NCBI GenBank assembly: GCA_004764695.1
Contig: SMSO01000032.1
Location: forward strand, 5,054,483-5,118,482
Length of the DNA stretch: 64,000 nt
Origin: Schizochytrium sp. TIO01
Lineage: Eukaryota > Protista > Bigyra: Labyrinthulomycetes
Direction of reading: 5' to 3'
In this document: positions 1 through 64,000 of the stretch, piece by piece
How positions within the stretch are numbered: the stretch's first letter is position 1
Layout of the letters: every line of letters begins with the position of its first letter
Program-made: the position numbers and the translations under genes
The notes under the pieces: generated by a model
What the model was told of the DNA's origin: nothing
What the model saw: the letters and a program-made list of their open reading frames with translations, nothing else
Databases searched by the model: none

Positions 1-367
1 GCCCCCCTTTTGGTCTTTTAACAATTTTGAGAATGAATGAGATGTTTGATATGAATATTGAAGACTTGATCCAAGGCTGCTTATGTCGAAATTTGCACAT
101 GAGTCTACTCTTATGGTGTAACCCTTCTCAAAAGACTCGTGTCCACTTCATGCAAAGAGTCAACTTCCTTACTTTATTGGACGAGAGATCTTGTACTTGT
201 GGTTAGGCTACTGGAAAAACAAGAAAAGAGATGAATGAGATACGAAAAGTACAGTAAGAAAACAAAATTGAATGATGTTCAAGAGAGAAAAGTGATGAGA
301 GGAGTATGGAAGGAAAAAAAAAAAAACAAAGGTAGAGTAGTTGTCAAGCCAACATAGAAGCGACTTT

Positions 368-2160
368 TCACCGGGCATAGATGAACAAGTTATTTTCACC
401 GGCAACCTGTAGATGTGCACACGTTAAATGTGTCCGAAGATGTCGGCAAAGTGGGATTAAAATACACACCAAAGAAATCAACAGTCCGTCCATTGTTTCA
501 GTTTGTTAGTCAGCTGGATTCCAAAAAGAGTTTTCAGACAAGAGGGCATGAGCAAGAAGAGTAGCGGGAGAGCAGGAAGGTTGCGGCTACTTTGATTTGT
601 ACGCCAATAAGGTTGCTCCTCTTCAAATTTCGAGGTTTGAAAAATAAAACTTACCGCAACGGCATTTCCATTTGGATGCCAGTTGAGCTGTGTAATACGT
701 TTCTCGTAATTAATGGTATCGGGATCAATTCCAAGAACGTTGCTAGACCCATCGGAAGGTGGGTAAGACCTTCCATCTTTTTTCTTCTTGCGACTGAGCA
801 AGGAAACGAGTCCTGGTTTAGATAGTCGTTTCTTAGCGCGCAAGGAGCTGCGAGATCCTCTTGAGGAGTCATCACCACTAGATGGTATGATCGGCATGGT
901 AGCGTAAGGCGCCTTCGAGGCCTCAATTAGAGTATCGGTTCGACGATTAAGATCGTAGATGTGAAAATAGGAGTTATACGAACCTGTCATGATGCCTTGG
1001 GCAGACACAGAGACGTCAAAGCTTTCATATAGGTATTCGTTTTCGTATAGATCCCAGAGTTTCGGGCTCAGATAATCGTGCACAGGGATGATCTCGACTG
1101 GTCGGGATTCCTGGCGAACATCCCAGATTTTCAACGACATGAAGTCACGTGCAACGATGAGATTGTTTGGGGCGAACTTGACATCTGAGATGTTACGCAG
1201 GAGATCAGCGAGGAAAGGGCGACCGGGCATTCCGCCGGCACCTGTGTGCATGCGGGCATTCTGTTTGTCCATGGCATCAAGCGCTGGGTCGTGAAATTCG
1301 AGGGAGCTTGAGTCACAGAGCGCCTTCTCGCGCATATCACAAAGTCGCACAAGGCCTCGGTTGGTGCCGTAGATGAAGGAGTTGGAGTTTACCTGATCAA
1401 GATCTGCTGCGGTAATATACTCCATGAGTTTGGTCATATCCATGGGTTTGAGGTTGACTACCTGAAAGGCGACATCGGTAACGTTAAGGTTCCACAGGTT
1501 GATGGAGAGATTGTCCGCACTCATAAAGCTCTGGCCATCGCAACTGGGCACAAGCGAGTGAATATTAAATTTGTGAATCTCTGGTGAGTACTCGCGCTTC
1601 GGTGTTGCTGTGACAAGACGCTCAACCGTCTCGCTTTGAGGGAAACGCAGGCTCTTGATACGGTCTGGAGCACGAGGCTGACCCTTTGTGTCTGATGTGT
1701 TAAATCCAGTGGTATACTTGACTTCTCGTTCTTGGAGTTTCCACATTTTGATTGCCTTGTCGTTGGTTGTGAGCATGAAGACGCAGTCATTTGTCTGAGG
1801 GAGAAATTTGATTTTTGAAATACGCTCCTCGATTGCAATTGACCGCACATAGTCAAAGTCTGGTTCATGGCTCTGAAATTCGCAGTGAAATGTGTAGTGA
1901 ATCTTGCCTTTGCTGTTATCGGAACGAAGCACCACGACGCGTCCACCCCGGTCTCCGCTCGCCAAGAACGATCCGGTGGCGTCGAACTCAACGGCGCTTA
2001 AGAGGTCTGAGTCTGGCATCGAGTCCTCCACGGGCATTTTTTTGAACCATTGTGCAAACCGCCATGGTTTCTCTGGTTCACAGAGATCCTCAGATCCGCC
2101 TGTGCCGCTGCTATCGCCCATTGATGATCTTGACCCAGAAGACGATGGCGCTGCTGCCAT
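368..2160 (-). CDS. PPP2R2: Protein phosphatase 2A regulatory subunit B55 (WD40); two exons, 2160-655 and 406-368
   Basis: B55 motifs: LSAVEFDATGSFLASGDRGGRVV, EFQSHEPDFDY, LTTNDKAIKMWK, FMSADNLSINLWNL, ARDFMSLKIWD, LWDLYENE, MTGSYN, WHP. The ORF-track tail runs into an intron with donor GCG|GTAAG at 654 and acceptor ACAG|GTT at 407. Splicing gives a typical B55 end, ...AVAVAGENNLFIYAR*. Confidence 0.95.
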
Positions 2161-2749
2161 ATTCTATCTAAAACCACGCAAAGTGCACGAGCCAAGCAAG
2201 CAAGCTGCTGCAGCAGTGCTTACTTACTCTTATTAAGCTCGCCACCGCTGTACGACGACTGTCTCGAAGCCGCTCTCGTCTAGCCTAACCAAATTCGCCT
2301 CTGCGTCTGCGTCTGCGTCTGCGTCTCCGCCTGTGCCTGCGCCACTTGAGCAATCCGCTCTTGGGTGGCGTGTACGAATGAATACACAATCTATAATCTA
2401 TAGACTGCGTATATATTTCTATGTATGTATGTGGCCGTGGGGCGGCACGTGCTCGCAGCCAGCGCCAAGCTGAGCTGGAAATAACGCAGCGATGGGCCGC
2501 GGGAGCTCGCTCGGGGGCTCGGGCCTCGCCCGGCGGCGCTGCTGTCTCCGGCTGGTCGGTCTGGCTGACGGCTAGCTCGGGGCTGCCTCGCTCCGCTCGC
2601 GTGTGCACGCCACGGCGGCGGCGGGCTCCTAGTTGGGTGCTTGCTTTGCTTCCCTGCTTTGCTCTCCTTCTTTCTTTCTCTCTCTCTCTCTGCTTTACAA
2701 ACCTTTCAATTACACCAAAAAGAATAAAAGAAAGCCAAAGTGAGAGTAA

Positions 2750-2995
2750 TGGAAACTAAAAGGAAACTAAAAGGAAACTAAAAGTCAACTCTGCAAAGAA
2801 GAACACTCAATACTCCGCAGAAGTAACTAACTAACTAACTGACTAACTAACTAACTAAGTACCTAAGTAAGTAACTAAGTACCTAAGTAAGTAAGTACCT
2901 AAGTAAGTAAGTACCTAAGTAAGTAAGTAAGTAAGTAAGTAAGAAAGTAAGAAAGTAATGATACCTTCGATCAATCGATCGATCGATCGATCGTC
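2750..2995. repeat. Compound simple-repeat tract: GGAAACTAAAA x3, (TAAC)n, (TAAG)n interrupted by GTACC, (GATC)n
   Basis: Directly visible tandem units upstream of the B55 gene. Confidence 0.85.
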
Positions 2996-3461
2996 GATGG
3001 ACTGATCGATTGAGGTGGCCTGCAGCTAGCTTGTGCTCTCACGCGAGGCAGGCAGGCCTCGCCTCGCCTTCCCGCTCTGCCAGCGAGCGAGCGAGTGTCT
3101 GCTTGGGTGAATGAGTGAGCGGGTTTTAAAACGAGAGAAAGACTGAATGGATCAGAGAAAGAGGGAATGGAAATGTGCGATGGACGCCGCGAGAACAGCA
3201 GCGGCGGCGAGCCCAGCTCAGCTCAGCTGGCGAAGGGTGGGCGGGGAGGGAGGAACGCGGCCGGGAGAGACCTCCTGGAGTCGGTCGAGGCGACCTGCAC
3301 ACCGACCTGCACCGAGGCCTTCTGCCAGTCGGAGTACTGCTGGGTACTGCGAGCGAGGATGGATGTGCCCTCTGTGGTTTGAATATTTGTTGTTTAATTA
3401 TTCGTCATTACGAACGATTTTCCATTTCTTTCTTTGGTCTGTCTTTATACTCTTTTTTCTT

Positions 3462-3495
<34 letters not shown>

Positions 3496-3584
3496 TTGGC
3501 TTTTTTGCTTTTTACTTTTTCTCTTTTCTCACTTTCACTTTCTCTTCTTTTCTCTTTCAAGTCTGCATATCATGATTAAGAGGC

Positions 3585-3650
3585 ACTTTCCTTTTCTTTC
3601 CTTTTCTTTCCTTTTCTTTCCTTTTCTTTTCTTTTCCTTTCCTTTCTTTT
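3585..3650. repeat. (CTTTT)n polypyrimidine microsatellite
   Basis: Visible tandem pentamers. Confidence 0.8.
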
Positions 3651-6600
3651 CGATTACCTACGATAGAATGCAAAACATTTATTCACACACGCACATCCCT
3701 AGCACTTGGGTAGCTACTGCTATGGACATCTATCTCTACTGGCATATTCTTTTGCTTGCTATTTAGTTGTGAATGAATGCGAGCGAGAAACCAAATTGGT
3801 GAAGAGCCTTGACGTGTGTCTTTTCACGCCCTCCCAGCTCTTGCTTGCTTTGGCTTCTGTATCTATCTATGTATACCTTGACTTCTTCTCTTCTTCTTTT
3901 TATGCTTTTGACAGTGCTTTCAGGCTTCCCAACGAACGAAGGTGCGAATGAATGAATGAATGAATGAATGAATCAGAATCAATCAATCGAAAGAGAGAGC
4001 GCCACGGAAGATCAACTTATGAAAGAGGTGTTTATTTCTGTATTCTGTGTGAGTGTGTCTTCTTCACAGTTTCTGAGATCCCGATCTTCGTCGCCGCTGC
4101 GTCCTTGCGTCGTGGCCGAGCTGAAGCCCAAGATCAAGAGCACTTTGCAGCACAGTTGCCGACCGAGTGCGAACGAGTGCGAGTGTGATTCATCATCAGA
4201 TCGCGATTGGTCAATATCATCTGAGATGAGATCGGATTCGTTAGTAAAAAAGGTGAAAGTTTCGTCATATCATCGATCATTTCATAAAACGTACTGCCAT
4301 GATGGGAAGAGGAAAGAGGTGTAGCACGTACTTCAAGACATAAGCTGATGATGAAGTGCATTTGTACCCAAGCAACGGAGGGATGGCTCGCGAGACCTAT
4401 GAGGTCTTCTTCGCAGGGTTCTCGCGGCCCGCCTGTTGAGCGCACCCTTAGTGCTGCACGCGGACAGTGAGTGCTTATATCGAGTGGTAGTTTGCTTGCT
4501 CAAAGCGCTGAGAAGAAAGGCCGCAATTGCCTTTTTTATTTAATTTATAAAAGAAGTGCAACAGTTGACGATAGGCAGCTGGTATCGTAAACGGTAGGAG
4601 TCGTAGCTGTGAAAAGCAACTTTTAAAACTGAGTAGAAAATAAATTTTAATTATCAGGTGTGAGGTCGTGCGCGTGCACATTCCTCTTTCAGGGAAGTGC
4701 TATTTATCTATAGCGGTAGAAATGAATGAAAACATCGTTGCGCAACTAAGATCGAATGCAGATTTATCGCCTCAGGCTTGACCATTCTCTTCCATCCTCC
4801 AAGCTTTGTGAGGAAAGCGAAGACACACGAACTTGAGTTTGGACTTGGCCAGCGAGTTTGGACTTGAATTCTATAGAGGGAGGAAGATTGCATTGACAGG
4901 ATGCGATATTCAAGAATGGACAATCCTTTGCCTGAAACTTGTGCATCGTTCAATGGAGCAGAGAGACTTTCTTAACCTACAACTTGAAGTTGCTTGGTAC
5001 CACCTAGAACGAGCTGCATGTTTGTTGTCCAATTCGTTCTAGTGTCAAGGCCCTTTGAGGGTTTCTTTCATGATCATCAATGCCCATTCCCAAGCCTGTC
5101 ATTCATTTACGAGGCAGTCAAACAGCACTATTCGTGCCAATCTCTGGTTTTCTACTTCCGTTCGTAGTGTCGTTTACCAGTCGCTTCCTCCGTGTAATTT
5201 GTGAAGACGAATAGAATAATGCCTACTACTTTGTCTCTCTTCAGATCTATTCTAAACTCTATGTAGAAAAGTTTTGCAAAAGAGGAAAAAGAAAGAGGAA
5301 GAAGCAAAGAGCAAAAGAGCGAGGAAAGACACACCAGCCAAAATCAACGAAGACAAAAATTGAAACTCAAGAGATGCGCCAACGAACTGCAGAATAATGT
5401 CATCTTGACCACCAGCGTCCGCATCAAATTACCACACCATAACAATCGGCACGTATTTGATAGTGCGAACCCTTCGAGAGCGTGCTTAATGCCCCAATAA
5501 ATCTCATTGCAACAGGTGTTAAACTTGGTCCTTTCACTTTCTTTCAATTGAGGATTGACTGTCTTTTGTTAGAGTCTTTTATTTTTATTTTATTTTCTCT
5601 TTCAATTGTGCGACGATGCTTGCAAAGTGTCTCCCATTGCGATTGTGAGTGAGGTGCCCCGCATTCCCCCCAATGGCCGTAAAGGCAAAGGACGACGCGC
5701 GTGCACGACAGGCCCCGAGGTGGACGCACTACAATCTAAATTTTTGATAGTTGTGAAAGCAGAAGCACCCATAGGTTTGAGGACTTGCAGAAAGCACCAT
5801 TTATATCTCACAAGGCCGGATTTACTCCCAGGAGATGTGAGCACTTTTTCAACAATGGTAACATTTTCAAAAAGAAGGAATACATGAAAAGAAAAGGAAA
5901 CGATCTATTAGGACACAATCAAGTTGATTGCAAGGGAGCAAAATAATTCAAGCTCACAGCAATAATACTAAAAGCTCTACAGCTGAAAAAAAGATAAAAA
6001 AATAACCCCCAATACTAGTTGTACGAATTGCAACCAGACAGAGCATATAATAATCGCTTTTTTCTAAAGTTGAGGTTCTAAAATAAGTTGTTTTTTCATT
6101 CCTTTTATAAAATTCACGCGTAGTGCACACCTTTATGTCTGCTGGTAACCTTAAGAAGGAAGCGTTTCGAAGAACCCCGATTAAGCTTCAAGCTTACCCC
6201 AAAGATCAGTTTCTAAAATCTGCCTGCCTTGGATTGATATTATCTTTCTTCAAGATTTAAAGCATTTCAATGTCATTAGATATGGCATTCATGGCCGCAT
6301 ATCAGAGTGTGCCCATGCTTTCGCTGTAGACAACTAGCACAACAGGAACAAAAGCTAAATACTTCGCCACCTTCTTCAAATCGCTGTCGAGAAATTGATG
6401 TTGCTCCTTCAAGATATTGCACACAAGCAAATCAATTAGCACTCATGCTAAGCAAACAGGCAACTATGCAATCAGGCGCGCGAGCCAGTGTGCCTTCCTT
6501 AGACTGGTGTGTTACTCAGTAGGTATCTACTACTGTGCCTGAACTTGATTGATCATGATAAAGATCACTTGAGTCATCATAATTCTTAAGAAGTCTAATA

Positions 6601-9448
6601 ATTATCTATACTTATCCTTAATCGGTATCAAGTGCCCTTTCATAGACCCTCTGAGTCGGCTCATCTTGAAATCTAATACCCGTGATACAAACGGGCTAGG
6701 TATCCTCAAGCTAAGCATGGATCCTTTCTTTATTTATTTTGTTTGTTTGTGCAAAAACGCAGCGCATACAACCAAAGAAACGCTTAGAGCTGAAGCGCAA
6801 GAGCTTCGTAAGGTGTTGCCAATCCCCGTTACCTTTCGTCAACCTTTAAGCTAACCCCAGCACGAAGCGGCTTCATGAGTAATCTATGCTGTGCTGCACG
6901 TGCTGCCTACAAAAACCTTCACGTGCCGATTAGTATATATTTGCCACATCAGATGGCTCGTAAGATACTGAGAAAGAGCGCGAGCCTTCCTTGAATGCTG
7001 TTGTACGCACAGGGAAGAATGGCCTTTGAGGCGTTTACACATGTTGAACTCAGAAGTTGTGGCACTCCCGAAAGAATCCAATACGGATCACGAAAAAGCA
7101 AATGTCGAGCTGCGTCAGGCTTCACGGGTGGCAATGGTAGATGAGCTAAAGAACGTAAGCGAGGCTTCATTTTGAAAGAAAATGTCACAAAAAAAGGAGA
7201 GGAAAAAAAAAAAACATTCCCTTTATGGCAGCATGGTAGGAGAATTGAGACACAACGATCATCGCATGAGCTCTCGTCTTATCACTTTCAGAGTTGCTTA
7301 TTTGTTTGCAGCAGCAAAAAGTTTGAATAGTTAAGTCGCTGGAGGCTCATTTGGACTTGCTCGTCACGTCAAGGAGAAAGTGCCCAAAATACAAGCAGTG
7401 CAAACATAGAGCAGGGTTCCTGTCGAAAAATTGTGAGATATAATAAAAGATTATTTTAATTCGTTTCTTTTTCTTTGTGAATAAATTGTTGCTAGTGATA
7501 GACATACCTAGTATTAGTAAAGATTTTTTGTTTATACTACTATAAAATAAAAAGGTAACAAAAAGAGACATAGAAAGAAGAAAAAACCGCTTATCAAAAT
7601 TGGTCATCAATGTCTGGCCCAGCTAGCTAGTGCACCAGCTAGTGAAAATCGACATTCCCCTCTGATTTCATTTCTTTTCGGAAAAGCCCTGCTCGATTTG
7701 AGTGGTCACTACATTGTCTATAGTTGCTTTTATTTATCCAAATAAAGAATTAAAATATATAAATAAAATTAAAAAGTTGTTTCGGAATTTGCCCCCGACT
7801 AAGAAATCAGGAACTTTGCTCATATTGCAACTCAACTTCGCTGCCCAAGAGAGCATACCAGCAAAGGTGATATTCTATTTAAGACCCAGCGTTGAGATGA
7901 CAGTATAATAGTCAGGATAAACAACGAATAAATATAGGCTACTCTGGCATATGTTTTGGTCTACTTTAATGTAAATTCAAAGTGATATGGCGAGATATGG
8001 TATTGCGACAATTCGTGTGTGCTTGAAAATTTAACTGCTGCTACTAAATTCGACAAGGTAGTATGATATCATTTCGGTCGTTGCTTCCAGGCGTCCAACG
8101 ATCATTTGGCACGTGTTATGCATGCTCAAAAACTCTATGAATTCTGCTCCGCCTAAGATGTTTGCTTATTTATTATCTTGTAAACTTTTCCTTGTAAAAT
8201 ACGCAAGGATAACTTATGGTGAATAGTCTATTCTTCCGACGTGCTTAAGTTTCAACTGCAACACTCTATAGCCTGTTGAAAGCGAAATCATCATATAGCA
8301 TTGAGACGAGTGTACAGTGTCCTTTTACTTTCAACTAAAAGTATACCTACTTGAAAATATGCTTTCATTGGTAGCAGCGACACGGATGCGACTAACTCGA
8401 ACGGGGTGGTGTGCACTGAGAGAGGGAGTGGTGTGTAGAAGGGAAAGGAACTGTGGGAACTAAAAAATATATATATACATAGATTTCGATTTTTGATTTT
8501 AAATATACAAATTATTCCTACGTCCTCTACAACTCCAATAAGCAAGTGCTAACAGGAATAGTAATTCATAATACATTTTTTTGCTACTTAACTTACCTTG
8601 TTCCTTCTCATTTCTGTCATAGTCGAAAAGATTTTTGAGGGTGATCGAAGTTGAATTTGCGGTTCAACTTCAAATTTGGGGCATTCGCTTTCAGGCTTTG
8701 CAGGACTTGGCCTTTGAATGTTGAAGAGCTTAACTTCTAATATGATGAACACTCCAGCAGGAAAACTTTTATCAGCAAGCGTCGTGAAAGTCTCTAAATT
8801 AGGCCCTGGATGAAATAAACATCTTGGTGGATGCATCACCGAGAATTCTTTTGTTCGGCAGTTCTGGCAATGTTGGTGGTGGTGCACTCGTACGAGGCAA
8901 AGCTAGGAGCAGTATAGTAACCTTACCTAGAGGTCACTGGTTAACCTCTGGCTCTCTGTAAAGCAACCATCAATATTTATTAGCTTTTCACCTCCGAAAC
9001 GTTTTCTCTTCTTATAAAAACATACTACGCCTAGACAAGTAGAAAGCAATGGTATTTAGAGAAATGGAAATTTCAATCTTTATGGGGAAATAATATGTAG
9101 GAGCTACAAAAAGAATACTAGATCTGGGACTTGCTACGACATTCTGCAGTGGAAGAGTGCTACCATCTTAAGTTGTTCTGCTACTAAACATTGCATAATG
9201 GCGCGCTTCTAGTTCTGCTACAAAAAGGCTCTTAGCTCTTCGCTCATTCGCATACACACGTCCAATCATCCGATTATGTACTTAGTTCTGGAACATGAAC
9301 TCTACAAAGAACAAACAGATACTGGCGGTTGCCCCTTCCTACATTTGCATGAAGGCAATAGTAAAATTATGTGCACTGCAGAGTCAGATCTGTGTGTTGA
9401 TGCTTTAAAGCAAAACATGCCAGGAGCAGCAAGGTGTTGGTCCGCAGT

Positions 9449-10798
9449 TTAAGCTTGAAGGAAATCGTCCTTCACAGCCTCGCGTTGGTTCCGAGCCTTG
9501 GAACGCATTTGAGAACGCTCCTTGGTTTTCGCAGACCGCGAAGACGAAAAGACTGCACCATCCATGCCAACAAGGTGGCCATCATCTGCAAAGTATGTTT
9601 CGTCTAACTTTGCTCGCAAATTGAGCAGATTTTGAATGGCCTCGTTCACCTTGGCATGCGAAGCAAGCCGCTCGCCCAAGACTTCGCGCAAGAAGTCTGC
9701 ACGCTTCAGTTCAAGCCAGCCCTCCAGGGTAACGTTGACCTTGTCGAGGGACATCTTCATCTCGGGCTCAGTCTCATCGCGAACCGAAGCAAGAATGCTG
9801 CGGAAGCGTGCACGCTGCTCACGCAGGTCACGCTTTGTCACATTCTTCTCATTTTGGTGAGATAGGTCTTCGAGCACTTCAACAAGGTTATCGAGATTCT
9901 CATCGTCAACTTCGTCACCCGTAACGAATTTTGACGAGTCCTCAATCTCAAGACCCTGTTCAACAGTCTTATGTTCAGGCTGCTCATCAAAGCTCGGCGC
10001 AGCGTCGTTTGCGTTATGAACGTGCTTTTCAGCCGCAGAATTGTCCTCTTCTTCGTCCTCGCTATCTACGTCTTCAACATCATCTGCATTTGCGCATACA
10101 GACAGGAGGAGTGCAAGGTCCTCACCTGCTTCGGCACGGACCTCGGTATTGCCATGCGTAAGAAGAGACTGAAGGGCGTGGCGAAGAGATCCCCGGTGCT
10201 TGACGAGGTAGCTCGCATCCGCCAAGGACGCGAGGTAGCCCCAAGTCTGCAAGGCAGCAATCTTGGGCTCGTCAGCAAGGAAGGCAGTGAGAAGCCCGTT
10301 GGACTGATCAAGCGTGGAGAAGAAGACGTCGTCTTCTTCGTTGCAGAGGCTGGCGAGAAGAGCCAAGGCTCGAATAGCAGCTCCGCAACGATCGACATCC
10401 TTCATGAAGGTCAGGAGCGGCTCGTAGCACTCTGCGAAGAGCTCACGCTTGCTCTCGGGCGTGAGGACAATGGCGAGGACCTCCACAAGAGTGCAGCATG
10501 ATTCAAACTCTGCTACAGGGGATTTGCGGAGGATCGTGCGCAGGCTTGAGACGAGGGTTACGAGTGTCCCAGCGAGAGGGTCTTGGCCCTCGGAAGAGTC
10601 GGATTCCGCATTGCGACGCAGGTAATCCGTGAGCATCTTAATGCCATGAGCTCGGGTAGCCTTTGCCTTTTCGGAGAGCTCATCAACCCATACCTGTACA
10701 TCAGGCTGGGCATCGGCATCTCCCGCGTTAGCAGAGGAAGAGTCCTCTGCGGACGCATGTTGATGGTGATTGCCTCGCTGCTGACCTCCGCGTGCCAT
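9449..10798 (-). CDS. IFRD1: Interferon-related developmental regulator (IFRD) family protein
   Basis: Family-like motifs LSEK..TR, VRAEAGEDLALL, KRDLREQRARFRSIL, LEGW..LKR..FLREVLG..L..H..VN and a basic C-terminal R.K.R..R tail. Confidence 0.85.
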   Translation of the reverse strand: MARGGQQRGNHHQHASAEDSSSANAGDADAQPDVQVWVDELSEKAKATRAHGIKMLTDYLRRNAESDSSEGQDPLAGTLVTLVSSLRTILRKSPVAEFESCCTLVEVLAIVLTPESKRELFAECYEPLLTFMKDVDRCGAAIRALALLASLCNEEDDVFFSTLDQSNGLLTAFLADEPKIAALQTWGYLASLADASYLVKHRGSLRHALQSLLTHGNTEVRAEAGEDLALLLSVCANADDVEDVDSEDEEEDNSAAEKHVHNANDAAPSFDEQPEHKTVEQGLEIEDSSKFVTGDEVDDENLDNLVEVLEDLSHQNEKNVTKRDLREQRARFRSILASVRDETEPEMKMSLDKVNVTLEGWLELKRADFLREVLGERLASHAKVNEAIQNLLNLRAKLDETYFADDGHLVGMDGAVFSSSRSAKTKERSQMRSKARNQREAVKDDFLQA

Positions 10799-11799
10799 CG
10801 TCCTCCAAAGCTCCCTCTCTAAACTCCCTTCGTGAAACTCTCACAGATGTTCTTCAGTTGCACCTTAATTGCACGCTGTCCAAGTAGCTGGCTGTGACTG
10901 CAGTACTGCGCAGTCTTTCGATCGCTCAGGTTTCGAATTTGAACCTGAATTTGGATTTGGATTTGGATTTCTGTCTGTTTTTTAAACCTAGCTAGGTGCT
11001 GTTCCCTCCAGGAGTCCCTTTAATGCGCCTCTTACCCTTATCCCTAAGAGTTCCTTTTTACTTTTGATCCCTCCTTATCTTTAGGAAGGAAGGACGCACA
11101 TAATAGTCCCCAGTGGTACTGTTTACAATAGAAGGCGCCTAGCAACTCGGAAGGAAAAGTCGGGGATATCTTGCATAGTTTGCTGGATATAGTTAATACA
11201 AGTTCATATTGTTACCATTATAAACTTGTGGAAAAGTGCGGGGCGCGAGAAAAGCGTCCCTTTCCGCGCCTGCTTGCGCCAGCCTTCTCCAGGTAGAACC
11301 AGAGATGTATCTAGGTACCTACAAACCTGCTTTCGAGGACATTCACTTCGCCTCTGGAGACAGACCTTGGGCAGCAAGGAAGCCAGCGGAAGGTGCCTGT
11401 GCTTGTCTACCCACGGAAACGCACGCTGACGGGTTTCCAGGCTCGACAGGGCCCGCGAGACAGAACTTGAGCATTAAACGCAGAAATTGACTCTAATACG
11501 CGAAGATTGAAACGATGATTCGATGATGATCTTTTTCTTTCTAATTATGGTCTCTGCTTAGTTACGAATGCAAATTGGCTACTTATAATTTTATTAGAGT
11601 TAAATGAACGACCGTTTTAAATGATGGTTTCTACGGATCATGGATCTTGACATAGTAACTATTGAATGTGGTAAAGGTTTGATGGTCCGGTATGGCTTTG
11701 ATATTCCGGTATGGCTTTGATATTCCACTGGAGCCAACCTTAATACCTACTGACTCGCCTACGTTATTGACTATTGTCTCACTACAAATACTTCACCTA

Positions 11800-11965
11800 C
11801 AGTTATTAGTATATCTCGATCCAAAAATTCTTCTTTGCCTTCAACGTAATCACCAAGTTTAATTGCAGCGCATTCACCAAGCAAACTGCCAACATATTAA
11901 CCAAGTTTAGTCCCAACGTATCCACCAAGTGAATTGCCAACAAAATTTCCTATCAAAGCATACTT
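11800..11965 (-). pseudogene. Glycine-zipper-like coding remnant with an in-frame stop
   Basis: Reads ALIGNFVGNSLGGYVGTKLG*YVGSLLGECAAIKLGDYVEG. The GxxxG periodicity (24-bp units containing CTTGGT) continues across the TAA at 11897-11899. Confidence 0.4.
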
Positions 11966-12039
11966 GTTTTTTGTTTTTGTTTTTTGTGATAAGGGAGCGC
12001 TCGTTGAAACATCCCTTGATGCAAGCGGCTTTTTCGATA

Positions 12040-15000
12040 TCAGAGTCGTCTTCGTCGCAAAATATTGTGTTTGAAATGGAAAAATAAACACGTTAGTGTT
12101 GTTGAAAATAGATCGAAAAGGTTTTGTTTTATGAACGGGTATACGTCTCGTTCTGAATCTTCATTACATTCTACTTGAAAGTTCTTGAAGAGGGTATATT
12201 TTGTTGGATTGTTAAGGTTGATGCTGGCAGTAGGATTCGCGCAGTCATCATAGCTCATTTGTCTCAATGCGGTGATCCACGATGTGTAAGAACTAAAACC
12301 GAAAAGGTTCTTGAGTTTGATCACAGTAATTGGTTGCACAAACTCAGTGCAATGAGCGCGGTTGATGCTTGTACGTGCTCTGGAACTGCGAAGTCTCACC
12401 AATTGGTGTTAGGTAGTAACCAATGAAATTAGGTTGACTTGCGAAGTTCTCGGTCAACTTTTCATTGAACTCCGCAAGAACTTCATTTGTGTGGAACATG
12501 TGGAAATATGCCACGTCCAAAATAAACCAGATGTTTTGTTCGACGAGTTTCTTGAACATGTTCTTCTTCAAAGTATAATTTATATCTTCTACAAGTAACT
12601 CGATATTACTATTCTGGGGTAGATGAAACGAAAGACACACGACGAAGGACAGATTGGAAAAATTAAGATCATCATCATCAATACGGCCTCGATTATCGGT
12701 GCGAACGACACTAAATACTGATATACCTTCAAAAACCGTGTTTGGGGATACTGTACTGCAAACAATTGGGGTATTATTATGGTCGAAAAGATGTTTTGTG
12801 TCATTACGACTCACGGCAATAGTGTAAGAAGAAGGATCGCTCTTTGCAAAATCGCTGAACTTACGAATTTCGTAGATCCCGTAGTCAAGTATGTCGTTGA
12901 TGATGACAAATCGATGACGCTCTGTAAGCAACCTCGCCCTATCATTATCGAAAGGCGTGAAATCCCTTCTGAGTTTGTCAAAATCAGAGTAAGCGTAGTT
13001 TCTATCCACCGACTTGGAGATAACGAAAGCGCACAATCGAATGTACAGTGTGTCAACTAGGTCATGGTATGTGCCAAAGTTTGGAATGCAAGTTAAAACC
13101 ATACTGCTCATCAATTTGCAACTTTCGTTCAATGTTGCAATAAGAATCGGGGACATCTGGACACGAATCTCCCCCGAGTTTGACCTACTCCCCGTCTTGA
13201 TGATGCTGAAAATGGATGATGCTGAAAATGCCGGAATGCTCGGCTGCTTCAATCGTTAGGTCAAAATGAAAATCCTGATTATTTGTAGAACCAAGTGCTG
13301 AATTGAAATTCCAATTTTTGTAAAGAGGCATTTCAGTGATCGCCAAGATCAAAAGAACCTTCAGTGCCCTGATCGAGTAATCTCTAATGATAGTACCACG
13401 TTCACGTCCCGTAAGTGGTGCATCTGAAAAATCAATGGACTGTGCTATTTGTGATTCCCACGTGGCGAGAGAAAAGATACTCGAAAGATACTGAATCATG
13501 TCGTCCCTCATGTGGAAGGTATCGATAAGTAGATCGGGTGGATTGCCCAAACTTTTTAGTGCATCCTTTGACGTTTCATCATGGGGGTTCTCACGCAGAG
13601 TATCATTGTAAAGATTGATATCACGCATCTTGCAACAGAAGTCAAGAAGCTTTCTGCCGTACGACCGAGTAAAAATATGTCTCAGAGCAATCGTGTAAAA
13701 CCGTGGATGGCCACCTAATTCTGACATAAGCCCTACAAAATATTCATTGTCGAAAATACACGGCCATGCTTCCACTCTTTCATCGCCGATAGATGTATTA
13801 TCAGGGTTTGAATATCGAATAGCCTGAAACAGAACCTTCTTTACAAACTGAATTTCCAAGTCTCGAAGTGCATCTTTATAACCAATAAGACTTCCTAAGG
13901 TATAGACCTTTGTGCCAGTTAGACTACTTACAGTAGTCACACGACCGTGATCAGCTTCACTTGCCTCGATATAACTGGTCATGCCCGTGATAATGGGGTA
14001 GACGCGCATGGCATCGTCCCTCTGAAGTAAAAGTATATCAGTACATGCCTGAGTAAGCATCTTTGAGCCCAACATATCTTCTCTGTACTCGTCTAATTGA
14101 AGAAACAAGAGATCTATTTCGAGTTTTCTTTTCAGCATCGCGAGGAAATCGATTAGTTTGAAGTCGTATGCGTGCTGCATAAGAGACTGTGCTTCTTGGC
14201 CATCAAGACCTTTACGATTCGTCGCGGCATAAAGCAGAACAGCGATAATATACGCTATTCTATTCTCTTTGTTGTCACAATCATTACTTGTATCGGTGAA
14301 AAACAGTGCAGAACGTAATTGGACAACTGAGCCCATGCGTAGACAAAAATAAGACGCATTCTTAGAATACGTTCTACGCGTTTTATGGCACATAGTCCTC
14401 GCTATTTCAAATCCTAGACGCGTCTTACCACATCCACTTGGGCCCTTGATGATCGGAATCGCCAAGTGCTGTGGATTGATGTTACCTTGGAATATCGTAG
14501 ATAAACGATCTTCGGTGCTTTCGAAGAATTCATGAGTCATCTCCGTTTCCACATAATCAAATGTGTAATTGATTTTAATGGCTTGGTCCTCTATCGTATC
14601 GATGTATTCAACCATGTTCTCCAACTCGTATAAAGTTGTATGCGTGTTGAGTGCAGGTTCAATGAAGCACTTCATAAGGACATCAGTAGTTTCATGAATC
14701 AATTCTGTTACAGTACTTGTGTTCATTTCATTAAATGCCCCACCGCGTTCCACCTCTTGATTTGGCGTCATAATGGTACCAACTAATGCTTCGATTCCTA
14801 GATCAGGGTTTCCTTCGGCTGCTGCGAATATGAATTCACATAGACCACGGATTGCTTTAGCTAGACTATGAGGAGATGCACTTGCAGCCCAGATAGTTAT
14901 CTGTTGCGTATTGTACGTCCCTTCAATAATACGAAATCGATTCGTATCGGGATCGTGTCGAAAGCCTTCAGATATAGCACTCTTTATAAAGTCCAATGCT

Positions 15001-15113
15001 GTTTTGGCGTTGCTAATGGTATGTGTGTCGACGTATTGGAGACAGGTGTCTAAAATGTCAGTTCTCTGTGCATCAGTATATGGTCTTTGTGTGGCGCGAG
15101 ACGCCTTAGACAT
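12040..15113 (-). pseudogene. Frameshifted P-loop NTPase gene, Crinkler (CR-NTPase)/STAND-like
   Basis: Walker A IIKGPSGCGKTR (about 14421-14444), Walker B LFLQLDEY (about 14085-14108) and a GGHPR motif. ORFs 13185-15113 and 12344-13252 fuse in frame when one copy of the 16-bp tandem duplication at 13199-13230 is removed. ORF 12040-12402 may be a further frameshifted C-terminal piece. Confidence 0.7.
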
Positions 15114-17179
15114 GATTGCAGCGCAAACAAAGCCATTCTGTGTTTGCTTCGTTCACAAGCTTACCTAATCAAGGAATGTTCTTGGCGAAGAATAAGGTAT
15201 TGAGGCAAGTAGGTATGAATCGTCTAGCTAGGACACCGGCACTGATCAAATAGATCCCTCCCTCGCGGGGCTAGTCAGCTAGCCGCCTAGCTAGGTATTA
15301 AGCAAACGATCGGAGCGCCCTGGTAACACGGGAGAAAATAGAGTGGTACTGAGAGTTGATTAATCTATGTTCTACTAGAGCATGCACCTCCATGGCGTTG
15401 TTCACTCTCGCTTACTCTGTCTTCTTCCCATTTTCGTTTTAGTCGCTCGATATTCTATGCATCAATCTAAAACTTCCAACTTCCTTTGTTCTACTTATTT
15501 GTATATCCTAACTTTAATACAATCAAGCCTAATGATCAACCCCCCCCCCCCCCCCCCCAATGATTTGGAATTTCTATTTGCTGCAACGACTTGTCGCTTG
15601 AATACAAGAGCCTTTCATGATGCAGTCGTCGGGCTAGGTTTAGGCGATACGAGATCATTCGAATAACACTTATTTTAAAGTGGTTTTTAAAATGCAGAAA
15701 AATGAGTCAATAAAATTCTTGATACCAGTGGGGCCAGATGTAATGAGAGATTGTATTACTTGGTTTCATATCAGCATAAACTTGGGTTTATGAAGATCTG
15801 TGTCGAGTAGCATCGCGATTGATTCTTTGGTATTAAGCATAATTTGCCGCACAAAATGCAATTCAAATTTATCTTGGTTACTATGGACAAATAGTGTTCA
15901 GCAGATTTATTTCAAAATAGTTAACATCGAATTCTCCAAGGTACTCACCGTCGTCATAAATTCAGTGTATCATTATGCCAGGTTCGAGCTCAATAGGTAC
16001 TTTTTAGAGATTGAGTATGTATATAATTGATTCGATTGTACCTCAAACAAGAAAATTGCTTAGCTATAGTTGAATAGCTTCTTTTACGTAGATCAAACTC
16101 AAGAAGATGCAATAGCTTACTGAACTTTTCGTAGCAGAGAATCTGCGGATTTAATTGTACTCCTCTGTTCTACAATAGTACAGGCAATTGTATAAAAAAG
16201 ATGATAAGGATTAGTTCATAAAAACTTTCATGAGCAAGGCCACTTCATTACAATCATAATCAGTAAGTACGTGCTGTAGATACATGATCATGTCGTCGTC
16301 TCTGAATTCGTTTTGAGTTTCCTTTTACTTTCCTCGGTGCCTCACAAATCTCCATGGCGATCGTTTCTTAAGTGAAATAGTCCTCTAGCAGTATCCAAGC
16401 TAGTTATTTTTATTCAGGTGAATTATAGCTTCTATTATCAATCAAATACAATTTCTCTTCTGATATTACATTTGGAATCTGCTTGGGAGAATGGTCGCAT
16501 AAATACTAATGTTTGTGCTCCTCGCGCACTCAACAGTGGCCCTTGTCGATTCTAAATAAAAATCCCTAAACAAAAATTTACACGCTCGCTCATTCCTTGA
16601 ACAATGCCTCAGAGGAGATCATGAAGAATCTCGAGCTCTACTATGAGCCTATGACTTTTTTTGCAGATGGGAGGATAGGACTACAATAAGGGTAAGTAAG
16701 GCTAGTCTATCTAGCTATGGGATACAAGAGAGCGCGTGGACTTTAATTTAAGACGTGTACGAAAAGAGGATGAGGGAATAAAATACGAGGATTATTAATC
16801 AAGAGTTTGAGCCACAATGAGTGATTGAAAAACGACGCCCAATGCGGATTCCGCGGCAGGATCTTTAGGGCTTTGACGACGGCCCACGGCGCTTCGAGGT
16901 GAAAGACTGGTGACAGCTGCGGCGACTGTGCAGTACAAACTGATAGTCGAGGCCGTGGATATCGAGCTGTGCGACTGGTGCACGAATGGGAAAGAACTGG
17001 AGATCCCCAAAGTAGTGATAAACGTTTTTTGACTGACCCTGTGCCTCCGTTTGTGCTGCTAGGTTGATTGCTGGGGGCGAACGCGTGCGGAAGGAATAGC
17101 ACATGAAAGGTGTCGCTGCGAGATCATAAAGTAAAATATACACTCTAGTACTGCAACGAAACAAGCTCTGGAGTTAAGA

Positions 17180-19807
17180 ATGGAAACTCCGCTTCTGGGA
17201 GGGCCCGAGGGCAATGTCGTGAACGAGATCGACCGGCAAAGAATGCGAGTGATTAATGGCTCAGCAAAATTCGAACGCTACCTTCTCAAGGTCAAAACTC
17301 AAAAATGGTTCATAATTTCTTTTTGGACAATCCTTACTGCTCTTGGGTTTGTTTATGCTTCAACATTTACAAAACTTGGTACTGATCATTTACAGCCACC
17401 AGCATCATCGAAAGCAGCTCAGGCCGTGGCTGAGTTTCAGCAAAGATTTGAACTTCAAGCTCAGCAAGTCCCTCTTATTGTGCTTGTGGAATGTAGACCT
17501 CAATCCAACTGCACTGACGTTCGCCAGCCTGAACTGAAAGAGTTTCACCAAGCGCTGGTGGATCGCGCCGAAGAATACAATGAAACACATTACAATGTGA
17601 TTGACATTATGGGTTACTATGGCTTTGAGGGAACACTTCTGGATAATTTAAAGTCAGGATTTGTATCAAATTCTGGGGATGTAATGTTTATCACCGTGAT
17701 GGTCCGCACGTCAAATGAGACTTCTGCGCGACGTCATTTTGTCAATTATCTTGATGAGGTTGTTGACATGCTTAACCCAGATCCTGGTCAATATGACATC
17801 GGCCTGACAGGGTTTGATGCTCTCAATAATGAGAATACCGGAGCTTCATCCAAGCAAATCGCGCGTGTCGACATGGTTACCATTCCTCTTGCAATTCTAG
17901 TGCTTTGGTATATGGTAGGCTCCTGGCGACTTTTACTCCTTGCTACCATCACCATGGTGATAAGTATTCTTTCAGGTATGGTTACCATTGTATTCTTCAT
18001 TGAGGGTCTTGGTGCACCACAACCCGAGCCTACAACTACTCAACTAGTCCAAGTAATCTCGTTGGCCCTAAGCGTGGACTATAATCTTTTCCTCCTCGGG
18101 CGATTCCAAACTGAAGTCAAACAGGGTGTATCTCCTCCACTAGCCATATATATTGCCATGCACAGAGCTGGTCATGTGGTTCTGATGTCCGGCGTTACCA
18201 TTTTTCTCGTTATGCTAGGCTTTGTGATTATACCAACACCTACAATTCGCATGGATGGCGTTATTCTTTCCACGGGTATTGCTTGTTGTATCGCAGTTAA
18301 CCTTTCGTTAGTGCCAGCTGCTTTGTACGCTTGGCCAGGTTTCTTTGCACAGAATGGGGCACACTGTCGTACAGGTGCGCCAGTATACCAGCAAGCTGAT
18401 GAACTGTCTGAAATCTCAATGGGCTATGCCCCCCTTGAATCCTCCTCACAAGTCCACACTCTGGAAGGCGTGCATCCCATGTATCGCGGATTTCGATTCA
18501 AACTCACGAAATTAATTGTACGTTGGCCGTACAACCTTATTGTGATCATTGGTCTATATGCCTTGGTTGTGCCTCTTGCAATTCAGGTAGCACGCATTGA
18601 CATGAACCAAAATATTTTACATCTCCTCCCCAGAGGCTCGCAGTCTGGTGCTCGCCTGTCGCGCATGTTTGATGACTTTCCTGGAGGCACTTTTGCTCCA
18701 TATTATATTTTAATGACTGTTCCCAAAGGCGAAAGTGTCGTCCGTGAAGATACATTCTCTCTAGCTCAACATATCAGTCAGCGCATTGTGGATGAAACAT
18801 CTTGCACCTCTTCAGGTGTTATGTCTCCTGCTTCTGTGGGCGGGCTTCACATCGGGCCCCTTGAAGCTACGGGATTTCTCACCCTTGCTCATTCGCCTTT
18901 TTGTCATTTAGGATTCGTCCGTGAACACATGGCCTGGGCATGTCGACGCGCTGTGGAGTACTCTTATCTATGGTCGAAGGCGGTCAACCCGTCACAAGAT
19001 GCGCTTCTTATCGACATTACAGTTCCTTTTTTCCCTTTCGACGCCCACAGCAGAAGCTTCATCAGCCATATTAATAAGATGCTAGAAGAGGAGGTGTTTC
19101 GTATTGCTCCAACTAAAGTTGAGCTGTCTCTGAACGGATTCGAAGTACTTCCCAATGCGATTGAAAGCGAGGTTTTGAGTATCTACCCGTTGCTCGTGAC
19201 GCTGACTTTGCTTGCTGTTTTTATCACATTAGGTGTGATGCTTCACAGCTATTTTGTTCCAGTGCGTCTACTACTCACACTGTTTCTTCCTCTTGCGTCC
19301 GTATTTGGATTTGCGGTACTTGTTTACCAGGATGGAATTCTGAAATGGACGGGTATTGCCTCACTTTCTCCTGCGAATGGCTTCTTATGGTCAATTCCCA
19401 TAATGATTGTGACCATGATATCGGGACTTGCTTTAGACTATGATGTGTTGCTTATTAGTGCGATTGTAGAACATCGTGCCGGTGGCTATGATATTCAGGC
19501 TGCTATTGTCAAAGCCGTCTGCGAAACAGGCTCGACCATTACTGCTGCTGGTATTATCATGTTTTGTGCTTTTGGAGGTCTCTTGCTCAGTACACAAAAT
19601 GTGATTAACCAAGCTGGGTTTCTTCTCTCTACGAGCATTTTGGTCGATACCTTTGTTGTGAACACGCTGCTTGTTCCAGCCTTGATTTCTATGGGTGATA
19701 AGTTTGCGTGGCAGCCAATGGAGATGCCTTATGATCGTCTCGTCTCACTTCGAGCTAATGAATTTCCTCAAGATGAAACCCCAGAGAACTACAATGACGC
19801 TTATTAA
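17180..19807 (+). CDS. MMPL/RND-superfamily membrane transporter
   Basis: 875 aa with two repeats of (TM, soluble loop, 5 TM). Each half has the MMPL DY motif: LALSVDYNLFLLGRFQTE and GLALDYDVLLISAIVE. Also AGHVVLMSG/TGSTITAAG and LSLVPAAL/TLLVPALI. Confidence 0.9.
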   Translation: METPLLGGPEGNVVNEIDRQRMRVINGSAKFERYLLKVKTQKWFIISFWTILTALGFVYASTFTKLGTDHLQPPASSKAAQAVAEFQQRFELQAQQVPLIVLVECRPQSNCTDVRQPELKEFHQALVDRAEEYNETHYNVIDIMGYYGFEGTLLDNLKSGFVSNSGDVMFITVMVRTSNETSARRHFVNYLDEVVDMLNPDPGQYDIGLTGFDALNNENTGASSKQIARVDMVTIPLAILVLWYMVGSWRLLLLATITMVISILSGMVTIVFFIEGLGAPQPEPTTTQLVQVISLALSVDYNLFLLGRFQTEVKQGVSPPLAIYIAMHRAGHVVLMSGVTIFLVMLGFVIIPTPTIRMDGVILSTGIACCIAVNLSLVPAALYAWPGFFAQNGAHCRTGAPVYQQADELSEISMGYAPLESSSQVHTLEGVHPMYRGFRFKLTKLIVRWPYNLIVIIGLYALVVPLAIQVARIDMNQNILHLLPRGSQSGARLSRMFDDFPGGTFAPYYILMTVPKGESVVREDTFSLAQHISQRIVDETSCTSSGVMSPASVGGLHIGPLEATGFLTLAHSPFCHLGFVREHMAWACRRAVEYSYLWSKAVNPSQDALLIDITVPFFPFDAHSRSFISHINKMLEEEVFRIAPTKVELSLNGFEVLPNAIESEVLSIYPLLVTLTLLAVFITLGVMLHSYFVPVRLLLTLFLPLASVFGFAVLVYQDGILKWTGIASLSPANGFLWSIPIMIVTMISGLALDYDVLLISAIVEHRAGGYDIQAAIVKAVCETGSTITAAGIIMFCAFGGLLLSTQNVINQAGFLLSTSILVDTFVVNTLLVPALISMGDKFAWQPMEMPYDRLVSLRANEFPQDETPENYNDAY

Positions 19808-20370
19808 CGACTCCTGTTTTGTTTTAGAAATGCCTCTTAACCTCGCATTCCCAACTATCTCTTTAAATAGATATCTTCAAACAAGAGGATGGTTTTTGCT
19901 GACATCTAATGAGGGTGTTCCACTATCTTTTAGAAGAAGTGAAGGTGTATATTTTAGAATGAGAATTGAATTACAGGTAGAAGTGCCATGGTAAATTTGA
20001 ACAAATTTCAAAAGAATTCGAATTAAAATAACGAGACAGCAACGATCTCCACCTTGTTTTCTGCACCAATCGATACTGTAACTACCATATCACTATACCT
20101 TGCAAGACGCTTTTGGAGTGGGTAACGTAGCTTCCCTTACATATTGGGAATCTAGCATCCTGGGGCAACTATGTCGCATAATAATCGCCATTGAAGCAAC
20201 GTAGAAACAAGAGACGAAGCAATCACAGCTATTCTCTCCAATTACAAGCGTGGCAGTGGAATATTTATTTTAAAAAAAAGCGACACTTTGAAAAATTAAG
20301 ATAGCATGCCAACATGTTTATCTGATTAGCTACGTTTTATGGCTAAACCTCGGCGACTTTAGAGAGCGAA

Positions 20371-21852
20371 TTACTCTGCTTCCTTCTCCAGAAACTCGCG
20401 AACGCAGTCGTGCTCATACTGCGTCTTGCAAGCTACTACGAGTTGGTCCATGTCCCACAAATTAAGCTCAGGCTCGCGTGCCGCACGTGCCAGCACGGTA
20501 GCAAGTGCCCGTGCAGACTCGCGAACAGCCTCGGGATCACCGCGAGGAAGATTACCAAGAAGTGGCAAGACCAACGTGTGGATGTGTCTCTCGTTCCTGG
20601 CACGATCAAGTGCCGCGAGGTAGCGGTCCTCCAGAGTCTCGCGAGATTCACCTCCCCTCGAGCTGACGATGTGGATGATATACTTGCTTGGCAGTTCGAA
20701 GGCAGGCGTGGTGATGACCGTCCCGGTCTCGAGCATGGAGATCCTTCGCTGCGCCATGAAAGTCTCGCACGAAACCGCTAGGCGCAGGCCTGCCTGGAGG
20801 AAGGCTTGCTCCCATACTCCACCCGGGAATGAATTCACGAGGCTTGGGGGGCACGAACGCACAACGCAGTCAGCAGCCATGTTAGTTGGCACGCCCTGCC
20901 AGACGCAGATGCGGCTGCAGAGATCCCCAAAAAGGCGCCAGAGGGGCTCATGCTGCAGCATATGATCTATATCCGAAGCCGCCTGAGTTCTGACCTCGTT
21001 CATGCGCATGCGCTGGTCCATCTCGTCCCTCAAGCTGTTCAGGCTCTCCAGCGACTCGTGATTAAAGGTGTTTGCTGGACTTTGCACAGACCTCGATCTT
21101 CTACGGCCTGAGGGTATGTCCTCTGGAGCCTCATCTGAATTACTATCGGAGCCATTTTCATCAGAATCTCCGCGCGAAGAGTCCTCATCCAAGTCGCTTT
21201 CTCCATGAGAGGATCGACTGCTTCGACGCGACGACTCCGCTGTGATGCGAACACAATCTTCGAGCTCTTCTGGAGAAGGAGGAGGATCCTGAAGAGGAGC
21301 CTCATCGAGCCACTCAACAGTGTTCTCAAAGGTCGCTTGAATCTGCCAAATGCGGCCATCTGGCAAGATCTGACCGGCCTTGGCGAGGCCTGATGCAGGG
21401 CACCGGTACGTCACATAGCCAAACTTGCTCTTCTCGTGACCAGGAGCCAAGAAACCGTGCGTCAATGCAGCTACCCGAAGGACTCCTGCAGACTGCGTCG
21501 AGAACGAAGTCATCGTCTTCGAATTTTCAGGAGATTGCACCTGCGAGGTTTGCGAGGCTGAAGAGGAGTCCGAGGAGGAGTCCGAGGAGGAGTCCGAAGA
21601 GGAGTCCGAAGAGGAGTCCGAAGAGGAGTCCGAAGAGGAGTCTGACGACTCCGAAGAGAATGAGGAGTGCGACAACGGTGACGAAGAAAGCGAAGGTGAA
21701 GACATCGAAGCAGGTTCTTCAGAAGACCTCAGGAACAGCGAGTTCGAAGTCTTATACGAAGACGGAGATGAGGACGCAGCGAGAGAGTGAGCAGTGGAAG
21801 AAAATTCACAGAGGGTCGAGCCAGTGGTCATGGAGGAGCAGCAGGAGGCCAT
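20371..21852 (-). CDS. Macrodomain-containing protein with Ser/acidic low-complexity N-terminus (start uncertain)
   Basis: C-terminal macro fold: RICVWQG..T.MAADCVV, GGV...F..AG, GTVITTPAFELPSKYIIHIV, LEDRYLAALD, IHTLVLPLLG. Confidence 0.75.
   Translation of the reverse strand: MASCCSSMTTGSTLCEFSSTAHSLAASSSPSSYKTSNSLFLRSSEEPASMSSPSLSSSPLSHSSFSSESSDSSSDSSSDSSSDSSSDSSSDSSSDSSSASQTSQVQSPENSKTMTSFSTQSAGVLRVAALTHGFLAPGHEKSKFGYVTYRCPASGLAKAGQILPDGRIWQIQATFENTVEWLDEAPLQDPPPSPEELEDCVRITAESSRRSSRSSHGESDLDEDSSRGDSDENGSDSNSDEAPEDIPSGRRRSRSVQSPANTFNHESLESLNSLRDEMDQRMRMNEVRTQAASDIDHMLQHEPLWRLFGDLCSRICVWQGVPTNMAADCVVRSCPPSLVNSFPGGVWEQAFLQAGLRLAVSCETFMAQRRISMLETGTVITTPAFELPSKYIIHIVSSRGGESRETLEDRYLAALDRARNERHIHTLVLPLLGNLPRGDPEAVRESARALATVLARAAREPELNLWDMDQLVVACKTQYEHDCVREFLEKEAE
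21560..21643. repeat. 12-bp coding minisatellite (GARGAGGAGTCC) x7
   Basis: Seven tandem units that encode DSSS repeats on the minus strand. Confidence 0.9.
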
Positions 21853-22548
21853 GGGCGCAGGCCGTCAGCCTGGCCGCCTCGCGTGGTGCCGACGGGAAGG
21901 CACCGTGGCGAGAAGCGTCGTCGGGAGCTGAGGGGCGTCAGCGTAGGTACGAGCGGCTGCGCGGTGATTGTGGCGGAGGCTAAGAGCCTGAAGAGTTCCA
22001 CAGGTGCAGGTGCAAGAGCAACTGCCTTGCTTGCGGGCAGCGAGGGCGACTGGAGACGCAAGCGCGATCGGGCTTTGCCCTTCGGACACTCAGTCTCCCT
22101 TTTACTATTCGCAGTTCATTCCATTTCATTTCCATTTCTTTTCACATTTGAGGAAATTAATTAATCAATTAATTAATTACACTAATCAGAAAGTAAACTC
22201 TGAGTCAGTTCAGTTTCATTTTGATTTTGTATTAACTAAAATTAATAAGCGCATGAACAGTAGGGTCAAAAAACGTAAAAGTTCGATAACTTATATTTCG
22301 ATGTGATTGTTTCATATTAACCATATATTATGTTTAGTTAGATTATTAATAAGAAGTAGAGGTTAGATAAGAAAATGGGGAGGCCGAGGAACCGACAAGC
22401 TCCAAACACTGCAAGTGGAGCAAACCTCGAATACAAACCAGCAAAGTTCTTTCACCATCTCATTGGAAACACGCTAGTCGCTTACTTGATGCTTCAGGTG
22501 CTGACGCGTGATTTGCGGGGGAGTATTGAAGTAATATACAGCTACTGT

Positions 22549-22573
22549 CTAACCTAACCTAACCTAACCTAAC
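22549..22573. repeat. (CTAAC)5, equivalent to (TTAGG)n on the minus strand
   Basis: Five perfect pentamers just upstream of the IS607-like element. Confidence 0.9.
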
Positions 22574-22731
22574 CAAGCCCTCATGTCCGACACATCCTGT
22601 GTATCGGACTGACATCATACATTCATTCCTGCCTGTATCCAGACCTGAAACCCCAATAACTCATATATCATCCTCTTTCTCTTTCTCCTGAGTTCGTCAT
22701 CCTTGTCAGACTACCTCTCCACGCTTCACAG

Positions 22732-23367
22732 CTCAGGCTACTCTGCAATAGGAAGTTTGGGGTCTCAGCAAGCGCCCTTCGGGGCTGGGCCGACGGCGGA
22801 CGCGTGCGCTTCGCGCGCTTCCCCGGAGGCAAGCGCATCTATGCCAGCGACGATGTTGAGCGCATCTTTGATTGCGGTTCCACCGGCCGCGAGCAACGCA
22901 GCTCTGGATGTACCGTTATCTACGCCAGAGTGTCCTCGGTCAAGCAAAAGGAGGACCTCGAACGCCAGGTTGGCGATCTCCAGCGCGCCTACCCAGATGC
23001 TTCCGCCGTCTACAAAGACATCGGTAGCGGGGTCAATTTCAAACGCCAAGGTCTGTGCTCCCTACTGGACGCCTGTGACCGCGGCGGAATCGGCCAAGTT
23101 GTGGTCATGCACCGCGACCGACTTGCGCGAATCGCAGTCGACCTCTTGGAACACCTTTTCGAAAGATAAAATGTCAAACTCGTGGTACACGGCCAAGATG
23201 CACATGCCGGAGACTCAGACACCTTCACCAAAGACCTCCTCGGAATCATCACCGTCTTTGTGGCATCGCATCACGGAAAACGAGCAGCGCAAAATAGACG
23301 GCGACGACGCAGCGAGGAAGAAGCGAGCTCGCACGAAGGCGCGCAAGACCATCAAGAAAGAATATAA
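22732..23367 (+). pseudogene. tnpA: IS607 TnpA (N-terminal HTH plus serine recombinase), interrupted by TAA at 23167-23169
   Basis: HTH KFGVSASALRGWADGGRVRFARFPGGKRIY, catalytic IYARVSS..QKEDLERQ, DIGSGVNFKRQGL and VVVMHRDRLARIA. It continues in frame past the stop as NVKLVV...DLLGIITVFVASHHGKRA. There is no in-frame ATG between the upstream stop (22657) and the HTH. Confidence 0.9.
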
Positions 23368-24646
23368 CCTTGTCCGTGCCAGAAAGGTTAGGGTATATCC
23401 TACTAAAGATCAACGTACACAGTTGCTTAAATGGTTTGGTGTCACTAGAAGAGCCTACAATATTGGCGTTGCGTTTCACCGAGACATGGCGAAGGGCGAG
23501 AAAGAAGCCATCAAATTGCACCAAGAAATGTGTATTATAAAGGATCCCAAGACGAAGCAGGTTTTGGTAGATGAAGATGGGAATCCAAAAACACATGGGG
23601 CACTTGGTGGAGAACTGAAGGCCGTCCGATATAAAGAAAAGAATCCTACTCTTACATGGGTGCTCGATGTCCCCCAGGCTATCCGTGATTCCGGGATTCG
23701 GGATTTCTTCAAGGCTCTTAACTCGGGACGAGCCAAAAACGAAGAACTCGCTGCACAAAAGAAAGTTCACGAGCAATCTTTTTATAAGTTTCGGACCAAG
23801 CGTGACGAATCACAGATTTTCGAAGTGAATGCACGTACCTGGAATGCGAAGAAATCAAAGACCTCCAACTTTCTAAAAGAATTCCGAATGCGTAAAGAAA
23901 AGTTCCCCGACCAGATTTCGAACGCCATGCGTGTGCAAATGAATCGCCTTGGGCATGTCTACTTCTGCTTCTTACGAGAAGAAAAAAAGCGTCCAATGGA
24001 CCAGGCACCCAAGGCGCACCATGGTGTCATTGCTCTAGACCCGGGTGTTCGCTCGTTTCAGACGATGTATGACGCCGATGGCCGCGCCATTGAATGGGGC
24101 ACAGGGAAAGATTTTAGAACCATATTCTATCTCTGTCGCCGCGTTGATAAGATCCAAAGCAGCATTGATAAAAAGAAAACTGCATCCAGTGATAAAGACA
24201 ATTTCAACACCCCCTTGAAGCGCGCCTTCTATCGCGCCCAACTCAAGATCAAGAACAAGATCACTGAGATTCACCGCAAGCTCGCGCTTTGGCTTTGTGA
24301 AAACTATCGTGTTATTCTCTTGCCCAAGTTCGAAACCTCTAAGATGAGCAGGAGGATGGAGCGACGGATCTCCAAGAAGTCTGTTCGAATGATGTGTCGT
24401 TGGTCCCATTTTGGGTTCCGCCAGGCTCTCATTCATAAGGCTGAGATGTTCCCGTGGTGCAAGCTTGTTCTTTGCCAAGAAAGTTACACTTCCAAAACAT
24501 GCAATGAGTGTGGTACCCTCCACCATAACCTCGGGGCATCCAAGATTTTCCAATGCCCTAATCCCAAGTGCAACCATGTAGCAGACCGTGATGTCCATGC
24601 CGCAAGAGGCATCCTTTTACGCTACCTATCCAAGGACATGATTTAA
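22841..24646 (+). CDS. tnpB: Fanzor2 / IS607 TnpB-like RNA-guided endonuclease (frame open from 22649; first ATG 22841, alternative ATG 23171)
   Basis: OrfB-type HTH RARKVRVYPTKDQRTQLLKWFGVTRRAYN. RuvC-I VIALDPGVRSF (Asp at 24038). ILLPKFE at the canonical RuvC-II site, with the alternative Glu in CQESYTSKTC (24479). Zinc finger CNEC...CPNPKC. RuvC-III DRDVHAARGI (Asp at 24590). Basic NLS-like ARKKRARTKARK. Confidence 0.92.
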   Translation: MPATMLSASLIAVPPAASNAALDVPLSTPECPRSSKRRTSNARLAISSAPTQMLPPSTKTSVAGSISNAKVCAPYWTPVTAAESAKLWSCTATDLRESQSTSWNTFSKDKMSNSWYTAKMHMPETQTPSPKTSSESSPSLWHRITENEQRKIDGDDAARKKRARTKARKTIKKEYNLVRARKVRVYPTKDQRTQLLKWFGVTRRAYNIGVAFHRDMAKGEKEAIKLHQEMCIIKDPKTKQVLVDEDGNPKTHGALGGELKAVRYKEKNPTLTWVLDVPQAIRDSGIRDFFKALNSGRAKNEELAAQKKVHEQSFYKFRTKRDESQIFEVNARTWNAKKSKTSNFLKEFRMRKEKFPDQISNAMRVQMNRLGHVYFCFLREEKKRPMDQAPKAHHGVIALDPGVRSFQTMYDADGRAIEWGTGKDFRTIFYLCRRVDKIQSSIDKKKTASSDKDNFNTPLKRAFYRAQLKIKNKITEIHRKLALWLCENYRVILLPKFETSKMSRRMERRISKKSVRMMCRWSHFGFRQALIHKAEMFPWCKLVLCQESYTSKTCNECGTLHHNLGASKIFQCPNPKCNHVADRDVHAARGILLRYLSKDMI

Positions 24647-24775
24647 AAAAAATCATTTCATTGAGTCGCGGGTTAGTCTAACTAATCCGCGATCGGGTCT
24701 TAGACCTGCTATGAAATGCAAGTTTTGCAAATTTTGTAGTTTAAAATCTAAGAGAGCGAATAATACAGAGACCAT
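24647..24775 (+). ncRNA. Candidate omegaRNA (right-end RNA) scaffold plus flanking guide
   Basis: Immediately after the Fanzor stop, an outer stem CATTTCAT (24654-61)/ATGAAATG (24711-18) encloses two hairpins: TCGCGGGTTAGT-CTA-ACTAATCCGCGA (24666-92) and CGGGTC-TTA-GACCTG (24694-708). This is where TnpB/Fanzor omegaRNAs are encoded. RNA ends are inferred. Confidence 0.65.
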
Positions 24776-25993
24776 CAACGAATGCCCTTCCTTCACTCAT
24801 CCATTAGCTCCGCAGCGGCGAGGGAGGTCTCACAATTGCAAAAGAAGAACCTTGCACACGTGGGCATCTTGCCCAGATCTTCATTCGTTTGCTTGCTTAT
24901 CGCTGCGACTTCAGGTCCCTGTTTGGTGGCCAGTCTCGAAGTGAGGCTGTTGCAGTCTGCCTAACAAGGTGCTATGGACTCCTACTGCTTCGAGGAGGAG
25001 CTGTAACCCAATTCTGAGCTGTGAACCAAAGCCTTTTCAGGAGTCTGCAATGACGGTGGTTCATGAGGAGCTCAGACAATAGAGGCATCGGGCGCTGGGC
25101 CAAGCCTGGGCTGCCTCTCTTCGCAGCGCCGAGTGGTCTCTTCGCTGGCGCATGATAAAGTCTTTCGCTGCGTGCTTTACAACTACAGGTGTGCTTTGCT
25201 CATAATTATTGGCATACCTAACTTAGAACTTTACTTTTGTTTGTTTATTTGTTTGGTAAAGAAAAGTTTACGTTTGTAAAGCATACTATTATTGGCTCTA
25301 GGAGCCGCCTAGCGTTTTCTAGGCTCCCGGTTTCGCTCTTTCTTAGTTTGATCAGAATGAAATGATGCTTTGGTTTGGATTGTAGACAAGTAAGTTTAAG
25401 CAATCTGAACAAATGGAAGAAATTATGGTTCTCTATTGAAGGGGGAAAATACTTCACTTGCGGGAGCTGAATAGTTCACTTGTGGAGGGAAGAGGCGACT
25501 GTTAGGGCTTGAGAGGAACGAATCCAGAGCATCCACTCTTATGCTCCGCGCACGCGTAATTCAGCCCAGACTCTAGAGAAGACACCGAGGAAGCTCAAGA
25601 GAGCACTAATCGTGGGCTGTTTGGTCTTTATGAGATGTTAGTTATGAAGTGGAAGGCGGAGGAGTTCCTGAAAAACCAGATATGAATTGCTTTGGTTGAC
25701 CAAATAGGTACATAACGAAAATCCATAAGTCGAACAAAGGAATTTTGTAAGTGAAGTATATGGAACTCACAAGTGAGACAAACATTTATTATCCATAGTA
25801 ATGGTTATCTCTGTAAATGGGTTATAGAGAACTATACAGGGCGCGATTCCGGCGTATAACTGATTTTTCAAGATAACATGAACAGCAAATTGAAGAGCGC
25901 AAAACATCATCGCGGCGCGAGCAAGTGCTCTGCGCGCGACCAAAACACCTGAGGGATTGCGTGAGATTTAAACCCTTCAAAGTGCCTGCGACC

Positions 25994-28429
25994 ATGGACA
26001 ACGACATGGAATACTACGGGTCGGCCTCCCAGGCAGCGTCAGACTCGCCGTCAGATGTGCTGCGAGACCTCTTGGCGGCTAGTAGTGGGCGTAACGACAG
26101 CGGCTCAGCCGGTGCTGGTGAGACTAGCGATGTTGAGCTCGAATTAGAGCACTGGGAGAGATTTGTGGAAGCTTTGGATACGAGGGCGAATGCCACCAAA
26201 AAAGCTGTCCAAAATGTGCTTGTGGGACACCACCCTGAATTTGCAGACACCTTTTCTTGCTCGCAAGAAGTTGGAGCCCAAGTAGGCAAGCTTCGCGAGG
26301 ATTTGCGACAGGCTATGGACGAGGCATCATCCGAAGAGTCCTTTCAGGGAGCTGGCGTTCTTTTCTTGGAGGAGAAAAATCGCATTCGAGGCCAGCTGCA
26401 AAGACTCAGTGGACTCATCGAAACTCTTGAAGAAATGCAAGCTGTGCAAGCTTCACTTGATCTTGTGGACAATGCTATTGATGCAGGTTCTCTTGCAGAC
26501 GCAGGAAGTGGACTCCGCTCTGCAGAGGATAGTCTGGATAGTATGGTGCGTGGAGGCGGCAACTTCGTGGACTCAAAAGTCAGTAGGGCCGTGAGAGTTC
26601 TTGTACGAAGGAAAAAAGCCAAGCTTCAAGCTGCTGCAGAAGCCCTCGTTCGAGCAAGCCTGCGCATAACCGAACGCACGATTAGTGTATCTTCAGTTCG
26701 AGGTGCATTCAAAATCCAAGAGGCATTTGCAGCACTCGATGCACTTGGCACGCTGCGCGCACTAGCTCGGAAAGAGATCGGCGGTCCTTTGCTTCAACTC
26801 GTTCTCAGACCCATCGTAGCAGATGGCACTCTGAACTCTACAACCTCACAGACTGACCGAAGCATAGAGATATTCTTTGCAAAATCAACGCAGACCGAAG
26901 AAGCACGTGCTGCGTCGCCTCGTAGCCACGACATGGAGCTCCGACTCGAACGTGTCTTCGAGCACGTGCTGGAGACTCTTCGTTTTATTGATGCAAATGT
27001 CTTTGGCGGCAACGTCGAATGGATGGCTTTACTTTCTGACAGTGTCTGGGGCCAAGCTGACCCAGATGGTCCTGGTGGATTGGCAGCTTTGCTTCGTGAA
27101 ACCCTCGTCAATGCTTTGCCTGAAGATCCGTCACTCCTTGCCTCATACCAGGGTCTGGCACTCTCTGCGAAAGAACTCGAAGACGTTTTAGACGAAATGG
27201 GACTTGCCGGAAACGGCCAACGCCCGTTATTGGCCTATCTAAATGATCTCCACGGTCACCTTGCAAAGAAACGTCGTTCATATTACCTTGAGAAGGCGAG
27301 AACTTATATGTTGGAGGAGTACAGCACTGCAGAAAGATCTTTGGACGAAGAACCGGAGTCTGAACTTTTTGAACTCTTAGAGAGGCTTAGTGAAACTGGA
27401 GATCAGGGTCCTGGTGTGTTTCGGGTGCCTGATATGAAGGTAACACAGTGTGCAAAGTCTGTCCTTCGCCTATGCTACCAATGTCTTGAAGAAGCAGTTC
27501 GCACGGGAGGTAGCTCGGAAACTGAAGAGGGGACCTCTCTTTCGTCAGTATTGGTGCACACGTGCCGTGATATGATCGAACTTTTCAGGATTCTTGTCCC
27601 GGCAAGACATAAACGTGCCCTGTCAGATTCCAGCAATGGCCGCCTGGCTTTGCTCCTGCACAACGATTGTATATTCATTAGCTGTCACTTGGTTGTTATT
27701 GGGTTTGTCTACAGACACAGGCTTCCTGGCAAGATGCACGAGGCCTTTCTTACTGTAGATCTTGTCCCTAGTTTACGTGAACTATCAGCAACACAGCTCA
27801 ATACACAACTTCGTCTCCAATCCGAGCGTTTGGTACGGGAGAATTTTACGGATTCTGCGCCCTCTTCACCATCCTCGCCTCTTTCAAGCAGCAATCCTGC
27901 AAAAGGAAAGCTTCAAACCCCAGTGGATACGATTGCAGAGCGTCTCGAGGCGTGCCAGCGTGGCATTCAGGAGCTCGCCTCTGAGTTTGATGAGATCCTT
28001 GAGGTCGATCTTGCCGCTCAAAGTTTAGCATCTGTTGTGAATAGTGTTGTGGAGGGCTTCCTCTCTTTTGTGGGAAGTAACTTGGCATCGTCTCGAGCGG
28101 CAGCTGCGCGCGCCTCACCCGATTCAGATTTGACCCTCTCTTCAAACGAGATCAGCTCTCTTCGTGAAAGTCTGCAATCTTTCAAGGATGTTGTGTCTAG
28201 GGAGGTTTTGCAGCGCCTGCGTCATCAGAAGGACCGCAATGAAATTGATCACGTTTGTCCTGGTATTCTAGTCCTCACCCAAATCAGTGCATGCTTAGAG
28301 CGGTTTTTGTCTATTCATATTTTTCAAGATAAAGTCAAGGCTGGCGCACTTGCAGCCCTGAATTCCCGCCAGGTCCGCGGCCTCACGACTTTCTTGTTCC
28401 CTTCTGATTCTCCTCTAGATGCGCATTAA
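25994..28429 (+). CDS. ZW10: Centromere/kinetochore and ER-tether protein ZW10 homolog
   Basis: About 811 aa helical protein with ZW10-like LLHNDCIFISCHL, RDMIELFR..VP..H and C-terminal VRGL..FLF. The likely start is MDNDMEY at 25994. Confidence 0.8.
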   Translation: MDNDMEYYGSASQAASDSPSDVLRDLLAASSGRNDSGSAGAGETSDVELELEHWERFVEALDTRANATKKAVQNVLVGHHPEFADTFSCSQEVGAQVGKLREDLRQAMDEASSEESFQGAGVLFLEEKNRIRGQLQRLSGLIETLEEMQAVQASLDLVDNAIDAGSLADAGSGLRSAEDSLDSMVRGGGNFVDSKVSRAVRVLVRRKKAKLQAAAEALVRASLRITERTISVSSVRGAFKIQEAFAALDALGTLRALARKEIGGPLLQLVLRPIVADGTLNSTTSQTDRSIEIFFAKSTQTEEARAASPRSHDMELRLERVFEHVLETLRFIDANVFGGNVEWMALLSDSVWGQADPDGPGGLAALLRETLVNALPEDPSLLASYQGLALSAKELEDVLDEMGLAGNGQRPLLAYLNDLHGHLAKKRRSYYLEKARTYMLEEYSTAERSLDEEPESELFELLERLSETGDQGPGVFRVPDMKVTQCAKSVLRLCYQCLEEAVRTGGSSETEEGTSLSSVLVHTCRDMIELFRILVPARHKRALSDSSNGRLALLLHNDCIFISCHLVVIGFVYRHRLPGKMHEAFLTVDLVPSLRELSATQLNTQLRLQSERLVRENFTDSAPSSPSSPLSSSNPAKGKLQTPVDTIAERLEACQRGIQELASEFDEILEVDLAAQSLASVVNSVVEGFLSFVGSNLASSRAAAARASPDSDLTLSSNEISSLRESLQSFKDVVSREVLQRLRHQKDRNEIDHVCPGILVLTQISACLERFLSIHIFQDKVKAGALAALNSRQVRGLTTFLFPSDSPLDAH

Positions 28430-28868
28430 ATTCATCACTGTTCACCGAATAACCCACCCTAGCGAAAAACGTTCGGATTCTTTGGAACTGGTTCACAGAA
28501 GAGGCGACCTTCATCACGAAGAAGCTGCCTCAATTTTTCTTTGCCTTGGGCTGAATTCTTACCATTTAGAACATCGTTTTTGCGTATCATACTACCGTTC
28601 CCAAAATTGCTAAATAAACCATTTCGTATTAGCTTTGATGGTGTGCTCTTCTTTTTAAAGAAGATGGCGTTTTTGATGTTTTCATGTCTGGACTAGAAAA
28701 GGGCATTGCAACTCTTTCAAGGTTCAATCATCTTCGTTTTCAATGAGGTAATGTGAAAAATGTTTAGGAGGGTGCATTATCAAGGGGCTAACGCAGACTA
28801 ATATTACTGCTGGAAAAGATCCAATAGACGTGTGTGATGTGTCACAGCCATAGAATGACATGTTCCAC

Positions 28869-30129
28869 TCACTGCTGGAAGGAGATCGAATACGAGCCAG
28901 TGCTGGGATCCTGAACAGCCTTAAAGTTGTCAAGACTCAAACCAAACTTGCCCAAAACTGTGTTACCCAGATCCTTGAGTTTTCCCATCATCTCTTCTTT
29001 AAGTTTTTCATTCTTTTCCTTTACAGCGGCATCAACACGCTTCTGCTCAAGAACACCTGTACGAAACGAGGGGTCGATTTCCACGACTTGGTTAAGATCT
29101 GTGAGAGCATCGTCAAGTTGATCCATTTCCTCATAAATCTTTGCACGGCGCATATAAGCCTTAATGTATCGTGGATCAAGTTCAATAGCGTCTGAGCAGT
29201 CATCAAGGGCATCCTCGGTACGATCAAGGTGCAACAGACAAGCAGCGCGATTGTTCAAAAAGATAGCCTTGTTCGCCTTAAAGGTCTCCGTTTCAGGTGC
29301 ATACTCGAGAGCCTCTGTATAAACATCAATCGCCTCCAGGTATTGCTTCCGCTTGAACAAGTTGTTGCCTTCCTCTTTAAGCTCATTTGCGCGCACACCA
29401 TTCTTCTCCACTAGACGGACTGATCCCGGATGGTTGACGTACTACGAGTATTAAAATGGTCGCCAATATGAGAAATATGTAAATTGTCAGTATTCAGGAA
29501 ACTCATATTATGCCGTCCTCTCGGAAGGCTTTCACAAATGTTTAAAAGGTGCCCAAAGTAAGCCAACTTACTGTTTCCAAATGGCGTTCCGGTATTTTAG
29601 TGTCACCAAGGTTTGCTGGATGAATTCTGTTTTACGAACATCACGCAGGACTGCCACGTCAGTCATTTCTGAAATCAGAAACGATATATCAATCGTCTTT
29701 GCACAATTAATTCTGTACGCTCAACCTTCTTCTTAAATGCCCTTTGCTACAAAGCTCAGGCTTGGAGCTGCTTTTCGTGTAATAAAATTGCTCCATGCTG
29801 GCTCACTTGCAAAAAAGTCAAAATCTCCCATGCCACGTCGCTTTTGCTAATCTTTGACATTCTTGTCACGATTTCAATCGACATAAATAACCATATTCCC
29901 TTTCTGCCCATGGTTTCTCTCCGCCCTTCGGATCCCAGAGGTAGTCTACATACGATCCCTTCCGAGCAAGCGACGCTCAGAGCACTTTCGTCGATTGACC
30001 ATGCACTTACTTTTCGATAGAGATGTTTTCGGTGGGCTTTTCTGCCGGCTGCACCTCAACCTCCTCCTCCTCCTCCTCGAGGACGTTGTCCTCTTCGTCC
30101 GAAGACGGTAATATCTCGATCTCAGGCAT
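28869..30129 (-). CDS. TTC1: Tetratricopeptide repeat protein 1 (spliced); acidic first exon 30129-30011, main exon about 29440-28869
   Basis: Three TPRs (ANELKEEGNNLFK, FLNNRAAC, YIKAYMRRA) and the diagnostic C-terminus KEEMMGKLKDLGNTVLGKFGLSLDNF..VQDP.TGSYSISF. Exon 1, MPEIEILPSSDEED..., ends at a GTAAG donor. The internal exon structure is not resolved. Confidence 0.9.
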
Positions 30130-30685
30130 CTTGCTCAAATTCCAATCGCAAGCCCTTTTCTCCTTCGCTTTCTTCTATTCGGGTCTGGATCACCGACTTT
30201 CTTCTTCTCTCTGTTTTCGTCTTCTTTTTCTCTTCTGTTGTTCTGCTTTTATTCTTCTTCTTTAAACACATCTAGGCCTAGTGTATTGCCTAGTGTCTAC
30301 CTATTAGGGTAAAAACAGCGAATAGACGTTTAATTTATTTTACTTGCAGAACATCGATCAAGCCTTGTAAGACATGTTCACGTAAACTGTGACTCTCACG
30401 CTCGAAAGATTGTATCCAAGCCTGCCTTTTCAGCTCTGGCAGCAACAAAATTTGACGGATTTTGTTTGGGTTGGCGTTCGTTTCTTGCGAGATTGAACTT
30501 TCTTGGCTTTCGATTTTATTTCGTTGATTGTTTGTTCTTCTAGACGGATATAATCATCATAATAAAAATGAAAATATCGAGCTCACGAAGAAACACGAAG
30601 AGGCAATCAAATCCTTAAATAGGATCCCTGGAAACCTCGATTCCAATCCGGAGACGAGACTTCGAAGAGACTCGCGGTGCTAAAG

Positions 30686-32158
30686 ATGACTCTGGAGGAC
30701 TGGCCTCTCTTCCGCCAGACCGGGTGGGCGCCACCCGATGGCGTGAACTATCTTGCTTTGGGCCTCGGCTTCATCGTGGCAGAACAGACGCTGGAAATCG
30801 TGCTTTCTCTGCGCCAACGAGGCTATTTGAAGCGCGACAAGCTTCCGGAGAAGCTCGAAAATGAGGTTCGTGCCATCGACGACGCTGCTGCACCTGAAAA
30901 GGCTGCTGAGGCACCCAAGGTCCAAGATATGGGCCGCGAAGAAAAAGACGCTGCACCCAAGACTCTCTTGGAGCAGCTGCGCGCTAAGTTTCACAAGTCT
31001 CAGGCATACAATTTGGATAAGAACACACTCTCCTTCGTTAAGATGGCCTATGGAGTCGTCTTAAGCGCAGGTATGCTGCTTAGTGGCTTTCACGTCTGGC
31101 TTTGGGACCAGTCTGAGAACGCCGCAGCTAGCATCTTTGGTGTGGACCCTGCTTCTAGTGAGCTCCTTGTCGGTAGCTTGTTCTTGCTCAGTCAGAGTAT
31201 CGTTGGATCTGTCATGTCGCTCCCGCTCTCAATTTACAGCACGTTCTGGGTTGAGGCAAAACACGGTTTTAACAAGACTACCCCTGGACTTTACATTAGC
31301 GACCTGTTCAAGAGCCTTACTATCGAGAACCTTATTGTTATTCCACTTATGGCTGGTATTGTCAAGCTTGTGCGCTGGGGTGGAGAGTACTTTTGGTTTT
31401 ATGTATGGGGCTTGTTGGTCTGTTTTTCTATGGTTATGATCACCGTGTACCCCAACTTTATCATGCCTCTCTTCAATGAGTACAAGCCTCTTCCTGATGG
31501 CGAGCTCAAGTCCGCAATCGAGGCATTGGCTAAGCAGCTCAAGTTCCCTCTCACCAAGCTTTACGAAGTGGATGGAAGTAAGCGCTCCAGCCACTCTAAC
31601 GCTTATCTGTACGGATTCCTCCGTGACAAGCGCATTGTGCTCTATGATACGCTGCTCCGAAACAAGGAAGAGCCTGCTCTCGAATGCACCACCGAGGAAA
31701 TCACAAGTATCCTTGCCCATGAGCTTGGCCACTGGAGTATGAGCCACACAGTTAAGGGTTTTGTTCTACAGAATGTCGTCTATTTGGTTGCCTTTTATCT
31801 CTTCGGCAAATTTCTCCATGATCCTGACATGTACCGTTCCTTCGGTTTTGTGCAACAACCTGTTTTGATTGGTCTCAACTTGTTCTCTTACATTATGGCT
31901 CCTCTGGGAACTGTGTTGACCTTTGTTGTGAACGCCATGACTCGTAAGTTTGAGTATGAGGCTGATGCCTTTGCTGTCAAACTGGATAAGCTTGAGGGTC
32001 TCAAGTCTGGTCTTTGCAAGATTTCTATTGCCAATCTTGCCTCTTTTGACCATGACCCGCTCTACCACGCCATGCACCATTCCCACCCATCTCTCATTGA
32101 TCGTCTCCGTGCCATGGATCGTGTAGCATACGAAATGCCCAAGAAGAAGTCTCAGTAA
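30686..32158 (+). CDS. STE24: CAAX prenyl protease 1 (peptidase M48)
   Basis: EAKHGFNK, VDGSKRSSHSNAY, KRIVLYDTL, zinc motif HELGHW, EYEADAFA and HHSHP.L.DRL. Confidence 0.97.
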   Translation: MTLEDWPLFRQTGWAPPDGVNYLALGLGFIVAEQTLEIVLSLRQRGYLKRDKLPEKLENEVRAIDDAAAPEKAAEAPKVQDMGREEKDAAPKTLLEQLRAKFHKSQAYNLDKNTLSFVKMAYGVVLSAGMLLSGFHVWLWDQSENAAASIFGVDPASSELLVGSLFLLSQSIVGSVMSLPLSIYSTFWVEAKHGFNKTTPGLYISDLFKSLTIENLIVIPLMAGIVKLVRWGGEYFWFYVWGLLVCFSMVMITVYPNFIMPLFNEYKPLPDGELKSAIEALAKQLKFPLTKLYEVDGSKRSSHSNAYLYGFLRDKRIVLYDTLLRNKEEPALECTTEEITSILAHELGHWSMSHTVKGFVLQNVVYLVAFYLFGKFLHDPDMYRSFGFVQQPVLIGLNLFSYIMAPLGTVLTFVVNAMTRKFEYEADAFAVKLDKLEGLKSGLCKISIANLASFDHDPLYHAMHHSHPSLIDRLRAMDRVAYEMPKKKSQ

Positions 32159-32663
32159 ACAAACGGCTCAGTTGCACGAGTCTTTAAATAAAGCCTATCA
32201 TGTTTCGGGCCGTGCCTTCATTTCTATCACTGCTCTGTCACACTCTTATGATCTTCAAACTCCAAATTATTTTTGCTTTTTCTTATCGTTTGACATTTTT
32301 GTTAAGTTATCTCATCGTACAACGCACTATCACCATTAAAATAAAAAAAAAGTACAATATTCCAAGAATTAGCATTGCGGTACTGCATGTACACCTCTTA
32401 GAAACAGCTTGCTCCAGGGTAATGTATCTAAGTCTGCTTGGAATTTTACCCAAGCAAAAGTATCAATAGTGCCTTTGAGTGGTCCAGCTTGTATAAATTC
32501 ATTCTTGACCTTAAAATACAAAGTAAGTAGGTAAGACTAGCCGCATATAGCAGTGCCTACCTGTTTGTAGCTTATACTTCAAACAGTCTTTCTCTGATAA
32601 AGGAAAGCGCCAAAACTCGAACCACATGACAGTTCGTTGTCTCTAAGTTTGCAGGGTGTGCAG

Positions 32664-33038
32664 ATGGAGCCACCATCTGCTATAACAGCCCTCTCGGCTA
32701 CCACTAGCAATGATAGTGACAGGGGTGGCAGTTTGCTTCTATCCGAAAGAACCAGCCTTCTTGAAGATCAGGGTGGCTTCACGATAAACATGACCAATTT
32801 TGCTGATGCTGGAGGTGTACACGAAAAGCCTCCGTATCTCCATATGCTTCTACCTCAAGAAACACCCAAAGGTTACAAAGCCGAGAAAGATATGTTTATG
32901 GATAACAAAAACGATAACTTGAACGGTCTCGGTACTGAAAACTATGTGGCCTCTACTGGGGTTTCTGGGCCCTTTCGACAGCTCTTTGAAAGTTGTTGCG
33001 GAAAAAGAAAGGGGAAAGTATCGGATGCGTGCTGGTAA
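32664..33038 (+). CDS. Small hypothetical protein (or terminal exon)
   Basis: About 124-aa ORF with protein-like composition, an ERTSLL dileucine-like motif and a Cys/basic C-terminus. No family recognised. Confidence 0.35.
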   Translation: MEPPSAITALSATTSNDSDRGGSLLLSERTSLLEDQGGFTINMTNFADAGGVHEKPPYLHMLLPQETPKGYKAEKDMFMDNKNDNLNGLGTENYVASTGVSGPFRQLFESCCGKRKGKVSDACW

Positions 33039-35153
33039 AACCATTGAAGCTCCTGGGAAAGTATGGAGACTCCTTTACAACAGCAAATGGAACTCTTGAT
33101 ATATCTCCGTCTGTATCGTCTACCGAGTCCCCCCGACATCTGCGATAAACACGTATTCTCCAAGATGTGTAAATAAACAGTTTTAAATTATAAATTACGT
33201 GCCTGTTGACGACACAAACCTTGTCAACTTCTATCAAGAGAAAAGAGTACAGGACTGCTATAATTTGTTGAAAACAAATAGTCTAACGTTGCAAAGGAAG
33301 CTTGACTTTCTTGAAAAGGTGAGATTTCTATACGTGAAAACTGCAGGCTTCATCGTGATTACACAAGTTCGGGCTAAGAAACTTGCCCAAAATTGCTTTC
33401 CAGTCTCACGCAAGTGAGACAGCACCACTGCTTGCATCTAAATTTCACATAGAGCTCTCTGTCTTTCTTGCAACTGATCTAACTTGGACATTTTTTGGTA
33501 CTACGGTAATTTGAGATACCCCACAATTCAAGAAAGAAGTCGGCGATATAAGAAATAGTCATTGCTGGCATTTTCTTGTAGCCTGTGGCCTGGATCAGAT
33601 AGATTAATTTCTTTAGCATCATAAAATATGGGGGGGGGGGGGAGGATCTCAATGTGGTACGGTTTGCTGATGCAATACTCACCGGGCCGTAACATCTGCA
33701 TGCAGTTTTCATGTTCTCATGGATTTTGACTTGAAAGAGAAATGTAGCATTCTACAAACCCAAGCCTTTGCTTTATCATTGGTATACCATGGGTATTCAT
33801 TTAATTTTTTGGAATAACTCTGCCGGACTCTTATTGTCTTCCAGGAAAGGTTTCAATTCAGGCTTTATTCATTGAATGATGGTCTCTCTCGCAGCAGAGT
33901 GAGTTGAAAAAAGAGGTGAGCCCCTGATCAGCCAGATCCCATTTCTATTAGAGCAAGGAGAATGGCCAGTATTTATTCACTGATGTGGAGAGTACTTGGC
34001 AGAAACACGACAATAAGCATACTTTTGACCCCGCTCTTTCCAAAATGTTGATGATATCTGTCAAGGCAGCACATCTCGGATAAGCCGATTCTTCACTGTC
34101 CACAAAGCTCCCGAGCGGACGATGTGCTAATGCATAGCGTGTCCCCGAGACTAATTCCGACAACTTGCAATGGGACATGTAGTCACAGAGGTATGGCTGC
34201 ACTATGAAATTATCATGAGATATTTGTCTGGCTCCCCACATACTGCTAAATGTTCAAGTGAACATCAACAATTAGCCTCCAAGACTGGTTGTCTAAGAGC
34301 TGAGGTGTTGGGAATTTCGCTCTTATAGACAATGGTTTGGTGATTTTATCTGGTCTAAGAAAAGATGATGTTCTTTCCTCTATTGCGAGTTGCAGAGTTA
34401 TCAAGCTCGACTTGGTTATCCCAATAATAATAAGACAATGGATAGGTGTGTACTGGGACATATGCGAGGACTCCTTTGTCTCCATTGCTTAAGAGTGATA
34501 TCCGTATGATTTGACCGACAGGTGTTGGGCGTGAGCAATCGATGTTATGGACATTGTTGCTGCACCAATGATAAAAGGGGCGAGCGGATGCGGTTGAAGT
34601 CAAGGCAGAATTCGTTGAGCCGATGCCGCACCCCAACCTTTGCGGCCATAGAGTCAATACTAAGGGATTTTAATTTTGATTTGTTTTTGTGAACTACTAG
34701 ATGCGGGCCGGAACAACTATGTTTAAACATATTATGAAGAAGACCCACAGGGAAGAGCTCCCTCTGATAAGAGTAGTAGAGCAAGGAGTGAGGGCCTCAC
34801 TGTGAGGTAAGTAAGACTAAAATGAACAAACTCCCTCGGCAACTGTGATTTATTTGCGATGGCTAACCTTGAAACTTTGTGATAATTTGTTTTTATAAAA
34901 ATAATTTTATAAATTTTAACATAAAAGAATCGTCGTGCAAAGCTTAATCATCATCGCCATTTTAGACAGTTTGTGAGGTCGCACCCATTGCAAATACAAA
35001 ACCGAAAGAGAGGTTTGTCTTTTGCTAAGGCAGCAAAGCATTCCAAGGAAAAGTACCTCTGCGCAACTTTTATCAGCAGGACCTCGAGGATTCTTCCTAT
35101 TCTGTGCAAAGCCTCGGAGCAAAGAGGCGTCATTTTCTAGAGACCATATCACC

Positions 35154-36713
35154 ATGACGCTTGTTATGCTCCAGATCAAGGTTCTCAAAGCGCAAGGACT
35201 GCCGGCGGCGGACCTGTGTGGCACAAGTGACCCCTACTGTATAATCAAATGCGACAAAGTAAAGAAGAAGACGAGCGTAATCAAGAAAACGCTTGAGCCC
35301 ACGTGGGATGAGTGTTTTACGTTTCCAGTGTCCATGAGTGCCAAGAAAATCACCATTGAATGCTATGATAGGGATACTTTTAAATTTGATGACCCACTTG
35401 GGAAGACAGAAATGGAACTAGTTGCACTTGAGCAAGAGCCCAAGTACTACAATGAGCCTCGCTGGTATCAGCTTACACCAATGCGGAAATCCGTAAACCC
35501 AAAACGGTGTGGCGAAATTCAATTGAGCTTTTGCATCATAAGCCGAGAGTGTGAGCATATGCCAAGTGTTGATACAGACGCCACTGGAGAATCTGTCTCT
35601 GATACAGCGTCTACTCCATCGCCGAAATCCAGCGAATCAGAGTCTGAGCCACTTTCACTTTCTTCGGATTTGTTGGCAGCTGGTCTCTCGTTGCACGATG
35701 ATGGCTTAGATAGCGAAGATGATGACACAAGCGATGAAGAGCATCGCCAGTCTAGCAAGGGAGCAGCAACAAAGAGTTTCCATCACGGCCGCTCCGAAAG
35801 CGCATGCGTGAACGAGTCTAGCGGCAAAAAGGTTTTTAGTCTGAAAAAATCCTTTCGATTGAAGGCCCCGAGCAGCTTCAAATTGATAAAGAGCTCCACC
35901 TCAAGCGGTAAGGCAAGCAAATCATCCAGTAGCTCTGGTAAGAGTGGCAAGTCATTCCGTATGCGGATCCCGAAGCCCAAATCAAAGCAACTCTCATGTA
36001 CAGGGGATGAGATAAATTTGGAGCCTCTCACAGAAGAACGCGAAGACGACGATGTTGCGGGAGAGACACTGCCACAAACCACGGAATCAAAAGATTCTGA
36101 AGACCTGCTTCCTGCTGATCACAAAAACAAGAAACGCGAGAGTCTTAAGGCTCTTGGGCTAATCACTTACGACGATGATTGCAGGGCTCATCAGCGAAGC
36201 GCAAGTGGCAGTACTGTGAATTCTGACGTTGGCCGCCTCCCCGCGCTTGTGTTCGAAAAATATGACGTTGATGCAAATGGAGTGATTGATCGCAATGAGT
36301 TCCACGACATGATCTTAGACCTTGGGTATTACTTCGAAGCTCAGGAGCTCCTGGACGCATTTGCAATCGTTGATAATGACGGCGACGGATTCATCAGCAT
36401 TAATGAATTTGCTTCATTTTGGCGACGGGATGATCGTTTCCGTTTTTTGCGCCTCGATGAAGATAGAAGGCAGAAAGTGAAGCAGCTCTCTGAGTTTTTC
36501 GCGTACTTTGACAGACTCAAGCGAGGCATGCTCGACTGCGACGAGTTCATAGCAATGCACCAGGCCATGGTCATTTCTGGCTACACCTCCCTCGGCGATT
36601 CCAAGGAGTGCATGAATGCACTTGACCTTAACAAGGACGGTTTCGTCCACTTCAATGAGCTTCTCGCGTACGCAGTACAGCGTGGACTGCTCGACACCAC
36701 GCAAGTAGCATAA
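35154..36713 (+). CDS. C2 domain plus EF-hand calcium-binding protein
   Basis: N-terminal C2 (LQIKVLKAQGLPAADLCGTSDPYC, KTLEPTWDECF, YDRDTFKFDDPLG), a Ser/Lys-rich linker, and four EF-hand loops (DVDANGVID, DNDGDGFIS, DRLKRGMLD, DLNKDGFVH). Confidence 0.9.
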   Translation: MTLVMLQIKVLKAQGLPAADLCGTSDPYCIIKCDKVKKKTSVIKKTLEPTWDECFTFPVSMSAKKITIECYDRDTFKFDDPLGKTEMELVALEQEPKYYNEPRWYQLTPMRKSVNPKRCGEIQLSFCIISRECEHMPSVDTDATGESVSDTASTPSPKSSESESEPLSLSSDLLAAGLSLHDDGLDSEDDDTSDEEHRQSSKGAATKSFHHGRSESACVNESSGKKVFSLKKSFRLKAPSSFKLIKSSTSSGKASKSSSSSGKSGKSFRMRIPKPKSKQLSCTGDEINLEPLTEEREDDDVAGETLPQTTESKDSEDLLPADHKNKKRESLKALGLITYDDDCRAHQRSASGSTVNSDVGRLPALVFEKYDVDANGVIDRNEFHDMILDLGYYFEAQELLDAFAIVDNDGDGFISINEFASFWRRDDRFRFLRLDEDRRQKVKQLSEFFAYFDRLKRGMLDCDEFIAMHQAMVISGYTSLGDSKECMNALDLNKDGFVHFNELLAYAVQRGLLDTTQVA

Positions 36714-37163
36714 CTCCTGCCTTACCTCCTGCCTTCCACGCAAGTAGCTAGTTCTACCACCTAGTACCAGAATTTGATGAATGAACCCTACAACCCATAA
36801 CTCCCATTTTGTTTCCTCAATTACATGTTATTTCACAACAGCCTTAACAGCTACATGATTACCAGGCACCTGCCAGCTTTATCCTCTTGTTCGCAAAGCT
36901 TGTTCTGCTTGCTTGCTCGCTTACCCGCCCGTCTGCTCGAAACCCGCTCCGTAATCAGAGTCTCCTGCCATCATTTCGTCTCTGCCTCACGGATTTGACC
37001 TGAGTCTTTGTTGCCCACGTTCGACACACGCTTCTACCATATTACTAATATCGCAGCGCCTTCCTTCTGCGTCTGTCTACTAAGCATTCATTACGTACGA
37101 GTGAGTGAGGGAGTGTTCGCTTCCGCCACTGCTTACAAATCCACATCCACTTTCTCTGCAACA

Positions 37164-37217
37164 ACAACTCTACAACTCTACAACTCTACAACTCTGCAAC
37201 TCTACAACTCTACAACT
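37164..37217. repeat. 8-bp tandem repeat (ACAACTCT) x about 6.7
   Basis: Directly visible. Confidence 0.9.
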
Positions 37218-37404
37218 TAAGAAGTCCAAGTGCTCTTGCGATGGTCTTCGACGCTTTGGGGCCGACGCAGTTCGGTTTCGAGGCTGTTGAGGAGCTATGC
37301 ACGCTAAGAGTGAGTGAGTGAGTGAGAGAATGAATGAATGAGTAAATGAGTGAAGGAGTGAATGAATTACTCGTGGCAGTTGGCGTCGTAATAGATGTCA
37401 CTCT

Positions 37405-37532
37405 GTGATGAGATGTTGGAGATAGATATCAGAGATGTTAGAGAAACAGGATATTGGAGATGTCGTGGATATTGGAGATATCAGAGATCTTAGAGATGTC
37501 GTGGATATTGGAGATGTCAGAGATGTATATTG
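37405..37532. repeat. Degenerate GAGATRT/GGATATTG minisatellite
   Basis: Recurrent units of about 9 bp, including two copies of GAGATGTCGTGGATATTGGAGAT. Confidence 0.7.
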
Positions 37533-38985
37533 GGGCACTCAATGTTGCTGTCTTGTCTAAAGAAGGGGTTTAAGGCTGCGAGAGGTCAGGACGAGCGGCA
37601 ATCCTGACACCTTCTGGGCCTTGCAAGGGGTGGAGCGCATGCAGGTTTGGCTTGGGCAGATCGATCGCCAGGCAGCTTGGAATGTCAAGCTAATGCGCTC
37701 GATTGTGAGGCGATGAACTCAAGAAGAGCGAAGGTTACTGTACTTTGGTGATGCAAGCTGACTCCGATCAAGTCTTACATAATTTTTATGTTGTTTTATA
37801 TATAATAAAAAATAAAAAATAAAAAATTGATATGTACTATGCACAGGCAAAAAACACCCTCGAAGCCGGAGACGAGGCGGATATACTTGGCCTAAGCCGT
37901 GCACAACCAAGTCTCTGCTGAGCGCGGAAGAACAAAGCAATCTATATTCTGTGCAGCCTCGTCGAAGTCGAGGTCGTTTGCGTTTTCTTTCGTCGCTGTA
38001 ATCTCCATCTTGGCTGGCAATTAAAATTATTTCTTTCTTTCTCTGTCTCTTCACTTCTCTCGCGGCCTAGGGCTTTCTAGCTTAAACAGTAGTGGACCAG
38101 GTTGTGCGCAATGCCGAACGAGAAAAGCACATCGAGGAACTCCATCCATTCAGGAAAATCGACGCGAAAGCGAACAAAACGAGAGGTGCAAGCAGCACAG
38201 TGACATAACAGGGTCTGTTTCCTGTCACGAAAGCCGCGATAGGAGCTGCAAGAGAACTGCTGCAGGTTCGCACTGCTGGGTGGATTGAGTCCTTTTTGCT
38301 TTTTAGCAGACCTTGGCTGTGAGTCAGTTAGGCAATGATAAGAACAGTAAGAAGAAAAAAAAAGAAAAAAAAAGGAAGAAAGCAGCGACGATAGAAATAA
38401 ATGACAACATCATTGAAACATAATTGTAATGCTCATCTTAGAACGCCATCGACGTCAACGAGAGCGTCCAGACCCTCTTCCAGCGCCAGGCCCAGGCTAG
38501 CGCGGGCAAGGATCCCTACAAGGGACCTGCGCATGGAAGCCCGCCTGCCTGCAGAGGCCCTGCCACTGAAGAAAGGACGCCAACCTGCAGCGCAACGTCA
38601 ACCAAATCCTCCTGGAGATCGTCTCCTGCAACGACAAGACTACTACTGCACAGGAAACTTACTTTTGTAGCAAGAGTTTGCAGCCGACATCGACGAGGAC
38701 GAAGAAAGATCAAGGTTACTTCTCAGGAAACTTTCTTGTGAGGTTGCTTCTACTTGCGTCGCGTGCGTGAGCCGAAAGGCCTCGCAGCGGTGGAAAGTCT
38801 AATTCACATCGGATCCCGAAATTGTTTGCGGAGTCGTTCAAAAACGAAGGCGAGAAACCTCGCAGTACTGCTTGGTGGAACGTGCTTTACACACTGATTG
38901 ATTTGGTGAATCACTGATCTCTTTTCATAGAAGCTGGGAGCGGAAATTCGTTTGCTTGGAGCTGAGAGGTAATTGTGACGCACGA

Positions 38986-41640
38986 ATGGGGTCTGCTGCA
39001 AATCATGCTAAAGGGCTTAAGCACAAGAGCGAAAGTGAAAGCACAAATGGACCAACCACAGCAGAATCAGTTGGCGTCATAGCGTTTCTATCTCTCGCAC
39101 TCAAATTGATGTTGCTGCCATCATCATTAAGTCTTGAATTTACAAGGCAAAAAGCATGGATGTCAACAACTCTATACAAGCCTATTGCAACATGGTATAA
39201 TGATTCATCTACAGATTTCCCTTCTGTATTCACAGAATTGGCACCTATGGATTGTGCTCCAGGTTTTGCACTCTTTAAGGCGAGCTGGGCACACTTAATT
39301 TCTTTTATTGATCCTTCACTCATCCCGCCACCAGAGGATCTTAATTTGGCTGTCTCAACACAAAGGGAATATAACTTGGCGGTCTTTCAACGTGTGAGTG
39401 TCATCATTAGCGAGCAGCTCATGCTCCTTGGCGTGCTCCTCTACTGCACAACATGGCCTTCAATCACCACGACCGACATGGAGTGGTCACGAAATAAGGT
39501 CGTAGTGGTAGTAGCACTTACACTTTTTAATCCGGGGATGCTTTTAGTAGACCATGTATACTTGCACTACACAGGATGTACAGTAGGTCTGTTGCTAATT
39601 GCCGTGGCTTTTCTTCGACGAGGAGACGACATTGGGGACCTTCTTGGAGCGGCGGCCCTTGTCGTACTTGTCATGTTTGATCACACATTGATACCATCCG
39701 TTGTACCATTAATACTCGTGTACTTGTTTCGACATTACGCCTCATGGCCCTTACACACCCAATCTGCATCAGCGATCATTCGTGTTCGTGCCCCGACATC
39801 TGCATCAGATGGTGGCTTTACAAGTGACGGCGGGTGGTCTAGCGACGATGGCCACGAAGAAGATGACGAAGGTTGTAATAGCATTGCTAGCGTAAACAGT
39901 GGCAGTGGTAGCAGCAGTGATGACGTTGAAGTTGAGCATTCTAATGCTGTTACATTTGCACAGAAAAGGTCCCTCTGTATTCAGACTAGTGACTTCCGCC
40001 GCAATAACTCTTCAAAGTCAGACCACCAATTGAGAGATTCGAGAGAGAATGACCTAAGCAAAATTGAGGCACATGTACAACGCGGACAAGGAGAGGACAA
40101 AACCGAAGAGTCTATACATGAGAGTATTCTTACCGCATTAAGCACAACAATAACCAAAAGTAAGGGTGACAGTGATAAACAAATGTCAGCTGTGCTGGGG
40201 ACTATGTCACATTTATCCCGTCGCCCAGTGATCAGCAAGTCTTACCAAAACCTTCCCAGTCTCTCAAGCAGATACACTGAGCCAGAAGCCTCTCGAAACA
40301 CGGCAATGTCAGTCTCTCCTACTTCTGCGCCATGGTCAACGCCTGCTGGGTTCGAGGCTCTTGATAAAAATAGTACTTCACGAATTACAAAACACCGCCG
40401 TGCACATCAACGTGCTCAGAGCGAGATCCCCAGCGGCATGCGCTTACAGGCAGCTTATGAGCAATTCAAAAAGGACTCTGGGTTCCGCCAACTCCTGGCT
40501 CGCCCACGCGCGCGCTCTAGTTTTGAGTTTACAACTTCGGGTCGGCGCGTAAGTCTCCGGCGGCTAGCGTCCCTCTTAACAGTACTCATGATCAGCATTA
40601 TGGCATATATGGCACCTTTCATTGTGGGAGGAGTAACACCTTGGCAGCTTGTGCAGACCCTCTTTAATCGACTCACTACTGCGTGGAAATTGCCTGGAGG
40701 TGTATGCCAGCCTTACTGGGCGCCCAATATTTGGGCACTTTACAAAGGCCTCGATCGAATATTGTACATTTTCAACACCCAGGTGGAATTATTCGAGATG
40801 CCCGAAGGAGTCAATATTATTTGTTCATTTGACGATTCTGGCAGCTGCCCATTCTTAATTCTCCCCGAAATCCATCCCCTATTCTGTGTTGCACTTATGG
40901 CCATAGCCATGTTTCCTGCTCTTCGAGTTGTATGGGACCTTCCGCATCAGGCCGTGCTAATGCCTGTTCTCGTTTACCTCATGACTTGTAGCTTTATGTT
41001 AGGCTATCATGTTCATGAGATTAGTGTGATGCTTATTATTCTACCGTTGACGATCACTTCATGTGACTCTACCATGGACGCCAGACTGTATTTACTCATG
41101 TCATGGATTGCGCATATGTCTTTGTTGCCGGTCATCAAGACGACTGATCTGAAAGCGATCAAGCCTGTCTTGCTTTTGCTGCATTGTTTCGGCAGCTTTA
41201 TTGCGTTGGATCAATACCATATTATGGCTCGACGTGCCCGACGGATTCGTGCGGAGCCAAATGGTGGTGGTGTATGGCTTCGAAACTCTGACCGCATGTA
41301 CTTTGTTGGTTTAGCGGCTGTTTACCTTTGTACAGAGGTTGTTTCACCAATTATTTCTTTTATTAGGATAGACCCCTCTTCGTTCACCATGTCGACTGCG
41401 CTGGGTGATATGAGTAGTCTTCCTGCGCAACTTGATCTTTTCCTGGTATCCATATACTGCGCAGTGGGTCTTGTGCATTCATGGATGCTTGCCTATCGGC
41501 AGGTCACTCGCAAGGTTGCTTTGATTGAAAGCTATCAGTGGTCACCTAAGGGCCCAAAGCCCTTCCATCATCTGCGTTCTGAAGCTGGACATGTAGCACG
41601 TCCACCTCCAATTCGTCGCTTCATGGACTTAAATAATTAA
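38986..41640 (+). CDS. Divergent ALG6/ALG8-family (GT57) glucosyltransferase-like membrane protein with a large insertion
   Basis: ALG8-like motifs FNPGMLLVDHVYLHYTG, CQPYWAPNIWALY and FMLGYHVHE; multiple TM segments; a Ser-rich insert of about 270 aa in the middle. Confidence 0.8.
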   Translation: MGSAANHAKGLKHKSESESTNGPTTAESVGVIAFLSLALKLMLLPSSLSLEFTRQKAWMSTTLYKPIATWYNDSSTDFPSVFTELAPMDCAPGFALFKASWAHLISFIDPSLIPPPEDLNLAVSTQREYNLAVFQRVSVIISEQLMLLGVLLYCTTWPSITTTDMEWSRNKVVVVVALTLFNPGMLLVDHVYLHYTGCTVGLLLIAVAFLRRGDDIGDLLGAAALVVLVMFDHTLIPSVVPLILVYLFRHYASWPLHTQSASAIIRVRAPTSASDGGFTSDGGWSSDDGHEEDDEGCNSIASVNSGSGSSSDDVEVEHSNAVTFAQKRSLCIQTSDFRRNNSSKSDHQLRDSRENDLSKIEAHVQRGQGEDKTEESIHESILTALSTTITKSKGDSDKQMSAVLGTMSHLSRRPVISKSYQNLPSLSSRYTEPEASRNTAMSVSPTSAPWSTPAGFEALDKNSTSRITKHRRAHQRAQSEIPSGMRLQAAYEQFKKDSGFRQLLARPRARSSFEFTTSGRRVSLRRLASLLTVLMISIMAYMAPFIVGGVTPWQLVQTLFNRLTTAWKLPGGVCQPYWAPNIWALYKGLDRILYIFNTQVELFEMPEGVNIICSFDDSGSCPFLILPEIHPLFCVALMAIAMFPALRVVWDLPHQAVLMPVLVYLMTCSFMLGYHVHEISVMLIILPLTITSCDSTMDARLYLLMSWIAHMSLLPVIKTTDLKAIKPVLLLLHCFGSFIALDQYHIMARRARRIRAEPNGGGVWLRNSDRMYFVGLAAVYLCTEVVSPIISFIRIDPSSFTMSTALGDMSSLPAQLDLFLVSIYCAVGLVHSWMLAYRQVTRKVALIESYQWSPKGPKPFHHLRSEAGHVARPPPIRRFMDLNN

Positions 41641-42482
41641 GACATATCTCTGCCTGTTTGATCTTCTTTAGGTTTTATCTCTCCCCCCCCCCCCTCTATG
41701 CGACTGCTGGCCAGGTTAACGAGGCTAGAAACTCTTGAATATCACTCAAAGAGTCAGCGTAGAGGCGCTATTCTCATGATCGACAAGTGCAAATCATCAT
41801 AATCTAGCAGAATTTAATTAGTAAACAGTATTGTGGATGCCAATCAATGATGATACGGCCAGGCCCGTCATTAGCTTGAAGTGTCTGTTCGAAGCATATC
41901 CAGCTCGCCGACACCCCCGTGCTGTTTATAAATAGTAAGATCAGTCCGAGACATTACTAACTCGAATATGCACCTGGCTCGAAGTCTACGATATCATTCT
42001 CTAAAGGATAAATTCTACACACCTTCACCGCGACCAAGGGCCCCAGAAGCGATTGAGAGACAATAAAGGAAATGCAAATTGTTCTTCCATTTTGATCAGA
42101 AATGTTGGCATCCTTTGTCTGTGGCCAAGTTTTCATAATATTGAAGGGCCGCAGCCACTATAGTAGGCTGAATTCTGACTCTATTCATAAGGACAAAGAT
42201 CTCTATTGTAAGCCTGGCCACTTCGATTTTGGCGGTTGGCTCTATAGCTAACTTCAAGTTCTGCCAATATCTAGGTACCTACTCGCGAGCCGGCCTGAGA
42301 AGAGGAACGTGCGAGCTTGAAACCCCGCCAAGTCAAAGAATTGGGGACCGACTGAGGCACGGCGTGCACTGCCCAACCAACTAAATGTTTGGGTTGGCTC
42401 GAGTGAATCCATGAATTCTTTAATAGGAAGCTAGTCTTGACAATTTCAACAGGGATCTATGGGTGTGCACTGCAATCAATCT

Positions 42483-42533
42483 CACCACCACCACCACCAC
42501 CACCACCATCATCATCATCAATATCATCATCAC
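42483..42533. repeat. (CAC)n(CAT)n microsatellite
   Basis: Visible trinucleotide tract. Confidence 0.85.
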
Positions 42534-44569
42534 CGTGACGCTGGAACCTCGCTCAGCACCCTGAACCGACTGAGCAACCGAGCAACCGAGTTTAGGCCCT
42601 CGCCACAACCATAAAATCTCTGAGGTTGTGCTATCAAGTCTTGAATGCGAATAGCCCATTTCTAGCGGTATGATGCATTCAAGTCCTAAACCATCACGAT
42701 AATCATAAATTGATATCTCTCTTGAACTCTATCATAACCCACTCCATCATGAGCAGCAACGCGAATTTAGACACCGAAAGCTCCGAATTGTTTCGACCAA
42801 GTGAAGGCGCGTGCGGCCTCGGGACTGAAGTTAGGAACCACCTCAGGTTCAACTTGGAGTCTGTTAGTTCGTGAAGGAGCACTCCGACCGGCTAGCTACC
42901 ACGCGCAGACACAAGCTCCGCAAGTGCCGCTCCATAACTACTAACTTGAGTTCTTACCTCGTTACTTTTTTAGTTCCGGGGGTGGCAGTGTACTTCTTTG
43001 GCCTCGACTTCCGCAATGAATCGTTGACAAATAGCTTGAAACAAATGCCTTTTCAAGCAAGCAATGCAAACAAACTGTAGGAAAGCTTCACAGCCGTGAG
43101 AAAGCGCACACACACAACTACAGAGACCACTACTGGTACTTCCTATTGCCTATTACCGCTCACAGTAGGTATCTAGCTAGGTACCTAATAGCAGCTAGCA
43201 AGGCAGCCAATGCTTTGGGAAGTGCCGTCGCACAAGAGCTACGATAGAATCATCAAGCAACAATTAGGTTTAAGCTGCCCGAGAAGGACGGAAAGGGACA
43301 AAACTGCAACGGTGCAGTCAGCCATACTAAGATCTAATCTTAAACGCAAGCCATTTGCACAGCTGAGTTGGATAGTAGTCAAGTTCGTCTTTGATTGAAT
43401 GTTTCTGAACACATAAATTTTTATTTTTTTAAATGAAGTTTTTATTTATTGATTTAGAAAATTAGGAAACTTTGAAGGAGGTATAAGAATAGCGAGCTTC
43501 CCTGCGCCCTTTGCAATCGCTCTGGAGTTGCATCCACCTCTAGCCAGCTCGCACGCCACTACAAACTTGACCTAGAGAACCCTTGAGAGGTCTTACAGAG
43601 GCCAACACTCGAAATCAATGTGAATCACTCAAGGTTGAAAAGTGTAGGGAACTTGAAGGATGGAGGCACTTTTAGTTTTAATCTTTCATTTTTTCTTTCT
43701 GCAACATCCTATAATTGATTATAGGACCCTTATAGGCTACTTTACTAACGGGAACTTTTCTGGAGACAACAAAAAGAGCGAAAAGTGAGAAAATAAAAAT
43801 TATTATTACTTTCACACGCTGGCGCTTTCAAGCGCGTGCGCACTCCGATAGAAATCAAAGAGGTCCTGCAGGCGACGGTGGTATCCATGGGACTCGGAAC
43901 TGCGACCACGTGCGATTTTAATAGTTTAAGTCCAACGGAGCTCCCAATTGCCTAGACTTCCACTCGCTTGTTTGATATTGCTATGCCTTTAATCGATTTC
44001 CGACTGACAAGGCATTTGTATTTGTACATTTGATTAAAAATTTATTTTATTAAATTTTTGTTCACGCGTAGATTAGCAGTGATTAATCATGCTTACTGAA
44101 AGGCTCTCACTTCCGGCGGGTGTGCGCGCCCCAACTCGGAATAACTAAAGTGACTATTTAGGGGGCTATACAGGAAGTTCTTACGTACGCGCGTGCAAGG
44201 ATGTTGGATATTGCATCAGGAAAGGCCTGGACTTGGGACCCTCGGGTAAATAAAAGTTAAGGGGTAGATGAAGAGGTACAGTGTCGGATAAACTAATCTG
44301 CACACGTGCAATGGTGGGCACAGAGCAGCTGGTAAAATATCAGCATTGATGAGGCATCAAACTACGAACGGCGAAGCCGCCTTGTTCGATTGCTCGGTCG
44401 CTACAGGCAGGCAACCGAGCAGAAGGGCGTGCTGCTCGTAAAGAGCAGCTCAGGAGCCGTGTTTGCGCAGCTGGATAGCTCGCGCAACAATCGCCCCGTA
44501 TAACGCAAAGAGAGATATTATCAACTAGTTTAGACTCTGTGGGCTGCATAATTACGACAGGTTGCAAAG

Positions 44570-47500
44570 ATGATGAAACAGGTCTTCATCCTCGTAGCGT
44601 CTGTACTTGCCGCTGCAGACTTCACCGAGGCGACTACTGTAGAGACATTCTTCCCCACTGCCTTTCAGGGTCGCAATGACAGCTTTTTGGCTACAATGTA
44701 TACCTTTCAACAACAGGAATGTATCGACAACAACTTTGTTGACGCTGTGTCTGACAATATCTTGGGTGGATTCAACTACTCATCTAGCTGGTCATCCAGC
44801 GTGAAATGCCCTTCACATAAAAACTCCGCTGGCAACCAGTTTTCATATTCATCCAATGGAGCACACATGCAGACGTTCTCATACAGCGACTCCACCACAA
44901 GTGATGCTCTAACAGCCCAGCCAGCTCTTGCTGACTTGCAATCAGTCTTCTCTGGTGCCTGGACATTGGAACTTTGGATCCGTCCTACTGATTCAGATGC
45001 TCTCACAGTAACTACTGCGGATTATGTCATTCTGGAGATTGGCGCAGCAGCAGATGATGATCCAAATACTTCTTATACATGGACTGTAGGCAGCCAATAT
45101 GACTTTCAGCTCAGATACTCCCTAGTATCAGGCAATGGTCGCTTTTATGTATCTTGGACCTCAAAAATTGACGATACAGAAACTTATCCCACAGAAGGTT
45201 TTTTCCGTTTTGGTGTGACTATGTCAGCCGATGAGATATATTGCCTTACTGTAACTAGCACTGGTGTACTGGACACTCCCTTCATCGGACATCTCACAAC
45301 AATCTCGACCATGTCCACCGTTTCAAAGACTTTTATCACTCAGGCACCTTTAGATTCAACCTTTGGAACGGGAAATGTGTTGTCGATAGGCTCTTCTCCA
45401 ATCACTCTCTCTTCGTATTACTCTGCATATTATTCGTTTCCTGGAGATATTCTCCTGTTCGCTCTGCACACGGCAGTTTTAGATTCTACTTCTTTAACTG
45501 CAAACCTTAATGCAGCTCTCCCAAACTCTCGCCCAGTCATGACAACAACCGTATCAAACAATACTGTTAACGAGGACCACTATGATATGACACTTAATCT
45601 CACCGATATTGTGTATGATTTCGATGAAGATTATTTCAGCCAGGATGCACCAACAATGATTCTTACAGGTTATGTGAACGAAACTTCTGAAGGCTTGCTT
45701 GGCTCAAACGTGACTGTTGATGGAACTGTTTTAGATCTCGATACAGATCTGCCGGTGAACATCACAGACAAGATATCGTACAATGCCCGCGCGAATCTCT
45801 ATGGTATGGGTTTTGAGCTTTTGTTTAGCGCTGTCGATAAGTATGCGTATGCGACGACCAACGCCACTCTTGAGATGATCGTTACTCCCAAGAACGATAA
45901 TCCTGTCACCCTGGCGTCTTCGTCCGTTCCTGATACCACGTCGCAGAGCACCTACAGTGAATTCGTGTTTAAGGCTTCTGATCCCGATTGTCCCTCGACT
46001 TCGTCTGAGACAGCAGCTTACTACTCCGAGTCATGTCAATTGTATGGTGTAAACAAGACTTTTCACATTGTTACTCCAGGTTATGACTACATCTACTCCC
46101 CTCTCGGCAAGTTTTACCTTCCTGACTCTGACGGTAGTTGCGAGGGCGGATTGCCCGATCCCGACAGTGACAGCCGTATCTTGACTGACACCTACTACAA
46201 CGCAACTGTGAACGGTAAGGGTACTGTTTCATTGACTCTTTGTTTTGAGGCCTGCTTGGGACTTTCTACAGATTCCAGCATCATCAATCCTTGCCCTGCT
46301 GATTTGAACAACCAATCCACTCTCGGTGATGTTACTCTTTCTTTCTACGTTGAGGATTTGGCTGGAGCAACTTCTTCCAGCAGGAACCTCACCACAACAG
46401 TCACGTCCGTGCTTGATGCTGACGTTGGGGATGTAGCTATGATCATTGAGGGCAATGCAACTGTTATTACTCTCAATGGTACAGATAACTACTGCGAGCA
46501 GAGCCCTGTCCCTGACGACTGCGATGAGCGTGTCATGACGTTCGAGCTGATGGAATTGATTCCCGAAAGTCAGGGAGTTCTCTATGAGGATGCAAACCTG
46601 ACCACGCCTGCTGAGGTCGGCTACAAATTCAATGGAACCATCTATCTGGCACCTGCTGAATACTACTTCTCTATTGATTCTTGGCCTATTTGCTCGGCTG
46701 GAACAACTTATTCTTTTACTACGTGTGCTGACACTAGCATTTCGCTCAGTAGCACGGACGGTACGGAGTATCCTTTTACCTGCACTGGTCCTTACTGTGG
46801 TGCTTCATCCGCCGTACCTACGGGTCGGTACCAGTACTTCACCACAACAGATTTGGAAAACAACACCATGGGTGTAGTTTCAGATGCAGGGTGCGTGAAT
46901 GGTGACAGCAACGGCTGCCCTATTCTTATCAACTACAAGGTCCTGCTGGAGAACCAGGGACTTGAAAGTAATGCTGCAGATGGTGCTAGCATCTATGTAC
47001 GCAACGTGAACGACGTTCCTTGGATGAATGCCCCTATCACTGAGATGACTAGCATTTCTCGTAACACGTACTACGCGCTTACCGACGATGATGGCAACCC
47101 ATTTCAGATTGGAGATGAAGATGCAGATACTCGTACCATTGACTTGGTTATTCAGACCACGGATAGCTCTTATGGTAAAGTGTCAGTGAGCTCGACCCTG
47201 TCGTACGACTCGAACAACTTTGACATTGTCCGTGGCAGTGGTGTTTCTAACTCTGGTTCTGCTGACATTCGTGTCAAGGGTACTAAGACTGAGATCAACA
47301 AGTTCCTGTCTGTCTTGCGTTATCGCACTACGGCTTCTTCCAGTACAAGTGACTCCATCGTTTTCACCATCTTTGATGTTTCTCGCAACGGTGACACTTC
47401 GAACTCGTACACTGAGCTAGATGGCGTGTCTTACTACAGCGTGACAACAACGCTTTCGATTACCATCAAGGCTAGCTCATCTGATACCGGCGTTCATTTC

Positions 47501-48094
47501 ACTTTGACCACGGTTGCAATTTATGCGATTGTCGGCATTTCTGCATTGTGCTGCATTGGCTTCTGTGTTGGTGTGATTTGCGCGATTGCTGCATGCGCCC
47601 AGCGTGGTAGCCGCGGAGCTCGCTGGATCCTGAACAATTTGCTGTGCTCCAAGATTGAACGTAACGATGCTGACCCGGATGCTCCAGATAGCGACATGAA
47701 ATCTGCAGCCGCCTTCACTGAAGCCGCTGTTCATGCTGAGCATGCACGGATGACAAAGGTAATTTGGTGTGCTAAATTGCTGCACTGCTTGTGCCCGTGC
47801 TGCGTCAAGTTCCGCGCTTCTAACGATATGGTGCCCGATGAAGAAGCCATGATGGTGGCTGTCACAGATCGCCTTCGTGAGGAGCGTGCTTCTCAGCATC
47901 TCCCTTCAGGTATTCGGGCCAAGTCCAAGCGCTTGGTCATTCCTCCTGAAGACCTCTTCAACTGGGAACGTCACATTTATCACGACGAAGAGTCTGGCCG
48001 TGACATCCCTTACTACTTCAACAGTAGGACGAATGAGTCCTCTTGGCATCGTCCCAAGGTTCGCGACCAATCGGCACCACCCGATGAGGTCTAA
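44570..48094 (+). CDS. Type I membrane protein: signal peptide, LamG/ConA-like domain, cadherin/Ig-like repeats, TM, C-terminal WW domain
   Basis: Hydrophobic N-terminus, WTLELWIRP, repeat-end motifs PKNDNPV and RNVNDVP, many N-glycosylation sequons, TM AIYAIVGISALCCIGFCVGVICAIAAC, and WW-type NWERH..DEESGRDIPYYFNSRTNESSWHRP. Confidence 0.8.
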   Translation: MMKQVFILVASVLAAADFTEATTVETFFPTAFQGRNDSFLATMYTFQQQECIDNNFVDAVSDNILGGFNYSSSWSSSVKCPSHKNSAGNQFSYSSNGAHMQTFSYSDSTTSDALTAQPALADLQSVFSGAWTLELWIRPTDSDALTVTTADYVILEIGAAADDDPNTSYTWTVGSQYDFQLRYSLVSGNGRFYVSWTSKIDDTETYPTEGFFRFGVTMSADEIYCLTVTSTGVLDTPFIGHLTTISTMSTVSKTFITQAPLDSTFGTGNVLSIGSSPITLSSYYSAYYSFPGDILLFALHTAVLDSTSLTANLNAALPNSRPVMTTTVSNNTVNEDHYDMTLNLTDIVYDFDEDYFSQDAPTMILTGYVNETSEGLLGSNVTVDGTVLDLDTDLPVNITDKISYNARANLYGMGFELLFSAVDKYAYATTNATLEMIVTPKNDNPVTLASSSVPDTTSQSTYSEFVFKASDPDCPSTSSETAAYYSESCQLYGVNKTFHIVTPGYDYIYSPLGKFYLPDSDGSCEGGLPDPDSDSRILTDTYYNATVNGKGTVSLTLCFEACLGLSTDSSIINPCPADLNNQSTLGDVTLSFYVEDLAGATSSSRNLTTTVTSVLDADVGDVAMIIEGNATVITLNGTDNYCEQSPVPDDCDERVMTFELMELIPESQGVLYEDANLTTPAEVGYKFNGTIYLAPAEYYFSIDSWPICSAGTTYSFTTCADTSISLSSTDGTEYPFTCTGPYCGASSAVPTGRYQYFTTTDLENNTMGVVSDAGCVNGDSNGCPILINYKVLLENQGLESNAADGASIYVRNVNDVPWMNAPITEMTSISRNTYYALTDDDGNPFQIGDEDADTRTIDLVIQTTDSSYGKVSVSSTLSYDSNNFDIVRGSGVSNSGSADIRVKGTKTEINKFLSVLRYRTTASSSTSDSIVFTIFDVSRNGDTSNSYTELDGVSYYSVTTTLSITIKASSSDTGVHFTLTTVAIYAIVGISALCCIGFCVGVICAIAACAQRGSRGARWILNNLLCSKIERNDADPDAPDSDMKSAAAFTEAAVHAEHARMTKVIWCAKLLHCLCPCCVKFRASNDMVPDEEAMMVAVTDRLREERASQHLPSGIRAKSKRLVIPPEDLFNWERHIYHDEESGRDIPYYFNSRTNESSWHRPKVRDQSAPPDEV

Positions 48095-50739
48095 AGATAG
48101 TGGAAACCCCATCATTTGTTTACAAATATGCGGTCGCTCAGCGAACCCATTGGTGTTGTGTTAATTTTGTGAAGGTCAGCTACCTGTCATGAAACGTGCA
48201 CAATTGTGTCCACGTTGTGGACCCTACCCTATCTCTTCTTTTGTTCCTCTTCAGATATAACATTCGCAGGAGAGTAGTGTCTTAGATATTTCTTGATGTG
48301 CTAATCGCCGTTTACCTATTTTGTGTTGTTTGTTTTAAACCTTTCTCTGTTTGCTCTCCTGTTGCTGTCTTTTTTGCTAGAGGTGAATTCGAAAGAATCT
48401 TCTGACAAAGACGATCCCAAACCGCTGGAGAACCCGCGTCAATTTGGAATTCTTTTTTTTTTTTTTAGCAAAGAATAAAAACGTATTATAAAAGGTATTA
48501 TCTGGGCCTGGGAACAAAGTTTAACTACTATGGAAAGGAGCAGTTTTTATTGTCCTGCTGTAGGAGTGCCCAATCTTGAAAGAAACGCAGTGGAAAGAGT
48601 GCAACGTGGCATCCCAGTACACTCACTTCTATTAATTATTTAATGAATTTTAAATATCCAAGAATTTCTTTGGAAAGTCATTTTTTTCTTTCAAAAATAC
48701 AACTTGAAGAAAACCAATAACTGAAGAAAATAAATTACCGATGTATAAATCAAAAGAAAGGGGAAATGATCTGAACACGCACTTCTTTGAGTCTCCACAT
48801 AGGTGGTGTATTTCATATTCTCCTCTCAGGTCCGTAGTTACCTCAACAAACGAGGTAAGGTGTCTTCATCATCTTTCACCTTTCCTCGCTTGGTCTTTTC
48901 CAATAGTGCGGGTACCTTTCTATCTTCGACAAACATCAGCTTCGCAGCTAGCCCAAGCCAAACTGGCTGTAAATTCGAAAGCAAACAGGCCTGCAAACTA
49001 CTTGGGCTAGCATTTGTCCACACTGACCCACGTTAACGGATACATTAAAATTTGTATTTACGATACTAGGATATACCATAGACCTACTGCAAAAAGAAGC
49101 ACCTGTTTGATAAATAAATACACCATTGGGCCCTACTTACGAGCTCGAGGTATGAAAAGGGAGATCTAAGGAAATGGCAAGGGATGCGCTCTTCTGCAGG
49201 AGATCTTGAATGGCTCGCATAGTTTGGTAGACCAAATAAAAAAAAATATGACCGTTAGCGTAAAAACTCACAATTTCACTCGTGGGGCACCAGTATGAGT
49301 TATCTTCCGCTTGTATTCCCTGGGACTGCTGTAGCGCAAACGCAACGCGGTGGCGCAGATTCAATGAGTTTTATTTTTCTTTCGTTGGAAATAAATTTGA
49401 AACAGCTGGAGGGTGGATTAAAGTAGTATCGCGTGCACGCTCCTCTCCTTTGCATAGATTTCTCACGTATTCTTCTTCAAAATGAGCAATACCAGTGTCT
49501 ATAATTTCATGGAGGCCCTGGATTTGGGTGGAATGGGTATAAAATGCCTATGCGTAACTAATGTCTGATGCGATTGCACAAGCCAAGAAGAAACCTAAAT
49601 TTGCATTTGGAGGTGGGCTTACAACAGGCTCTTTTGCAAAGCAAATATACTTCTGAAAAAGGCTCCCTTTATTAGGAGTGCGCAAAGACTGTCCAGGTTT
49701 TAGACTATATTTTGTCCTTTAGGTACTTGTCTCAGCGTATGGGCATATGCAAGAAAGGCCACACATTGAGCAGCTGCGATTGAATATGAGCGAGAGGAAG
49801 ATGACTCATTGAAGAGTTGTTTTATAGTAACCCTACAACAGACTAGCTGCAGAAACACGGAACGAGACTTTCATGCAACCTCCGAGGGGAGAAGTCGCAT
49901 GGTCAGAGCTCCCCAAGATCTCTTTTCGTTATAGGAATGGCCAAGTTGAATCAAAATTGGAAAACGAGAAACGCTTTTTTTTTTTGCTTTTTTTCTAGTT
50001 CATTCTTTCTTTTTTTCGTTTTCGAAAGGGAAAAAAAGGGCACCAAAAAAAAAATAAAGGAGATTAGTATAAACAAGGGTAACTTGTCTGAGCTGGGATG
50101 ACGCTGGCAATCGAAGTGCCAATTTCTTGTAAATATATTGCAAGATGCAGTGTTTTTATCCATGAAAAGTCAGTCTTAGGGACAATGGCTCTCAAGAAGA
50201 AAGCGGCAGGGAAACGTACAAAAACAGGACAGTAACCGAAGAAATCCGTTTGAAAAGCGAATTTCTGCCTTATTACATAAATGAGACTAGCCCACCATTG
50301 CAAAGTGTAAAGTTTTGACAGTCTTCCTTCTGGAAGTAGTCTCGTAGCTTGTGTTTAATGAAAAAGCCAAAGGAGAATATTTTGAATTAATTAGCATAGT
50401 TCGACATATTATATATTTCTCGTCCCATAATCATTCATTTGCAAACTTTATTTCTTCACATTTTATATGAACATTTACCCTCAACATCACGTACCCCAGC
50501 AGTCCCATTTTGTAACGTTTCTCTTATTTTCAAAAATACCTACTTGTTCAACAAAGCTAACACGGCCAACAGCTCCAAAGCAAAACCATATTCCGGCATC
50601 AGTTGTGTCTACAAAACGGTGATTGTCTACAAACCCGCTGTGCTATAAGGCAGGTTTGAAGCCCTCAATAGCTTACAGATCACATTTGTCTGACCGCGCG
50701 GGGTGGAACGACACAATATATTCAAGCCGGAAACGCAAA

Positions 50740-51942
50740 ATGCGGTTCTCCCTTATGGCTCTTATGGTGGCAGCTTCTGTCGTAGCTGCCACCAACGGCG
50801 CAAAAATTGAGCTTGCAAGACAAAAGTCACGCCTTCTGAAGGCAGCTCGAGCAAAGCGTAGCCTGGTCAGCACTGATCTGATTGCCAACGCGCAGACTTG
50901 CCTTAGCACTTGCTCTGATTGTGCTAGCCTCTGGAGCATTGTTGCCAAGTCCCCCTGTAGTTCTTATTTCGCAAGTCTTGATGTTTCCATGGATTCGTCT
51001 GATGGTGACTCTCTTGGTGTTGTGGCTCTGATGGCCGGTGCAGATGCCGCCCCATTCACAGAACGGGTGTGCAACAGCTTCAAGAGTGATGTTGGAGCAT
51101 CAACGTGTGTCGCCCAAGCACCTCTAGACAGCATCATCCAAACTATTCAGGACAATAGCGCTGAAGATGAAATTTGCAACAGCTTCATCACAAGCCTCGA
51201 AACTGAGGTTTCCACCATCATCGAGGCCATGATGGAATACCAAGAGTCTGTCGATAGTTTTGTTCCCACAGAGTCGATCAGCGCGTCTCAGGTTGAGATT
51301 ATCAACGATCAGATGGATGCCTTCTTCGATGAACTCGGAGAGAATCTCAACCAAACGAATCTAGGTACAACTCTGGCTTATCAGCTCTCTCAGGTTGATA
51401 TGAGTTGGGGTCAAGTTCTTGCTACTGTATTTGGTTTCACGGAAGAGGTATCTGTCTGCTTGGGTACAGAGGATGATGACGAATCCTGCACTGACTTTAG
51501 TGGCCAATATGTTGATTCTTTCATTAAGCTCTTCCTAGATTCAGACTCCTCTGATTTGGATGAGTATATTGGGCAGTTGGGGATCTGGTACTCGGCTTGT
51601 GCTCTTTCGATTGCCAACGCTACTCAGAATGGAAACCCATACCTTTTGAATGACAACTCCTGCTTTCTTGCAGATATTTTTTCTAGCAGCAATGGAGAAG
51701 CGTTCCAGGCCACCTTGGAAGACGTCGAGAACTTCCCTGATGCACTTTATGCCATGGAGGATTCCATGGGAACTCTTATTGAGTCCTGTAACGAGGTTGA
51801 TGTTGACGTTGTAACGACTTTTAGCCCCACTGCGACCCCCACCACTGCCTCACCAACAACAACAACCTTGAACCCAGCATCTACCTCTGCCCCTCAGCTC
51901 CTTCTTATCCTTGTAGCCATGCTCTTTGCACGGTATGTTTAA
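50740..51942 (+). CDS. Secreted, probably GPI-anchored acidic Cys-containing surface protein
   Basis: Signal peptide MRFSLMALMVAASVVAA, a basic propeptide-like stretch ending RAKR, a PT-rich stalk and a hydrophobic C-terminus LLLILVAMLFARYV. Confidence 0.75.
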   Translation: MRFSLMALMVAASVVAATNGAKIELARQKSRLLKAARAKRSLVSTDLIANAQTCLSTCSDCASLWSIVAKSPCSSYFASLDVSMDSSDGDSLGVVALMAGADAAPFTERVCNSFKSDVGASTCVAQAPLDSIIQTIQDNSAEDEICNSFITSLETEVSTIIEAMMEYQESVDSFVPTESISASQVEIINDQMDAFFDELGENLNQTNLGTTLAYQLSQVDMSWGQVLATVFGFTEEVSVCLGTEDDDESCTDFSGQYVDSFIKLFLDSDSSDLDEYIGQLGIWYSACALSIANATQNGNPYLLNDNSCFLADIFSSSNGEAFQATLEDVENFPDALYAMEDSMGTLIESCNEVDVDVVTTFSPTATPTTASPTTTTLNPASTSAPQLLLILVAMLFARYV

Positions 51943-52165
51943 ACTATCTATGTGCACCATAACAAAATGTTCAAGTAAAGGAATACAATTTTCACATTTC
52001 TCGCGATTTGATTTATTTATATAAGAACACGCAGACTTAGAGACCCCATCATCGTCATTAACTTTCTTTGATTGATCTAATATTCAAGAATGAATGATGA
52101 GGAGAAGAGACGTTCGATATCATTATTGCCACATCCTTCCACTAGTAGTGAGACATGTGGAAAAA

Positions 52166-55100
52166 TCACTTGGCACTCTCCATAGACTCATTAAAAATTC
52201 GACGTGAAGCGCCAAATTTGGGCCGCGCCTGCCCAACATCGCCAGCCCTAGTCATAGGTCCTGCTCCTTGTAATGGCTGGACCCCCAAGGCAGCTGACCT
52301 TTCACTCTGAAGAGCTCGGAAAAAGGTCTCAGAGTCCCCACTCTCAAAAGAATGGTTTGCATTTTGCCTCTTTCTTCGTGCATGAGCTGCAAGCTCTGCA
52401 GAGGACCAGGAGGCGACAGAACTAGCCGGGCTCGTAGGAAGACCATGATGTTTGTTTGCAGGAACAGGTACAGGTGGGGCTTTTGACTTTCCGGCTCCTG
52501 CGCGGTCTTTAGCTCCACGCTTACCTGCAAGTTGAGGTCCTAGAGATTGCCGCGGAGTTTGAAAGGGGAGGTTGGATTCAACATGTTTACGAGATCCGCT
52601 AGCCGCTCCCACGCCTGATTCTTCCAAATCTGACGCACTAACAAATGTCTTGCACAGATCGTCTGCTGCATCCGCGGTCTCAGTATAGCTATTTGCCTCT
52701 TTGGGTAGGTTCTCCTTCTCTTGAGGAGCACTTGCTTGATCAGGGGCTTTGTGCACAGTTTTAGCCTTCACAACACCTTCCAAGGGCGCCATATCATCAT
52801 CTTCCTGGTCTTGGGTGAGAACTTTAGAACCATTAACAAGTCCTACTCTATCATCTCCAACTTCGTGCGCGGGAATAGGAAGGCGAGGGGCATTTCCAAG
52901 ACCCTCAAGAACTTCGGTCTCACTTGCTGTGAGCTGCACATCTTTGCTTACTCTTTGCAATTGGGTTTGAAACCAAGATGACACTGCTTCAGCAGGAACT
53001 CGTTTCTGGCGAATCATCTTTGTACTTGCATGAGTACTTTTCAATTGCAAAATGTCAACCTTGCGGCGAAGCGCGTGTAACTCATTCTCCATCTTAGCAC
53101 GTTCTTCAATCTCTGTTACGTTGGCGTTACGAAGTGCAGCATTCTCTCGCTGTAGCTCGACCAGGGCTGCACGGAGATGGCGAGTTGCAGAGCTTCCTCC
53201 CGTAGCTAGGACTAACGAATCGCTCGGGCCTGTTTGGGCGCTATCAAAGTCGATCTTTGGGCTTGGCGGAGCACCACGGCCTTCAAACTGCTCACGAAGC
53301 CATGCATTCTCCCGTTCCAGACGCCCGTTAACATCTCGCAAATGTGTAAGTGCTCGCTCATCAGACCGACGCCCACGCATAGGAGTTATTTGTGCCCCTT
53401 CTGCACTCCCATCAGCGGAAGACTTTCCGTGCGGAGTTGTAATTAGTTGTTGAACCATTGCGTCAAGATTGTCTCGTACGTAAGATTGCCGACGAATACT
53501 TGGAGAATCTCCTGCGGAGAATGCTTGTAAAAGGTTTCGAAGAGCAGGTTCTTCAGCATCTTGAAGAGCAGTGACATGTTCTTGAACTTGTGCAGCCACT
53601 TGACGCGGGACGTCTTGGACAAGCTGCTCGTACTTGGAACATGCGAGTTGGCGCGCTTCTCGCTCTATTTCTACCTCGTCTTCGAGTCGTGCAAGTTTCT
53701 TCATCAGGTTGTTGAGCTTACTATTAAATTCCCGTACCAGTCGGCGTTTCATAGTTTGTGAGCTATCACGTTGCTGAAGGAAGGCTTCGAAATCTTCATT
53801 TTGCATACGCTGCGTCTCCAAGGCGCTGCGCAGCTGCTGTTGAAGAGTGTCTCGCTCCTCTTGCACAGGAACAAATTCGTGGTGCAGGTCCATCACCTTT
53901 TGTGACCAAAAGTCGATCTCGCGTTTGCTTTCAGTTTGAAGCTTTACATGTGCTTTGTGTAATGCATCAAGGGTGACAGTTGTGTCACGCAGACGCATCA
54001 TTAGAATCTCTTTCTTTTCACGGTCCCCTTCCAATGATTGGGCATACTCGGACCACTCTTTGATCTCCGCTTCTGACTCTTGCCGGTTCCTGTCATATTC
54101 CTCGCGCAGTGATCGGAGCTTGGCAGCAGTCTCTCTGTTTTCGGCATCCAGCGTTCTGACCTGCCGGTCGAGACGTGCGTTGAGAGCCTGAAGGGCTTCA
54201 ATCTTAGATGCTTGTGTTGGTGTGGCGGGACTGCCTCTCTGCTTCATTTTCGAATTGGCAGACCATGGTGATCCGGAAGGAGTGTCATGAGACGCGTCAC
54301 TTTGTTTAGAATTCTGCTCAGTGAGGTCCTCAATTTGGTGCTGTAGAGAGTTTTTCTCATCAGTGAGCTCCTTTAAATTTTTACGATAAGCTTGGACTTC
54401 ATTGACAAGGCGCTCCACGGCTTGCTCGCTACGCTTTAAACGATCACTTAACTCACGCGCTGCGCCTGCTTGTTTCTCCGAAGTAGACAATCGAGTCTTT
54501 AGTTCCTGAATGGTGGTTTTGGCCCTCTCGCGGGAGCTTTCAAGGTTTTTGATAGTCTGGGATTGATCCTGAAGCTGCTCTAAAGTAGTCTCAAGCTCGG
54601 CAATTTTCTGATTCGCAAGTTCATTTTGAGCTTTTGTTTTTGCCAAGAGGTCAGCAGAGGTATGCCCTGGACTTAATGAGCATGCATTCATACCATCTTC
54701 AATGACCCGGCTGTCAGCACGAGAGGTTGGCGAGGCAAGACTTGGATTGCTCGTACTAAGGTACATGCGGCGTTCAGCTTCAAACTTCTCTTTCTCCTCA
54801 GCAAGCTCAGTGGCCCGTGCCTCGGCCACGCTAAGGCGGATACGAAGATCTTCATGAACACCATCCTTTTCAATGATTGATTGTTCAAGAACCATCTTTT
54901 CCTGGGTCAATTCGTGTACACGTGTTTTCCAGCCCTCGAGTTCATCCAAAAGGCCACCAGACGAGTCCACAGATGCATCTGCCATCACGCTGTGAATCGT
55001 GAAGCGGTCGTTATCCTCTGCGGCAGCTTGTCCCGCAGGAGCTGAGGAAGCGTCATTCTTTGCAGCTTCATCGTTGAAGCTAGATTCCATCGCAACCTCT

Positions 55101-55579
55101 CCATCATCTACACCCTCTTTGTTCACTACAGAAGCCGCAGTAGCTGCTTCGGTACTATCAGGCTCGGCTGTGGCCTCTTCTTTAGAGTCCTCAATCTGGA
55201 TCCGAATATGGTCGAAAAGGTCTTCGATCTCGCCCTTGAGTGTTTGCTGGGCATCGCCAGGGAGCTTTAATATCCCGGCAATGTAGGTGTCGCGCTCTCT
55301 ACACTCCACAGCACATCCAAGAAGAACTTGTGTGACGTGCTCTTCAAGTGATCTATGCGACTTTTCTGGACGGCGGAGAGTACCTTTGGGTACCCGCAAA
55401 AGCTGCTCTGCCAAGGGTAACACCTGCGACTCGAGATCTTGACAGTTGCGTCCAAGGATTTCCGCGGCCACTTCGAGAACAGCCTCCTCGCAGAGATCTC
55501 CATTATCTTTAGCTGAGCTTGCCACACGTGCTTTGCGAGACTCGCTTTTGAATGGGAACGCTTGTACCCACGCCTCCAT
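52166..55579 (-). CDS. Hook-related long coiled-coil protein
   Basis: N-terminal Hook-domain motif QVLLGCAVECRERDTYIAGILKLPGDAQQTLKGEIE, followed by extended heptad coiled coils. Confidence 0.75.
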   Translation of the reverse strand: MEAWVQAFPFKSESRKARVASSAKDNGDLCEEAVLEVAAEILGRNCQDLESQVLPLAEQLLRVPKGTLRRPEKSHRSLEEHVTQVLLGCAVECRERDTYIAGILKLPGDAQQTLKGEIEDLFDHIRIQIEDSKEEATAEPDSTEAATAASVVNKEGVDDGEVAMESSFNDEAAKNDASSAPAGQAAAEDNDRFTIHSVMADASVDSSGGLLDELEGWKTRVHELTQEKMVLEQSIIEKDGVHEDLRIRLSVAEARATELAEEKEKFEAERRMYLSTSNPSLASPTSRADSRVIEDGMNACSLSPGHTSADLLAKTKAQNELANQKIAELETTLEQLQDQSQTIKNLESSRERAKTTIQELKTRLSTSEKQAGAARELSDRLKRSEQAVERLVNEVQAYRKNLKELTDEKNSLQHQIEDLTEQNSKQSDASHDTPSGSPWSANSKMKQRGSPATPTQASKIEALQALNARLDRQVRTLDAENRETAAKLRSLREEYDRNRQESEAEIKEWSEYAQSLEGDREKKEILMMRLRDTTVTLDALHKAHVKLQTESKREIDFWSQKVMDLHHEFVPVQEERDTLQQQLRSALETQRMQNEDFEAFLQQRDSSQTMKRRLVREFNSKLNNLMKKLARLEDEVEIEREARQLACSKYEQLVQDVPRQVAAQVQEHVTALQDAEEPALRNLLQAFSAGDSPSIRRQSYVRDNLDAMVQQLITTPHGKSSADGSAEGAQITPMRGRRSDERALTHLRDVNGRLERENAWLREQFEGRGAPPSPKIDFDSAQTGPSDSLVLATGGSSATRHLRAALVELQRENAALRNANVTEIEERAKMENELHALRRKVDILQLKSTHASTKMIRQKRVPAEAVSSWFQTQLQRVSKDVQLTASETEVLEGLGNAPRLPIPAHEVGDDRVGLVNGSKVLTQDQEDDDMAPLEGVVKAKTVHKAPDQASAPQEKENLPKEANSYTETADAADDLCKTFVSASDLEESGVGAASGSRKHVESNLPFQTPRQSLGPQLAGKRGAKDRAGAGKSKAPPVPVPANKHHGLPTSPASSVASWSSAELAAHARRKRQNANHSFESGDSETFFRALQSERSAALGVQPLQGAGPMTRAGDVGQARPKFGASRRIFNESMESAK

Positions 55580-57324
55580 TTTGCCAGATAATTTTGTACT
55601 TGTCCCGCTATACTAAATCGAGAAACAACTACCCGTGCTACAACCGAATGACAGTCCCCGAGGCGCCAAGCCAGGAGACCCTTTTGCAGAAATCAAGCAA
55701 GGATGTTAAATTGCGTCTACTGTTGATCAAAGCTATTTCGGTGTAGCGTGATATTGTTCCTTTCTAAAGCAGCGACGGTGGTTGAGCTGGGAGCCCTCGT
55801 CCAAGTCGCCCTCAAACTGCAGCAAAGTCGGTCTACTCTGCCGCAGCTGTCGCCCTTTCCTAGCGACTTCAGGAAGCCTAACTCGTGGCGTCCCGCAGGC
55901 CTCTCCGCTCGCGCAAGCAGCGGCGAAGAGAGCACACGCGTGGAGATCGACCCTCGCGAACTCCGTTTTGCTTTTTGGTGACCACAATGATCGCCAAAAA
56001 ACATTTTTTTTTAATAAAGAAGAATAAAAACATCTTTTCTCACGAAAAGGAAAAGGGATCGAAAGAACTTGAAATAACAAGAAAAGAAAGATAAATCAAT
56101 TCTTTTGCACGAATTAGCGACGTTTCAACCCATTAGAAGTTCCTAACACATCACTATCTGATGAACTGATTTTGAAACAACAATTTGTTTTCTTCTCTTT
56201 TCCTGAATCAGTGAAAGAGGCGGTTGGTGGGGGTACGTTGGGACTTAAATAATCGTTAAGTGATTTTCAAACATTATGATTAATAGGATATAAATCAAAG
56301 AGGTGCGCAGATTACCCCCCTCCCTTCATGCGAAAGACATTCATTATTATACCTTTCTTCGTAAAAATTTATAAAATAAAATTCCATTTTACTTAACCAC
56401 CGACGTCAGTTTGACATCCATATCGATGAGAACCATCGTAGAACTAGAGAATAAACGCCTCAGTCATTTGCTTGACTTGGCCAGAAAACAGAGGTACGGG
56501 GTGAGAGCTTTATAGATTTGCTGGGCGAAGCGACCAAGTATTGCTCGGAATGCTAGTCAATGCAGTTTGTTTCACTTCTTCGAGCTTTGGATAAATCAAT
56601 GACGAGAAATAAGTAAATGAATAAATATCACAACCACCGGCAATGACCTCAGTAACCATAAACGCGATGGATACATTCATTCTCCATTTCAAGGTTGACT
56701 ATTGCGCTAATGTAAAACCGTCGCTGGGTTCGATATGGGCCGAGACGCTCATGTGTGTGAATAAGTCTCATGAATGTGTCTGGATAGAATTAGGCTCGGC
56801 AGTTAGTGCCTTAAGTACTTGTGGGCGTTATCTTAGCGATCTTTAAGTTCATGATGAATTGAATTCACGGCGTGTTCATAATTGCAGAGAATTGGGACAT
56901 AGAAGCCAGCTGAGACTTTCTGTGTGCCCCGTAAACGGTGGCACTATTGAGGTCATGTCTCTCTCACTAGTAAGCATCAATCCTTTTACCTGGGTGAAAA
57001 TGCAAGTCATGGAGATTCTTCTCAGCACTAGTAGATACCCATGTGCTAGATAAACCTCATCGTACGCCGGCAAAGGCTTTGTTAAATGTGGCAAGGGTAA
57101 AAAAAGAAGAAGGAAATCAGAACATCAATTCCATTTTGACTAGACTAGCGACTCATTTGACATTAAAAGCTGATGATAACAGCAAAAGATGAGCAGTGCC
57201 CCTGAGCAAAAGAAACGGTTGGTTTGAGAAAGCTCGTTTGTTGGGTCTACTCTGACAAAACAACGAAAAGAGGCGCGGACCAAATAATATAGAGCCAACC
57301 TTAAAGAACAAGAACAGGAACAGA

Positions 57325-59718
57325 TTAGGTATTCTTAACCTCATCGTTTGCTACATCTTTAGGGCTAGAGGTAGCAGCTTGGGTTTCCTTCTTGGGAGAC
57401 GTGGCAACTTTCGCAGGTTCTTCAGACTTTGAAGTCTTGCTATGGAAGCAGGTCCAGGAAAACCCATCAACAGAGCGTTGCGTCAACAACAAGGGATCTG
57501 ACTCAGGGAAGAGCAAGTCAGCCTCTGGTGCGTTATCCTGGGTTGAATCCTTGAGTTCCATGAAGTGGTAAGAGTCCTGAGCACGCTGTGCACGGAGTGC
57601 TACCTTGGGGGGCCACTTCAGGGAAATGCCCTTGCAGTTGAACCTATCATCACGGAATGCATGGAAGAAAATCTGGTGCTGTTCCTTCCATTCCAGGAAG
57701 GTGGAGTCACTAAAGATACTATAGAAATGATCGCGCATGAAGTCATTACTCACAAACGGCACTCCAAGGCGAAGAGCAGCGTAGGCCCAGTAAAGATCGT
57801 CATTGCCGTTGTAAACAAGCTGCATTGTGCAATCAGTCCGCTTCATGAGCGCGTCATAGGCGGCCTTGTTGATCGGGTCCCTTGTATCTGACTTGCGATG
57901 AAGCACGTGCATAATGATGAGTTTGTGCATCTTAGGGTCCAACTCGTCGATAATTTGCAGGAGTTGAGGAAAGGACCAGCCACCATCCTGGAAGTTCTGC
58001 TTGTAGTAGGCAATGTTCGCAGCATCGAGAATGACATCGACCTTGCCTTCAAGGTTGTCCAAATTGTCCATATAGGTTTGGACCATCTGTTGGCCACTTG
58101 CAGTTTTAGTGCCTTGTACAGTGCGAAAGAGCAGATCGTGAAGCTCCTTTGTGAATCTCGGCAAGTGTTTATCAAAATACTCCGAGGTGACGAGTTTGCT
58201 ACCACAGGCTGTACAAGTGCGGGCCTCGCTATCGATTTGCGCGTCATCAGTGATTTTCCACTCACCTTCAAGCTGGCAACGTTTGCGGATGAGCTCTTGG
58301 AAAGCAAGAGAAGGACGACGGATAAGGTCGAGACTGTGATCCACGATCTTGTTAAAGAGATCTAATGCATTGCCAGCCAAGGTTCCGTCGTCCTTGGACT
58401 TTGCAGTTTCGGCAATCCTAATTGCTGCCTTGAGGCACATTACAAAGTGCTCCTCTTCAGGTTCCTCGCTACCAGACTGCTTAGTCTCCGCAAACGCTTT
58501 CCTGAGGCCCTCAAGCACAATGTCAAGGATCTCAAGATCCTTGGTAGTGGCTGCATTCTCCGTGAGGTACTTCAGAAGTCCGGTGTAGGTGCGAGTACGG
58601 ATCTGCACGTCGTTCTCGCGCATTTTCTGGAGGTACTCTAAAGAACGGTCAATGTCTCCTTTGCCTCCGAGCCAGGTTACAACGTTAGACCATGTAGATT
58701 CGTCAGCAGGAAACTTTTTGTTCGTGCTGAGAAGAAGTCCGCTGCTGAGGAATTCCTCCATGAGGTCATCCCTTGAGTCAAGCGTGAGCAAGCGAACGAT
58801 GCCCGCGCGAAATTTGGGCTCCTTCATAACCTGATCGCGATTAGCTTTGAACCATCTGCCAAAGACTTCAACATCTTGGCTGCGTTGAAGCATCTGGTGC
58901 TCCATGGTGAGCAGAATCTCCTTGCCAAGTGCCACATTCTCCTCATTGCCATTAAGCAAGTTCACCAGCCGGCTATACTTAACAGGTCGCATGTAAGATT
59001 CTACATCGGTGTACTGGCTCAAAGACTTCCCATCTGGAGGCACGTTTGCCTTACGGTTCTCCTCCTCGAGCTGCAGTCTATTAGTTTCAGATTTCTTGCC
59101 CTTGCCCTCATTCTGCTCCTGTACGCATTGGCGCTTATTGCCTTTACGTACGTAGTCCTGCTGCTGCTGCATATCGTTGTCGTTATAGCCGCCAAAGCTT
59201 TCCTCTGATGTACTGTTGCTGTAGTTGTTATTATTGTTCAGCACTGCAGCAGCGACCGTATTATCGACCTGGTTCCTGTTGAAGTTTTTATTGTAGTTGT
59301 TGGCGCTGTTGCCAAAGTTATTGCCACCCTGACGGCTCTGCTGGTTCTGCTGGTCTCGCTGGTTCTTTCCGCGACCTTTGTTTTGACCTGCGTTAAAGTT
59401 CTTTCCGTGGAGGGGCAGACTTCTGTCGTTTCTGGCGCCCTTCGTGCGCTGTTTGTGCTTATACTTGGCCTGCGTCTGTTGCGAGTTCTTATGAACCTTG
59501 TTGCTGTTGTTGTTGTTGTTGTTGTTGTTGCTTCTATCTCTGTTGTTATCGTTGCTGTTCCTGTCTTTGGGAGACCTTGTTGTGGCCAACGATCGCCCGA
59601 GCAGCAGCAGCGCCCTCGAGTCCTGCGGCGCAGAGCGCAGTGGGATCGCGGAGGCCGGCGGAGCCGCGAGGGGGAGCGCTGCGCGGGCCAGGGAGAGTTT
59701 GCGGAATGCCGCACGCAT
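57325..59718 (-). CDS. PRORP: Protein-only RNase P (PPR, zinc site, NYN metallonuclease), likely mitochondrial
   Basis: Arg/Ala-rich transit-peptide-like N-terminus, PPR-like repeats (STWSNVV, RTYTGLL), CTAC zinc ligands, and NYN motifs ILDAANIAYYKQNF, NDDLYWAYAA and VSNDFMRDH. Confidence 0.93.
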   Translation of the reverse strand: MRAAFRKLSLARAALPLAAPPASAIPLRSAPQDSRALLLLGRSLATTRSPKDRNSNDNNRDRSNNNNNNNNSNKVHKNSQQTQAKYKHKQRTKGARNDRSLPLHGKNFNAGQNKGRGKNQRDQQNQQSRQGGNNFGNSANNYNKNFNRNQVDNTVAAAVLNNNNNYSNSTSEESFGGYNDNDMQQQQDYVRKGNKRQCVQEQNEGKGKKSETNRLQLEEENRKANVPPDGKSLSQYTDVESYMRPVKYSRLVNLLNGNEENVALGKEILLTMEHQMLQRSQDVEVFGRWFKANRDQVMKEPKFRAGIVRLLTLDSRDDLMEEFLSSGLLLSTNKKFPADESTWSNVVTWLGGKGDIDRSLEYLQKMRENDVQIRTRTYTGLLKYLTENAATTKDLEILDIVLEGLRKAFAETKQSGSEEPEEEHFVMCLKAAIRIAETAKSKDDGTLAGNALDLFNKIVDHSLDLIRRPSLAFQELIRKRCQLEGEWKITDDAQIDSEARTCTACGSKLVTSEYFDKHLPRFTKELHDLLFRTVQGTKTASGQQMVQTYMDNLDNLEGKVDVILDAANIAYYKQNFQDGGWSFPQLLQIIDELDPKMHKLIIMHVLHRKSDTRDPINKAAYDALMKRTDCTMQLVYNGNDDLYWAYAALRLGVPFVSNDFMRDHFYSIFSDSTFLEWKEQHQIFFHAFRDDRFNCKGISLKWPPKVALRAQRAQDSYHFMELKDSTQDNAPEADLLFPESDPLLLTQRSVDGFSWTCFHSKTSKSEEPAKVATSPKKETQAATSSPKDVANDEVKNT

Positions 59719-60595
59719 ACGAGTTCACTTCAATCTCGCGGTTCTGCTGCTCCTGCACGACGCAGGTTGAGCACCGGGATGGTGGTGGAGATGACGATGC
59801 AGACCAAAAGCAAAACCAATGAAGACAGGAAAGAAATAAATTGGAACGAAAGAACTCACGCAAGTACAACAAACTGATCATATACAGTAGAACAAACCAA
59901 ACTAAGTAGAGTATTCCTCTGCGGAAATAAAGCAAATCACACTGCCGTATCAGAAAGAGTCCTCCTTTTCTTATTAACAAATTGCATATAATGCGCATCT
60001 AAGCAACTCGAAGGGTGGTCGAGAAGACAGGCGTGAAAGGGGGAATAGAACGGAGTAGAACACGCTTCACAACCAAAAGACTGAAGAAGCGAAGAAAGGA
60101 CAGAACAAATAAGAACGAACTTTGCACCCAACGATACTGCTTTGAGACTATCTCCCCATACAATCTGAATGTAAATCTATCTAACTAGTATTATTATATT
60201 GATAATATATAAGAAGCACTAGTTTCTCACTAACTAGTTCTATAGCAAAACCTGTCTAAGCAGCCCTGGGAAAGGAAGCTAAGGGATAGCAGGGTTACTT
60301 TATAACCCTTTAATACTCCGGTATTAGTTTAAAGCATAATAAAGTACCAAATTAGTACACGAATAATGCTTATGTACCCCCCGGATAAACTAAGGGTTCT
60401 TCCTGCCTCAACGTTCGAAAGGAGAGCAGGGTCTGGCCAGAACAACGCAATTTCATCGATAGTAGTACTATAATCAAAACGTCTTTCTAGCAGTGGTCCG
60501 TTCGTCCTGTGCAAAGAAGGCCTCCGCGAGCGAGGCGGAGTCTGAGGCGGCCGTGTGAGGCATATTCAGGCGTTCCACACGAGCTCTTTGGCACG

Positions 60596-63352
60596 ATGGA
60601 TCCCGTTGTTGCTCGGTTCCAACGCGACTTGAACTGTCTAAGTGAAGATGACAGAACCACACGTACAAATGCGCTCAAGAGGCTAAACGAGGCCGCCTTC
60701 GGGCGGCGGACTGCCGACGAACTAGAGGTGGACGGCGCACGGGACACTCTTTTGCAGCATGGTCTCCTCCAGGCCCTTGCTGGCCGTATCTCTGACCCTG
60801 CTGAGAAATGCCGCGAGTTGAGCATCGCCATGCTTACTCAGTTCATCCTGGACGACGCTACTTCTCGAACCTCGTCCTCTCCTGCTAAAGGCCACGCTCT
60901 TTCACCCGCCACAGTGGACTCGCTAGCCTCTGTGGCCATTGAGAGCATGCAGCCAAGACTTTGCGAAATACCCTTCCCCGAATCTTCCGAGGAGATCCGT
61001 CTTGCTCTCATCGAGCTTCTGTCTGTTCTCCTGGACCACACTTCGGCACACAAGGCCCTGGAGAGGAATTTCGCTGGCGTCTGCAAGGTGCTCACGAAAG
61101 CGTCCACAGATACCTTCCCTGATAGCAAAAAGGTTTGCGCCTTATGTGTAGTGAAGGTTTGCACTGGGTTCGGGGACATTGCACACCGGGAGTTCGAGAC
61201 GATGCTGGACGCGATGGCGAGCAACTTGATGCATCAGCACGCCAAGGTCAGGCAGGCAAGTCTAGAGGCGATCAAGGCGCTGGTGGTCGCGTGCGCAGGA
61301 AAGTCAGCAAACATTGAGGAGGTCATGCGAGAAAAGGTAGTACCGGCGATTAGGAATGTGAACCATGATAGGGCATCGGCGGTTCGCATTCGTGGCATTG
61401 AGCTCATTAGTGAACTCCTGCGCACGATGGCCAACTCGGGGACTTATATGAAAGATCTGCTGCCTATTCTCATCTTTGGCCTTGCGGACCAGGCGAAGCA
61501 GATTCAGGATATGACACTTGAGGTCATTGAAAAATTAGGACAAACATTGGTCCCCGAACCTACTGCGAATGAGACTAGCGACGCATCAGGGGAGATATCG
61601 ACAATGCTCCCCGAACCGTTCACAAAACGCCCTGGAGCAGGAGCTCGCCAGCTCGTTGTAAACATTTTGCCTTCAGCTCTACCGAAGTTGTTGCAAGAGG
61701 CCAGAGACTGGACTGCGCAGGAGCGCTTCCGCGCCGTGGCCTTGCTCCGTTGCTTTATCATCTTTGCGGAAGACGCGATTGAGGCTTATTTGAGAGATGT
61801 TTGTGAAACTCTTTACATTGCAAGCATGGATGACGAACAGACTGTTCGGGATACAGCTACAGATAGCGCTCGACTCCTTGGACAATACTGTGATACCAAA
61901 AAACTACTCGACCTCATGTTGCCGGCTTGCTTGGGCCATAAGGCGCCCCTTGCAAATGATGCAAACAATGGAAATGTCAGCGTCCCTGAAGAAACGTCTA
62001 GTCGTCGTCTCGGAGCGCTGGCCTGCCTTGCAGGCGCTACTGCCGGTCTCCAAACTCAGAGCCAGATTAACGAACACATGGCTCGCATTGCGCTCACTCT
62101 CAATAACCCTTCACTTGAGCAGGCGGCTTCCACAGAATCCGCGATCCAAGCTCATGTTCTCCATGCACTCTCCAGTCTTCTAGAACGTGCTTACGGGTTA
62201 CAAGCGGAGGGAAAGCTTGATTCTCTCAGTCTTGAGACAACATGTAACATTCTACGAGCGCTCTTTATCCTGCTGACGAGTCCTGGAGATGAAGACCTTG
62301 CAAACGGCGCGGAAGAGTCCCTTGTTCTTGCTGCAGCTTGCGGTGGTTTTTTTCAGCAGGTGGTCATGGAAGACAGTGGTGAACAAGAAGCTGTTCCAAG
62401 TGTTTCCACAATGGTCGAGGCATGCAGCTCGAAGCTGTTGCCAGTAGATACTACAAAATGTGAATCGTGGTCCAAGTATACAGCTGATCGTAGAGTTTTC
62501 GACCAGACTGTGAGGCGTGCAGGTGTTGCTGGGCTGGACCGTCAGAGTCAGCTGAAAAAGGCCGTGCAGGTGCTTGTGGTTACCACTCCAGCAGACCGTG
62601 ACGCTGACTTGCGCCTTTGCATGTTGTCATTGCTTGAGTCTATGATCGGTTCTTACGATGATGCCCAGCAACACATGGAGTGTGATAAGGAGAACCGTGG
62701 ACCTTTGGATGCCTTCGCACCCACCCTTGTAGATAAGGTTTTGGTTCCAAACCTTGTGTGGCGCGCAGGACGTGTACCTTCCACCATTCGCAAAATTAGT
62801 ATGTATTGTCTGTCGCGCCTTGCAGCTGTGACCAGCGCTTCCCAAGCGCAGTGGTTCAGTCAGGAGCTCGAGAAAATTTTCCCTACACTGAAAGCTTGCC
62901 TTGATGATCTGGAGACGGATACCCGACGTTTCACTTGCATGGCTCTTCGAGATATTTACGGTCTCCTCGGAGCCCATGGTATGACCTTGGAGCGGATGGT
63001 TGTTATGGATGGTTACCATGACATAATTAAGCGTCTGGACGACGCAGACGATCGCGTTCGTATCGTAGCATGCGAAGCACTCGTCAATATGATTCAAATT
63101 AGCCCCACAGATGCCTTGAAAGGAACAGCAGCAGAATACATTGTGGATACCGCATATATCCACATGGATGACGCTCAGACGACTGTGCAGACTTCCGTTT
63201 ATTCTATTGTCGAAGCTCTCATTCGCCGGGGCGTGGATGTGGGTAAAATTGCATCCAAAGCCGGGGACCACCGTGCCCGCCACCGCAGTCCGGAGCTCTG
63301 TGACCGTGTCATTGCGCTCTGCCAAGAGATGGACTCTTCGGCATCTGCTTGA
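60596..63352 (+). CDS. DNAAF5: Dynein axonemal assembly factor 5 (HEATR2)
   Basis: HEAT-repeat protein with RDLNCLSEDDRTTR, DPAEKCRE, ESSEEIRL, HQHAKVR, DRASAVR, DWTAQER, LVWRAGR and IKRLDDADD.VR. Confidence 0.88.
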   Translation: MDPVVARFQRDLNCLSEDDRTTRTNALKRLNEAAFGRRTADELEVDGARDTLLQHGLLQALAGRISDPAEKCRELSIAMLTQFILDDATSRTSSSPAKGHALSPATVDSLASVAIESMQPRLCEIPFPESSEEIRLALIELLSVLLDHTSAHKALERNFAGVCKVLTKASTDTFPDSKKVCALCVVKVCTGFGDIAHREFETMLDAMASNLMHQHAKVRQASLEAIKALVVACAGKSANIEEVMREKVVPAIRNVNHDRASAVRIRGIELISELLRTMANSGTYMKDLLPILIFGLADQAKQIQDMTLEVIEKLGQTLVPEPTANETSDASGEISTMLPEPFTKRPGAGARQLVVNILPSALPKLLQEARDWTAQERFRAVALLRCFIIFAEDAIEAYLRDVCETLYIASMDDEQTVRDTATDSARLLGQYCDTKKLLDLMLPACLGHKAPLANDANNGNVSVPEETSSRRLGALACLAGATAGLQTQSQINEHMARIALTLNNPSLEQAASTESAIQAHVLHALSSLLERAYGLQAEGKLDSLSLETTCNILRALFILLTSPGDEDLANGAEESLVLAAACGGFFQQVVMEDSGEQEAVPSVSTMVEACSSKLLPVDTTKCESWSKYTADRRVFDQTVRRAGVAGLDRQSQLKKAVQVLVVTTPADRDADLRLCMLSLLESMIGSYDDAQQHMECDKENRGPLDAFAPTLVDKVLVPNLVWRAGRVPSTIRKISMYCLSRLAAVTSASQAQWFSQELEKIFPTLKACLDDLETDTRRFTCMALRDIYGLLGAHGMTLERMVVMDGYHDIIKRLDDADDRVRIVACEALVNMIQISPTDALKGTAAEYIVDTAYIHMDDAQTTVQTSVYSIVEALIRRGVDVGKIASKAGDHRARHRSPELCDRVIALCQEMDSSASA

Positions 63353-63811
63353 AAAGAAATCATCTAATTAAACGCTAAACTCATTTTTTTTTTTTAATTG
63401 CTAAGCTTTGCTTTCCTGCCGTTTTCTGTGTGTCAGAAGTTCTGAAGCCGGAATTAGCATGGTATATTCATTGTATACTGAAATAGCTGGTTTCATCTCT
63501 GTGCTTGGTCAAGCACAGAGATAGAATGATTAAATCAATTTGACCAGCCTCCTATTGTTCTTTTCAAATTCGGTCTCTTCGTTGTTAATTGTGGGAGTTC
63601 AGCTGTTTAGAATTTGCAGAAAACGATCAGCGTTGTGGCATAAAAACTTGATGGAATCTTAATTATTTGTTTACTATTTTCTATAAACGAAGCAGGGTTT
63701 TAGACAATACAGTGAGTAGGTAAAATAATGCAAGGGCTGTTCTGAACAAGAACAGCGATTATTCTGTAATACGAAAGCGTTAACAGATTGATCAACAGGT
63801 TTCGCGCCTAT

Positions 63812-64000
63812 CTAGTGGCTGCGAAAACGGGCAAGCCCGTTTTCGGCAAGCTCCTCCTCGTAAGCTTTTTCCTCAGCCGCGTAAAGTGCCTGAAGCCGAG
63901 CTCGTCGTGCACGGACTAAGTTCTCGCTTTCGAATCGAAGTTCTGCTTCACAGGCCTGCTCAAGACGTGCATCTGCCTCACGGTTTGTTGACTGCTGGTG
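63812..64000 (-). CDS. 3' end of a CFAP141 (C1orf189)-like ciliary protein, truncated by the window edge
   Basis: Not in the ORF track. The open frame reads ...ELRFESENLVRARRARLQALYAAEEKAYEEELAENGLARFRSH*, matching the R..L..LY..E...YE.EL...GLA pattern. Confidence 0.55.
   Translation of the reverse strand, partial: HQQSTNREADARLEQACEAELRFESENLVRARRARLQALYAAEEKAYEEELAENGLARFRSH

Follow-up and report, generated by a model that had tools for sequence, protein, structure and literature searches.

The window, a 64,000-nucleotide stretch of a Schizochytrium sp. TIO01 chromosome-scale contig, probably contains a non-autonomous member of a thraustochytrid family of IS607-type transposons that is young and likely to be still mobile. 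Judged by its sequence, the nuclease of this copy is a complete Fanzor2-type open reading frame (ORF) that keeps every catalytic and zinc-binding residue, and the accompanying transposase gene, tnpA, is inactivated by a nested repeat and a nonsense codon. In this family tnpA lies wholly within the 5′ third of the Fanzor ORF, which is read in the +1 frame and reaches upstream of the TnpB core. The features of the locus, which can be read without the need for any spliced model, are collected in Table 1.

Table 1. Features of the IS607-type element, in positions of the window
Feature	Position	Strand and frame	Basis or remark
Whole IS607-type element	22258..24754	+	Alignment of ~20 genomic copies
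Left end, non-coding; variable spacer after CAG, TTCGAT direct repeats	22258..22374	+	Copy alignment
tnpA start, ATG + 27 codons, severed from the remainder	22375..22456	+, frame 1	Reads in frame in insertion-free copies
Nested unrelated repeat, 294 bp, breaks tnpA	22457..22750	+	Missing from most copies
tnpA remainder: HTH end, serine-recombinase domain, natural stop 23365-23367	22751..23367	+, frame 1	NCBIfam
Dual-coding stretch: tnpA (frame 1) and Fanzor N-terminal 176 residues (frame 2)	22841..23367	+	Frames read
Fanzor2 ORF, 601 aa from first AUG	22841..24646	+, frame 2	Single uninterrupted ORF, stop TAA 24644-24646
RuvC-I catalytic Asp in ALDPG (24032-24046)	24038..24040	+	Aligns with ApmFz2 D324
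C-terminally shifted RuvC-II Glu in CQESYTS	24479..24481	+	Aligns with ApmFz2 E467
Zinc finger Cys 24500, 24509, 24554, 24569; RuvC-III Asp (DRD) 24590-24592	24500..24592	+	Pfam Cas12f1-like_TNB
Candidate omegaRNA scaffold	24625..24754	+	Predicted fold and position
Candidate guide, from read-through into the right flank	24755..24771	+	Inferred from TnpB/Fanzor biology

The limits of the element are given by the alignment of its copies, in which similarity begins at CAG(N0-6)...AAAAAACGT and stops at ...TTTAAAATCTAAGAG. This corresponds to 2497 bp in the window and ~2203 bp in copies that do not contain the nested repeat. The span of 22575-24775 given in a preliminary description of this DNA was therefore wrong, as position 22575 falls within the inserted repeat and 24775 is 21 nt beyond the right end. 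The spacer after CAG at the left junction varies among copies, and within-family diversity is highest at the left end of the element (0.067). No inverted repeats were found between the left and right ends bar one 12-nt subterminal match, in common with other IS607 elements. Target-site duplications are absent from most copies; two copies (L012 and L014) have direct repeats of 8-9 nt, a result that was only marginal when tested. IS607 elements recombine at a shared dinucleotide and are not expected to produce direct repeats upon insertion. To the left of the element lies a gene for a Macro-domain protein and to its right ZW10; both neighbours are eukaryotic, in agreement with the earlier placement of the locus amid ordinary protist genes. 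Two minus-strand ORFs (187 and 175 aa) gave no Pfam match.

The preliminary description identified an IS607 tnpA/tnpB pair. An IS607-type serine recombinase is indeed encoded in frame 1 (Pfam Resolvase, 4.5e-16; NCBIfam transpos_IS607, 6.3e-32), yet the gene is doubly broken, by the 294-bp insertion and by a premature in-frame TAA at 23167-23169. In insertion-free copies, the initiating ATG continues into a MerR-like helix-turn-helix (HTH) followed by the resolvase domain, an order characteristic of IS607, to give a TnpA of 233 aa that covers positions 5-143 of the 187 in the profile and more, and that contains the catalytic-serine motif YARVSS. The severed 5′ part of the gene has a dN/dS of 0.06. 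At least nine sister copies (L004, L006, L008, L009 and L012-L016) retain an intact tnpA. The nested repeat, which contains (CTAAC)5 at 22549-22573, is common to copies L003, L007 and L017 and is matched at 40 or more other places in the genome. It was rejected as a spliceosomal intron because it is bounded by AT..TA without any slack, at least 40 other copies exist and no RNA contig skips it. Similarly, an alternative genetic code is not a credible explanation of the premature TAA, since sister copies have AAA (Lys; 10 copies) or CAA (one copy) at this codon, and TAA is also the stop of the Fanzor ORF.

The TnpB-like ORF is uninterrupted, as described previously, and the motifs listed for it are all in place, including a Pro (24323-24325, in ILLPKF) at the canonical RuvC-II position. 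Fanzors are defined by a DPG RuvC-I motif together with a C-terminally shifted RuvC-II Glu (PMC10711439), both of which are present, and the arrangement YTSKTC...CxxC...CxxxxC...DRD fits the [TS][TS]xx-ZnF-RD motif of Bao and Jurka. The catalytic Asp, the shifted Glu and the zinc-finger/RuvC-III columns are invariant in alignments of 14 and 40 sequences (A1 and A3), and the seven residues private to the window copy all lie at variable REC positions. Pfam matches to Cas12f1-like_TNB (PF07282, 3.6e-13) and HTH_OrfB_IS605 (4.7e-9) were obtained. In a phmmer search of the PDB, the best match was the mimivirus Fanzor2, ApmFz2, at 2.7e-19, the next reaching 6e-8; the alignment pairs the window residues with D324 and E467, the catalytic residues of ApmFz2 that have been mutated experimentally (PMC10530073). 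These motifs, the IS607 recombinase, the eukaryotic context and the ApmFz2 match together support the earlier assignment to Fanzor2. The nuclease looks intact and is a candidate RNA-guided DNA cutter. However, an intact ORF only 2-4% from its sisters is what youth alone would produce and so is no proof of function for this copy.

The predicted structure of the 601-residue protein (AF2; pLDDT 80, pTM 0.76) points to the same placement. Residues 1-71 are predicted to be disordered, residues 72-175 to form an N-terminal domain of the Fanzor2 type (block pLDDT 50-94), and a TnpB-like core to begin at ~175. The mimivirus Fanzor2 structure, 9B0L, was the top Foldseek match (2e-19) and was aligned by VIA over 432 residues with a Z of 22.7 (model 72-601 against chain 53-518). 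In the VIA comparisons, TnpB and Cas12f matches begin only at model residues 175-177, such that the N-terminal domain is covered by ApmFz2 alone. Ranked by sequence and fold, the mimivirus Fanzor2 comes ahead of TnpB and Cas12f, with Fanzor1 far behind. The basic patch KKRARTKARKTIKK at ~23318-23359, noted earlier as resembling a nuclear localization signal, does exist but corresponds to the DNA-clasping thumb of ApmFz2.

It might be proposed that the contig is contaminated or chimeric and that the protein is an ordinary bacterial TnpB, a scenario whose probability is close to nil. A bacterial origin of the family, from cyanobacterial IS607, is indeed put forward in the literature (PMC3673617, PMC10711439), and a scan of contigs for bacterial relatives recovered a single one, 42% identical, on a 2.1-kb contig of a ‘Hydrogenophaga’ MAG that is probably mis-binned. 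However, contamination is excluded by the eukaryotic flanks, by ~20 copies on 12 chromosome-scale contigs of this 64-Mb genome and by polyadenylated transcripts, to which an MMETSP transcript can be added whose ORF begins at the same AUG, likewise has 601 aa and shows 97% identity. In addition, the ordinary bacterial profile IS607_TnpB (NF038280) scores only 57.3 bits against a cut-off of 350, and guided_TnpB 92.7 against 100. The nearest named relative is from a dinoflagellate, with other relatives found on giant-virus contigs.

The overlapped part of the ORF encodes the Fanzor2-specific N-terminal domain, and no paper describing tnpA/Fanzor overprinting was found in the literature. The dual-coding stretch has a low within-family diversity (0.016) with no codon-position bias, and its dS is 0.018/0.032 compared with 0.092 in the core. 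All 25 related loci that contain a full tnpA, from giant viruses and metagenomes, show the same +1 nesting. In 18 of these the +1 frame is free of stops across the whole TnpA region, whereas the +2 frame contains 9.7 stops on average. On an alternative view the long N-terminal ORF is illusory: a Fanzor of 491 aa would start at the ATG at 23171, and the +1 frame would be open as a by-product of tnpA composition and conservation. This is improbable, although it explains part of the data. When tnpA was shuffled synonymously, no stops arose in the +1 frame in 5-15% of trials, and the shuffles reproduced about half of the +1 similarity, leaving a moderate excess beyond tnpA conservation (z 2.2-3.8); the codon-position pattern in the overlap is also driven mainly by tnpA. 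Against this, the wobble positions of tnpA are less diverse in the overlap (0.53) than elsewhere (0.67-0.69), invariant Trp and Cys positions of the Fanzor frame demand fixed tnpA wobble bases, and in two solo loci the Fanzor frame stays open despite 4-5 stops in the tnpA frame. The region is, moreover, predicted to be structured and superposes on residues 53-130 of the ApmFz2 N-terminal domain. The AUG that follows that of tnpA is the Fanzor AUG, and 14 of 17 related loci have no AUG between the two, compared with 9.3 expected.

These observations lead us to favour, by a modest margin over doubt, a model in which the N-terminal domain arose by overprinting, through upstream extension of the tnpB ORF across tnpA in the +1 frame, with both frames translated today. 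Under the same model, a two-gene bacterial IS607 became expressible from a eukaryotic monocistronic mRNA through this nesting and through a poly(A) site ~16 nt past the right end that sets guide length, and the thraustochytrid family represents an example that is still transposing.

Evidence of recent activity comes from the family as a whole. The genome contains 103 matches, of which ~18 are near full length at 90-97% amino acid identity, 16 of these being stop-free; alongside the ~20 young copies are dozens of decayed ones with many stops. The insertion at the window locus is absent from another strain, in which the DNA run X20 connects 22257 with 24771 at the depth of a single copy. Relative to a clean empty site, 25 letters are replaced in this empty allele, and neither the target nor the TAM can therefore be read from it; a search for a TAM motif in the left flanks and the empty allele returned nothing clear beyond the conserved CAG. 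In the core, dN/dS is 0.39, by which estimate the family is under purifying selection.

The family is transcribed, with RNA-like runs covering 22478-24684 and leaving the left end and right flank uncovered. One RNA-like contig contains the right end of a sister copy, 15-17 nt of its flank and then a poly(A) run, and polyadenylation past the right end rests on this single contig. All of this could still be reconciled with the window copy being a young relic, inert and open merely through recency, that will decay as the degraded, stop-rich copies have done. In its favour are the existing damage to tnpA, the fact that 0.39 is the value of the family and not of this copy, and transcript contigs that deviate from the window copy at several sites, such that the expressed copies may be its sisters. 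Nevertheless, two RNA contigs (22478-22962 and 22703-23275) match the window with zero mismatches, the private changes of this copy spare every invariant residue, and the insertion-bearing subfamily gave rise to at least four copies after tnpA was broken. We therefore regard the relic interpretation as unlikely, albeit the most serious of the alternatives.

A role for the host is far less probable still. According to this proposal, the nested repeat supplied a promoter and the subfamily now expresses the Fanzor without a transposase for a host purpose. RNA contigs do begin inside the 294-bp repeat, at 22478 and 22703, and contig depth in run X6 is even from 22703 to 24617 and far above that of the neighbouring gene, although this depth is summed over copies and contig depth reflects expression poorly. 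The subfamily is, however, multi-copy and polymorphic, as expected of a transposon, and there is no orthologous locus fixed as a single copy.

The 3′ region is a candidate omegaRNA on the grounds of its structure and position. The predicted fold comprises a stop-codon hairpin, a 13-bp hairpin, a variable hairpin and a long hairpin, and the CUAAGA that closes the scaffold can pair with the loop of the variable hairpin (UCUUAG). Its minimum free energy of -41.5 kcal/mol (z -5.6) was equalled by none of 200 shuffles. Among 21 copies, with identities as low as ~70%, 89% of cells remain paired; compensatory changes are few and covariation is weak, the observed score being attained by 53 of 500 shuffles. 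An Rfam search with the scaffold yielded no family and nothing above noise, and RNAalifold gave no useful consensus for the 3′ 235 nt because the variable hairpin is misaligned.

A possible mechanism can be outlined for this family. A polyadenylated Pol II transcript would pass the right end and stop ~16 nt into the flank. The Fanzor protein would then bind the structured 3′ part of its own transcript (at least 130 nt) as omegaRNA, with the 15-17 flank-derived nucleotides serving as the guide. Such a complex may cut DNA matching the TAM and guide, i.e. the vacated or empty site, and repair from a filled copy would keep or spread the element, as has been shown for bacterial TnpB. The window copy itself could be mobilized in trans by TnpA from intact sister copies. 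Both proteins might be produced from one locus if transcription started internally, or if leaky scanning carried ribosomes on to the following AUG, that of the Fanzor.

This locus adds a compact Fanzor2 (491-601 aa) that looks intact and comes from a group of protists that can be cultured and transformed, and the ~16 natural variants in a single genome should be useful for the mining of editing enzymes. Whether prokaryote-type insertion sequences transpose naturally in eukaryotes was left open by Gilbert and Cordaux in 2013 (PMC3673617). Young copies, intact transposase genes, insertion polymorphism and transcripts are all signs of recent mobility, and this family, if mobile, would be among the best candidates for such an element. 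The nesting of tnpA would explain concretely where the Fanzor2-specific N-terminal domain came from. It also suggests, in a form that can be tested, how a eukaryote expresses a bacterial unit of two genes, and it couples the evolution of transposase and nuclease base by base.

Of the known systems, mimivirus Fanzor2 (ApmFz2, L79, PDB 9B0L; PMC10530073, PMC11832414) is the closest by both sequence and fold. The two proteins align at the DPG Asp, the shifted Glu, the zinc finger and the RuvC-III Asp. Each has a structured N-terminal domain ahead of its TnpB core (RuvC-R and thumb in ApmFz2) and a basic thumb-like patch at the matching position, and both sit in an IS607 context with a 3′ omegaRNA, a candidate in the window, that extends beyond the right end. 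Despite these similarities, identity is only ~20%; the N-terminal domain has 104 residues plus 71 disordered ones, compared with 78 in ApmFz2; and the stop codon lies 108 nt from the right end rather than ~200 nt. ApmFz2, which recognizes GGG as its TAM, is viral, whereas the window element resides in a cellular chromosome. Fanzor1 (SpuFz1, PDB 8GKH) is likewise a eukaryotic descendant of TnpB with a shifted Glu, but its fold match is much weaker (Foldseek 1.6e-5, TM 0.33), phmmer gave no match at E≤1, and its transposon partners are different. ISDra2 TnpB (PDB 8H1J, 8EXA) shares the core fold from model residue 175 (Z 19.5-19.6), with no significant full-length sequence match by phmmer, and the same homing-endonuclease logic would be expected of both; it differs in its canonical RuvC-II Glu, the absence of an N-terminal domain and its Y1 transposase (IS200/605).

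Bacterial IS607 elements (ISXfa1 and the cyanobacterial ‘pro-Fanzor’ ISArma1; PMC10711439, PMC3673617) also consist of two genes, one of them for a serine-recombinase TnpA; they likewise lack terminal inverted repeats and have the DPG motif, the shifted Glu and a guide RNA at the right end (a candidate in the window). However, their TnpB lacks the N-terminal domain (the nearest bacterial match, P0109, is 363 aa), the window protein falls far short of their NCBIfam profile, and tnpA and tnpB overlap slightly in these elements, whereas in the window element tnpA is fully nested. The IS607-like elements of Acanthamoeba, Phytophthora and Ectocarpus, described in 2013 by Gilbert and Cordaux (PMC3673617) and by Bao and Jurka (PMC3627910), similarly carry ORFA and ORFB in eukaryotic chromosomes, stramenopiles included, and a 100-aa N-terminal insertion has been noted in ORFB of Acanthamoeba Ac3. 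The frame overlap does not feature in either of these descriptions, and the elements they report are present as few or mostly fragmentary copies with no mobility demonstrated, in contrast to the ~20 young copies, insertion polymorphism and transcripts of the family found here.

The preliminary description of this locus as an IS607-Fanzor2 element proved largely right, although its transposase gene is dead. Translation of the window gives a single open frame for the nuclease, in which the RuvC-I aspartate (ALDPG), the proline of ILLPKF, the glutamate of CQESYTS, the zinc-finger cysteines and the aspartate of DRD are all found as described. The protein matches the Pfam families Cas12f1-like_TNB (3.6e-13) and HTH_OrfB_IS605 (4.7e-9). 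Its top phmmer match among all PDB chains is the mimivirus 'TnpB-like protein L79' (ApmFz2, 9B0L; 2.7e-19), followed by Cas12m and Cas12f at 6e-8 or weaker, and Fanzor1 gave no phmmer match among these chains at E<=1. In the phmmer alignment, the Asp/Glu of the window pair with D324 and E467 of ApmFz2, mutation of which abolishes cleavage (PMC10530073). The published hallmark of Fanzors and their closest IS607 TnpBs is a DPG motif combined with a RuvC-II Glu displaced towards the C-terminus (PMC10711439). Modelled with AlphaFold2 from an alignment of 40 sequences (pLDDT 80.2, pTM 0.76), the 601-aa protein retrieved 9b0l (2e-19) ahead of ISDra2 TnpB (4e-14) and Cas12f in Foldseek, with Fanzor1 far lower (1.6e-5). 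As modelled, the nuclease carries a Fanzor2-type N-terminal domain preceding the TnpB core, because VIA-align superposes 9b0l from model residue 72 onwards (Z 22.7, 432 residues, model 72-601 against chain 53-518), whilst every TnpB and Cas12f match begins at residue 175-177. The Fanzor2 interpretation therefore holds, on the DPG motif and shifted Glu, the ranking of ApmFz2 as best match by both phmmer and Foldseek, and the IS607 context. The basic patch likened to a nuclear localization signal (NLS) is present, but it aligns with the region of the basic 'thumb' of ApmFz2 (residues 109-130; PMC11832414) and may double as an NLS; another basic stretch, RSSKRR, is part of the nuclease's disordered N-terminus.

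Positions of the element's features within the window
Feature	Positions	Strand	Remark
Macro-domain gene	20371-21852	-	left neighbour
Left limit	22258	+	CAG, short variable spacer, then AAAAAACGT...
Left junction	22258-22267	+	CAG and spacer
tnpA ATG	22375	+	frame 1
Nested repeat	22457-22750		294 bp
Open nuclease frame	22703-24646	+	frame 2
Nuclease AUG	22841	+	601-aa ORF
tnpA nonsense codon	23167-23169	+	TAA
tnpA stop	23365-23367	+	nuclease residue 176
RuvC-I Asp	24038-24040	+	ALDPG
RuvC-II Pro	24323	+	ILLPKF
Shifted Glu	24479-24481	+	CQESYTS
Zinc-finger Cys	24500, 24509, 24554, 24569	+	
RuvC-III Asp	24590-24592	+	DRD
Candidate omegaRNA	24625-24754	+	last 130 nt
Right limit	24754	+	...TTTAAAATCTAAGAG
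ZW10 kinetochore gene		+	right neighbour

Further 5', frame 1 encodes a recombinase of the serine type (Resolvase, 4.5e-16; NCBIfam transpos_IS607, 6.3e-32). Both members of the reported tnpA/tnpB pair are thus there, but the tnpA of the window copy is broken by a 294-bp insertion and a TAA codon, and is dead. The 294-bp piece is an insertion, because most copies are without it and in these the tnpA ATG reads through in frame to a 233-aa IS607 TnpA. It holds a telomere-like (CTAAC)5 run and is a member of a distinct repeat family, matching the genome in at least 40 places, mostly over just its last 227 bp. Its reading as an intron was rejected on its membership of that family and its AT..TA ends. 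At the position of the TAA ten copies have AAA; the nonsense codon is common to seven copies of different sublineages, and the base change is an Asp/Glu swap in the nuclease frame (KDKM versus KEKM). Full tnpA and nuclease ORFs are found together in nine sister copies (L004, L006, L008, L009 and L012-L016).

In the host genome (64 Mb, 37 contigs), the nuclease has 103 matches. Some 18 are nearly complete, with amino-acid identities of 90-97%, and 16 of these are free of stops. Both element limits were set by an alignment of ~20 copies; no terminal inverted repeats were found in the element. In the window and sister copies L002-L019, the left-junction CAG is followed by 0-6 variable letters and then the conserved end; this spacer varies between copies otherwise 98-99% identical, and five copies from a different subfamily share the spacer TATGAC. 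The CAG, together with the right-end GAG, would make AG our guess for the crossover dinucleotide. Two sister copies, L012 and L014, are flanked by 8- and 9-nt direct repeats (CCCAGTTC, TATTTGGAG) and have 2-10 additional letters past the right end. Target duplications are not expected of IS607, and the excess of direct repeats in flanks over non-cognate flank pairs is marginal. The flanking genes are ordinary eukaryotic ones, as first described; the N-terminal half of the Macro-domain protein carries a long (SSD)n serine/aspartate repeat, and minus-strand ORFs within the element gave no family match. A 42% identical Fanzor2-like protein is encoded by a contig filed under a Hydrogenophaga MAG (NZ_JAHCKK010000207.1, 2116 bp), which probably comes from a eukaryote or giant virus and was mis-binned. 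The insertion is polymorphic between strains, since contigs of another strain (DNA-like run X20, 65 Mb) join 22257 to 24771 at single-copy depth. The allele does not represent a clean empty site, because 25 letters replace the element, the first 10 being window 24761-24770 and the other 15 foreign to the window assembly, from which the 25-mer as a whole is absent.

An MMETSP transcript contains a 601-aa ORF, 97% identical, that starts at the equivalent of the nuclease AUG. In three RNA-like runs, contigs were found for 22478-24684 and for the transcript of the left neighbour but not for 22136-22403 or the right flank, a pattern expected for RNA and not for DNA; none spans the 22456/22751 junction. 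Contigs starting within the nested repeat (22478, 22703) have zero mismatches to the window, which suggests that insertion-bearing copies are transcribed from inside or upstream of the repeat; it may therefore carry a promoter, and the first downstream AUG would be that of the nuclease. In repeat-free copies, the nuclease AUG is the next AUG following that of tnpA, and no AUG intervenes in 14 of 17 related loci (9.3 expected), an arrangement compatible with leaky scanning. Candidate translation starts are the nuclease AUG or a near-cognate UUG at the AUG position of relatives. One contig of RNA-like run X4 passes through the right end of sister copy L013 (genomic flank AAAACCAAAATCGCCAAC...) and 15-17 nt of flank into a run of A; this single contig suggests that a + strand transcript is polyadenylated and stops ~16 nt beyond the element. 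As TnpB and Fanzor guides are ~16 nt long, the piece of flank set off by the polyadenylation site would have the length of a guide. A further X4 contig matches 22703-23275 without mismatch (573 nt) and continues into 255 unlike letters (TAGTCGAATGAAG...); it could represent a truncated or rearranged copy, or a transcript form without explanation.

The last 130 nt fold at -41.5 kcal/mol (z -5.6; 0/200 shuffles equally stable) into a hairpin across the stop codon, a 13-bp hairpin, a short hairpin with a subfamily-variable stem (GGTC/GACC, GGAG/CTCC, GGG/CCC, GGGCC/GGCCC), whose UCUUAG loop can pair with the terminal CUAAGA, and a long hairpin. Across 21 copies, to ~70% identity, pairing is kept in 89% of cells versus 41-47% with slid partners, a lenient control because the structure itself came from the window sequence. 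Both-sided changes occur in five pairs only, the covariation score is reached by 53/500 shuffles, and Rfam gave no family match for the 130 nt. By analogy with bacterial TnpB and ApmFz2, the transcript 3' end would serve as omegaRNA and its flank-derived last 15-17 nt as guide. The nuclease would then cut matches next to a TAM, for instance the vacated site, and repair with a filled copy as template would retain or spread the element, with TnpA of intact copies mobilizing the window copy in trans.

The nuclease frame is open far 5' of the TnpB core. Homologues at 36-48% identity, including many metagenome proteins and one from Durusdinium, also have the resulting ~220-aa N-terminal extension, in which some residues are invariant (C.P.W, LWSCT.T, SW[FY]T, SLW..ITENEQRK). 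The extension overlies tnpA exactly, in the +1 frame; the tnpA stop falls where the TnpB-like structure starts. Among 93 related loci from giant-virus contigs and metagenomes, 25 are unique with full uninterrupted tnpA, and every one of these has its nuclease in frame +1. This frame is stop-free across the whole TnpA-matching region in 18, the remainder having 1-3 stops at the 5' edge only, whilst the +2 frame averages 9.7 stops and is open in none. Synonymous codon shuffles that keep the TnpA protein reduce +1-frame similarity (observed z 2.2-3.8) and leave that frame stop-free in just 5-15% of trials; the reverse test yields z ~15 for TnpA. In the related loci, tnpA wobble diversity declines along the overlap (0.66, 0.60, 0.53), and the nuclease's own wobble positions in the nuclease-only part have 0.67-0.69. 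Within the genomic family, diversity is 0.016 in the overlap, with no codon-position bias, 0.045 in the nuclease-only part (pos3 > pos1 > pos2) and 0.067 at the left end; dS is 0.018 and 0.032 in the overlap, 0.092 in the core (dN/dS 0.39) and 0.071 in the tnpA 5' part. The nuclease frame is also retained at two solo loci with 4-5 stops in the tnpA frame. Of the two overlapping frames, TnpA is the more constrained, with a mean identity of 44% across related loci versus 28-32% for the overlapped nuclease part. No description of tnpA nested within the nuclease was found in the Fanzor and IS607 literature searched; for an Acanthamoeba element, Gilbert and Cordaux speak of no more than an N-terminal insertion of 100 aa in ORFB (PMC3673617). 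That one stretch encodes both tnpA and the Fanzor2 N-terminal domain, in a conserved arrangement, is the most interesting aspect of the locus.
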